Assembly: GCA_051362555.1 (NCBI GenBank)
Contig: CM120640.1
Span: forward strand, 37,591,967 to 37,655,966
Origin: Lingula anatina
Taxonomy: Eukaryota > Animalia > Brachiopoda
Direction: 5' to 3'
DNA length: 64,000 nucleotides
The position numbers were made by a program, and so were the translations under genes. The notes under the pieces are model-generated. The model did not search any database and was not told the DNA's origin. It was given only the letters and a program-made list of their open reading frames with translations. Shown here piece after piece: positions 1-64,000 of the stretch; position 1 is the first letter of the stretch; every line of letters starts with the position of its first letter.

Positions 1-709
1 TAGATAGATAAACAAACCAGTTGTTAAAATGCATGGTTAAAATAATATACTGAAACTGTTTAAAATGATACTTAACACTGTGCAGATTTTCAGAGACAGG
101 GGAACAAAATGGAATAAAACCCCAGATTTCACATTTATGTGACCATAATTTTTGATGAAATAATGAGGTCACATTTTGTTTGATATTTATGATAAAATCA
201 TTCAATAATCTAACCTCCAAATTATTTTATTTCAACCACGTGTAAAGCTTTTACATTGAGATGCTTGATAAATCATAACATCATTCAAGTATCTACTTTC
301 AATGAACTCTTGTGCAAATCAAATATTTTTTTTCACTTCAAAATCTTTACTCTAATTCTTCTCTTTTATAAAAGAGAATTACCAAAAAAGTTGCCTGCAT
401 GTGGAACTATTTTGATTGCTTCAACTTTATTTTGGAGATAACAAACATTTGAGGTTACTTTTATAGAGGAAATGATGGAGCAGATGTTTCTTTCAAACAT
501 AAAAAATTAATTTACTTGAAGGTCCTGGATTTACAAATAAGGAAGAATAAATGTTACTCTCTTTGAAACAAATCTTACAAGCCACACATTTACTCAAGTG
601 CTTGCCAAATGTAAATAAAGAAAGTGAATTTTAATGATAATTTCCAAACATTTACTCCTAATGGATCAGTTTAAATGAGAGCTCCTCCCAAACACTAGCT
701 ATAGTACAA

Positions 710-772
710 TATAAAAGTCATGTTTCCCAACTATTCATCAGTCTTGTTTTTTGGCAATAAGTGGAGATACAG
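710..772 (+). promoter_or_regulatory. Core promoter and non-coding first exon of the C1q-domain gene
   Basis: TATAAAA at 710-716; initiator-like TCAGT at 738-742 with the A at 740, 30 nt from the TATA box; strong donor CAG|GTAAGC after 772. Confidence 0.65.
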
Positions 773-1224
773 GTAAGCTTTTATTCTATTTTTTACTATC
801 ATGAACATTAAGAATAAATTTATAATTGCTTGCAAATGTCTACATGTGAAACTAAGCCTTACAACAATTGAAAAGTTTTAAGAACTAAAATGTAAAAGTA
901 AATAGCATTAAATTGCCTAATTTGTCTAAATTCAAATTAATGTTTTGACACATGAATCAAATGGCTTCTTCAAAATTAGGACAAGCAGCAAACATTACTT
1001 GAAAATTTTTGAAAGCAGACATGGGTTGTACTGTGACATAGACGACTGGCAATTCCTCATAAAGGCAAAAAAATTCTGGTAACTAGGCAAAGTTGGGGGA
1101 AAAAATGCAACTTTTTCATCCAAACCAATGATGAATGGCACTAAGAAAATAAGATGGATATTTTAAAATGGGGTTTTTAGGATTAAATATCATGGACTCT
1201 CCACTTGTCTTTCTCAGACCCACA

Positions 1225-1984
1225 ATGAAGGTAACGGCGCTTTACCTACTGGCTGCCACAGTGGCAATGGTTGTGTTCTGTGTGGAGGGTCAAGGTTGGT
1301 ATTCCTTAGTTCACATATTTCTGAAAACTGTTATTGTTATTTCATTGTTATTGACATAATTTGAATTTTGAATGTATTGGGAGACTGCTGAAACACAGGG
1401 CTTATGAAGAGCCAATACTACACACATTGTAAAAAAAATGCATAATGCATGAACTAAATGTCACAAAACACAATGTTAAAAAAAAAATCGAAAAAAAAAT
1501 ACATGGTAATGTATGCCTTTTATTTTTAGAAGTTAGCAAATGTGCTGTGTCCTACAGACATGTTGCTTTCTCAGCTGGCCGTTCCACCGACCTTCAAGCA
1601 ACTGGTAAACCAGCAACTATAATCTATGATGCTGTAATCCTGAACGAGGGCCATGCCTATGATGAAGCCACCGGAATATTTACTGCCCCCATGTCTGGGG
1701 TATTCGTCTTCCACTTCCACGCCATCAACTACCACACTAAACGTCTGTATTTGTGGCTAGTTCACAATGGAAAGAGAATCAACAGCGGCTACGCACACCC
1801 TACCCAGCATTATGCAACTGGCAGTAACAGTGCTGCCCTGCATCTGACAGAGGGGGACAGAGTCTGGATTGAGCTGGAGAATGGATACGGTCTGCACAAT
1901 CACCCTGGAGAGAACCACTCTACCTTTACTGGTTACCTACTGTACCCTGAGAACAGTGGACTACAGCTGATTGCCACTGGTTAA
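1225..1984 (+). CDS. Secreted globular-head C1q domain-containing protein (about 174 aa, 2 coding exons: 1225-1294, 1530-1984)
   Basis: Signal peptide MKVTALYLLAATVAMVVFCVEGQ joins in phase 1 (G|GT...TTTAG|AA) to a gC1q domain: VAFSA, IIYDAVILNEGHAYDEATGIFTAPMSGVFVFHFH, NSAALHLTEGDRVWIE, STFTGYLLY. No collagen repeats. Confidence 0.93.
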
Positions 1985-2699
1985 CTGGCTAAATAACTGA
2001 CCTAACATTTCCTTTATCCACAAGCTACATGAACTTATCGCTTAATCCCATATCAAAAGAATCCAGATCTTGTGATCGTTCAAAAGAGGACTGCATTAAT
2101 TTTAATTTTTCAGAAATTAATAATATCAATACCATTTTGTGAATAGGTATTTCTTTACTAGTATATCTCTAGTGTATAAGCAGTATTGTTACTGTAACAT
2201 TGAGAAGTGAGTCATTTGATCAAGGCTCTTTGAAGAAGATTTGAATTGTCACAGCTTATAGATAGAACATAAATTCAGGCTTTTTTTAATCAACAATGAA
2301 CAAATTCCAAATTTTCAATTCATCCCCAGCTGCAAACAAGTTAGATAACTACCTATTTTTTCCATATCTTTCACCCAAAATACAGCAAATTATAAAACAT
2401 TACAGGTATACTCCATGGGTTTGAAAATCCTTATAAAACTGTACATACACCTTAAAATAATTTAAACCTGATGCTGATATTTCCATTGTAGCTTACAGAA
2501 AATGGTTACTGTTATAATGGCTGTTCTTTCATAAGGTAAAATCAAACCATAAATTTAAACGAAAGGTTGAATCCAAGTGCAAAGAAGGATATATAAATGA
2601 TTCATGAGTATGAGAAAATTGCTCATTTTCCAGGAAAATCCATTTTGGCAGGTAAATCACAAGGAGTGTACCTTTAAGGTTTTAAATATAGTCCCTTAC

Positions 2700-12599
<9,900 letters not shown>

Positions 12600-12910
12600 T
12601 TTTACCCGTGTCTTGTGTATACTAAATCTCGTAAAATTATAAAGAGGTTACACCACTGTCGTTCATCACTAAGTACTCGTTGGAATGTATCAGATGGCCT
12701 CGTTCTGAATATGTAAGTGGAAAATACAAAGTTAGTTTTGACCAAAATATATTCTTTTATCGACTTAAAAAATAATAAAATATTCACACAAATAAATCAT
12801 ATGTGATTTTATTTTTATTTCATATCATTTACATGTGTGAACTTGGGTTGCATTTGACGAAAACTAAACTTAGAATGAGCGACCGCATAATGTCTTCACG
12901 TTGAGGTTAT

Positions 12911-12923
12911 ACGTCACTTCCGG
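12911..12923. promoter_or_regulatory. Composite CRE half-site/ETS motif upstream of IFT172
   Basis: ACGTCACTTCCGG (minus strand CCGGAAGTGACGT) about 310 bp upstream of the IFT172 ATG, in a locally CpG-rich patch. Confidence 0.45.
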
Positions 12924-13740
12924 CCTTCCCTGTTTAGTAAGTTTGAACATAGAAGAGAAAAATGAGTTAATTTTTCAATTTTGGATCATTTTAAAATTTT
13001 AAAAAATAATTTGTTCATTTACCTTTAATTTAATGTATTATTTTTCATATCAAGGTGAAATTTTACTGCCTGGGGCCAGTTTTACATGGCCTCCCTCCCC
13101 CCTGCTGCATTTTAGTGCTTATTTTGGCCGACTGGCGGCAGCACCTTACGGGTCATGTCATTTCACTGGAAGGCTATACCATTAATGTACCCTGATTTTT
13201 TAAAAAATATTGTTTATGCCTTGAGCAGGAGTATTTAAACCTGAAGTGTTGTGTTTGATGAAGCATGGGAAGTATTTTTAAGAGAATTAAACGTTACAAT
13301 GGAAGTAAATGGGATTTTTAATAGTGGTTTGTAACCTTAAAAATAGGCTTGAGGTTTATGTACCGGTAGGCCTACTTGTCATTTAGGCAAAGGAACACGG
13401 ATGAAATAGGTTTAAGAGTATTAAGAATAAAGTCCCAGGTTTTGTCCACTAAATAATAAGTAAGACATATGTAAGACGCTGATCAAAAACATCTTTCATT
13501 TTGAAGTGTTTTTTTTTCTTCACTCTTGAAGGTAGGTAAAAAGGTCGATAACAAGGACTGGTCACGTAGGCATTGGCAGCAGATGTCCAGATTCAGACCT
13601 TTGGTGTACTGGTGTGATGGATGACATTATGATTTTATTTTACAATTTATTTTTGATAAACTGTATAACTTATCATTTTTAAGTCCCTTTCGCTTATAAT
13701 ACCCAGTGCAGTAGGCCTACGATACGTCTCTATACGAGTA

Positions 13741-13850
13741 GGTCCCCGCACCGATATCCCCCCCTCCCTGATATCTCCCCGCATCTTAACGTCCCCACAG
13801 CGATAGGCTACTCCCCCGCACCGATGCTCCCGCTCACCGGTACTCCCCCA
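13741..13850. repeat. Degenerate tandem array of a TCCCCGCACCGAT-like unit
   Basis: About 5-6 variants: tccccgcaccgat, tccccgcatc, tccccacagcgat, cccccgcaccgat, tcccgctcaccggt, tcccccaca. Confidence 0.6.
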
Positions 13851-14963
13851 CATTGGTGTTTCTCACAGCATAAATTCCCTTTGGTTGAAATACGATATTC
13901 AAAACACATTTTTTATCAAAAAAAAAATATATTGGCCTATATCTGTAATCCTTTTTGTCAAAACTACCCCCCCCCCCCCCCCCATATTAAAAATGTTTTA
14001 GGAAAACAAGAAAACAATTAGTAAAACCTTGCTGCTTTGGTACTCTCTGACTACAGGGCGCGCTAGTCTGACACAAACATGTTGAAAAGCACCCTATGAC
14101 ATTTAGCAATCAAGAAGACCACTGCTTTGTCATGTCAAGCTTCGTGTGCAACACTACCGTACAGCTCATCTTTGTGATTTTTTTAAAAATGTAAAGAAAT
14201 GTCTGTACATGTACTAGTGCACTTAGTAATTCACTTCGTTCTTCTACAGTGGTTACGGTACATGGATTACACACTCATTTATTTATTTATTTAACACACA
14301 ATGTTCGTTTTAACAAAAAATAACCTATGCACCGTTCAGTTCGTTGTATTGATGAATAATAATAATAATAAGAAGAAGAACCGGTGCTGGTGCTATAAAT
14401 CGTGGCCTTTATCGCAGACTTGGTAGAAATGTTTAACTTTGGACGCATACATAAGCAAATTTGTGGTATGTGCACAAATAAAAGCGCAGTGACACGTGTC
14501 ATCTACGAAGTCAAAACGATTACACATAGGCTAAACAAAATTAATAAGTAAGCTAACGAGCGGCGACTCTATATAAACGGGGTCAGTAGACGAATTTAAT
14601 ATTTTACAAAAATGTGCAATGAGCAAAGCAACTAAATTTTACAGTCAGGCGTGTTTAAAGAATATTTAAGGGGTGGGGTCAAACCAAATTTAAGGCGATT
14701 GGAAAGCATAAAAACAGCACCACTTAGGATATTCCTGCGGTTAATCGAGATTTTTTCCACAAACCACACCAATAAGTGGATGACGTCAAATTTGAGGGGA
14801 TACAAGTTATATTTATAAATTTGAATAAACGGTAAAGTGCGGATATCTTCACCGCTATTTTCTGTACCACTAATCATGTTAGAAATGACATCTGGAATAA
14901 AAAGAACTACTACAATCCATAACAATTTACACCTGTGAAGTGATTATTTGTAAATAAAAGTAC

Positions 14964-15013
14964 ATGGAACTAAAAGTAGGGCTAAATAAAAGTAGATGGA
15001 ACTGAAAGTAGGG
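14964..15013. repeat. Short imperfect direct repeat upstream of the oxygenase gene
   Basis: ATGGAACTAAAAGTAGGGC followed by ATGGAACTGAAAGTAGGGC. Confidence 0.7.
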
Positions 15014-15298
15014 CAACCTTTTGACCAATGCTGTATTGACATGGCCCCCGGCTACATAATGCATGTAGGTGAACCAAGACGACACTCGTACTTGTCCAGA
15101 GCACTACCATAATCTTGATACAGTGGCTTACTGGACCCAGATAATGAGAAGTATACATTAATTACGTTATGTTATACAATGCATGTCTTTATCTTTGCTG
15201 GGATTCAAGATAGATCTTCGGATCCATCCTAGGGTATTGGTAAGATACAAGCTCCGCCTACATACACCAGTTTATCTGCTTACCTGGAACATTGCAAG

Positions 15299-16255
15299 AT
15301 GGAGCATGTCCACATCCCCGTCATAGACATGTCTGCGGCAAAGGCCAAACGTGCGGAAACGGCCGCGCGTTTAGGCGCTGCGTTAGAGAGCGTGGGTTTT
15401 GTTTGCCTGGAAAAAGTGCCTGGTTTCGATTCGGACGAGCTGCACCGAATGACACAATGGTTTTTTTCTCTCCCGCTCTCGGCAAAAAACAAGCTGGCTA
15501 CAAAGAGATGGAACCCAGAGTCTAAGAATGTGTATCGGGGGTATTTCCCATCGGTTAGAAATGAGGTTTCATACAAAGAGGGGTATGAAATAGGCCGTGC
15601 ACTTAGCTCGTGTGACAGCCGCGATCGACAAATAGCGCTGTATGAACCAAATCAGTGGCCCGAGGAAAACTCAAAGGACGGCGTTCGCTTCTGCGATTTC
15701 ATGGAGAAGTATCATGAAACCATGTCTAACTGCGGCATGGAAGTGATGCGCCTCATAGCTTGCAGTCTTGGTATGGAGAACGACACGTTCGATGGTCTAT
15801 TTATGAAGAAACCGCTGTCGACGCTCCGGCTACTGCATTACCCACCACGAGACTGTGAGCCTATTCCCCAGGCGCGAGACGGCCATTTTACCCTCCATTG
15901 CTCCGACCACACTGACTCTGGTTTTGTTACTCTCCTTTCTACATTCCACTACGGGGGGCTTCAAATACGAGACGAAGATGACCAGTGGGTGAACGTGGAG
16001 CCACGCCCAAATGCCCTTGTGATGAATATTGGCGACATGCTGGCCCGAATGACCAAGGGGAAATACAAGGCCACCCGACATCGCGTTGTAGACTTAGGAG
16101 TGGATCGGTTCTCTGTACCCTTTTTCTTCGAACCATCTTTCGATGCGGTTGTCGGTGAAGTCGACGGAGAGAAAGTGAAATATGGCCCCTGGCTTGTAAA
16201 AAAGATGAAGGAGTTTGCAGAGTACAAGGATACTGACTTTGGCATGGTAAATTGA
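15299..16255 (+). CDS. Isopenicillin N synthase-like 2-oxoglutarate/Fe(II)-dependent oxygenase (318 aa, single coding exon)
   Basis: DIOX_N-type start (IPVIDMS...ALESVGFVCL...FFSLPLSAKNKL...YRGYFP...KEGYEIG), LRLLHYPP, iron triad H-T-D (DHTDSGFVTLL) plus H (ATRHRV), ALVMNIGDML, and the R-x-S motif RFSVPFFFEP. Confidence 0.92.
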   Translation: MEHVHIPVIDMSAAKAKRAETAARLGAALESVGFVCLEKVPGFDSDELHRMTQWFFSLPLSAKNKLATKRWNPESKNVYRGYFPSVRNEVSYKEGYEIGRALSSCDSRDRQIALYEPNQWPEENSKDGVRFCDFMEKYHETMSNCGMEVMRLIACSLGMENDTFDGLFMKKPLSTLRLLHYPPRDCEPIPQARDGHFTLHCSDHTDSGFVTLLSTFHYGGLQIRDEDDQWVNVEPRPNALVMNIGDMLARMTKGKYKATRHRVVDLGVDRFSVPFFFEPSFDAVVGEVDGEKVKYGPWLVKKMKEFAEYKDTDFGMVN

Positions 16256-16300
16256 GCTGAACATAGACGCCCTACTTAGGCCCTACGGCTTTGTCATTGA

Positions 16301-16303
<3 letters not shown>

Positions 16304-16337
<34 letters not shown>

Positions 16338-16356
16338 GGGGGGGGGGGGAGGGGGA
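16304..16356. repeat. (TG)n microsatellite followed by poly-G
   Basis: Seen directly, just 3' of the oxygenase stop codon. Confidence 0.9.
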
Positions 16357-16579
16357 GTAATACGTGACGAAGATTGATTCAAACTAAAGTAAAAGCAAAG
16401 TTAGATATACAGGCTATAGGTCTTATGTTAAGACCAATATTTTTGCAAATCATATGAGAAAGTTGTATATGTTAACATTTTAGTAAAAATGAATGCATTT
16501 TTGTAATATGCGGTAGGGGAGTGATATTGCTTATAAAGTGTAAGAATAGCACTGAGAAATTAGGCTGGGAAAGTTATGG

Positions 16580-16723
16580 CAGGGCCGTAGCCTGAGCAAA
16601 ATGCCAGGGGGGGCAGTAAGCGGACACGAGGGGGCGAAGCTACCGAGGGGGGAGGGTGTGGTGTGTAAAATTCCAAATTCCAGGGGGGGCAGCTGCCCCC
16701 CCTGCCCCCCCCCCCCCCCCCCT
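16580..16723. mobile_element. GC-rich short interspersed element remnant (non-autonomous DNA-transposon-like)
   Basis: Begins CAGGGCCGTAGC, has two CCAGGGGGGGCAG copies and a GGGGGGGCAGCTGCCCCCCC palindrome followed by poly-C. The matching right terminal repeat is not visible. Confidence 0.5.
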
Positions 16724-19298
16724 GTATGGTAGCAGAAATATAGTGATTTTAATGTTCTAACACCTGCAGCAGTTAGTCATGGGTCATGTAGAGGTCATGG
16801 GTCAACCAGAGGTCGTCAAACGCCAATTTTTTTCTAGCAATTTTGGAAAATATGAATGTAATGGCCATCAAAAATATACAATTCACATTGCTCTGAACTA
16901 GTGAAGGGTTTATGGTTTAAATGTGTGAAAATAGTGTGGCATTCTCCTTCAAAATGTAATCTGAAACCTTTTTATGTGATACGGCCTACATAGGGGCCTA
17001 CATATTTATAGACTTGCACCAGTTTGAATGCAAATAAGTAACAACATATCATATTTGCATAATTTTGGAGGAAATGGTGTGAGGAGACTTAACTTTAACA
17101 CAAGGCGAATTAATAAAACTGCTGTGAACTGAATCGGTTCCGCGTTCATCAATCGCATATAGATAAAGTAAATTTAAACGAGTACAAACCCATCAAGTTA
17201 TTCAGTGCAAATACAACGCGAAATTTGTTTTTGTATTTGGTAAGAATGGAAAATGTAATATTAAAGTCACACAAGTTTAGTTTAATGGCTATCTTTAAAA
17301 AACAGTTTTGCGCGACGTAGATAACAGCTGCAAACTGGACTTCGTGAACTTCCCAAATGAAAGAAGTAATATTTCAAGATATTAAGTATCAGGAAAGTAA
17401 ACAAGTACTCAAAGAAATTGTCTAACAAGGACATGTTTATAGTTGATTTACGAAGTACTCGTAAAATTGAAGACTTCTAAGAAGACACAAAAAAAAAAAA
17501 ATGATGTACAGAAAATAAGTAAACGCGTGATCCGTAGGGAGAGGCAGAGTGTGAATATTTTCGTATTTATGTGAAAACTAGGTCAGTGAATAAAAGCTCC
17601 TACTCATCGCTGTCATTGTAACAAAACCATTATCATTGCGGAATTCGTATGAAAAGCTCTTTTTTTGTCAATAGAACTATATAGAAGTGACGGGTCAACG
17701 ATTATAGGTAACGAGTCATATATGATTAAAATTTTAGATGAAAGAGAACTATTTTTATTCTTTGAGAATAAATGGGGGTAATTTATCTGAAGAAAAAAAA
17801 GATTTTAGAGGATAAAACGAATCGGAATTGTATGTATCATACATTTGACAAAATTTTTGAAAAAAATACACTTTAACGAAGTAAAACGGTCTAAAGTCAC
17901 TCACTCTGCATTACTGAGGATGAATACCTGTCTTTTAATTCCTATATGAGAGAGTTACGAAAAAAAAAAATAGGCAATACTGTTTTAGGCAAAGATGATA
18001 TATGCACGTGCATGTACTTTAAAGGGTTTTAAAGAGAGGCTCTTTGTAAGTATCAAATGTAACTGTCACGGGGTAGCATAACGTTTAAAATGCAAAATTT
18101 GAATTAGAATACCCCTCTCCTATATAACATCGTAACATAATGCTCAAAACGCTTTTCCTTCATTTTTTATCTGTGATATATCTATAACACGGCAGTGTTA
18201 TACAATTTGTCTGTCTTTAAATTACATTCACAATCACAGGAGAGAAACCAAAATTAGAAACAAAAGTCTCGATAGAGTAATTTAGATAATTGAAGGTGCA
18301 CCCCTTTCAGATGACAGAAAAAGGAGACCTGGTGTCGAGTCTAAAATCGTACTTTGGCCTCATTATTTCCATTTGGCTCTTTTGATCTCTTCCACCAAAA
18401 ACAGTCACCACACCTGAGATAATTTCGTTAAAGCCAGTCCCAGGTCCGAGCGTTATGTAACCTTCCAACCCGGAGAATATATCCATATTCAGGGTAACGG
18501 TAACAAATATTGGAGTCCCTGTATCTAGTTTTACTGATCGACCGTTTATATCGGATGTAGTTATTTACGCTTACTAATAAATTTACGGCACGCAGGAATC
18601 AGTACGATTTCCTATAAAAACTATAAAAACTAAAGTAGAAAGAGAGAGACCCCGGGGGATCGTCACGACTGTCCCTGCCTGCGTGCCAGCCTGTAGTCCG
18701 TATGAGAGGAATAAAGACTATCTAAAACACAATTTTAGCTGTTGTGTATTCAAGCCGCCGTTCTCTCAAAAATTAGTAACCAACCAAGGTTACATATCTT
18801 TGTCTTTAAGCCAGCATTCTTTCCTCTCAAAAATACGCTTTGGCATGGTTACAGGGACAACTAAATTTGTTGTATGTCGGTGGAGGCCATAACATTGATA
18901 ACCTCTCCTTGTCAAATACATGTACGGCTTCCATTTTTTTATTACAATATTTTATTTTGAAGACTCAAGACTATTAATCGCACGTTACACATAAAGCTGT
19001 GTCGGAAAATATAGTCCAAATAGCACCGCATTCTTAATCTTATAACTATTGCAAGCCGCGACTATGAAGTGATAAGGAAGTGCAAAATAATGCAAAATAT
19101 TTCAATTACTCGTAATCGACTTAAATTCATTTTGAAATTTCCTTTCTAATTCAAAAAGACATGTATAAGAAAAATGATAACGGTATTAACTGATGTATGT
19201 TAGGTACATGTAAAATTTGCATATTTTGTAATTTGCTGAGATCATGTCACTTATTTTCATATTAATGTTCAACGCCCATAAACATCATGAATTGCATT

Positions 19299-21752
19299 TC
19301 AAAGTTGCGGGAAAAAGAGGGCTTCTGGGAAGAATTTGGCATATATACTTAAGGCTTGCAGAGAACCCGCCCACACTTGAGGGACGGCAATTCTATTACT
19401 CCAAAGAGGCTTCCCCACAGGGTTTGGTCCATTGTACACATAAAACTCCCCAAGATGATTGAAATGGGGAACTTCAAGGATTGACACGTTCATAGCTTTC
19501 TCTACTATTTGGCGGTCGCTGCTATCTTTTGGTAAAAACATTAAAAGGGGAATTATATAGTTTGCGTCATATCCAGCATTCATCCCTGGCTTGGGAGCAA
19601 CAACTCGAGCCTGAAGAAGGTCAACCCCCAATGTGACAACGCGTTTCCACATTCTTTGCGCAATGGGATCTGATTGGTTGGAGGGGTTTAAAAGTGGGAG
19701 TGGCCATACCGTATATGGTAGCACTGGTTTCATGAATTGCGTTGCATTAAAAAAGGATGGGTCAAAGAAGTTTTTCTTTATGGCGGTGCTTAGCTCAATT
19801 GCTCGTTCATGCCAAGGTCGCCATATTTCTTCTGGTTCTTTCAGTAAGGCAGCCGCTTCAGATGCGGCCAGCAAACCCAACATGATCGTTGAGGCACCCT
19901 CTCCTCCTTGCGTGTAGAACGGAGTATCGTCTTCGCTGGAAAGGCATTGGAGGCCGTTTGTTGGGTCTTTACATCTGTAAGTAAGCAGGTTTGCTGCACG
20001 AAACACGGATTCCTTAATAACTGCCCAGTACTCTGTCGCATCCTGAATCGATATTCGAGGAATGTGCATACACATTGCCCACAAGGCAAAACCCGTTTCG
20101 TCGATTTCGAAGTTCACCGGTCCCGTGGCACACCCATCACTGAAATAACACATCGCATAGGACCCAGCCGGGGAGTAGTTCAATGAGTCATTGTGCAACA
20201 CGCCACCGGGTTGATAGTCCTGGAAGTCATGTCGTCTCTGAATAGAAGCAAGAAATTTCCCATGAGACATTACTTCCTCATCATACCCACCACATACAGT
20301 AAGTAAGTAATGGGGGAATGCCGTGTCTCTTGGCCATTCGAAATTATGCCATCGAGTCATTGACGTCCCTGCCACCAGGGAACCTGTTGCAAGCGTCTGG
20401 GCCGATTTTACAGTCAACAAAGACCGTTTAAACATAGGCATGTATGTCTCTTGTTGTGGAGCGGTCATTTTGGACGCTGGGTTATTTTTACATTTGTTAA
20501 GGAACTCTCCATCTGCTGCTTCTGCGTTCGCTTGCATGGCTCCCGGTCCACCCGGGTAGTTTTTCGCCAACTGAACCTTCCGCCGAGCTTCAGCAAGATT
20601 ACTCCCAAGTCCTATGTAAATAGACACGTCCCATTCCCATTTAGATTTTGCATTTTCTTCGTTTAACATAATAGCCCCAAAGAAATTCTCATGCCCAGGG
20701 GAGGCATGTGACCATGGGTTACGACCAGTCTGCTGGTTGAGATTAAAATGGGTCATTACATCGAACGCGTCATCGTAGTAAAGGTATTCATTGTAACTGT
20801 GGTCAACGCCACAATAATATGGGCCGAAATCATCGGAACTACCAACAGCCATTGCCACTCTTGGTTCCCAACTGCTGTCAACGGTTTTTGCCCAATCCCG
20901 AGGGTTTAGCGTTCGAATGTTAAGCATCTGTACTTGCTTTAAGTACTCACTTTTGTGTTTACCTGGGTCTGTTGGTAAAGCGCTCATAAATACCCCTGCC
21001 TTATCATCATAAACTAGAGAGAATCCATGCACGGCGTCTTTATCTTCTATGGATCCAATCAAGGAGCTCCAGTCGTAGGCGGGGAAACAGTCCTTTTTGG
21101 CCACAGAACAGTTGTGAATATCTCTATTCATCAAAGCTGGGTTCATATAAAATATATATCCCCAGGTGCCTACGGGTTTATTAATCCTAGTGATATTACA
21201 GCGCCTTACCAGCACATCTATGTCGGGCTCTATAAACCAGACACAGTCCGCTGTGTACAATGGTTCCTGGTTAGGGGTTGCTGGATTGTCATCCGACTTG
21301 TATCGGGTTCGGAAAATGTCCGTATTGTCGTTCAGATACCCGGTGGTCTCCACAATAAAGTGGGAGCTGTTTCGAAATAAGCGACCTCCCGAATCGAACA
21401 AGATCCCATCCGCTGCGCCTTGGTTCTCTCGCGCACCCTTCCGCGGTGTCTGGCTCGCCTTCTCGTGAGTGAGCTCAATGCGGAAATCAAGGTGATCATC
21501 GTAGCTGGGAGACGGCCAACGTAGCTGTGTCAGGGTCCCGTCTCCGATGAACCCTGCAGTCGTGCGACCATGCCCGCTGACCGCTTCTTGTGAGGGATCG
21601 CAGCAGATCTGTAGACCGTCTCGACAATAGTACAAGTCGATAGGGTCAACACTCGGTGCAGCATTTTGAGACACGAGTCCCAAAATAAACATTAATATGC
21701 CACTCAATGTGTGAAGGCACATCGTGAGCAACGAAGCATCGCTTTGATACAT
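19299..21752 (-). CDS. Secreted GH15-like (glucoamylase/glucodextranase-type) six-hairpin glycoside hydrolase (817 aa, intronless)
   Basis: Hydrophobic N-terminus; prokaryote-type N-terminal domain (SGHGRTTAGFIGDGTLTQLRWPSPSY); catalytic-barrel motifs TGSLVAG, WPRDTAF, FEIDETGFALWA, DPTNGLQCLSSEDD (position of DLWEE), HLGEF (position of LSEQ) and VPQVWAG (position of PLxWS). Confidence 0.8.
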   Translation of the reverse strand: MYQSDASLLTMCLHTLSGILMFILGLVSQNAAPSVDPIDLYYCRDGLQICCDPSQEAVSGHGRTTAGFIGDGTLTQLRWPSPSYDDHLDFRIELTHEKASQTPRKGARENQGAADGILFDSGGRLFRNSSHFIVETTGYLNDNTDIFRTRYKSDDNPATPNQEPLYTADCVWFIEPDIDVLVRRCNITRINKPVGTWGYIFYMNPALMNRDIHNCSVAKKDCFPAYDWSSLIGSIEDKDAVHGFSLVYDDKAGVFMSALPTDPGKHKSEYLKQVQMLNIRTLNPRDWAKTVDSSWEPRVAMAVGSSDDFGPYYCGVDHSYNEYLYYDDAFDVMTHFNLNQQTGRNPWSHASPGHENFFGAIMLNEENAKSKWEWDVSIYIGLGSNLAEARRKVQLAKNYPGGPGAMQANAEAADGEFLNKCKNNPASKMTAPQQETYMPMFKRSLLTVKSAQTLATGSLVAGTSMTRWHNFEWPRDTAFPHYLLTVCGGYDEEVMSHGKFLASIQRRHDFQDYQPGGVLHNDSLNYSPAGSYAMCYFSDGCATGPVNFEIDETGFALWAMCMHIPRISIQDATEYWAVIKESVFRAANLLTYRCKDPTNGLQCLSSEDDTPFYTQGGEGASTIMLGLLAASEAAALLKEPEEIWRPWHERAIELSTAIKKNFFDPSFFNATQFMKPVLPYTVWPLPLLNPSNQSDPIAQRMWKRVVTLGVDLLQARVVAPKPGMNAGYDANYIIPLLMFLPKDSSDRQIVEKAMNVSILEVPHFNHLGEFYVYNGPNPVGKPLWSNRIAVPQVWAGSLQALSIYAKFFPEALFFPQL

Positions 21753-22553
21753 ACGCGAGATTTCCTTTAGCAGGTATGTGTAATGAGCCTAGGTACAAAA
21801 TACTGCAGCTTAATCAGCTTGCTGTATCTGTATAGGGGCTTTAATATTATATAGGTCATTGGTGTGACCTTTGTCTATCTACGATGGCAATGTATACATC
21901 ATGTCTATTTTACTTCTCTGGTCCAAAGGTATACAGGTTATCGTAATAGATTAGGCGAAATATAAGAATAACCTTGGTCATGATATAATTTGTGCTTTTG
22001 CCAAACGTGATTTTATATTGGTACAGTTGAAATTAAGTCTGACTGAAAATCTCAGCGGCATGTATTATTTTATCTATTTTTTCTGTTATATTTATTTACT
22101 TATTGAGGAGGGGTGTTGGGGTGTTCTAGGGCAAAATAGTCGATCCAGCAGATACTCGTCAGGATTTCCACGAATCGGTGTGTTTTTACATCGATACATG
22201 ACTTTTCATTAATATTAATATTGATATCCTTGCATCTACAGATCCCTGCACCCATAGACCGGATTACCATGTCTTGTTATAAGATGAAAAAATGACCCGA
22301 CAGAACTCGTTTTATTACAACAGCTTTTCGTACTGTTTTATTATAATCTCACTTAGAGATAGCAGCATGCTTTTGAGAATCTCATGCCCTCCTCCCCCCC
22401 CCCTCCCCCCCACTCACACACGCACAAAAATGAGGAGTGATTCAATTCGCAAAAACATTAAATTATTTTTTCGAGAAAAATACATTGGTTAAAAGGATGC
22501 AATTTAAAATACACACAAATTTTCAATAAAAAATCAATTTTACAAAAATCGAA

Positions 22554-25500
22554 TTATTTTCCAATGATAGGCACTGTTGCGCTGTCCACACTGATGTCTG
22601 CCTCATAGATGAAGAGCAGAGTGCTGCTGACTGTGGTGCCCCCTACCAGCTGATTCACACCAAGTCTCTTCACATATGCTGCTGCCCTCTGTTGGTGAGC
22701 GGCGTCGTATCTTGACATAGCAGCGTGACAGAAAGCACCCCAACCCTTCAATAAACGTTGTTATCAGGCAAATGAGAAAAAAAAAGAAAAAAGCTGCACC
22801 CGGAGAGATTATTGGGTAAATAAAGATACAAGACAATTTCACATTTTCAACAAATAAATTCCTCGATGTGTACTTCATTTTGCTAAAAAGTTGTTTGGTA
22901 ATTGGAACTGCCCACAATGAACTGTTCGGTGCTGTTTTATAGAAAATGAATTAATTTTAATCATATATAGGTTAAAATCATTGAATATTTAAGGAGAATG
23001 TACAGACACTCACCGAAGCAACTGGTCTTAGTTTGGATTGATCTACTAAGTTAGACCCCGGGGCGGACGTAGGGTTCACAGCCCACGAACACGTATTCTT
23101 GATGGAGGCAGACCATTCCTGGCGAAAAATTCCATACTGTCTAACTTTACAAGTACGTTTGACAATATTAAAAAAAGATTCCATTCCATGGGCTACCTTC
23201 GGAAAGAGAGAGAGAGGAAGAGAGAGAGAGAGAGAGAGAAAGTGAACAGTGGTGAGTTAACGCAAAAATGCCAAGAAGGAGAAATAAAAAATAAACAAAT
23301 GAAAAATAATAACAAAATTATGAAAGTATGGATATAACGACCAAAACCAAGTAATTAAACAAATAAATATTTAAAAAAACTTGCCTTGTCAACCCAGTAC
23401 TTGGAGACAGCGGTGAGTGGTATCATCTGTATCCCAGTCAGACAGGCATGCCTCATGGGGAACCAGTTTGGCTCACAAGGCCAGTTCAACGTGTAGAGAA
23501 AGTAGTTGTTTTCGGCCAGCATGCCCACGACTCCGTAATCCTGGATGACTGGTGGGAAAAGATGACGATTGTGACGACGCACTTGCCAATATTCTCTCAC
23601 TGAATACAGCTCTTGGGTCAACATCAACTGTCCCATGTGCTGCATGGTCCTGTCGCCAAGAGATAAACCCAATGCCGCCAGGCCGTGATAGCAATTAATG
23701 GCCTACAAAATAGTAGAGATCGAAAAAAAGGAGTGATTTCTAGATGAATGTTGCATTCTTCGTTTTATTGATATTGTTAAGTATACAGATTTACTGATGA
23801 TATAAATGCATACTCTTCTTTAATTTGAAAGATAAGACGGACAAAAAAGAGAAAAGAGATGACAGCAATCATTTTCATTTCAAAGTAAAATTGGAAATGA
23901 TTAAGTTTAAACCAAAGAAACTATAATGACATCCGTTAATCGGTTATTAAATCTTTACATAATTGCGGAGAAGCACGAGGACTTTCTAACCTCGGAGGAG
24001 GATTCCTCTTGCCTCTCGCCGCCGTGTATCCCAGTGGCCCAGGAAAATCCAGTATAGGTGTCTTTGTGTCGAACAACGGGGAAGTAAGGGTCATTCTTGC
24101 TGGGGTTACCGACGTCTCTGGCCAGGAGGGTTAAGCGCTCTCTGTGGACTAAAACGAGAGGCAATGGGGGCGGTAAAGTGCATTCTCTTCACAGTGACAA
24201 ACGCAGGAGACAAACCTTATTTTGAAACTATAGCAAATACACATGCATGTCGCGATTTAAATAACTATGTAGGTCATATATTGAGCTTAAAGGGCAAAAT
24301 CATAATTAGCGGAGTATTTTTGTGTAGGACATAATACACAAAATCGGGTTAATCACGTTGATCCAAGCCCACCAAAACTCGTTATTCTTCGCGTTAAAAT
24401 TATAAATGCCACCAATACAAGAGTAGCGAAACATCTTGTTCTTTGTTAAAAATACTATTGAATAATAGGAATAAGGGAAAGTATCTTACTGTTTGCCCAA
24501 CTTGGATAGTATTTAGCATAATAGGCCGCGGCATACAAGAAATAGCCCAAGTGGAAGTGGTGATCTGCGTAGATGGGGAATCCAAAGCTGGCTCCGGGGT
24601 TGATCGGTTGACCGGCAGGACCACTGCGCAGGAGAAGACCTCCCCACACTGTGTCGTAACGAAACTTGTTGCCGTCGCTCAGGGTATCTAAATGCAAGAA
24701 AAATTAATTCACCTTTTTTTAGTACAAATAATAATAGATCGAAAAAACAATGTTTTGGTAAGAAAACCTTTAATCTTAACATTTCACAGAGATAGTGTTA
24801 CTCAAGGCAGATAAATATTCTGGATGTACGTATGACTTGCTTGAAAAAAAAATCAAAAAGTTTTTTTATCAACTCCTAAGTCTGTGCCTTTCTTGTGTAC
24901 TATAACTGACCTTGAATACGAAGCCATTTTTCCAAACAATTTTTGATCTGAGCGTCCAATTTTTGATAATGGTTGGTTCCAAAAGCACGTGAGATGCTAG
25001 CCACTCGCGCAGCCGCAGAGATGAACTTGCCGACACCATAACTGTCAGCGTAACCGCACACGGAAGACAGGGGGAGCTGTGCGGTGTCAGTGGCAATAGC
25101 ATTCAAGATGTCCTTTAAGAAAGAAACGGATGTGATTTTGGAATAAGACAAAAGATGCGAAAATGTTATCAGAAATTTCATTTAGTGAAGTGTTGCTCCT
25201 ATTGTTTTCCTAAAAAGTGATGCGACCCATTTTTTTTCTATCTATGAACCAATAATGTTTTGTTCTATGTTCTACACTAGTTTAGAAGCAAAGCTAAAAT
25301 GATAATGATTAATGTTTTGTGAAGAAGGAGATAAGGAGTTCAAATAAAATTTACGTAAAAAACTATAACGACTTTTGAAAAGTTATTGAAGTCACTTACT
25401 TGCCGTCTAGCGCTGTTTGCTTTAACTTTGTTCACGTCTCTAACGTCTGGTTCCATTGAGGCAGGTAACAAAGGCATCTCTTGTTGCCAACTGTCCCCTA

Positions 25501-28500
25501 CAGCTACTTTGAATGTGTAGGGAGTGTTGACATTCAGGATTGCAGGGGATTTCAAAAGTTGCTCCTAAAATTTCGAAAAGCACATCTTTTCGACATATTC
25601 ATAATCTTTACGCAATAAAAATGACTAAGACTCATTTGGTATCAATTAAAAATACAGTGCAAAATAGTACATAACTTTGTCTAAAACATACATGGATATT
25701 TTGCATTTGGTGATGTCAGAGACTATTTAGAGGTTTGTATTTAATTGCATTAAGTTACATTTATAAAAAAATTCAATTTATTTTGAGGTCGAAACGAAAC
25801 AACAGTTGAACTGAAGTAGCTTATTGGTACAATACTATATTTGTAAACTCACATGGTGAGGCATAAGCATCATCAGCAATTGACCAGTCCCTCCCATGCC
25901 ATTCACTATTCTCTTGTTCCAGTCAAAGCTGATGTATCCCTTGTCTCCAGAGACGCAGTAACTAGTATCTGGTTTATATGGATAAACACCAATGTACTTG
26001 TCATGAAAACTAGCCATATCCAAATTTCCGCGTACATTTGCTCCACCATAAGCCATCTGCAATACGCCGTTGAAAACCCCTCCGGCTTGGGGAGCGAACT
26101 CAAGCTGCCCATTGGAGCCAACACGATAGGTCATCGCCTCAGAAAAGTACAGCACAAACTTTCGCGTTTGTTGTGGCAGTTTGTTTCCTGGTTCATTTAA
26201 CTCTAAGACGAACTTAGTATTCGGGGCAATGTTCACGGGGCGAGGTTTTACAGTTGGTGGTGCTGTGTTTGCCGTGTTTTGGGATGGCACTCCGGGTCTC
26301 GGGGTCGTTTGAGGATTCCTGCAGTCATGGGCGTAAGGCGTTTCAGTCCACTTACTTGGTGGCATGACGAATCGGCCTATAATATTGACAGCGTAACTAA
26401 CCCTACTGGAAGGGCTGTATTTTCGGTAGATAATAGTTTTGTGGTCACTGGAAAGTTCACATGTAGACTGAGAGCACGTGGCCATGTAATGGTGACTAGC
26501 CCATGTGTCCTGCGTGTGAAAGGCAAATTGGACCTTGTTGAGGTCGCTGACAGGCTGGGAAAGCTTAACAATAAGAGCGACATCGTATCCAGCACCATTC
26601 ACTACACAGACAGGCAAGTGGCAGAAACTCTGTTTGCAAGAATAGCCAAGATAAGAATCAACAGATGAACCCGGTATAATGGGGTTGGGGCTTGGTGTCG
26701 TTGGCGGCACTGGGTAAGAAGTTGGGGAAGACCCGCATTCATGTCTAAATGGCAATTCGTGCCAATTTCTCGGTGGCTGAATGAACGTTCCAATTACGTT
26801 AACTGCATACTTAACTGGCGTGACCGAGTTCAGCAATCTGCGAGTCGTCACCGTCTTCTTGTCCTGGGACAGTTGGCAAGTATTGGCGTTGCAAGAGAGC
26901 ATAGGATGATGTCCATCCCAACTATTCTCTGTGGCCACTGCAAACTGGACATCTTCAACCTTTTTAACTGGCCTGTCCAGCTTTATGGTCAACTGGAAGT
27001 TGTTCTTGCCGTTTTGGATATTACAAGTTGGGAAGTGGCAGAATGACTTTGAGCATGCCAATTCCGCGGCTCGCTTTCCTCGATTGCCGCAAGTATGGGT
27101 GATTGGCTGGTCTATCCAGCTTCTTCCGTAGGGCAATATGTAACTACCAATGACGTTGACAGCAAAGCTGAATGCTCCTAAAACGAAGTGGAAAATGGAA
27201 TATTCAACGCACTTTAGTTGTATTTATTTTAAAGAATTGTATTTGACATGTCCCACGATTTCTAAAAATCGTATTGAGTATTCGGTGAAGTCGATAATGT
27301 CATGCATGTATGAAGTGATATATGACTTCACGCCTTAAGAAGGCTTGAAAATGTAACACAAAACTGAGGAAAACAACGATAATTCAAGCTTAAATTTAAA
27401 TGCACCTCCAGTTACAGGTGTCCTTATGGTCACAGTTTTTCCACCGTTGCTTACGGTGCACTCGTCCTTGCACGTGTGCATGCCGTGACTGCTTCTCCAG
27501 GCAGAAGATGGCGCTGCGGCCCACTGGATCTTACTAATATCTTGCTGTTTGGTCATGTGCAGAGTGATAACAAGATTAGAGCCGTCACAGCTGGCGGAGG
27601 TGTAGCCTTCACCTCCATCTCGCCCTAGAAACGTGAACGCCGGATTATAATTTCAATAGAATTGCCTTTGTATTCATACTTTTATTTGTTAATCAACGTA
27701 ATGTGACAACACACGAGGACTAACATTTTTATCAATATAAGCTGATTAATTCTTTTTGCGCAAATGTTACGATTGTTTGCACGCGCTTTAACGGTACAAA
27801 TAAGGTGACATCATCTTACTTCACTGTATATGCCTTTTGTGGTTGTCTTTATACATGTCACTCAATATCAGTGACATATCGAAAATAATGCCGCATTTCT
27901 TGTTTACCGTTTTAATGAATAATAATAATATCAATAATAATAAACAGCTTCCCATACGGAGACTGAACACCCATCACCTCTTTTCAGTGTAAATCGTCGT
28001 CCGGGGTTTTAACAAGTAATGATGACATGAAGAGTGGTCAGGCCGCTTAATATTTGATAAGAATGAGTGTACCATTTCTCATCTGTCATTGATTCTCACG
28101 AGAACATTGGCGAAGATAGGACGGGGATAACAAAAAAGGTCCTTTTTCACTTGGGCAATTAACCTGTTCATCATCATTGATTTGACCGAAAGCAAGCAAA
28201 GTGAATAAAGATAAAAGTTTGCTTGTCCATATTACCCTGAGCTTCCACTGGACAAGACGACTGTACGGGGTTTCCGTTGATGGAAGCAAGGCAGAAGGCT
28301 GTTACTTGTGGATTCGCATTGGTAAATAAATGCGTGAGAATTGGACTTCCACGCACCAAAGGAACCTAAATAATTACATGAGGAACGATATTATTAAGGA
28401 GTTTGACTGAATGAACCTATCAGTATTCGATTATTAATTTATATATTCCGTTTTTTTTTTAGTAATATTAAACATTTCTGATTAGATTTTTACCTCCATA

Positions 28501-30212
28501 TTTCCACCATTATTGTTCGCAAACTCAAAATTTGCATACATCTCCCCCATGGCAGTGACTTCGGCATCCCCGCTGTTCTCAATACCGACACGTACTCCGG
28601 ATTTTCCTTTCGATATGTAATATATTTTTACAAATAGTCATGGAGTACTAAGCATAAATTTATCACAAAGAAATTCATTATTTCGATCCAAAATTCTGTA
28701 AAAAAAAAATGGTCGAACAAGCGTATAAGTATTATAAGGTAAACGAAAGTTTGAGAGCAGTTTTGTCGTTAGGAATTTTACGGATCTTTTCTCATGGGGG
28801 GTAGTTGGAGAAATTCAGATACACGTTTCACAATATAAGGAAACGACAAGCGTTTGTTGACAAGAATGATTATTTTTCTTAAACAGTTTAAATTCCCCTG
28901 TAGAGGAGGACCGATATTACACCCACCGGAAAAAGTACCGAAGGGATTTCCGTCCGGTCCAGTTACCATTTGTTTAGCGTTGGTTCCCATACTAGTTATT
29001 TTATTCCAAGGTTCCCCAACCTTGGTCAGCGTCTGCTGCTGCATCTCGTCAGTTCTGGAAGCTTTGTTCCAACGGTCCATTGGATAGGCGTCGTATGTTA
29101 TTCCATCCGAGCTCATAACGACTGAAATCACATATTCATTGATACAATAAAATATGGGAAGAAGAAACACGTATCAACCAAAATGAAAGCCTTGTGAGAG
29201 GAGCGAAGCTTCGTGGTATCTGTATTTCTTGCATTTTAACTGTTTTATTTAAAAAACACATTTAAGTTCCATCTCAGTCTAATCCTTACAGTGGCCTAAA
29301 TTTGCTAGTTTTTTTCCAGTGGAGAATTAATTAACATAATTGCTGAACACTCACCGGAAAATGGAAACTGTCGTATTGGAACCATTCCCTTTTTCATTTG
29401 ATTGATTGCAAAATGGTGCGTCGGCAGGGCGCCCAGTGAGCGCATTTTGCCGAAACGTTTGGAAGGGGGCGCCACTCCAAGAAGCTCGGCATTGGCCTCG
29501 TATATTGTGGCTGGGTTTTTGTCAGAGTAGACTTTGTTGTTTAATGGTGTGCATCCTGGAGGAATAGCCGCCAACGCACCGCAGATGACTACAGTGAAAT
29601 CGAAACAAAACAAGACGTTAAAGTAGATTCATCTGCATTTGTAGCGTAGTAACAACAGTCTGGTGGGATTACAATTGCATTAATACCTTATTTGCAGGTG
29701 ATGCATCTTGTGCGTAACTTAGAATGTTTTGAAACATCATCATTCACTTGCAACCGTCCATATATATAGTACATATACATATATACATATGTCACAAAGA
29801 CAAGTGGTTCTTGTTTCAGTACTGTCCCTGGCGTTTTTAACAGGATACAACAGTGACCCTTCACTTATGGCCACGGTTTCGGGTTCGCATCGTTTTTCAT
29901 GTGAAATTTTACCGTATAAAAATCAGAAATGATGATTGACCAAATACATGAACAAAACTTTATACCCATATTTCACAAGAGAATGTATTTATTGATATTT
30001 AACTGCATGATATACTTAATTACTAATACATGTGCGTATATATACTGTGCAGATCGGGACTTATTTTGGAGTTATTCTAGTTCCACTACTCAACACACTA
30101 AAACTGACTCACAAAAACAAGTGTGATAAATAAAATCTAAAGCACTTTTACCTGAAAGTGCGCCAAAGAGGAGAAAAAGCATTGTCCAACTGTGTCCAAC
30201 CAGTAGTACCAT
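22554..30212 (-). CDS. Secreted glycoside hydrolase family 81 endo-1,3-beta-glucanase (about 1200 aa, 14 exons) with three inserted modules of about 100 aa
   Basis: Phase-consistent exons: 30152-30212, 29355-29588, about 28939-29121, about 28494-28606, 28236-28365, 27406-27624, 25853-27177, 25400-25564, 24911-25112, 24490-24687, 23991-24148, 23385-23702, 23014-23118, 22554-22745. Signal peptide MVLLVGHSWTMLFLLFGALSVICGALA. GH81 motifs: PLVRGSP, LMMLMPHH, DSYGVGK, RYDTVWGG, FGFPIYADHHFHLGYFLYAAA, LARDVGNPS...DPYFPVVRHKDTYTGFSWATG, QEESSSEAINCY, GIQMIPLT. The exon 3/4 junction is the least certain. Confidence 0.9.
23204..23238. repeat. (GA)n microsatellite (intronic)
   Basis: Interrupted GA run. 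Confidence 0.85.
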
Positions 30213-32547
30213 CGTCCTATACTCTCCAGTTCACGATGGCACTCTGTAAGGCTCAGTGATAAAATCTGGCTTAATGAATACCTGTACTTGTGACAGGTGC
30301 ATGTCCGAGTAGAGGTCAACATACTGTGTCCCACGGGACGTTTTAGCGGTAGGCCCAATTGTGATCTTTGTTGATTAAAGTATTCATTTTTTTAAAATTA
30401 AAATCAGCTTAAGTAGCCTCGGATTCTAGGTGCACCATTAAATTTATCATTATAAGTTGCTATTTAAGAACAATAGTATTGCTAAAGACGTATTAAAAAA
30501 TTGCAATAACGTACCTCATTTAATTGGTCTCAAAATGATAGATTACGCTATTTTGAATGTCAAAGCCTCGTCCTACCTGTAGCTCGTGTGTAATATTAAA
30601 TGTGAATCCGCAACATGGAATTGTCGTTTTATATACCCAGAAACTTTCTGCAAGGCACTTGTTAAAAGTAAAGCTATAGGATATCCGCAAGCATACAGGG
30701 GTAGGTCCTTCTACTCCGGAACACAATATTTGTGGATATTGTTTAGGTGTAGACCTATGGTCTGAAGAGTGGATTAGGTCAAGAGTTGACTTGGAAAGCA
30801 GAGGCACCATACGTTTTTTTAATCTTCATCGTCAATGAAAATCGCACAAGAACAAAAAGCTGCCATTGTGCGTGTTACATACATAACCCCGTATCGCAAT
30901 TGCCAAAGTATGGTTTGAACCATGTTGGCACAACTATCGCATTCTTGAACAATCTGCTGCACCTCGCTCATATTAAATTGATAAAGTAATCAAATTTATT
31001 TTTCACCGAGATGGGTCATATCAGAAGAAAGCAAACCAAACAAACGCTTCATTGTATTGCTGCAAAATGTGGTCTTGCTGTCAATGAGATAAAAACATTA
31101 TTTCTCTTTGATTTTATGCTCGCAAGTAAAAGAGTGTCAGCTGATTTTTTGATTAATATCTTTAAATATATTAATGTTTGCTAGAATGTGGGGGAAAAAA
31201 ACAAAAAAAGTGTAGACATGCGGTCAGTTTGCAATGATCATTTGCACACACATAAGCACACTGACTCATTCACTAAAACGCAACAGATTAAGAATAGTGT
31301 TTGTTAATTCACACAGCACCAGAGCAGAAAATACTTGTCAAGCCAAAAGATTAATATACTGGAATTCATGGGTCCATCCCAAACTCTCGGTCACCCCATG
31401 ATTATATTACTAAAGGATTGTGTGGCTCTTGTTCTAATTCTATAGATGAAGCTAGGTGTAATTTTCTTTTGAGAGTGCCTTCTTTCTTTTGTTATCGAAA
31501 TACACAGGTAGTCAGAAAATGCCATATCAAAATGCCGCTTGTGAAACTCAAACCTATTTGAATAAAGCCCAATGTCAATATTGAATGAAATATATAAGGT
31601 TTATCGGATAAGTGTCCTCCTTTAGTTGATATGTCAAGAAGTCAAGCGCGGCTCAAGCCTGGGCTTTAAGAAACAAAAACACGGCGGGCTAGTAGACTGG
31701 GGAACGTCATTGATCAATTTCAAGGTATGGTCTTCCAGTCCTGTCACTTCTGGGGTAGTCATAGGAAAAATCATTACAGGTATGCGTCTTATCCTAAGCA
31801 GGCACTAGACATTTACAACTTTCCCAAAGATTCCTTAGATACCTTGGTAAGCAGGAAAATGCGAGTGTGACTTTTGTTATATGTCACTGGGGGATCCAGA
31901 TTCAATGGCCGCTGAAATGAAAGAGACGTCAGTCTATAGTCAAACGAAAGAACTTTTTCAAATCTTACACTTACCGGTACTTTTGAATCTATTGTAGAGA
32001 ATTGAAAACCTAAGATTTTTTAAAGTTTTGTGCTATCATAAAGATTAACCGATTATTAAAATATGTATTTATTTGAACCGCTGACGTACAATTTGAAAAT
32101 TCTACACAAAATTTGATCCTGGTTTTTAATTTGACAGGTTTGTGAGACAGATGACTCAAGAATGAAATGCTAAATCGAACTCGGTGAGAAAGCAAGGGTC
32201 CTTTCAATAAGAAATAAAGTGGCCCGCTGAAGAGTATCACTTTTTCTGATTTCAACTAAGGGGTATTTCATGTTCACGTAGGGGATATCGATTTTTCATG
32301 GGCGCCATTGGTTTTTATAAAACCTTACGTAGTAGTGATTTCTTTATTTGAAACCCCATGCTTGAAGCGAATTCTGTTTCATTCAAAGGTTGATGTTTAA
32401 GAAAAACCATGCCGCTGTATTTGTACATACATTTGGCAAACACAGCTATGACCAAAGGACCGTCGCGATTGTTTATAAAATTTTGCCATAACGGACAGCC
32501 AAAATTACGTAATTGGCAGGGCTTCAACCTGATAGTGTACAATTCTA

Positions 32548-32779
32548 GGCTTCGTTCACATGAAAAATCTAATTTCTAAAAATCTATTTTCTATTCGCGG
32601 TATCTTGTGATCACGGTTTGTGCCCTGAATACCCAGCGGCGTAATTACTGGCAGCGCGAGCCAGTTACTTCCAAAGCTGTAATTAATTCTCGGCTGCGCT
32701 CGCAAGATACGAGTGATCACAAGATACCGCGAATAGAAAATAGATTTTTAGAAAATAGATTTTTCATGTGAACGGAGTC
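32548..32779. mobile_element. PIF/Harbinger (Tourist)-like MITE, 232 bp
   Basis: Near-perfect terminal inverted repeats of about 67 bp (GGCTTCGTTCACATGAAAAATCT...GGTATCTTGTGATCAC and GTGATCACAAGATACC...AGATTTTTCATGTGAACGGAGTC), flanked by CTA and TTA as a TWA-like 3-bp target-site duplication. No ORF. Confidence 0.85.
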
Positions 32780-34078
32780 TTACTTATCATGGTTGAAAAA
32801 AAAAAGCTTTTTGCTAGTCATTGATTTAATATCATAACCATGTTGAACATTAAGGACGTATTGTAAATTACACCACTGCAAAGCCTAATATATCACTATT
32901 GTGGGTGCGCCGCGTAAGTGCGATGTTATGCTCAGTCGGTACAAACATCACGGATATCAGACATTGCTATATTGATATTAAAGATAAAGACCGTTGCGTC
33001 ATTTTTTTCCATTTTTTTTTTCATATCTGACGCCCATGAAAAAAGACTATCCATCAGCTCGCAGTGAAGGTCATATAAGGCAAAGCTTCAAACATGCGTT
33101 GAATTTCTTTTGTTGCCCCCTAAGTTCCATTCCCTCAACCTAAAAATAGTCTCTTAAATCAGAGCCGTGAGCCTCACACTCTACTATTTAAAAAGGATCA
33201 CTTGATTTATTCGACCTAAAATTAAACCGGTGCTTAGTCAGGAAAGCCATCGCTTAATGCTGCTTAGAAACGGTGTCAAATTTCGAACTAATAAATGTAA
33301 ACATTATCTTTTCAAAGAAAAGCAGGGATTTAAAACAGCAAAATTAAACGAGAAGCGAGATAAATTTCAAAAACAAAAAGCATCATTGTTAATCACCAAC
33401 CATCATTGTTAAGGTCTCATTTCATAACTATCGACTTTACTCCTACCTCTGACCAATGATGTCAAACTACACATTAAGAAAAAGAAAGAAAGGAAAGAAA
33501 GAAAAAACTCGTCAAGTTGACTAATCACTGTGGTTTACTACCACAGCAAAAGTCGTCGTTGTTGGAGTGACGAATGTTGACTTTTGACCCAAGGCGTCGT
33601 ATTATGGTTGCGCGAATCACAGCTGAGAATATTGGGCTGAGTACAATACGCTAAGTATCCTCCTCTGTCAGTGTCACTTTAGCGGATCTGCGAGTTCAGA
33701 TATCTTCAGAGAAACAGGTGGCCTACACATTGACCCTAGACACAGTGGCTCGGTTGATGCACTAAAACAAACTGCAGAGAGCTTAATAACCAGGTAAATG
33801 TTTAAATCTGCTTGTAGCAGGCGTATATTGTGACGGCTGGAATTACGGAGTAAGTAGGTCAGCAATTTGGCCTTGAAAGTATACTAAAAATTTAAGCAAA
33901 AAGAAGTCTTACTTTGGTCTTAATTTAGGGTCTTGTAAAAATGTTTGTCGCTTGTTATCCTCTCAATTGTTTTGTGTAGATAAGGCGCTGCTTTATATAT
34001 TTTCTATTTTTTTTCTGTTATAAGAGGATTAGAGAACAAAGCTTTCTTGTCTCTATGATGTGCATCACTGTTCACTCG

Positions 34079-34244
34079 GTTGCTAAGGACGCTGTTGTTT
34101 ACATGTTAACGTATCTAGACAGGGAATCGAGATAAGAATTTAAGTGGGATGTTTATGATCCGTCGATAGCGGAGAGCTCCAAGTTATTGGATTTAAGATT
34201 ACCTTCTTCGTTTATTTCAATGGTTCGTTACGTAAATCCCAGAG
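34079..34244 (+). promoter_or_regulatory. Putative ciliary-gene promoter (RFX X-box-like plus forkhead site) and non-coding first exon of the Tctex1-domain gene
   Basis: GTTGCTAAGGAC (34079-34090) next to TGTTTAC (34096-34102); donor GAG|GTATTT after 34244; strong acceptor T10-AG at 36161-36172 upstream of the CDS. Confidence 0.4.
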
Positions 34245-34928
34245 GTATTTTTTCCTGCATTTAACAGTGAGATTTCCTGGATCATATTGGCTTAACTTCT
34301 GTTACTGCTAGGTTAATGGTCTGTAAACGGTGTTTGAAAAAGGTTTGACGAACACGGCATTTTGCCATAAGCAAAAACATACATGATGCACTTTCTATAG
34401 ACTGATCGTTTTGTATATGTATGCTAGTCTGTTTGGCTGATGTGTTTAGTCTTCGTTCTGCCAAGTTGCGGCGTCGTACAAAATGCTTGAGAAAAAAATA
34501 AATGCATTTTGAATAATGGACTATTTAGGAGCAATTAGAGCCATGATCAGCCAAGCGTGAATAGTGTCGGTAACCATAGTGATATACAAACAGTGGGGCA
34601 CCGGTCATAACATAGGGCGTACGTCAGAGCCTTTGCACGTACACGTTATATTCAATGCTAGCATTTCCCAGTCGACTACCGACACTGAGTTGAATGAATG
34701 ATATGACGGGGAAAAAGTAGTATTTTATTGTCCGACCAGAAAGTGGACGTTATCAGTTTATTACTGTTATATAAGGGATCAGGAAAGGCTCAGTTATCGC
34801 ACTGTCGCCAAGGAGGCCGTTCAGGTAATGCATAACTTCGTATGATGACACAATTATTATCACAATGTTATGCTGCATGCAGAAGGGATAATTTCCCAAT
34901 TAATTGATAAAAAGGAAATCATGCAATA

Positions 34929-34963
34929 CTCTCTCTCTCTCTCTCTCCCTCTCTCTCTCTCTC
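34929..34963. repeat. (CT)n microsatellite
   Basis: Seen directly. Confidence 0.9.
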
Positions 34964-36410
34964 ATGCCGTGAAAGTTGATGCGACGTTTCAAAATGCTTT
35001 TAGGTGCTGCCGGAATCGTCGATCTTCCGACTCTCTTTTGCGGGAGGCTGTATTTCAAGAATAATGTCAGATTTTGATATTTGATCTTTTAATTGCTTAT
35101 GGAAATAAGGCACCGACATACAGAATCATCGCGTAACGCTGTGTTTATCAGAATATCCAACATTTTTCATTACTAGTTCATAATCCCGGTGATATTTCAC
35201 GTTGTGAATCGTTAAAATGCTGATGTGCAACAGTGCTCATTTCATTTTAACGATACAGTTTGTAGGACAGCAAGACAAAAATTCAGGTCAAGTTACACTT
35301 CACCTGGTTGCGAACTACTTTCCAGTGACAGTCAAGCTGCGTAGGCATTCACGCCAAGTTCTTTTAAACCGAACATGGTCCTGAAACGCCTCACCAATCA
35401 TTTAAAATTGCAGGGTTGTTCGAGGTACGTGTTAGTGGCAAGACTTATGGAGCATGCAGTACACGTGTAGTTGTTTCACGAAAGAATTGAAGCTCCAAAA
35501 ACTGGCCTTAATATTAACGTCATTCCAAGAAACCGAGTAAATCCATAGTGGCTCGTGAATAAGCAGTGGCCTAAAACATTACCCATGTCTTTCTTTTGGT
35601 ACTGTACGAAAGGCGCGGAATTTCAGTAGACATCGGATCACAACTGACTTATATGTATTTTGGGTCAAAGTAAACTAACATTTGAGCATAAATCCTCAGA
35701 CTCGTATTCGGACTGAGGGTTTTTTCGGTCCTTTTTTGAAACAGGATCTCGAAAATTTTCATTCTAAAACTGATTTTTTTCCTTCAATTTCGAGGCCTGT
35801 TATTAAATAAATTCAGATACTGTACTGATATTTGTCAGCCGATTTGTTGCTTTTTTACTGGGTGCTATCAGGCACTTTTGTGATTTTTCCTTAGACTCTA
35901 AAAATATCATTTTCATAATGAAACTTAACATTTCTAAAGCACCTGTTTTCACTCCATAGCACCTGTTATTATCAACTTTTTGCGTTTCTGTAGCTGTTGC
36001 TATGTGAAATTTGCTAATGAATGCGTTCTCACAGACTTAATGGGTCGTTGATTCATAATGTGCATTCGCTCCTTCTGATCGTGCTTCGAATGTGTTTAGA
36101 GAGATAGGGTTTCTGGATTTTACAAATTGCCTCACTGGATTAAAAAACGAACTCTTGTCCTTTTTTTTTTAGAAAACTGCAAGACCAAAGGTTCGCCACA
36201 GTATTTCCGTTGCATGTAGAGCGCCTCAACTTCAGTGAGTCACCGAAATCCAAAGAATATAAGAAATTTGTCCCACAATCAATCAGGACATTGGGACTTT
36301 GACGCTTCGTCACGGATCGAAGGATGTTATGACAACGGCGGAGTGTAGATGAACGTTTTGTGCTGTTATTGTGTTAAGCATATATCTGATATATTAACAA
36401 ACTTGATAAG

Positions 36411-37043
36411 ATGTCGGAATATAGTCGACTGACAGTGGAGAACTTGGCTAAAATAGACACTGTGCCGAGTCAGACTCACGGACGAAGGCAGTCCGTGGTG
36501 ACGTCGACGTCCCACCAGAGCTCCGAGCTTATGCAGTTACGAAGAGCGTCGCGTTTTGACGGGTCGGGGCCACAGCCTGGGGGGAGGCGGCTGTCCACGT
36601 TGTCAAGGGGGAGCTTAGCGGGGATCCATATGATGCACCGGGCCAGCCGTGGGGACGCTCTCCTCGCTGCGCGCTTGCCTAAAAATTTCCAAAACACGTA
36701 CAAAATGACACCAGATCCTGGGGAGCGATTTAACGCCTCGCGGGTCGAGAAATCTATTAGCTCTTTACTGGCCTCCTATCTAGAGGGCGTCCAGTACAAC
36801 CCTATAACGTGCGCACAGCTTTCGCAGACTTTGACAGAGGCTGTGAAAGGTAGAGTGAAGGATATGAACTTTCCACGGTACAAGTTTGTGTGTAGTGTGA
36901 TCGTCGGGCAGAATACAGGACAAGGACTATATGTGGCAAGTAGAAGCATATGGGATGCGGGCACAGACAACTACGCCACTGCGGCGTACTCAAATGCTAC
37001 GCTATTTGCAGTAGCAATGGTCTTTGCTACCTACTTTGAGTAA
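36411..37043 (+). CDS. Tctex1 domain-containing dynein light chain (TCTEX1D1/DYNLT5-like), 210 aa
   Basis: Ser/Arg-rich N-terminus followed by the Tctex-1 domain: NTYKMTP...F...YLEGVQY...VKGRVKDMNFPRYKFVCSVIVGQNTGQGLYVASRSIWDAGTDNYATAAYSNATLFAVAMVFATYFE. The exact paralogue cannot be resolved by eye. Confidence 0.92.
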   Translation: MSEYSRLTVENLAKIDTVPSQTHGRRQSVVTSTSHQSSELMQLRRASRFDGSGPQPGGRRLSTLSRGSLAGIHMMHRASRGDALLAARLPKNFQNTYKMTPDPGERFNASRVEKSISSLLASYLEGVQYNPITCAQLSQTLTEAVKGRVKDMNFPRYKFVCSVIVGQNTGQGLYVASRSIWDAGTDNYATAAYSNATLFAVAMVFATYFE

Positions 37044-39342
37044 AGGAGTCATCCTGGACCGCTCTAACCACAAGGATTCCTGTAGTTGAATACATCATTA
37101 TTACTATTATAATTCACATTATCATTAATACTATTATCATCATTTTGTTTTTATTTTTGTGTTGAAATTACTTGGTTGTGACATAGGTCAATTATAAGAT
37201 GATTTCTATTACATGGCAGTCAATCCATACTATCCGAGCTTGAATTATTCCCCGTATTGTGCTAATTGTGCGGAGAAGGATCAACAAAAACAATTTGAAC
37301 GTTCGCTGAGAAAGGGATATCGGACTCAAAGTTTGGCACTTTGTTGATGATTGATCTATATTGTACTGCCGAGTTAACAACTCTGCTAATTGCAAAAAGA
37401 TAAAGTTTATCAATAACAAACTCTGTCATTAGAAAGAGAATACGTACAGGGCTATTATTTCATATTTAAGTGAATCATCCTTTATTATTTTTATTCTTCG
37501 TACAAATCAAAATTGGAAAAAAAAGTTGAATGAGCTTTACATTTCAATTGGTGTTAAGAAATATATTGTATATAGTAATATCAAGTAAAACAATACTGAT
37601 AATATACTGTATTATGCCAACCTCTCCTTTCTTTCTCTTTCCGTTTTAGCAAACAATCGATCGTGTTTATATTGTTTGTTCTTTTTCCAATTAGCAAAAT
37701 GAGACTTCATTTAGGGAAAAGGTTATTTCTTTTTTAAAGTAGCCATAATTCTAAAATTGAATGGCGTCAAAATTTGCGTCAGAAGCGGATTTTTGTTTGC
37801 GAATCTCGCATTTGCATTTAACTGCTCGTCTTTGCATTCGGAATAGGGAGCAATAAGAAGTTGGAAACAGTCGGTGATTTTTGTCAAGAAACACTTACAT
37901 ATAAATGAAAACCCCATGCATTTGGCATAGAGACAGCGGTCTTTACTTGTTAATTAAAATTTCTGAAGTTTTCTGGTATTCAATAAAACGCACACAGGGG
38001 TTGCTGCTCTCTTGTTTCTTGGATCTGTTTCACAAAAATCGGTCTTAACTATGACTTTTTTTAAATTTAGCGACTATGCTGTTTCACAAAACAATTTTAA
38101 GGGTTTGTTTCCCTTTTTCAGTCGTAAATCTCAGTTCTGAGATAAAATTCGAGTTGTCTTGATCTCGGTATTTACTCATAGTATTTACTCAAAAGTAATT
38201 GAAGGTCAATAATTCGGAAAACACTCTTAGACTACTGTAATATTGGAAAATGGAAGTTGTATAACTACAGGTCCACTTTCTAAGTCAAGCCCAAAACTTT
38301 TAAAAGTCCTTTTGTAAAAATTGACTCTGCTATCCCGGGCGTCAAGACCGAATGACGTCAGAGAAAATTAAGTGCAACAAAGTAATCAATTCTGGCAGTT
38401 AGAGACTCTAAATTGTTATATTCAATATAATATTTACGCTTTGATCGTTATTCATTGCCTAGTGTTTCGTTGCCAAATAAAAGATACACCTAAGAGCAAA
38501 CCAGTTTGACTTTTTTCTTCTCGATTAGAATGCGGAGTGTATAAGGCGAGGCATATAAAAAGAGCAAATTATTCAAACACGTGGAAGAAGTTTCATTTAA
38601 GGAATTGTTCGGCATGTTTGCTTAGTCAGTACCGTAATGTTAAATAAGCTACCGTCACAATGGCGGCCTAATAGCAGCACTATCAAATACACGACTGAAT
38701 AAGCTCGGTGTTATTAAAAACAACCCATGAACGCTCTGTCGTTTCTTCCAGGTTATACCTCACTAAAAAGGTAAAAAGAGCAAGCAATAACGGCACAGCA
38801 CATCGCGTGGTGTGCTGAGGATTAATCCACAGGACCTTAATTGACGCCTCTGAATAATCGAGAATTGATTAACACCAAGAAATGACGCATTTGCAAAGTC
38901 CGATTCTTCACGATATAGTTCACGACATGGCAATTACGCCACTGCCACAATGGGCCTATTGATGTTGTAATTTTTCAGCTCTATCGCGCCCTTTGACTTG
39001 ATTTCTAAACAACTCCCGTTTGCTTAGCCCCTTTATTCAAGAATGCATTGTGGCTCCCTATACTCTCTTGGTTACACTGAGTTTATCATTAGGTGCAGTG
39101 GCTGGGTGAGTGAGAGAGAGAGAGAGAGAGAAAGATTAAAAGCTGGGTGAAGTGCCCAAGTGAGCGATTCGAGAAACATCGACTACTGGTAGCTTGAGCG
39201 TCGTAGACCTAAGGTAAGTGGTGTGCGTCCTCGATTCATCATATCTTCTTCTGCAGACGTCTCGTCCACTGTGCTCTTTTGGCAGGACGGTTTGTTTCTC
39301 CATTGCAAGGCCATTCAGTTAACCTAATATGCCATGTTCTCT

Positions 39343-39412
39343 AAAACGATGTCCAAACTCTGTCTGATGCATCTGAGACACGTTTTTTGAAACGATGTCC
39401 ATAATCTGTCTG
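39343..39412. repeat. Imperfect direct repeat with a period of about 47 bp
   Basis: AAACGATGTCCAAACTCTGTCTGA followed by AAACGATGTCCATAATCTGTCTGA. Confidence 0.7.
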
Positions 39413-42400
39413 ACACACATTGCATGTGCGCCCAATATTAATAAGCGAATTAATCTTTAGTGCGTCCATTTCTTTCGTTCAGAAACGACAAGGGCAGTAT
39501 ACGGATAATTAGTGTAGTACTGCACCTGTGTAACATTAGTATAAACTAATGGGATGTTGTACTACTGATTTCTACATGTCTCACAGGCCTTAATTGAAGA
39601 ACGATGAAGAAAATACTTGGAACTTTGCCAGTGAACATGTGCAAACCCCTAATTTTCTTTACAATACTTACACTAGTAATGCGCACATAGATATTGCTCA
39701 AACACGTGTATGATCGTTTATCAGATTTCAATTTCAGGAGTTGTTTTAGAGTTAAACAGATCAACCTGCCAAATACAAATGCCCAAAATCATAATTAACA
39801 CAAACCTTTGAAGACTAAAGTTTTAACATGCTTTTTTATGAAATGGAAGTATGTTGCGGCAGTTCTTGAATAACTCAGCTGCCCTCGACCTGGAATACGC
39901 CTTAATACCACAAGGTTTTCTAAAAATACATAAAATGTCAAACGTACATGTAGGTACGTCAGTGGTGGCAGTTATATACGTGTCCTTTAAATCACAGACA
40001 TCATTTGAACGCTACTTATACAAAACTGCCTACTAGAACAAATGAATGTGGGTTATTTATCGGTATTCAGACATGTTCGACATCTCTAATTCCTAACCCG
40101 AAGTCACGGAAGGAGTCTTATTTTTGCAATAAAAAAGGTGTCATGGATAGTGAAATACATGTAATGCCTGACCAACAAAGGAAATTGATAGGTAAAACGC
40201 ATCAAATAAAATATAAATGTGTTCTTATCAGCCTACAGCCAGTGCAACAGAAGACCATTTAAGCGAATGTGCACGATAACAGTTGTGTCGGGTTGTAGAG
40301 CAAAGAAAGCGAAAAGATGGGGAATGGCGTAGTTGTATTCAGTACCCTGAATTTCATAGTCCACTTGAGGCTCACATTTTCATCAGCATACCAGTACGGT
40401 TTTTATGACGAAGAGAGTATGCTGGTAAGAGGGACCTCACCGTCGATACTCTGAAACACAGGGTGTCATTGAGGTGCCAGAGGGGAGAACTTAGAGCTCT
40501 ACCTAGCTACTGTAATCAATGTCCCTATCTCTATGGCTTATCGCCTGTCACATTGACAACCCACATATGTATAAACTGCATTTTAATGTGGCCAGGTAAA
40601 CAAAACGACTCGGGATCAATAGCTATGTGTTTATTGTTCGATTTCTATGAATGATTTAAGGGCTAAAGAGAGCGTAGATTAAAATCAATTCCGTTTAATG
40701 TACCTCAGTATATTGCATATGCAAGGATTGCTGTATTTTCACTTTTATGACTAACCCGTTTCTGTGTCCGAGATTATCTTCAGACACGTTTCTGGTAAGT
40801 TGCCTCGTAGTTGAACTTTAAATGCAATGATCTCTCCCCCTATCGCGATATAATGTAAGTGTGATTCCATAGTGCAGAAGTAACTTTTTTCTACAGCTTT
40901 CATGGAGAGTGTTTACCTACGTAGCCATGATTAATGTTGACATTCTGTCTGACATGCAGATTTACTAAAACAACTCTTGGTGCGGCACAGTTGGAATAAA
41001 CAAAGCAGCCCCACCAAATGAATTTTAGATGGAGGGTGACTCCAAAAAACGAATTTAAATGTAGATACTTAAAGAGATAAAAACTAGTCTTCTAGGCAAA
41101 CGTTTGATCATCAAGTAATAAGGTTATTGTTCCCGTATATTTTTTATCATAAATTCGGACTTACACTGGATGAAAAACTTTACGCTATCAATATTGAATA
41201 TAAGTTACATCAAGCTATTTCCATTTTTTTCAGTTTTCAGTTAGCCCTTAGGATAAAAAGTGAAAATCTCGTCTGTTTGCAGTCCTAGAGAGTAACCCTT
41301 GGAGATACAGTAGAAATCTTTATGTAAAAAAGTTGTAATCCTTTCAAGAGTGGTTTTCTATTCTACTTCCAATCTTAATTCGCTCTAGTCTGTAGTAGAT
41401 TTCCCAAAAGCCAGCTACGGTATCCGAATCATACGCAAAAATACCAGCAATTATGCAATATGTTAATGAAAAGCTGGTATTTTATAGATATTTCGCCTCA
41501 ATGCAAAATGAGAGCTAGTTCTATGGACACGACAAGGCCGGTATTTAAAAGCCAGGGCTATCAGTACATGTAGTTGCACTGAACTAGAATATCTTTGTAA
41601 GCTCTAAATAAGATGCTATGTCTTTGTTGTTTCCCGGGTCATCAATTCTTTTCACCACACGATAAAATGTCCTGGGATTAGCGTGTAATATTTTGCACAC
41701 AATTATTCGGCTATGGTGCATAATTCCGAGAAACAGACAAGATAGTTCGTATTTACTTTATACATGGATTCACCGCAAGTGTTCCTTGATAATCAAGCAC
41801 GGATTTCCTAGATATAGTTATAACGGAAGGCACGCTTATTTGTCATAATCACGTACGTCTATTGTGGTCTTCTTAGTAAGCGTTTGATCAGAAAGTAATG
41901 AGACTATCGCTGTATATTGTTTTATCATAGATTCGGACTAAAAGCGACTAATCTTAGGGGCTAAACCACAAAAAAGTGGTGTGGATACAGTATTCTTCCG
42001 GCTCTATAATATTCTGAACTGCTCCCGTGAGACTCGAGTCTCGCCAACAAAGGTTTCGGTTAGAGAAAGGCTTTACTAAGCATGTTTTAGGTCGTAAATC
42101 CTCCGATTCTATTTTCAGATAACCTGTTCTTATGTTTCAAAGACCTGAATGTAATTTATGTAAATACTTAAAGCTGCACAGTAGGTTTAAGTAAGAGAAA
42201 AAGTGATATTTGTTGATGTGGAGTAAAGATATACAAAAGTGTATATTTTCCATTGGTAGGGTTTTTATGGGGGGGGGGGGGGGGGTAGCGTTAAGATAAA
42301 AGTTCCCTTGTATCCCAAGTTTCATAAGGACACGTATCTAAAATGCTGAGACTCATAATCAGCGAACTTAGTCCATTGTTTTATTGAACATTACCTGGGC

Positions 42401-42990
42401 GTTTGAGGACTTTTAACTTTTTAAAAGTAGTTGGAAAATGAAGCCATACAAATGATTTGACGAAATTTTCGGAGGTGGTTCTACACAAGAAACAAAGCTA
42501 ACTTTTATACAGGTAAAATCACATCATGGCAGAGTTCTCTGAAAACGAACCTTGTTTCACTGGCGACGTACTTTCTCATAAACCATCGGCAAATTACGGC
42601 CTACAGTATTTCACTCGGTTCTTCAAATAAAACACATGTCACTGCCTCGTGGGAGTTGTTGATGGTGTAATATCTCTACGGCTACAATGCATCTGCAATA
42701 TCCGTTATCACTGATTATTTATTTAGAGAATGAGGCAAAAGAACGAGGAAAAATGGAATAACAGGCAATTGATTGTGCAGTCTAAATGTATCGAATTGCG
42801 GCACACCAATAGCCAGAGCGAGCAGCACTTTTCATTGCAATTTATCAGTGTCCTTGAGCCCCGGTGTGCATTCGTATTTATAATTTGTCCACTTCGTGTG
42901 CTAAATGAAATCAAAGCAAATTACATGTACCTTGACAATTTCGTTTATTATGTCATTTATTTCTATGTTATTTCCACTTCCAGACGAGTC

Positions 42991-44153
42991 ATGAGTGCCA
43001 GGAGTTACCGAAGTGAGGCTCGGACAGGGTCGGCCGCCCCCTCTCACAGATCGAGCTCAACATCCCACCACAGCTCTGACGAACAGCTAGAGAAGAACAA
43101 CGTGGTCTTGTTTGACAAGCGGCTGTCCATGGGAAACCCACTCCACAAACCGATATATACGGGTATGAGACACGAGAGAACGAAATGAAATAATCACAAA
43201 ACCAAATAAATGTTTCTCTGCGCTGAATTTCAACAAAAAACAACCGAAAGCGAAATGAAGTTTCAATTTATCTATCTTTCATTTTATTTATTTATTTATT
43301 TATTTGTCTGACTGTCACTCTTCCTGTCAGTTCGTCTGTCTTTCTTTCTGTCCTGTCAACAGGCATTTAGAACAAAATAATACATTATACCAGTACAACA
43401 TAAATAAATTAACGCTTCCCACGCTTATGACATTAACGGCAATACTAAAATAACCTGGAATAACACGTCAGATGTATTCTAAGGACAAATCAAATGAAAC
43501 AGCCTTTTTAAAACTACTAAACAAATTAGCACAGCTTCCCTGTACCACTGTTGCCGCTATACGCCGACATATATGCATAAGAGTACTTGCATGTATAACT
43601 GATCGCAATACAACACACGGAAAAAAACTACTGTTTTTTCTCTGGGAGTGGGTGGGAAGGAAATAAGTATTTAAATTCTAAGGCTTGAAGGATATTGGTC
43701 ATTTTAAGTCCACATATACTTATCTATTTTTAGAATATTTAGACTTTCTTCTACGTCTGTCACGAGTAAAATGCTGCTTCCTCCATCGGTATCAATTCTG
43801 TTATCAAAAAACAAAATAATATCTGTCTCCATTTTCACCTTTGGGTGGTTTTGCTTTCCATAAGTAACATTATATAATATAGTCCTATACATATATACAT
43901 TATATATACACGATAGAGTATATATTCCTGCATATCTTGATTCTCAGGGCCAGACGGCATGGATTGGCACAGGTATCCCGTAACCAGGGACCCGCAGTTC
44001 GTTGGCATAGGGAGCTTCTCGCCGGAGAAAACCTGTCAAATCAGCTACCTCAGCCGAAACCCAGTCAACATGCCCTTCCCCAAAGCAAAGAACGGTAGAA
44101 TCGGGGAGATTGGGTGGCCAGTGGATTACTTTGGAGTGGTAAAAGGGGTGTGA
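42991..44153 (+). CDS. C4orf45/SPMIP2-like (DUF4562) small ciliary/sperm microtubule inner protein, about 125 aa, exons 42991-43162 and 43948-44153
   Basis: A phase-1 splice (ACGG|GTATGA...TTCTCAG|GGCCA) gives ...KPIYTGPDGMDWHRYPVTRDPQFVGIGSFSPEKTCQISYLSRNP...KAKNGRIGEIGWPV. The TGPD...VG...EKT...YL.R...GEIGW pattern is the one I recall for C4orf45. Confidence 0.75.
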
Positions 44154-44366
44154 GTGGCCAATAGTGACCACTTCGAATTGACCAAGAATTGTTCTTATAT
44201 GTTTAGAGTGAAGGATGAGGTGTTTTGAAGACATTGGTGATAATTAAGAGTGCTTTACGCATTTTCACTTTCTTTGCTGAACACTTTCTTTCATTATCAA
44301 CACTCAAAAATTATAATATTAAGAGAAAAAAAATTGGAAAAAAAATGTGTTTCGTCCAGGCCTGTG

Positions 44367-44401
44367 GGAAAAAAACAAGGGCCGGGAAAAAAACAAGGGC
44401 C
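44367..44401. repeat. Tandem duplication of about 18 bp
   Basis: GGGAAAAAAACAAGGGCC occurs twice. Confidence 0.8.
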
Positions 44402-47400
44402 ACGAACTCTATTGATTGACAATTTAAGAATTTAAAAATTTAAAAATTCTAAAATACAAATTTTGCACAAGAAAAACGGCTATCGATTTATAAAAAGCCA
44501 AATATGATGTGAATGCAATCATGATCGCAACGGTCATTTGGTAAATCAAAAAGTCCCTGAGTGGCGAAAAAACTATTTTAGACTCTGCTGTGTCTTTAAA
44601 TCCTATGACAATGTAGGAATGAATTTATACTCTTTTTATCTTAGTGCTTAGAGCCACTCAGCTGTGACACCTTGCAATCAATTCTTGTATTTTCGCTCAT
44701 AAGGTATGTCTGAAATTTGCTCAATTCTTTCAAATATGCTGCTGCTAAGGATTTTCTTCCGAATAGTGTTGACAGTGCTCGGTTATGTTTTTTTCCTATA
44801 TACACATGCTCATAACCGCTATTTTAGATAACATACAAGTGGTTCAGTCTCTTTTGACCTGGAAATGCACCATTCCATTTCACAAACCACTTTCATGTGC
44901 TCTTAAAAGCGTAAACCTGATACGTATAAAACTGTATCATTCTATGACAGCTTCTTATATAATAAGAACATGTTTGTATTTCTGGTCTGTCAAAAATATC
45001 CTTTACAGGATTGCACTAAGCTCGTAAAAGCATTGGATGTTATTAGACGATCAAAATATCGTTTTATAAACGAAAACGAATTGTATCTTTAGTATGAAAA
45101 ATTAATGCCCACAGTATTCAGAAACATATCAATATACAGGTTTTGTAGCGTATTATACATGGGATTTGATAATGTGTGTAACGTTTTCACTGCACGAGAA
45201 TAAAGGTGAATATTCTTTTCCAGCGTCTCAAGAAATTTCATATTTTCAAATATTTCTAGAAAATGACACGTAGCTGCAGGTGACAAGAAGTGAGCTCGGT
45301 GGTCACCTTTGCCTAATTAATTAAGACAAAGGAGGTAAATCATCCATTTTGCGGCCTTTACCAAATGTCCAATATTCTCCAGCTATGACTACACAAGGCT
45401 GTTTTACGTGCTAAGCTTTTTCGTCACGAAAATTAGTGTGATTGAACTTGAAGGGGTAAACAACCTTGTAAATACTCGATTTTATTCCCACCCACTTGGG
45501 ATTCACTTTTGCAAAGGCTTGGCTACCAACACCGGGCTCGGATCTACCCAGATTAAATGTGTCGATAATCAAGGTTGTTCTCTCAGGGGAGTTCTGGGTA
45601 TTACGGACGCTTTTGGGGCGGTTCTCGTCATTTAACAGTCTCTTGCTTAAGGACTGCCGATGTATTTGAGAAAATATATAGTATATATTTGGACTTTTTT
45701 TTATGGAAAATATCAAATGCCTCACATTTAAGATTTTGTAGACTAAATGGAAATTGAAAAGATAAAATATTTGTTCGACAAAATGGGTGACTGCCTTCAA
45801 AAATTTGATCCTTTATTTTTCATTCCTATTCCATGTACATATGTGTCGTTCGTTTGCTGGTGTATGTTTTCTCATGTAAGGATAAATATGCTGTATGTCT
45901 TTTTTGTTGCATCAATTATCAAAATTGCATTTTTGTAACTAATCGATCCATTTCGTTTTTGGCCATATCTAGTATCATATTTGTGGGATTGACGAAGACG
46001 AAATCCAATATCATGGTCTATTATTACCTACAATGTCACATTCTGTCAAGAAAAATGTGGCATTACTGTGTGGTATGCTCGGTTTATAGCCATCGGGTTT
46101 ACTGCGTTTTACTTCTTTATCTAAAGCTAAGAGTCAATCGTATCGAAGTAACCTTAGCAAAAGTGGTCTAATAAGGTTGTGCCATATCAATGTTACTTTG
46201 GAGTGGGCTTGGTGATGCTTAAAATGCCATTCATTTTCATTGATGTGTTCCGTACTTTGCTGATGTCAATTGCGATTGTTATTAGATTGCTCGCGTTCGA
46301 CCGCATTATTCCTTGTTACATACACGCAAGTTACTTAAAATCTCATGCCTCTCTCTCTCTCCCTCCCCCCCCCCCCTCTCTCTCTCCGAAAGCAGGTCAT
46401 TATCTTGAAATATTATTTAAAATACCTGAAAAGTCGAAATTCTTTTACATGTATTCTGTATATAGCTGAAGACAAGAAGAGTTTCCTTGGACTCAGTACC
46501 GTCTATTCTGGTATGGTGCTGTTTTGTGGTTTACTCCTAATCCTGAACATTTCAAATTCATTAACTTGATTCAGAGCTATGGCAATAAGGGAAATCTCAT
46601 TCAATAACGTGATTGGAAATAACCCATAACGAATACTTGTTAAATGAAAATCCCCTGATTACCCAATAACACTATTTGCTTCATGCACCCAATTCTGTCT
46701 GATTGTGCCTCATTGTCTGAGGTTTCGTTTCCCATTCTGAATTGATTGGATCAAGGTAATGTTATCACTAATTATTAATATAAATCGATAATGACCTTGT
46801 CATTCATATATACAAAACGCTCTTTGTGTTTTAGACTCGAAAAGTACAATAAGTACAGAAACAACATAATTCAGCAATGCTGGTCGTTTCTGCAGCATTA
46901 TTGTAGCGTGGAAATGAGCCATCCAACGCCGCCAAATCAAGATAGATAGAGAAAGAATTAGAACTATAAATACGTCTTGAATAATGAATGAAAGCAACTG
47001 TGGATCAGCTGCTGTTACATTGTCACAACAGCTGTTAAGTGAAATTTATATGAAAAATCTATCACTGACAGATTTGAGTTTGATAAATAAGTAACTGCTT
47101 ACAATGTTAATGTTGACAAGTGTGACGGACGGCCACTTTTCGCAGTGTTTTAATCTCATTGTTTCAGATGCTTTCGTTATCCCTATAAAATTGTCAACGC
47201 ACAAGAAAATTTAATTTAGGGCGGTAAATTGATGCTGTGCGTCAATCTGGTCAAGTAAAGTAATGGTACTATGACTTCGTGGCTAGGTGCTGTTTGATAA
47301 ACCCTTTGTCAAACCGGCTCATTCTTAAGTTAGAATTTCAAATAAAAATAGTCCAACTGATAGACGAATAAGTAAATGATATGTGCCTGATGTTTAAATT

Positions 47401-50400
47401 TGAAAGTTATTTACTTTCTGGTTAGTGAAATGATAGGCCCGCCGTCAGCAGATTTGTTATGGTGAACATAGATCGTGGTAAAAACTGCACTTTTATTTTT
47501 TTTAGTATCGGTAGCAACCCAGTTCCATAAATGGCACGTGAATGACTTCATTACCCGTTGGTTATAGGTGCACCGGCATGAAATTAAAATTGTGCATTTA
47601 ATGTTGAATAGACATATAATGATTTCCAAGATATCGATTAGCAATATTTGATTGAAACACGTGTGCACACACGTACACGTGTCACGACAGAAACTGCACC
47701 TGTATTTGTTAAATTCAATGCCTTTCTCCGAATTTTTGCTAGTTTTGTCTGTGACTTCATTACACAGTATTTCTTTGAAAGTTCTTTAATTCTGACTATT
47801 GTTGGTTATCAGTACCTGTATTAACACCTTTGTTGGATAGATGAATGATTTTCTACATGTGGATTTGTTCTGGAGATTTGAATTTTCTGTGTTTACCAAC
47901 GCCTTTTCCACGTGTCCCTCGCTGAACCCCCAAACTTCAGTTATAACAGTAGGTGAGCTTTTGATGTAAAATAGAAATCTCAATTAAAAACAGAACCTGG
48001 TATCTGAAATACTGGTATGTACATGGATTAACATAAAAGAGCGTGATCAAATTATAGCAACCAGATTCCGTTCGTCAGCTCAAGTCCTTATGGTGGAAAA
48101 AGTGTCGCTGGTCAAAAACATGAAAACTAAGTGCACATGCGGGGAGCGTACCAACTGTGGTACATGTTCTGTACGACTGTCCGCTGACGGGATAATTGAG
48201 AGGATAATTTTCTAACTTGGGGTTCAGATCAGCCACAGCTCTTTGGGCAAACAAATGCACAAACGTTATATGCAAATACGTTTATTTGTCCAATTTAATT
48301 TTGACTGCTTCACTTGCTGATGTTGTGGAAATGAAAACATGTTTTGTTTGTTTTTATGTGCTTCTGCACACAATTCATTATAAGTGAAATATCTACCTAT
48401 CTATATATCTATTTATCTTTCTGTATAGTTGCATTTTTTTTATTCCGGTTCTTGTCGAAAATTCATATCTCCACTCTCCACTCCTGTGGGATCCAACGAA
48501 CCTCAAACTGAATATAAGTAGAATAACGCGAATAGAAGACGAATTTACACTTTACAATAGTCCACCTTAACTGCACGTTCAATTCTTGTACCAGTATCTA
48601 GACATACAGGTATGTCCACTTTTCCACTATGGCTCAGATATTTGAGAGGGAGTATGGAGGCATTAATAGACCCAAGCTTCTCAACAGGAGAGTTTAGAAA
48701 TTCAATTTGAGCAACATTTGTCGACCTCGGACTAGAAAACCCTTGAGAGTTTTTTGTTTTTTGAAAAGCCATTTCCCCCAACACCAGGGGGAATATTTCG
48801 CCTCTCTCCCAATAACCCAATAGAGTATTGGTGTGTTATCTTTACGTTATATCATACTAATATATTCCTCCTCTCAAAAATCCTGTACTGGGGCAGATAA
48901 CAGTAGACCAACTCGACAGGACATAGTTTAACATTTCTGTACCTTTTTCATTTAAATCAACAGCCGCCACAGAAGTTACAGTGGGTTATAGTAGTATCTT
49001 GGCCCTAAGGGACCTTTGCACAGAACAACTGTTCCCAATAGGATGTGACTGGGGGTTATCGGTGTATCCTAGGGCCCGCCTAACAACATATCCAACTGAA
49101 GACCATCGCCGACAAATGTCAAAGGACGTGAATTGACACAGAATTCAGTTTAAATCAAATCAAAATTGGACACACAAAAATTCGCTGTTGGTGGTCCAGT
49201 GAATTAGCCCCGCCCAGGTTGGACCCAGGCTGTTTTTCTTTTCTCTTATTAAAACTTGAAAACATACATCTACATACTTCTCTGCATAGGAACATACGAT
49301 TTCATAAAACCTCGTAATGAAAACTTCATAAATGGTCCCAGCGGATTGGTTCAAAAACGCATGGGGTCCATTGGACCCCACACTCACAGGATAGGTCAAG
49401 GACATAATGAAGAAACATATTTTTGTACCAAAATAGATTCTAAAGAGCTTCCTTCTCCTCAACGATTTCAGGGACGCCCTCAACTTCACAGGCAGTATGG
49501 TTAATGGTAAATGAAACGTATTCAAAACGATTCACACGTGTCTCCGTAAACCGGGCAATAGGAAGACACGTACTTGTGAAGATAAAGCTGGACAGGATGC
49601 TTGATAGCCGCCATATCACAGTAATGGCTCCAATGAACAAATCGTCCGAAAACATGCAATTGTTGCATTTCCGGGTCGTTTGAGTGAAACTCTTGCTTCA
49701 TTTCAAGTGCGTGATGATAACACCGCTTCTCAGTTTTCTTTAAACAAAGACCGCACGAAACCAAGGTTTTCTGGACGATACAAGTGTATTTAAACGCGAC
49801 GGAATATAAAGAGGAAGACCTATTTCACAAAACCCTAAGATTCGTTGTAATCACCAAATACGATCCAATCGCGTAAGCTTCCGCGCAAGCGTTAATTAAA
49901 TCGATGGAGTGATATATATTGTAATAGTTTGTTGAAAGAAGGCGAGAAACAAGTGAGCTAACGCGCATGTTAGACTATCGGTGTTCAGTAGCGCTAACGC
50001 ATTCGCTCCGGAGTAATACAAGGGACCAGTGCTACAGAATAACTCTGCAGAAACTCGAGAGCGTCACTTGCCTTTCGGACTGTATCAACATCGATGCTGC
50101 TTGCGTTTGGAAAATACGGTTTATACTTCATACCAAGTAAAGGTAAGTTTTGTGCTTTACCAACGATCAGGATTTTTTGACTTTTTGTCACGTTAAGATA
50201 TATAATTATTTTGAGTTCTGTATGACAAAGCTCCTGTGTGAGACTTTCGACTTTCTACATGTATGTGACAAAAATTCGTTTTTCAATGTTTTGATAATCT
50301 AGCTTTTTAAAATTGGACCAGTTTTAAGCTTTGGCGCAGTTCTTGTGCGTTGGAATGCATCTAAGACGTATCGACTTTGTAAAAGCGCCCTTATTAATAA

Positions 50401-53400
50401 CAACGAGAGGTGATCTTTCATCCGAATACGCAAACTAATAAGTAACATTTTCATTTTTTAATTTGTATGGCCCACGAATGACCTCCTCAAATTAAATGAT
50501 CCACCGTGCATTTCAGAAATACACATACTGCATGTAACATTTATGAGGTGTTGTTTGTTTAAAACAGATCTAGTAAAACTTTTGGAAGGGAAAAATAGTA
50601 AAAAAAATCCTAGAATATAACGCACAGCATTTGCGCACTATTAAGCAATCTTCAAACCTAACTCATCCTCAGACATTTTAAAGGTGTAATGCTGCGTCCT
50701 GTTTTTAATTACTTGTAATCCTTGATCTAGCCACCCTGTAAAAGAGATTAGGATGCAGCTGCCAAATGCAATCCGCTTCTCCTTCCCGGATAATTGGACT
50801 TGAACTTTGTACATATTTTGAGAAAAAAAGGGTTGCGAAAAGTGTTCATTATTGAAGCCAAAAATATCTGTTTGAACTTTAAAGAATGATACAGTGCTGT
50901 TTGTATCACCTTATACCAAAACACACGTTGGCGTATTGACTGTTTAACATGAGTTTCGTTTGAAGCCCATTTCACTTTCTAATAGTAAGGGACAGACACT
51001 CAGTTTATAGACAAACACTCATAATAATGGTATCTTTTTAGTCATATAGATGAGTTTTCATTTTCAGTCCCGTTAAATGGAACCAAAGGTGGTAATAAAG
51101 GCATCTCCATATGATAGCATTGTGCATATGTCTTGTTTGACCCTCAATGCAAGGTATTTCTCATCCGTTAGGTACTTTTTTGTTATCCACCGTTTGGCGT
51201 ATGGAGACCAGCAATTTATAATGGCCGTAAGTGGTCAGATGGAAATGACCGGGTCACTTGAATGTATGTTAATCATCTCTGTGAAGTCTGGTAATTGATT
51301 GATATCAACAAACTAAGTGGATCTTTCAGAATGCTTAATTGCTCGACATGCTCTTTTGTTGACCAATCGTTTTAGTATATTTCCTGGCACAAGTGTTTAG
51401 AAGGAAGTGGAGAGGGTGTCTTGTCAACACATTTTCGGATTTGAAAACTGTAGAAATTGCAGATGACTTTGTTTAAATCCAATTTTTTTGAATATTTAGT
51501 GTGTTTTTTTTAATCGTAAAGACGTCCATGGCCTGTCGTTTTAGATTGCATTACCTTCAAAGGGAAATGGGGGCTTTCACCAATTCATCTTCTTCAATGG
51601 CCAATAATTTTGAATCAATTTTTCAAGCGAAATTTCCTTTTTGCTTAGACTAATTCAATAAAACAATAAAGCACTGTATATCATATCGGCCCACAATTTG
51701 GATATAACTCAATTTCACTCTGTTCAGACATGTACGTGTAAGTGGCATTTATAATGTAGCGTGTCCTTCTTGGCAAATTGCATTACTCAATAGAATTTTA
51801 CACGACAGATTTTAACATTTAAAAGCTGTTTGATCATTTTTCGATGTGTAGATTTTACACCCGCATGGGATGTCTTTTAAGACTATATATATATTTCTGA
51901 TTGTACGTACATAATCAATTCACACACTTCTTGCTCAAGTTTTGTACTGAAACCATAACACAGAAAATTCATATGAATACACACATTTGGTTTTGCACAA
52001 TCTCAGCCAGCGACCTAAAGCAACCTTGCACTTAAAGAAACTAGGAAGCTTCCGATCAAACATGGGAGCCACGCACGGTAAATATAGCAAGTGTGGTTAG
52101 ATTAAAGCCCCATGTTAAGTAGAGAATGGATGCTTTCTTTGACAAGAATGGCTTTGTAGTTTCAAGGGAAAGCGAGATCACTTCATTGCGCAGAGATGGA
52201 TCTTGATTGTCATTCCCGTTCTCATGGGAACATGAAAGTATGCTTTATCCAACACTAAAATCAAAGTTACACAAGGACAGGAGATAGTTTAATCTAGTAA
52301 AAGTTTTCAAGCCTTCAGTCGATTTCAAAGTGACAATGACATAAGGCGGGGGAGTGTTTTCTTTTTTTCTAAGGTCACACTTTCCTGTTTTCGTGCAGAT
52401 CTACCGGGGCTGTTGATACATTGAAGTAATGATTAAGGTGACCACTTGTTACATGTCCTCATTGGTCAAGTATTACTCAAGTCAGTGGAGTGCGTTGCAC
52501 CGTGTGCATCTTTTCTTTGTCCTTCTTTCCTCATACTATAAGCAAGTAACCCAAGTCACACCGGTGCTTGATAGTAAGAAGGTAAGCTTGATGGGAATGG
52601 ATATAACTGAAAGTCTCGGGATCAGTCCAGATTTTGCGGGATTTTGGGGAGAATGAGAGCAGAAATAATGGTAGACTAGCGAGTGTGGTGGAGCAACGAA
52701 GAAAAAGGTGACAGAATTTATCCATTGTTTGTATTCTCTTAAGCTCTGTAGAATAGTGTAGTCTTTTGCTATTACGTCATTCCAGGGCAGAGGATTTCAC
52801 CCGGCAGAGGTTGCATGAAGGTTAACCGCGCATCACGCAGATTTTCGCACCTTTTGTATTCTTGCACAGTATGATGTCACGCATCCGGAGTGATTTTCAT
52901 TTCGATGTTTTTTTATGTATATGGAGCTACCGAGACCGTTGTAGGCCTACGTTTTTTCAACTAGTATGTACATGTAAAGCCGTTTTTTTTAGTCAATCAA
53001 TCAAAATACTAGTTACTGCCAAAATCCAACGCTAAATGCTCTTGAAATGACCATAAAAGTCCCTGTTACGTCGGGTTTGCGACCGATTGGAGAATTAATA
53101 CTAGTTTAAACACCTAAAATCTATTTAGGTTTACGAACAATTTATTTTGTCTTTAGTGCCTACTGCCTGCGCGCTTTGTGTTCCCGAAACGATAGTCTAA
53201 TTGGAAACGCCGTGCCTGTTGGAATTGACATGTAACACCCGCAAGACTAATTTAACTTTGAAAAGTTAAAGGTTAAATCCACATATAGATACCATATAAC
53301 ATTAGGGACCGCAAATGGAAATGATTTTACTTTTGGAAATTCAACTTAAGATAAATGGTATATTTGAATGCGGTATTTATATAGTTTTATAAACTGGACA

Positions 53401-56400
53401 ACACGCAGCGAACTCCATCCCATATTAAAAACATCAATCAATTATTTGAACGCTGAGGAATGAAATCACATGGGTCCTATAGAGTCACATAGCAATATAA
53501 TTACTTGGAGGAAATTCGAAAAGCAAGTACATAAAACACAATACAAAATAATGTATATATTGTCAAATCAACATCCATCCCTAGACTTTGATACCTGTTG
53601 CAAAAACCAGAGACAAATGATAAAAATTGTAGGCGTGTTTTTATTGCCTTTTATATAGTGATTTTATGCTTGGTTTTTTTCAGATAATTAATCTGAGTAT
53701 AATATAATGGTCTCTGTGTTAATTGCGCTTTCTTTGTGGAAGTCTTAAGAATAATATCATGATATCCAAATCCAAGTTGCATTAGCATTCAATCACTTTT
53801 CTTTGAGGCTAATCCTGAAATTCCGTACAATGCGTGGGGGTTACATTTCAGAGGCAATTAGCTGGTTAGATTGCACCTACAAGTTTCTTTGTACTGCATT
53901 CCGAGACTAATCAACGCTGTTTTGTACCGTTTCTAATTGCATAACTGAGTTCTAACAAATCACGATTAATTTAGACCGCCATGTCTTCCTGAAATACCGA
54001 CATCAAGCATTTTCATCTTAGGGGACTTTATCGGTTTTTAGGTCTGAATTGCGAAAGACAAGTACCTTACAAGTAAAAAGATATTTAGACATTAAAGATA
54101 TGGCCTTAAAATATTTTCTGACTCGCATAGTATATCTTTAATTACACAAAGCGGAAGTAGGATTGCTAAATGTTGTTTCAAATGTATAATTGAATGAAGT
54201 GACTTCAGTGTTCTAGTACTAAAGGCACCATGTGTATTCCCCATGAGCCCGAAGAGTGCCGATCATCAATCTGAGATTTGATGTTTGTCAATATTGAAAT
54301 CAGAATTTCAATACAAGGATACTCTTGAAGTTCTTGGCGTACATTATGCTATTATTGGACGTGTAATAAAACAATCAAATAGAAATGCAATAACGATTTT
54401 GATAATGGGATTACAGTCTACAAATGGAATATATATTCGAATGTAATGAAGATTCTTCTAAATAAATGATCATATCAAAAGGAACCCACATGCAGCCATC
54501 TCGTAATTCGATATGGTGTGGGAAATGCATCAAACATAGATGCTATGTATAAATTGTTTTTGTGGTTCACCTTACTAATGCAGATAACCGATATGCGTTT
54601 GATGAAAGCATGGGACCGTGAAACAACTATAAATAGGGCCTACTAACTTTATCAACTCAGTGATATCGTTTACTACATAAAAGTGCTGGCTAATTTTATT
54701 AAGGCTCTTTAAGAACTGAGTTGAGATAACCATAATTATTCAAAATCTTCGTTCTAGGAAAAGTGCTCATAGGACATTAAGTTGAGGGTTGTAGACACAA
54801 CTAAGGACATCAGTCGATTTTTATACATATTTTACCTATTTTCGTATTGTCTAACCACTCGAAGAAAAAAGTCTCTGTCACAAAAGAAGCATTACTTGCA
54901 CAAATTGATGTTTAGTATCTCTCGCGAGTGCTGACAGGTTTTGTCAAAAGATACGCATATATACTTGCCTATACGGCCAAAAAATTATATATACACATAT
55001 TTATGTATATATAACATCCGCAAGACTTGTGAAAGCGCAATTAGCATCTAGGCATCAACATAAGTTTTGCAAATAAAATAAAAGTACTCTTTTGATATGT
55101 GTTTCAGTTAAATATAGACAAACTGCACATATGCATTTTTTCCTTTGCGGTTTCTAAACTCAAGACCGATATTTTCAATGTAGTTTTTGATATGCATGAA
55201 GCCCGGTATACAGCTTATACATTTGGTATAGCAGCCTTTATGTTAATCTCTCTGTTCATGTTAGAATTTTGCTTTTTAGGTCTGTTCGTCTTTTCCTGCT
55301 TTTTCTGATTAACCTACGCTGAAACGAAACGAGGGTTGAAATGGATTTTCTCGGTACTTACGTTCTCAATAATGTAGGCCAGGGTATATCAAATCCGAGT
55401 TAATGATATCCTCTTAATGTGATTCTTTGAAATATTGAAGAGTATTTGTGATGAGTGGTGAGAACTGTGGGAGATTTTCCTAACCTGATATGACATCAAT
55501 TAAAAAACATACACGCATATAGTGTATATTTCCAATGCAAAATGGTATTTTCTTTAAACGTTTTCCATTGCTTTTTATAGTGTTTTAACTTTTGATTTTA
55601 AATATGAATTAAACGTAACCAGGAAGTGTTTTGTCGGGCTTAGGGGGCACCACCTACCGTGCTAAGATACTTTTTAATAGGCTGAATTAACGCCGCAGAC
55701 AAGCGCTGACAGTTTGTGAAAGGATATACGGGAATTGAGAGGATCTGTAGGTAAGCTTTTCGGCTGCCTTTTAAATCCGAAAGTGAAAGCTAAGTAAGGT
55801 ATACTGGACTTGAACGGTCGTTCATTATTTCGATTGCCTATTTGTTCTCTGGCTTCTCAATATCAACTGTTTTATGGTCTTTTTGGTATATTTAAAAATT
55901 AGTCAATACCTGGCGGAGCAGGACCATTATAACAAAATCAGCCTGATTAATATAAAAAAATCTGCAAATAACTTTTCGTCATGATTATTAACGAGGAACA
56001 CAGCTAAATTATAAACTCAACAGGTTGTAATTGTACAATATGTTTGCAATTCTACCGATTTTTACGATTGAATCAAAAGACAGTTACCACAAAATACCGA
56101 CTCGAATGTGTCCTATTGTGCTCACCCAAGTCAAGAAAAAACCTACCATATTGATCGCACTTTGAACTGTTAATTCTCCCAGCACGTACACCCATAGCAA
56201 CTCAAAAGTACAATTGTTCAATATTTGTGTGTGTATATAAAATATTTACGTGTAAAACACAGCCAGGGTAAGATTCAAGGCGCTGGAACCTAACGCTAAA
56301 ATGAACGAGCAGATAGTACTAAAATAACATCTTACAGGTTCACAATGCCAAGAAGGCAGTGCAGCGTGAAAGTTGCAAATAAGTGCAACGGACATAAACT

Positions 56401-56420
56401 CGTATACCTATTCGATCTAC

Positions 56421-56469
56421 GTCCCAAATCGAAATTCCAACACTTTCGTCCCAAATTGAAATTCCAACA
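56421..56469. repeat. 27-bp-period tandem duplication
   Basis: GTCCCAAATCGAAATTCCAACA followed by GTCCCAAATTGAAATTCCAACA. Confidence 0.8.
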
Positions 56470-57844
56470 GTGTTCATCATGACCAAAGCATTTCTCTCGG
56501 GATGGTTATTTATCGAAACAAACCATTCGAAATTGTAATGAGTTTCACCATCGGTATTCATGTCCCAGTTGTCGCTTTCACAGGTTGCTGGATAGCTATC
56601 CTCAATTACGGGCTGTTAGGATAAAGTAACAATAGGGTATTGATATAACTTTTGAAAATCGAATGTGTGCGCATGCATATTCCCAGCGAGAAAGTACAAT
56701 AAACAAGAAGCAGTATTGTACAGCCCCAACGCCAACGCACCACAAGTCTTGTCGCTTAACTGAATTAAGGTTGAAACGGTAACCTTATTCTTGAACTTGA
56801 TATTTGTTTTCTCTCTGTTGTGCAAAAGAAGTATATATTTGCGGAAAATTCTTGGATTTTCTTTCGATTTGCGTGATATGTGTTTGCAGAAAAAAGGAAT
56901 CAAGTCCCCTTTCCGTGATCTAACCACCGTATATCATTAACGTCCGAATACTTGGAGATATTTCCTGATTTACCGATTGGATATTATCTCTAGATTATAT
57001 TTCGAGACTCAAAGGAACAACAGAGCTTATAAAGATGGATCAACGGCCAAGTATGGTGGAGAATTGGCATCCAGGTAGATATGTTTCTTTTAGATTTATT
57101 GGGAACAATGTGCTTTTGTTCTTATTTCTTTGGCTCTATTGTAAAGATCATTGTTAGTCTGGTTTAAGAATTCATTGTTGATATCATTAAGAAATCATTG
57201 TTGGGGTGTATCAGTAGTGATCTATTGCATCATTTGTCTAGGTCTCGTCCCATGAATAAATAGCAAAATCGTTACATCTTGGTGATGAACAGAATGTCTT
57301 TATATCTACTTTAAGTTAGCAGCATCGCACAGGATCGAGGGCTAGTAAAAGGTAGTTGAAAACTAGTATGCCGTGATGAAACATTGGGTTACTAAAACAG
57401 TCACTTCATGGCCGTTCCGACGTTATGCAATCTCAGGATTTGACTGTTATTTTTTAAATTAGTTCAGAGTAAATCATTGTATCAAGTGTAACAGGTCTTT
57501 ATATACTGTATATTTATTACATATTATTTCTTCGCTTTCAATAGATATTGTGTTTAGTTTAGTTTATATGGGTGGTGCACTTGTAGTTTGTCTTAAGTTC
57601 AATTACCATTTCAATGCATCTGGATTTCTGTGAATTAAACAAAATTGAAGTCAGAGTTCATCTGTTTTCAACCAATGTTCTATAAAATAAACTCTAAAGA
57701 ACCAAACGAAATGTAAGCATGTTGACGTAATTCAGACAAACCTATTGAATGTGTTTAACTGTACATATTACAGAAACAGCCAAAAATAAGCTAGACATGA
57801 GTTATTGCAAATAAAGGCTGTAAGATAAAGGATATAGGACGATG

Positions 57845-58015
57845 CCGGTGTGACAGAAATGGTAGTCCTAAGAATGGACGCCCGGGGTTCAATATGATTA
57901 GTACAAGTTAGGGTTAGTCTGAGTATTGGGTTAGTATATGGGACGAATGTCACCTGTGCAAAGTAATAGGGAGTGGACTACGATTCCTAGCGGACTACCA
58001 TTCCTGTCACACCGG
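57845..58015. mobile_element. 171-bp MITE-like element with 24-bp terminal inverted repeats and an internal GGTTAG-type tract
   Basis: CCGGTGTGACAGAAATGGTAGTCC ... GGACTACCATTCCTGTCACACCGG (one mismatch); internal GTTAGGGTTAGT...GGGTTAGT; no clear target-site duplication. Confidence 0.75.
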
Positions 58016-59382
58016 AAACCGACGTGTAACAGGTGAATTATCATATAGATTGTAACTTGTCTGCTAAATTAGAAATGCAATTCAAACTGTTTTGAGTATT
58101 TTTTGTCATTTTCAATGCTGTCACAATGCTATCAACATCATGTATTTTTTTTTATTATACCACAGTATGAAATTCAACACAAAACTCAGGATAACATTTT
58201 TCTTTAGTTGACGGTTTGCGTGCATCACCTGTATTACCCATCTCTGAAACAGTTTACCACTGGGGAAAGCTTAAGTCTCTTTGATTGGCGTACCATAGGC
58301 ACCGTGCTAGGATCAGGGGGGTTATCAGATTATATCCGTGCCATCATCAGCACGGTATCGGAAGATTACCAAACGTCATTTATGTGTTGCGATAAGTGCA
58401 TGGGGAGGTTAGTGTTAATTAAAGAAGGCGATGGTTTTATTATGATAGTGCACTGTTTGTGTAATAGCGCTTCAGAAAGGAAACCTGTACCCCAGTGCCG
58501 GCGGTATTACTGGAAGGCCTGCCGGAATAAGTTTGAGGTAACACTGCAGCTGCGAATCAGGAAGACCAACCCGCCAGTATGTGTGGCATTGTGTGCTCTG
58601 GTAGGTGATGAGTGAGACACAAAAAAGTACAGTCACACCTTTTAGATCAACATTTCCTGATAAAATGTAAACTGCCACTTTGGAAAACAGTCAAATGTCA
58701 TAAATCCGGGCTGGGCTTTAAATCAAAATGTGGTCTAATCCAATTAAATCTGAAATTGATTCTATACAGTGTTTTACAAACTCCGTACGTGACACTAGCC
58801 ACTATTGAAAAAATACGGTATTAATATCTGAACAACACTTTATGGTGCTACCATCGCCATTGTTTTATTCTGTTTTGACAACCTAAATACAGGTGCCCAA
58901 TGCCAGGCAACAGGGATATCAGTTTAACGGTTGTATGAGATATCAAGTATGTCAAAAGCCACTTATTAAATGGGGTTGAAATCCAGTGAAAACGTTATCG
59001 TGAAATCTTTAAAATTGTGAGAGGATTCCTAAAGATATCAATATAAATTAATGTATTTGTTCTAGTACAGAATCAAGTATTTTAAACTCGTTTTTTTTCT
59101 GTTAGCGCTTTATGCTTGCTGTGTATGACGGTGATATCAATGACATATATCTATATCCTTTTTTGAAAGCTTATTTACAGACATCCGATGTTCCAGGATT
59201 ACAACCTACAAGTACATTAATTTAACCAATGGCTGAATAAGATAGTACATTAGTATATTTTTTAGTTATTTTGTTTTGAATTTGTTTACATGTCTTTTAA
59301 TATCCCTTTATTCTTACTCACTATTGGTTTTATTCAACTATGATGCAATGATTGTAATTATCCAGCCTTCGGGTTGCAAGTT

Positions 59383-59386
<4 letters not shown>

Positions 59387-59431
<45 letters not shown>
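59387..59431. repeat. (AAT)15 microsatellite
   Basis: Seen directly. Confidence 0.95.
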
Positions 59432-59432
<1 letters not shown>

Positions 59433-60057
59433 TCTTGTGTATGCTTATCACAATTTAAATCACAGAAAGTCGAAATCGAGTGAAAAAGTCATCCAATCAC
59501 AAAAAATACAAAACATGTTTGAGGATTCCCAAAAGATATCTAGATTTCACTCTACTAAAAAGTGTTTTATGCTTCTAGAAATAATGATCTCATGCACGCA
59601 TGTAAATGTCTAAATTAAGAGGTCATTGTTCTCTTGTTAACACCTTGAACGTCCTGCTCGTGTAATCACTTTTAAAAGAAATGAATCTGCACGAAACTTT
59701 TGGGACATGTGTAATGTGCCACGTGTTGTTTGATAAGCTCTTTTCTGTGTAAATCTAAGACGTAAATACAAGCCTGTATTCTAAGGAATGAACTGTTGCC
59801 CTTCTAACTAAACGGGTTACGCCAAGAATGTATGTATAAATGTATTTATGTGTGTGTGAAGTCACTGCTGCGATAAAAAGATGGCAAATACAGAATACTT
59901 CTATTCTACGCCAGTGTTTTTTCTCTTGTTTAACGCCAAGGAGCCAAACTTCAAAGCAACAGATAATGCGCGTCTCTGATTATATTACATAAAATGGATG
60001 GAGTTACAGAAACGAACAGAAGTGAATAGAAGTAGCTCTTAAAAAAAGACGCGCTGC

Positions 60058-60476
60058 TATAAATACAGAATTTCCAGAGAAGAGTTTGCATCAGTAATTC
60101 TAGCCACTCAATTCGGACTTCCGCCGAGCTAGTAAGTGTCTCTTACGGCATGTCTCCCACAAAGTCTCCAGAGAGCGAAATGCAATAACATTCAACAACC
60201 ATAACAACACCTTTCAGCACAAAACGCCGAACAAACTTTTTCGCCGTGCAACTGTCCTCGCCATTCATCATGTTCGTTTGTAATTTGTTGAGCGTGCAAG
60301 AAAGTCCTTTGAGAGTTTCCCGGAGGAAACACTTAAATCGAAACCAGCTGCTCTGTTTGATTAGGCTGACAGGGGTATTCTTACGGATGAGTGATTAATA
60401 ACGGAAGCCGGTGTCAGAGGTGTACTGCCCGGAGTCACGCAAACTAACGTCTGCCTGGTTAAGTAATTGAAGACAG
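60058..60476 (+). promoter_or_regulatory. Putative TATA promoter and non-coding first exon of the gene whose coding sequence starts at 62333
   Basis: TATAAATA at 60058; initiator-like TCAGT at 60091; about 390 nt of CpG-richer sequence ending in the donor CAG|GTATTT after 60476. Confidence 0.4.
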
Positions 60477-60693
60477 GTATTTATTGTATTCATTAAGGTT
60501 ATTGTAAGCGATAGGCTATTTCACTTTTAGGTTTCCCATTAATCATTTTACATGGAGCAGGTAGATATGTGAATTCTTTGGATTTTGAATTGTCAAATGA
60601 AAGCTGTGCGGAGCGAAGTGTGTACATACTAGCCATATGTCACGGCTTTTGCCCACCCTGCACTTTCTGATGTATGGATTTAGGGATGTTTTT

Positions 60694-60698
<5 letters not shown>

Positions 60699-60726
<28 letters not shown>
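60699..60726. repeat. Poly-A run
   Basis: About 28 consecutive A residues. Confidence 0.9.
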
Positions 60727-62332
60727 CATTTCTAGTTTACCAAGAAGTGATAATGATGACTTCAGTTTTCTATATCTGGCCTTCTTACACACTTACACGG
60801 CTTTCTGATTTTGTCGTACATTGTACGTTGACTTTATTGCTGGTTCCTTCCCTTATAGAAGTGAACTGTCGATGAGATATATTCGATTCTGAGTTTTTTA
60901 CCCGAAGTCAACATTTGAAGAGTGTTTGATAATAAAATTCTAATTGTTTTTGAGATGTGCGATGGGTCAAAAAACCCGAAAGTTTCCCTATGAGTTTTGC
61001 GTGTTTGCGACTTCTCCTGTTGATGTGTCATCGTTCTTAGAGGATTGTATTTCGGGATTACTGCATTGTTAAGACTTGTCTTAATTATTTTTTAAAGCCA
61101 GATGAATCATATAATATATTGTCTTTGTGGATATTGTGTCCCGCCTATTCGTATTCTCCTTTTGGTGATTGCTTGATCAAATTTAATGTATCTGAGCTGT
61201 CCCATGGGGGTGATTTATAGATCCCTTGTTTATCTAAAATATATAGGCACTTTAAGTTATTGTTGGACTTAATGCCGATGCCTCTTTTTATAGTGACATC
61301 TCCATCCTGCGAGTGGGCAAGCGTTAAATATAAGAACAGCGAAAAAATAAACAGCTATTCTGAGTGTGAATGATCAAGCAGTAAAAATTGACCGTAAACT
61401 TACATCTCAGAGGAAGCGAACAGGTAATCTGTGCCGGCGAAAAGTACGAAATGAAGTATATTTTCCAGTCTAGTAATTTCAAGGTGGATGTTTATGCCTT
61501 TTTTGGCATTGGTTCAAAATGTCTGATTGATGATTGTTTTATACCAATTGATGTGCCATAGACAGTTTGTATACACCCCGTAAGACTTAATGTCCTTAGA
61601 ATAATGGCTTTATTGAATTTGATATATTTATTGACAAATGCGAAGCCCTTGATGAGTGAAGGGCAACGTCATCGAACCCTACATAGGTTGCTTTGAAATT
61701 ACAGAAGTTTGTAAGACGAGAACAAGCAATTAAAACAGTTCTGGCATTCACATATGGAGTCAGTGCGCCTCGTATTTGTATCCAATCAACAAAAGATTGG
61801 TCACCGCTTTTCGGAGGTTTCACAATGCTTCGTAATTGCATCCAGGCCTTACGGCACACAAAGGATTCAGTTGTTGTTGACATTTATGTCTGTCTGCGGT
61901 TCTGCTCTTAGCACAGTTCAGAACGGACGGCAACAAACACTTCGGCGTTATCTATGCTTCTGACAAGATGTCGTATATATATTCTCTGTTGGAATATCTG
62001 AAGAGTACTGAAAACTGTGTGTAACATTTTGTTTTTGGTGATATTTCTTTGGCAACAAACCTTGCCTTTCCGCCTTTGCCGAGTTTTAAGCGTCTCTGGA
62101 ATTAGATCTTCCAAACAAGTCTGTTGGCTTTTCAAAATCTGACGTATATCAAAGCATGGCGATGCCTTATTTCGTAAAGCAGAAACGTTTAGGATGGCTT
62201 CTTGGTGTTTTTCTTTGTTTAATGATCATTTGCAGGGATAATTGCTAGACTACCGATATTCATTATTGGCATTGTTAAAAGAAATATTCCATTTATTGTA
62301 ATGCCTTGCACTGTATGTTCTACATTCCAGGT

Positions 62333-62415
62333 ATGCATCGGATAGCGAACCTCATCTTAACGACATTATTCCTGGTTTTATTATTGAGTAAAGGCACCGG
62401 CAGCGTGGATTGCAG
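62333..62415 (+). CDS. Putative first coding exon (signal peptide) of an unidentified secreted or membrane protein; the gene probably continues beyond the window
   Basis: Acceptor TTCTACATTCCAG| at 62330, ATG two nt later, translation MHRIANLILTTLFLVLLLSKGTGSVDC, then a consensus donor CAG|GTAAGT. It is too short for the ORF track. Confidence 0.6.
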
Positions 62416-62440
62416 GTAAGTTAATCACGATATTCCTTAT

Positions 62441-62444
<4 letters not shown>

Positions 62445-62490
<46 letters not shown>
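62445..62490. repeat. (GA)n microsatellite
   Basis: Seen directly. Confidence 0.95.
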
Positions 62491-62493
<3 letters not shown>

Positions 62494-64000
62494 TGGGGGG
62501 GGGGCAATCATCGCGCTATAGAAGATATTCCACCTGCATCATATAATTTTCGGTAAAACATGGATGTATCTCAGCAACCAATTAAAATATTTGTTTTGGT
62601 AGTAGGTATGTATGTTTCTGAATGTATTATTTCACAATTTTTGGGCACTTTCACACAGCTGAAAGTATTGGTCAAATTACTGCTTAATTGGGAACAAATA
62701 CGCCTAACAATTCATTTCTGTCAACGTGTTTCATGTGTTATTGCCATAGAAGTTTACACAGTAGCTTGTTTCATTTCTTTTCAATCTTTTCAAGATATCT
62801 TTAGATATACTTTTGCTATGATAAATAACTTTTCACCACCAAGCAAGTCTGTTTGTTTGCACCAGGAAATTTCCCATAAGACCAATAGTTTTTATATCAT
62901 TTCGAACGTTATTAATGATGTATGATATGTGTGCTTAATGTAATAAGAAGAGATGAAGAGATATGCAGGGAAGAGCTATTTGATTCTAACGCTACTGCTT
63001 TAACACAATACCTTGAACCTTACTTTGCCAAAAACTTCAAAGAGAACCATTTGCAGAACTGAATAAGTCAAAATAAATAGAGCTTATTCAACCAATTTGT
63101 ATATCAGTGTCGAAGTGTCTATCCAAAGGTTAATTTCAGCTTTTTAATATCTAAAAGTTCTTTGAGTTTTGACGCGAAGTAATACAATTAAAGTTAATGC
63201 CGCTTTTGTATTTATCGATAAAGAATTAGCCTACGCATAGAAATACTATTAATGACAGCATATAGGGAATTAATGAAGTTGACTTTCAGAAAAAGACATC
63301 CATGATTAATCCCTTAATTTTGATCAATGTGACTAGACGGTTTGGTTCAATAATCATATGTTAGATTCATTTCTATTGGACGTTTTTTCTTTTGGTTATG
63401 GATATTGGTTTTGAAGTATTGTTAAAGGCGAATGTTCAGCGGACATTTGAGAAATATAGGACATTATGTTTTTTTTTTTTGTTGTTAAATTTTGAAGTTA
63501 AGCGTTTAGGTATAACTCATTATTTAACCTGTTAGGCATTTAAGTATAACTCGCTATTAATGTGTTTTGTATTATTTTAAGCGACTCGTTTTAGTTTAAC
63601 ATGTAAATGCACGCGTGAGTTAACCTTTAAATGGACACGAATCTTCGCGTGCCTTTGCGCGTGGGTGCTTGTCAACGCCGACAGGTAAACTGCTGACTAT
63701 CGCGCCACCACTTTCTTCAGAACACACGACAAGCAGACCTTTCGTAAAGGGCAGAATCGATCCCCAATCCCGATAAGTACATTTCATGGCTGTGTTCTAA
63801 TCTACATGCCTAATAGTTAAGCTCATGTATATAGTGTATAGTTAATGGTTGGATACTTTTGCAATGCAGAAATGAACGAGTAACATGCATGTACATTTAA
63901 AGAAACGGCTGGACCTATACACGCAATGCCAGAGTCCCATAAGTTAACGGACGATGGAGCTAAATGGTTAGAACAAGATGTAAGCCCGTAAAGCTGTCAG

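What the first reader, a model, noticed from the sequence alone, without database searches (positions are those of the whole stretch)
26321..27605. Three tandem copies of an unrecognised Cys/His/Trp module of about 100 aa inserted inside a GH81 beta-1,3-glucanase
Seen in the spliced translation are three homologous units. R1: SASCDGSNLVITLHMTK...KIQWAAAPSSAWRSSHGMHTCKDECTVSNGGKTVTI...FAVNVIGSYILPYGRSWIDQPITHTC. R2: PTC...LTIKLDRPV...DVQFAVATENSWDGHHPMLSCNANTCQLSQDKKTVT...YAVNVIGTFIQPPRNWHELPFRHEC. R3: PVC...LIVKLSQPV...KVQFAFHTQDTWASHHYMATCSQSTCELSSDHKTII...YAVNIIGRFVMPPSKWTETPYAHDC. The consensus is Q[FW]A-x6-W-x3-H-x-M-x2-C-x3-4-C-x2-S-x3-KT...[YF]AVN[VI]IG...P...W-x3-P-x2-H-x-C. They lie between the N-terminal GH81 motif PLVRGSP and the resumption of GH81-like sequence (KFVLEL...KFVLYFS), with Pro/Thr linkers after R2 and R3. 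Established: glycosidases often carry linker-tethered carbohydrate-binding modules, and the characterised GH81 enzymes I recall lack such an internal array. Inference: this is a disulfide-bonded beta-rich module with conserved aromatic and His residues, and a candidate new beta-glucan (laminarin or fungal wall) binding module or pattern-recognition domain.
Basis: partly seen in the sequence, partly recalled or inferred. Interest (0 to 1): 0.85.

Follow-up and report, generated by a model that had tools for sequence, protein, structure and literature searches.

The report
Sugar-grip-like modules inside animal glucanase
This marine-invertebrate gene encodes an enzyme that likely digests the beta-1,3-glucan sugars of algae and fungi; it carries three copies of a small unnamed domain inserted into one loop of its core, a domain shared by the same enzyme in molluscs, worms, sea urchins and lancelets and predicted to fold like known glucan-gripping modules, so it may be an undescribed animal sugar-binding module.

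Summary
The three repeats are real (shuffle z above 20) and lie in frame in an expressed, likely secreted 1230-aa GH81 glucanase, 99% identical to a Lingula anatina protein. They are not a one-off: 35 of 36 animal-type GH81 hits carry 1-3 copies in the same loop, 0 of 16 non-animal hits do. Pfam, NCBIfam and PDB sequence searches do not name the module. AlphaFold2 (pLDDT 84) gives Ig-like beta-sandwiches whose best match is the beta-1,3-glucan-binding CBM56 (Z 9.2, rmsd 1.9 A, 84 residues, 7% identity), tied with a chitinase Ig domain (Z 8.6); sequence profiles do not link it to CBM56. A dibasic, convertase-like site follows copy 1 in 23 of 26 non-echinoderm proteins. Best reading (0.55): an unnamed CBM56-like glucan-binding module of a digestive enzyme; binding is untested. 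The scan reported the same module earlier in two oyster windows. New variant of a known kind.

The parts
22554..30212 (-). GH81 endo-beta-1,3-glucanase gene, 14 exons, 1230 aa; one intron (after 23385) is modelled with a GC donor
   Evidence: Open spliced frame; PF03639 and PF17652 above cut-off in the 99% identical P0002; sparse RNA coverage of exons
30152..30212 (-). Exon 1: start codon and most of a predicted signal peptide
   Evidence: RNA joint 29588/30152 in 3 reads of run X8; only strongly hydrophobic window of the protein; no signal-peptide predictor was run
28236..28365 (-). Exon with the GH81 PLVRGSP motif and the strand that precedes the insertion
   Evidence: Aligns to 4k35 and 6fop N-terminal domain; anchors
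27406..27624 (-). Module copy R1, first exon (first-copy class)
   Evidence: no RNA read covered it in 8 runs
27178..27405 (-). Intron inside R1; position appears shared with other animals
   Evidence: GT-AG, same splice in P0002; 14 unnamed fragments break off at the same column (inference)
27089..27177 (-). Module copy R1, C-terminal part
27071..27082 (-). RGKR, predicted proprotein-convertase (furin-type) site between R1 and R2
   Evidence: Dibasic site in 23 of 32 first-copy linkers versus 6.6% background; cleavage untested
26735..27055 (-). Module copy R2 (later-copy class, six Cys)
   Evidence: RNA reads in run X8
26639..26734 (-). Pro/Ser/Thr linker between R2 and R3
   Evidence: 59% P/S/T; pLDDT under 50 at model residues 116-126
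26321..26638 (-). Module copy R3 (sister of R2, six Cys)
   Evidence: RNA reads in run X9
26219..26320 (-). Pro/Thr linker from R3 back to the GH81 core
   Evidence: 44% P/S/T
25853..26218 (-). Resumption of the GH81 N-terminal domain, in the same exon as R2 and R3
   Evidence: PF03639 E 2.3e-5, profile positions 173-272
24551..24565 (-). DHHFH motif with the conserved catalytic-site Asp
   Evidence: Aligned to 6fop and 4k35; catalytic role recalled
23991..24011 (-). QEESSSE motif with the two conserved catalytic-site Glu
   Evidence: catalytic role recalled

Best explanation
The three repeats are copies of an unnamed ~100-residue domain, predicted to be an Ig-like beta-sandwich, inserted into one loop of a likely secreted digestive GH81 beta-1,3-glucanase, where they likely act as carbohydrate-binding modules that hold the enzyme on insoluble or helical beta-1,3-glucan from algal and fungal food. 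Shown: the repeats, their frame, the insertion point, the intact catalytic residues and the spread across animal GH81s. Predicted: the fold, which matches CBM56 best. Inferred: two core disulfides; a binding face on strands C and F made of the near-invariant Gln, Ala, Ala and Asn flanked by two Trp; and a convertase cut after copy 1 that would turn the loop insert into two free arms on a two-chain enzyme. Binding itself is untested.
For: (1) Top fold match among 48,161 chains is BhCBM56 (5t7a: Z 9.2, rmsd 1.9 A, 84 of 92 residues); a second CBM56 (6a6c, 5h9y) scores Z 8.3; only 3 chains reached Z 8 in the tool's count. BhCBM56 is the appended module of a bacterial GH81 (PMC7915573 section 9). 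Removing CBM56 lowers GH81 activity on curdlan about 2.4-3-fold (PMC9609564 passages). (2) At 30% median identity, outward positions of strands C and F are near-invariant and polar or small (Q 72, A 61, A 71, N 72 of 73), while outward positions of strands B and E vary; Trp 63 and 71 of 73. By eye, Gln and Asn fall in the register of the conserved His and Thr of CBM56 (inference). (3) Copy number varies from 1 to 3 with Pro/Thr linkers, as tandem CBMs do. (4) The host enzyme keeps Asp/Glu/Glu in 31 of 33 animal rows. (5) Molluscan GH81 is reported in hepatopancreas and annelid GH81 is listed among digestive enzymes (PMC11083476 table passage).
Against: No sequence link to CBM56: hhalign probability 0.25%, E 0.25, while the same method links CBM56 to a single CBM39 sequence at E 8e-4. 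Z 9.2 is only modestly above the typical best of 7-8 and is tied with a chitinase ChiW Ig domain (Z 8.6); Foldseek returned only antibody-type Ig folds. One Mactra GH81 carries a true CBM39 in addition to two modules, so the modules may do something else. No binding data exist.
Confidence: 0.55

Rival explanations
1. The modules are structural: copy 1 docks on the GH81 core and stabilises it or extends its cleft, and later copies are spacers, like accessory Ig domains of other glycosidases.
For: Fold matches tied with or just below CBM56 are accessory Ig/E-set domains of glycosidases (ChiW 5gzt Z 8.6; cyclomaltodextrinase 1ea9 Z 7.8). Copy 1 is never lost in full-length proteins, forms its own branch (99/99) and has a short Cys-bearing tether.
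Against: Gln, Asn, Trp and Pro are as conserved in later copies as in copy 1, although later copies hang on disordered linkers. Non-animal GH81s work with an 8-18 residue loop here (7 of 8 rows).
Confidence: 0.2
2. The modules bind something other than the substrate, such as chitin, gut mucus or a gut-surface protein, and retain the enzyme in the digestive tract.
For: A Lingula paralogue with a single copy has an additional N-terminal Cys-rich domain, and echinoderm forms have a Kunitz domain behind a hydrophobic stretch, so localisation devices are common in this enzyme group. A shared fold shows no ligand.
Against: The best fold match binds the very substrate of the host enzyme. The module was found only in GH81 context.
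Confidence: 0.12
3. The modules are immune pattern-recognition domains that sense fungal glucan, like the N-terminal domain of insect betaGRP/GNBP3, and are released by cleavage at the dibasic site.
For: CBM56 and the GNBP3 domain share a fold (rmsd 1.9 A, PMC7915573); a conserved dibasic site exists.
Against: betaGRP has an inactive glucanase domain, whereas this enzyme keeps its catalytic residues. No CBM39 similarity. A cut after copy 1 leaves every module attached to a piece of the core. Reported expression in molluscs is hepatopancreas and gonad, not haemolymph.
Confidence: 0.08
4. The insert is an inhibitory pro-part that blocks the enzyme until the dibasic site is cut.
For: Dibasic site in 23 of 26 non-echinoderm first-copy linkers.
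Against: 0 of 6 echinoderm-type proteins have the site yet keep both modules. A single cut releases nothing.
Confidence: 0.05

Closest known systems
CBM56 (Pfam PF22184): BhCBM56 of Bacillus halodurans GH81 BH0236 (PDB 5t7a) and CBM56 of Paenibacillus barengoltzii GH64 (6a6c, 5h9y)
   Same: About 90-100 residues, Ig-like beta-sandwich, best structural match (Z 9.2 and 8.3, rmsd 1.9-2.5 A); attached to a beta-1,3-glucanase; conserved polar pair on strands C and F (register inferred).
   Different: 7-11% identity, no Pfam or profile-profile match; four Cys per copy against about 0.01 in 98 CBM56 sequences; inserted inside the catalytic protein's N-terminal domain, not appended; animal, not bacterial.
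GH81 endo-beta-1,3-glucanases RmLam81A (4k35, 5xbz), CtLam81A (6fop), BhGH81 (5t4a, 5v1w)
   Same: Both Pfam domains and the catalytic Asp/Glu/Glu motifs.
   Different: The loop between two strands of the N-terminal domain is 8-18 residues in 7 of 8 non-animal sequences aligned, 405 here and 137-416 in other animals. Extra modules of characterised GH81s are appended (CBM6, CBM56, CBM52; PMC9609564 passages).
CBM39, N-terminal domain of insect betaGRP/GNBP3
   Same: About 100 residues, Ig fold, beta-1,3-glucan context; fold shared with CBM56.
   Different: No PF15886 match, no profile match to the one CBM39 sequence tested; host enzyme looks active.
Ig-like domain of Paenibacillus chitinase ChiW (5gzt, residues 465-558)
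   Same: Z 8.6, rmsd 2.0 A over 85 residues, tied with CBM56; accessory domain inside a glycosidase.
   Different: 6% identity; different enzyme family and substrate.

Membership tests
GH81 (host protein) | PF03639 and PF17652 above curated cut-offs | tested here: met
   P0002 (99% identical): 48.5 and 185.7 bits against cut-offs of 25.6
GH81 (host protein) | Catalytic Asp in DHHFH and two Glu in the ExxxE motif (roles recalled) | tested here: met
GH81 (host protein) | Endo-beta-1,3-glucanase activity | not testable with these tools
   Needs an enzyme assay
CBM56 | Match to PF22184 | tested here: not met
   No hit at E up to 1 for R1a, R2, R3 or the module fragments; 8 of 8 bacterial controls hit at 57-92 bits
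CBM56 | Detectable profile-profile homology | tested here: not met
   73 module copies against 98 CBM56 sequences: probability 0.25%, E 0.25; best cross-hmmsearch E 0.05 in 73 sequences; control CBM56 against CBM39 E 8e-4. The CBM56 set was picked by one motif and is narrow.
CBM56 | Ig-like beta-sandwich superposable on BhCBM56 | tested here: met
   Predicted model, Z 9.2, rmsd 1.9 A, 84 aligned; tied within 1 Z with 5gzt
CBM56 | Binding residues on one sheet face conserved | tested here: inconclusive
   Gln/Asn in place of His/Thr by eye; no residue-level superposition; the primary paper was not held
CBM56 | Binds beta-1,3-glucan | not testable with these tools
   Needs a binding assay
CBM39 / betaGRP-N | Match to PF15886 | tested here: not met
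   the same scan finds CBM39 at the N terminus of P0027 (E 2.6e-23)
CBM39 / betaGRP-N | Structural match | tested here: inconclusive
   Not among the 50 rows shown of 465 chains with Z of 5 or more

The most novel reading that the evidence does not exclude
An undescribed animal family of disulfide-locked beta-1,3-glucan-binding modules, convergent on or very remotely related to CBM56/CBM39. It was inserted once into a GH81 loop and duplicated before the protostome-deuterostome split. In most lineages a convertase opens the loop so that the mature enzyme is a two-chain glucanase with glucan-gripping arms on both new ends.
Probability: 0.3. Interest if true: 0.7.

Novelty: new variant of a known kind. 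Interest (0 to 1): 0.5.

Why it matters
Laminarin and related beta-1,3-glucans are a main food carbon for marine grazers and filter feeders (general knowledge). Animal GH81 genes are noted in surveys, but I found no biochemical study or description of this insert in 8 literature searches. If the module binds glucan it would found a new CBM family of animal origin, give a small stable probe for beta-glucan, and explain how these animals attack insoluble glucan. The test is cheap: one 100-residue domain and four point mutants (Gln, Asn, two Trp; the His residues are the wrong controls). If it does not bind, it is one more accessory Ig domain.

Tried and rejected
Single-sequence AlphaFold2 gave pLDDT 36 and was discarded. 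Sequence searches of PDB with module profiles gave nothing better than E 0.46. Foldseek on the two-domain model returned antibody-type chains only, and their re-alignment reached Z 6.8 at most. The ESM Atlas gave one answer, for the first copy of P0012 with GH81 clusters skipped: no usable hit and no structure search; this shows neither novelty nor absence. The module profile found nothing in 5 + 401 + 401 prokaryote genomes (two of the 5 recur in the phylum samples); there was no positive control, so this is weak. A word search of 469-2000 aa proteins with the module profile returned 5 proteins, all animal GH81; shorter proteins were covered only by the 4-row profile. Viral and metagenome contigs could not be scanned for the module, which has no stretch conserved enough for that tool. 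A forced global hhalign against CBM56 collapsed to 3 columns and is uninformative. No indexed RNA holder was listed. RNA depth of about 1-3 reads is too low to test exon skipping; no skipping joint was listed and the first R1 exon had no reads in 8 runs. P0073 (1 of 35 hits) is a low-complexity false hit, lost on refining the profile. Rejected: chance repeats, a pseudogene or mis-splice, a His-based metal site, a new fold, and a Lingula-only feature. No whole genome is held for this window. No complex prediction was sent. CBM39 was not among the listed fold matches, which does not exclude it.

Full report
Observation. Six-frame translation shows the three units on the minus strand as described. 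A gene model with 14 exons (30212-22554) is open for 1230 codons. It starts with a hydrophobic, signal-peptide-like segment; the first intron is confirmed by 3 RNA reads. R1 is split by one intron. R2, R3 and the resumed GH81 sequence share one 1325-base exon. Repeat similarity is far beyond chance: scores 128, 138 and 270 against shuffle maxima of 46-57. The only hit of R2-R3 among 306 long candidates was P0002, a Lingula anatina RefSeq protein. It has the same splices and 8 differences in 995 residues, so the window is probably an allele or duplicate of that brachiopod gene.

Expression. Eight RNA runs were laid; 0 to 34 reads matched per run. Runs X8 and X9 cover R2 and R3 at depth 1-3. No run covered the first R1 exon. 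Of 24 variants listed, 22 are exonic and 19 of these are synonymous, as expected for a gene under selection in this frame. Depth is too low to test exon skipping.

Host enzyme. P0002 passes both GH81 Pfam cut-offs and matches all 8 GH81 sequences found in PDB (best E 2e-24). The Asp and two Glu that I recall as catalytic are present in 31 of 33 animal rows of alignment A7; one row has Asn and one a gap. The insert replaces a short loop of the N-terminal beta-sandwich domain: 8-18 residues in 7 of 8 non-animal rows, 405 here and 137-416 in other animals.

Distribution. A search with the GH81 part gave 52 proteins (only the best 7996 candidates were scored). Thirty-six are animal-type: molluscs, annelid, brachiopod, hemichordate, echinoderms, amphioxus and three unnamed. 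An iterated profile finds the module in 35 of these 36; the miss, P0035, is a partial protein without the N-terminal domain. It finds none in 16 non-animal GH81s. Four proteins have three copies, 27 have two, two full-length Lingula paralogues have one, and two are partial. A full HMMER scan of 1.84 billion representatives with the 4-row repeat profile gave 35 hits. Thirty-four carry the module; four are the GH81s above, and the unnamed rest look like GH81 fragments or single exons (inference). One is a false hit. No cnidarian, arthropod or vertebrate name appeared, which these searches cannot turn into absence.

History. In a tree of 67 complete copies (6 fragment rows left out; 103 columns, many forks unresolved), first copies and later copies fall on two sides of one branch (99/99). 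Both sides hold protostomes and deuterostomes, and Lingula R2 and R3 are sisters (98/92). So the first duplication looks older than the split of these groups, and the third copy here is lineage-specific (inference; the tree is unrooted).

Conservation. In 73 complete copies (median identity 30%) the near-invariant residues are Gln 72, the central Cys pair 73 and 73, Ala 71, Asn 72, Trp 71, Pro 71 and the last Cys 72; also Trp 63, Met 64 and first Cys 63. No His column exceeds 29.

Fold. With a 36-row alignment AlphaFold2 gave mean pLDDT 84 for R2-linker-R3: two beta-sandwiches and a disordered linker. Against 48,161 representative chains the top rows were BhCBM56 (Z 9.2, rmsd 1.9 A, 84 aligned, 7% identity), the ChiW Ig domain (8.6, 2.0 A, 85) and a second CBM56 (8.3, 2.4-2.5 A, 81, two entries); generic Ig/FN3 domains followed at 7.8 and below. 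Foldseek saw only antibody-type folds.

CBM56 membership. I collected 98 bacterial CBM56 sequences with a recalled motif (8 of 8 checked hit PF22184). Profile-profile comparison with the module failed (probability 0.25%), although CBM56 matched one CBM39 sequence at E 8e-4. The module has four Cys per copy, CBM56 almost none. It is therefore not filed as CBM56. It may still work like one. Alternation of hydrophobic columns puts the invariant Gln and Asn on the outward face of strands C and F, where CBM56 has conserved His and Thr, while the other sheet's outward positions vary (register by eye; the His column is fixed by my search motif). CBM56 is reported to bind laminarin on the surface that GNBP3 uses (PMC7915573 section 9).

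Dibasic site. KR or RR lies within 26 residues after copy 1 in 23 of 32 proteins: 23 of 26 outside echinoderms and 0 of 6 echinoderm-type. The background is 183 of 2772 windows. Here it reads RGKR, and the single-copy paralogues have RRRR. A cut would split the N-terminal domain's chain without releasing anything, leaving R1 on one piece and R2-R3 on the other. This is inference.

Mechanism. Most likely (0.55) the enzyme is secreted into the gut, the modules dock on insoluble or helical beta-1,3-glucan, and the GH81 core cuts it. Deleting CBM56 from bacterial GH81s costs 2.4-3-fold activity on curdlan (PMC9609564 passages). Rivals: structural domain 0.2, other ligand 0.12, immune sensor 0.08, pro-part 0.05.

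Literature. Eight searches showed no description of this insert in listings or abstract openings. I read passages of PMC7560691 (molluscan GH81 in hepatopancreas; 25% of the genes with a recognised CBM), PMC11083476, PMC9609564 and PMC7915573 (section 9). The supplement of PMC7560691 could not be read and may show GH81 domain drawings. The primary BhCBM56 paper (Hettle 2017) was seen only as a reference entry. CAZy, InterPro and AlphaFold DB were not available, and subscription journals are mostly not covered.

Earlier scan notes. After these results I found two unchecked AI notes on oyster windows that describe the same module, one naming CBM56 and the cut motif. They agree but are not independent evidence.

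Verdict. Real, ancient, unnamed module; known fold class; plausible and easily tested glucan-binding role. New variant of a known kind, interest 0.5.

Noticed in passing
window 19302-21788 (-): Uninterrupted 829-codon frame just downstream of the GH81 gene, in a stretch of higher GC (0.465 at 20001-22000 against 0.376 overall), with a hydrophobic N terminus. No Pfam or PDB hit; weak match to TIGR01577 oligosaccharide amylase, E 2.9e-10, far below cut-off. Possibly a divergent GH15-like glycosidase.
   Followed up: partly
P0049: An unnamed non-animal GH81 has a different 77-residue, six-Cys insert in the same loop, so this loop has taken up modules more than once.
   Followed up: partly
P0027, P0028, P0030-P0032, P0036: A Mactra GH81 has an N-terminal CBM39; echinoderm-type GH81s have a Kunitz domain and lack the dibasic site.
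   Followed up: partly
P0003: Lingula paralogue with a single module and an N-terminal Cys-rich segment that resembles a chitin-binding type 2 domain by eye but has no Pfam hit at E 0.05.
   Followed up: no
window 23385-23196 (-): The intron after 23385 needs a GC donor; the RefSeq model P0002 reads through it and ends in intron-like sequence, so its C terminus is probably wrong.
   Followed up: partly
P0038: Volvox protein with two complete GH81 units joined by a Pro-rich linker.
   Followed up: no
window 1433-1981 (+), 15233-16252 (+), 36390-37040 (+): Ordinary neighbours: C1q domain, 2OG-Fe(II) oxygenase and Tctex-1 family frames.
   Followed up: no
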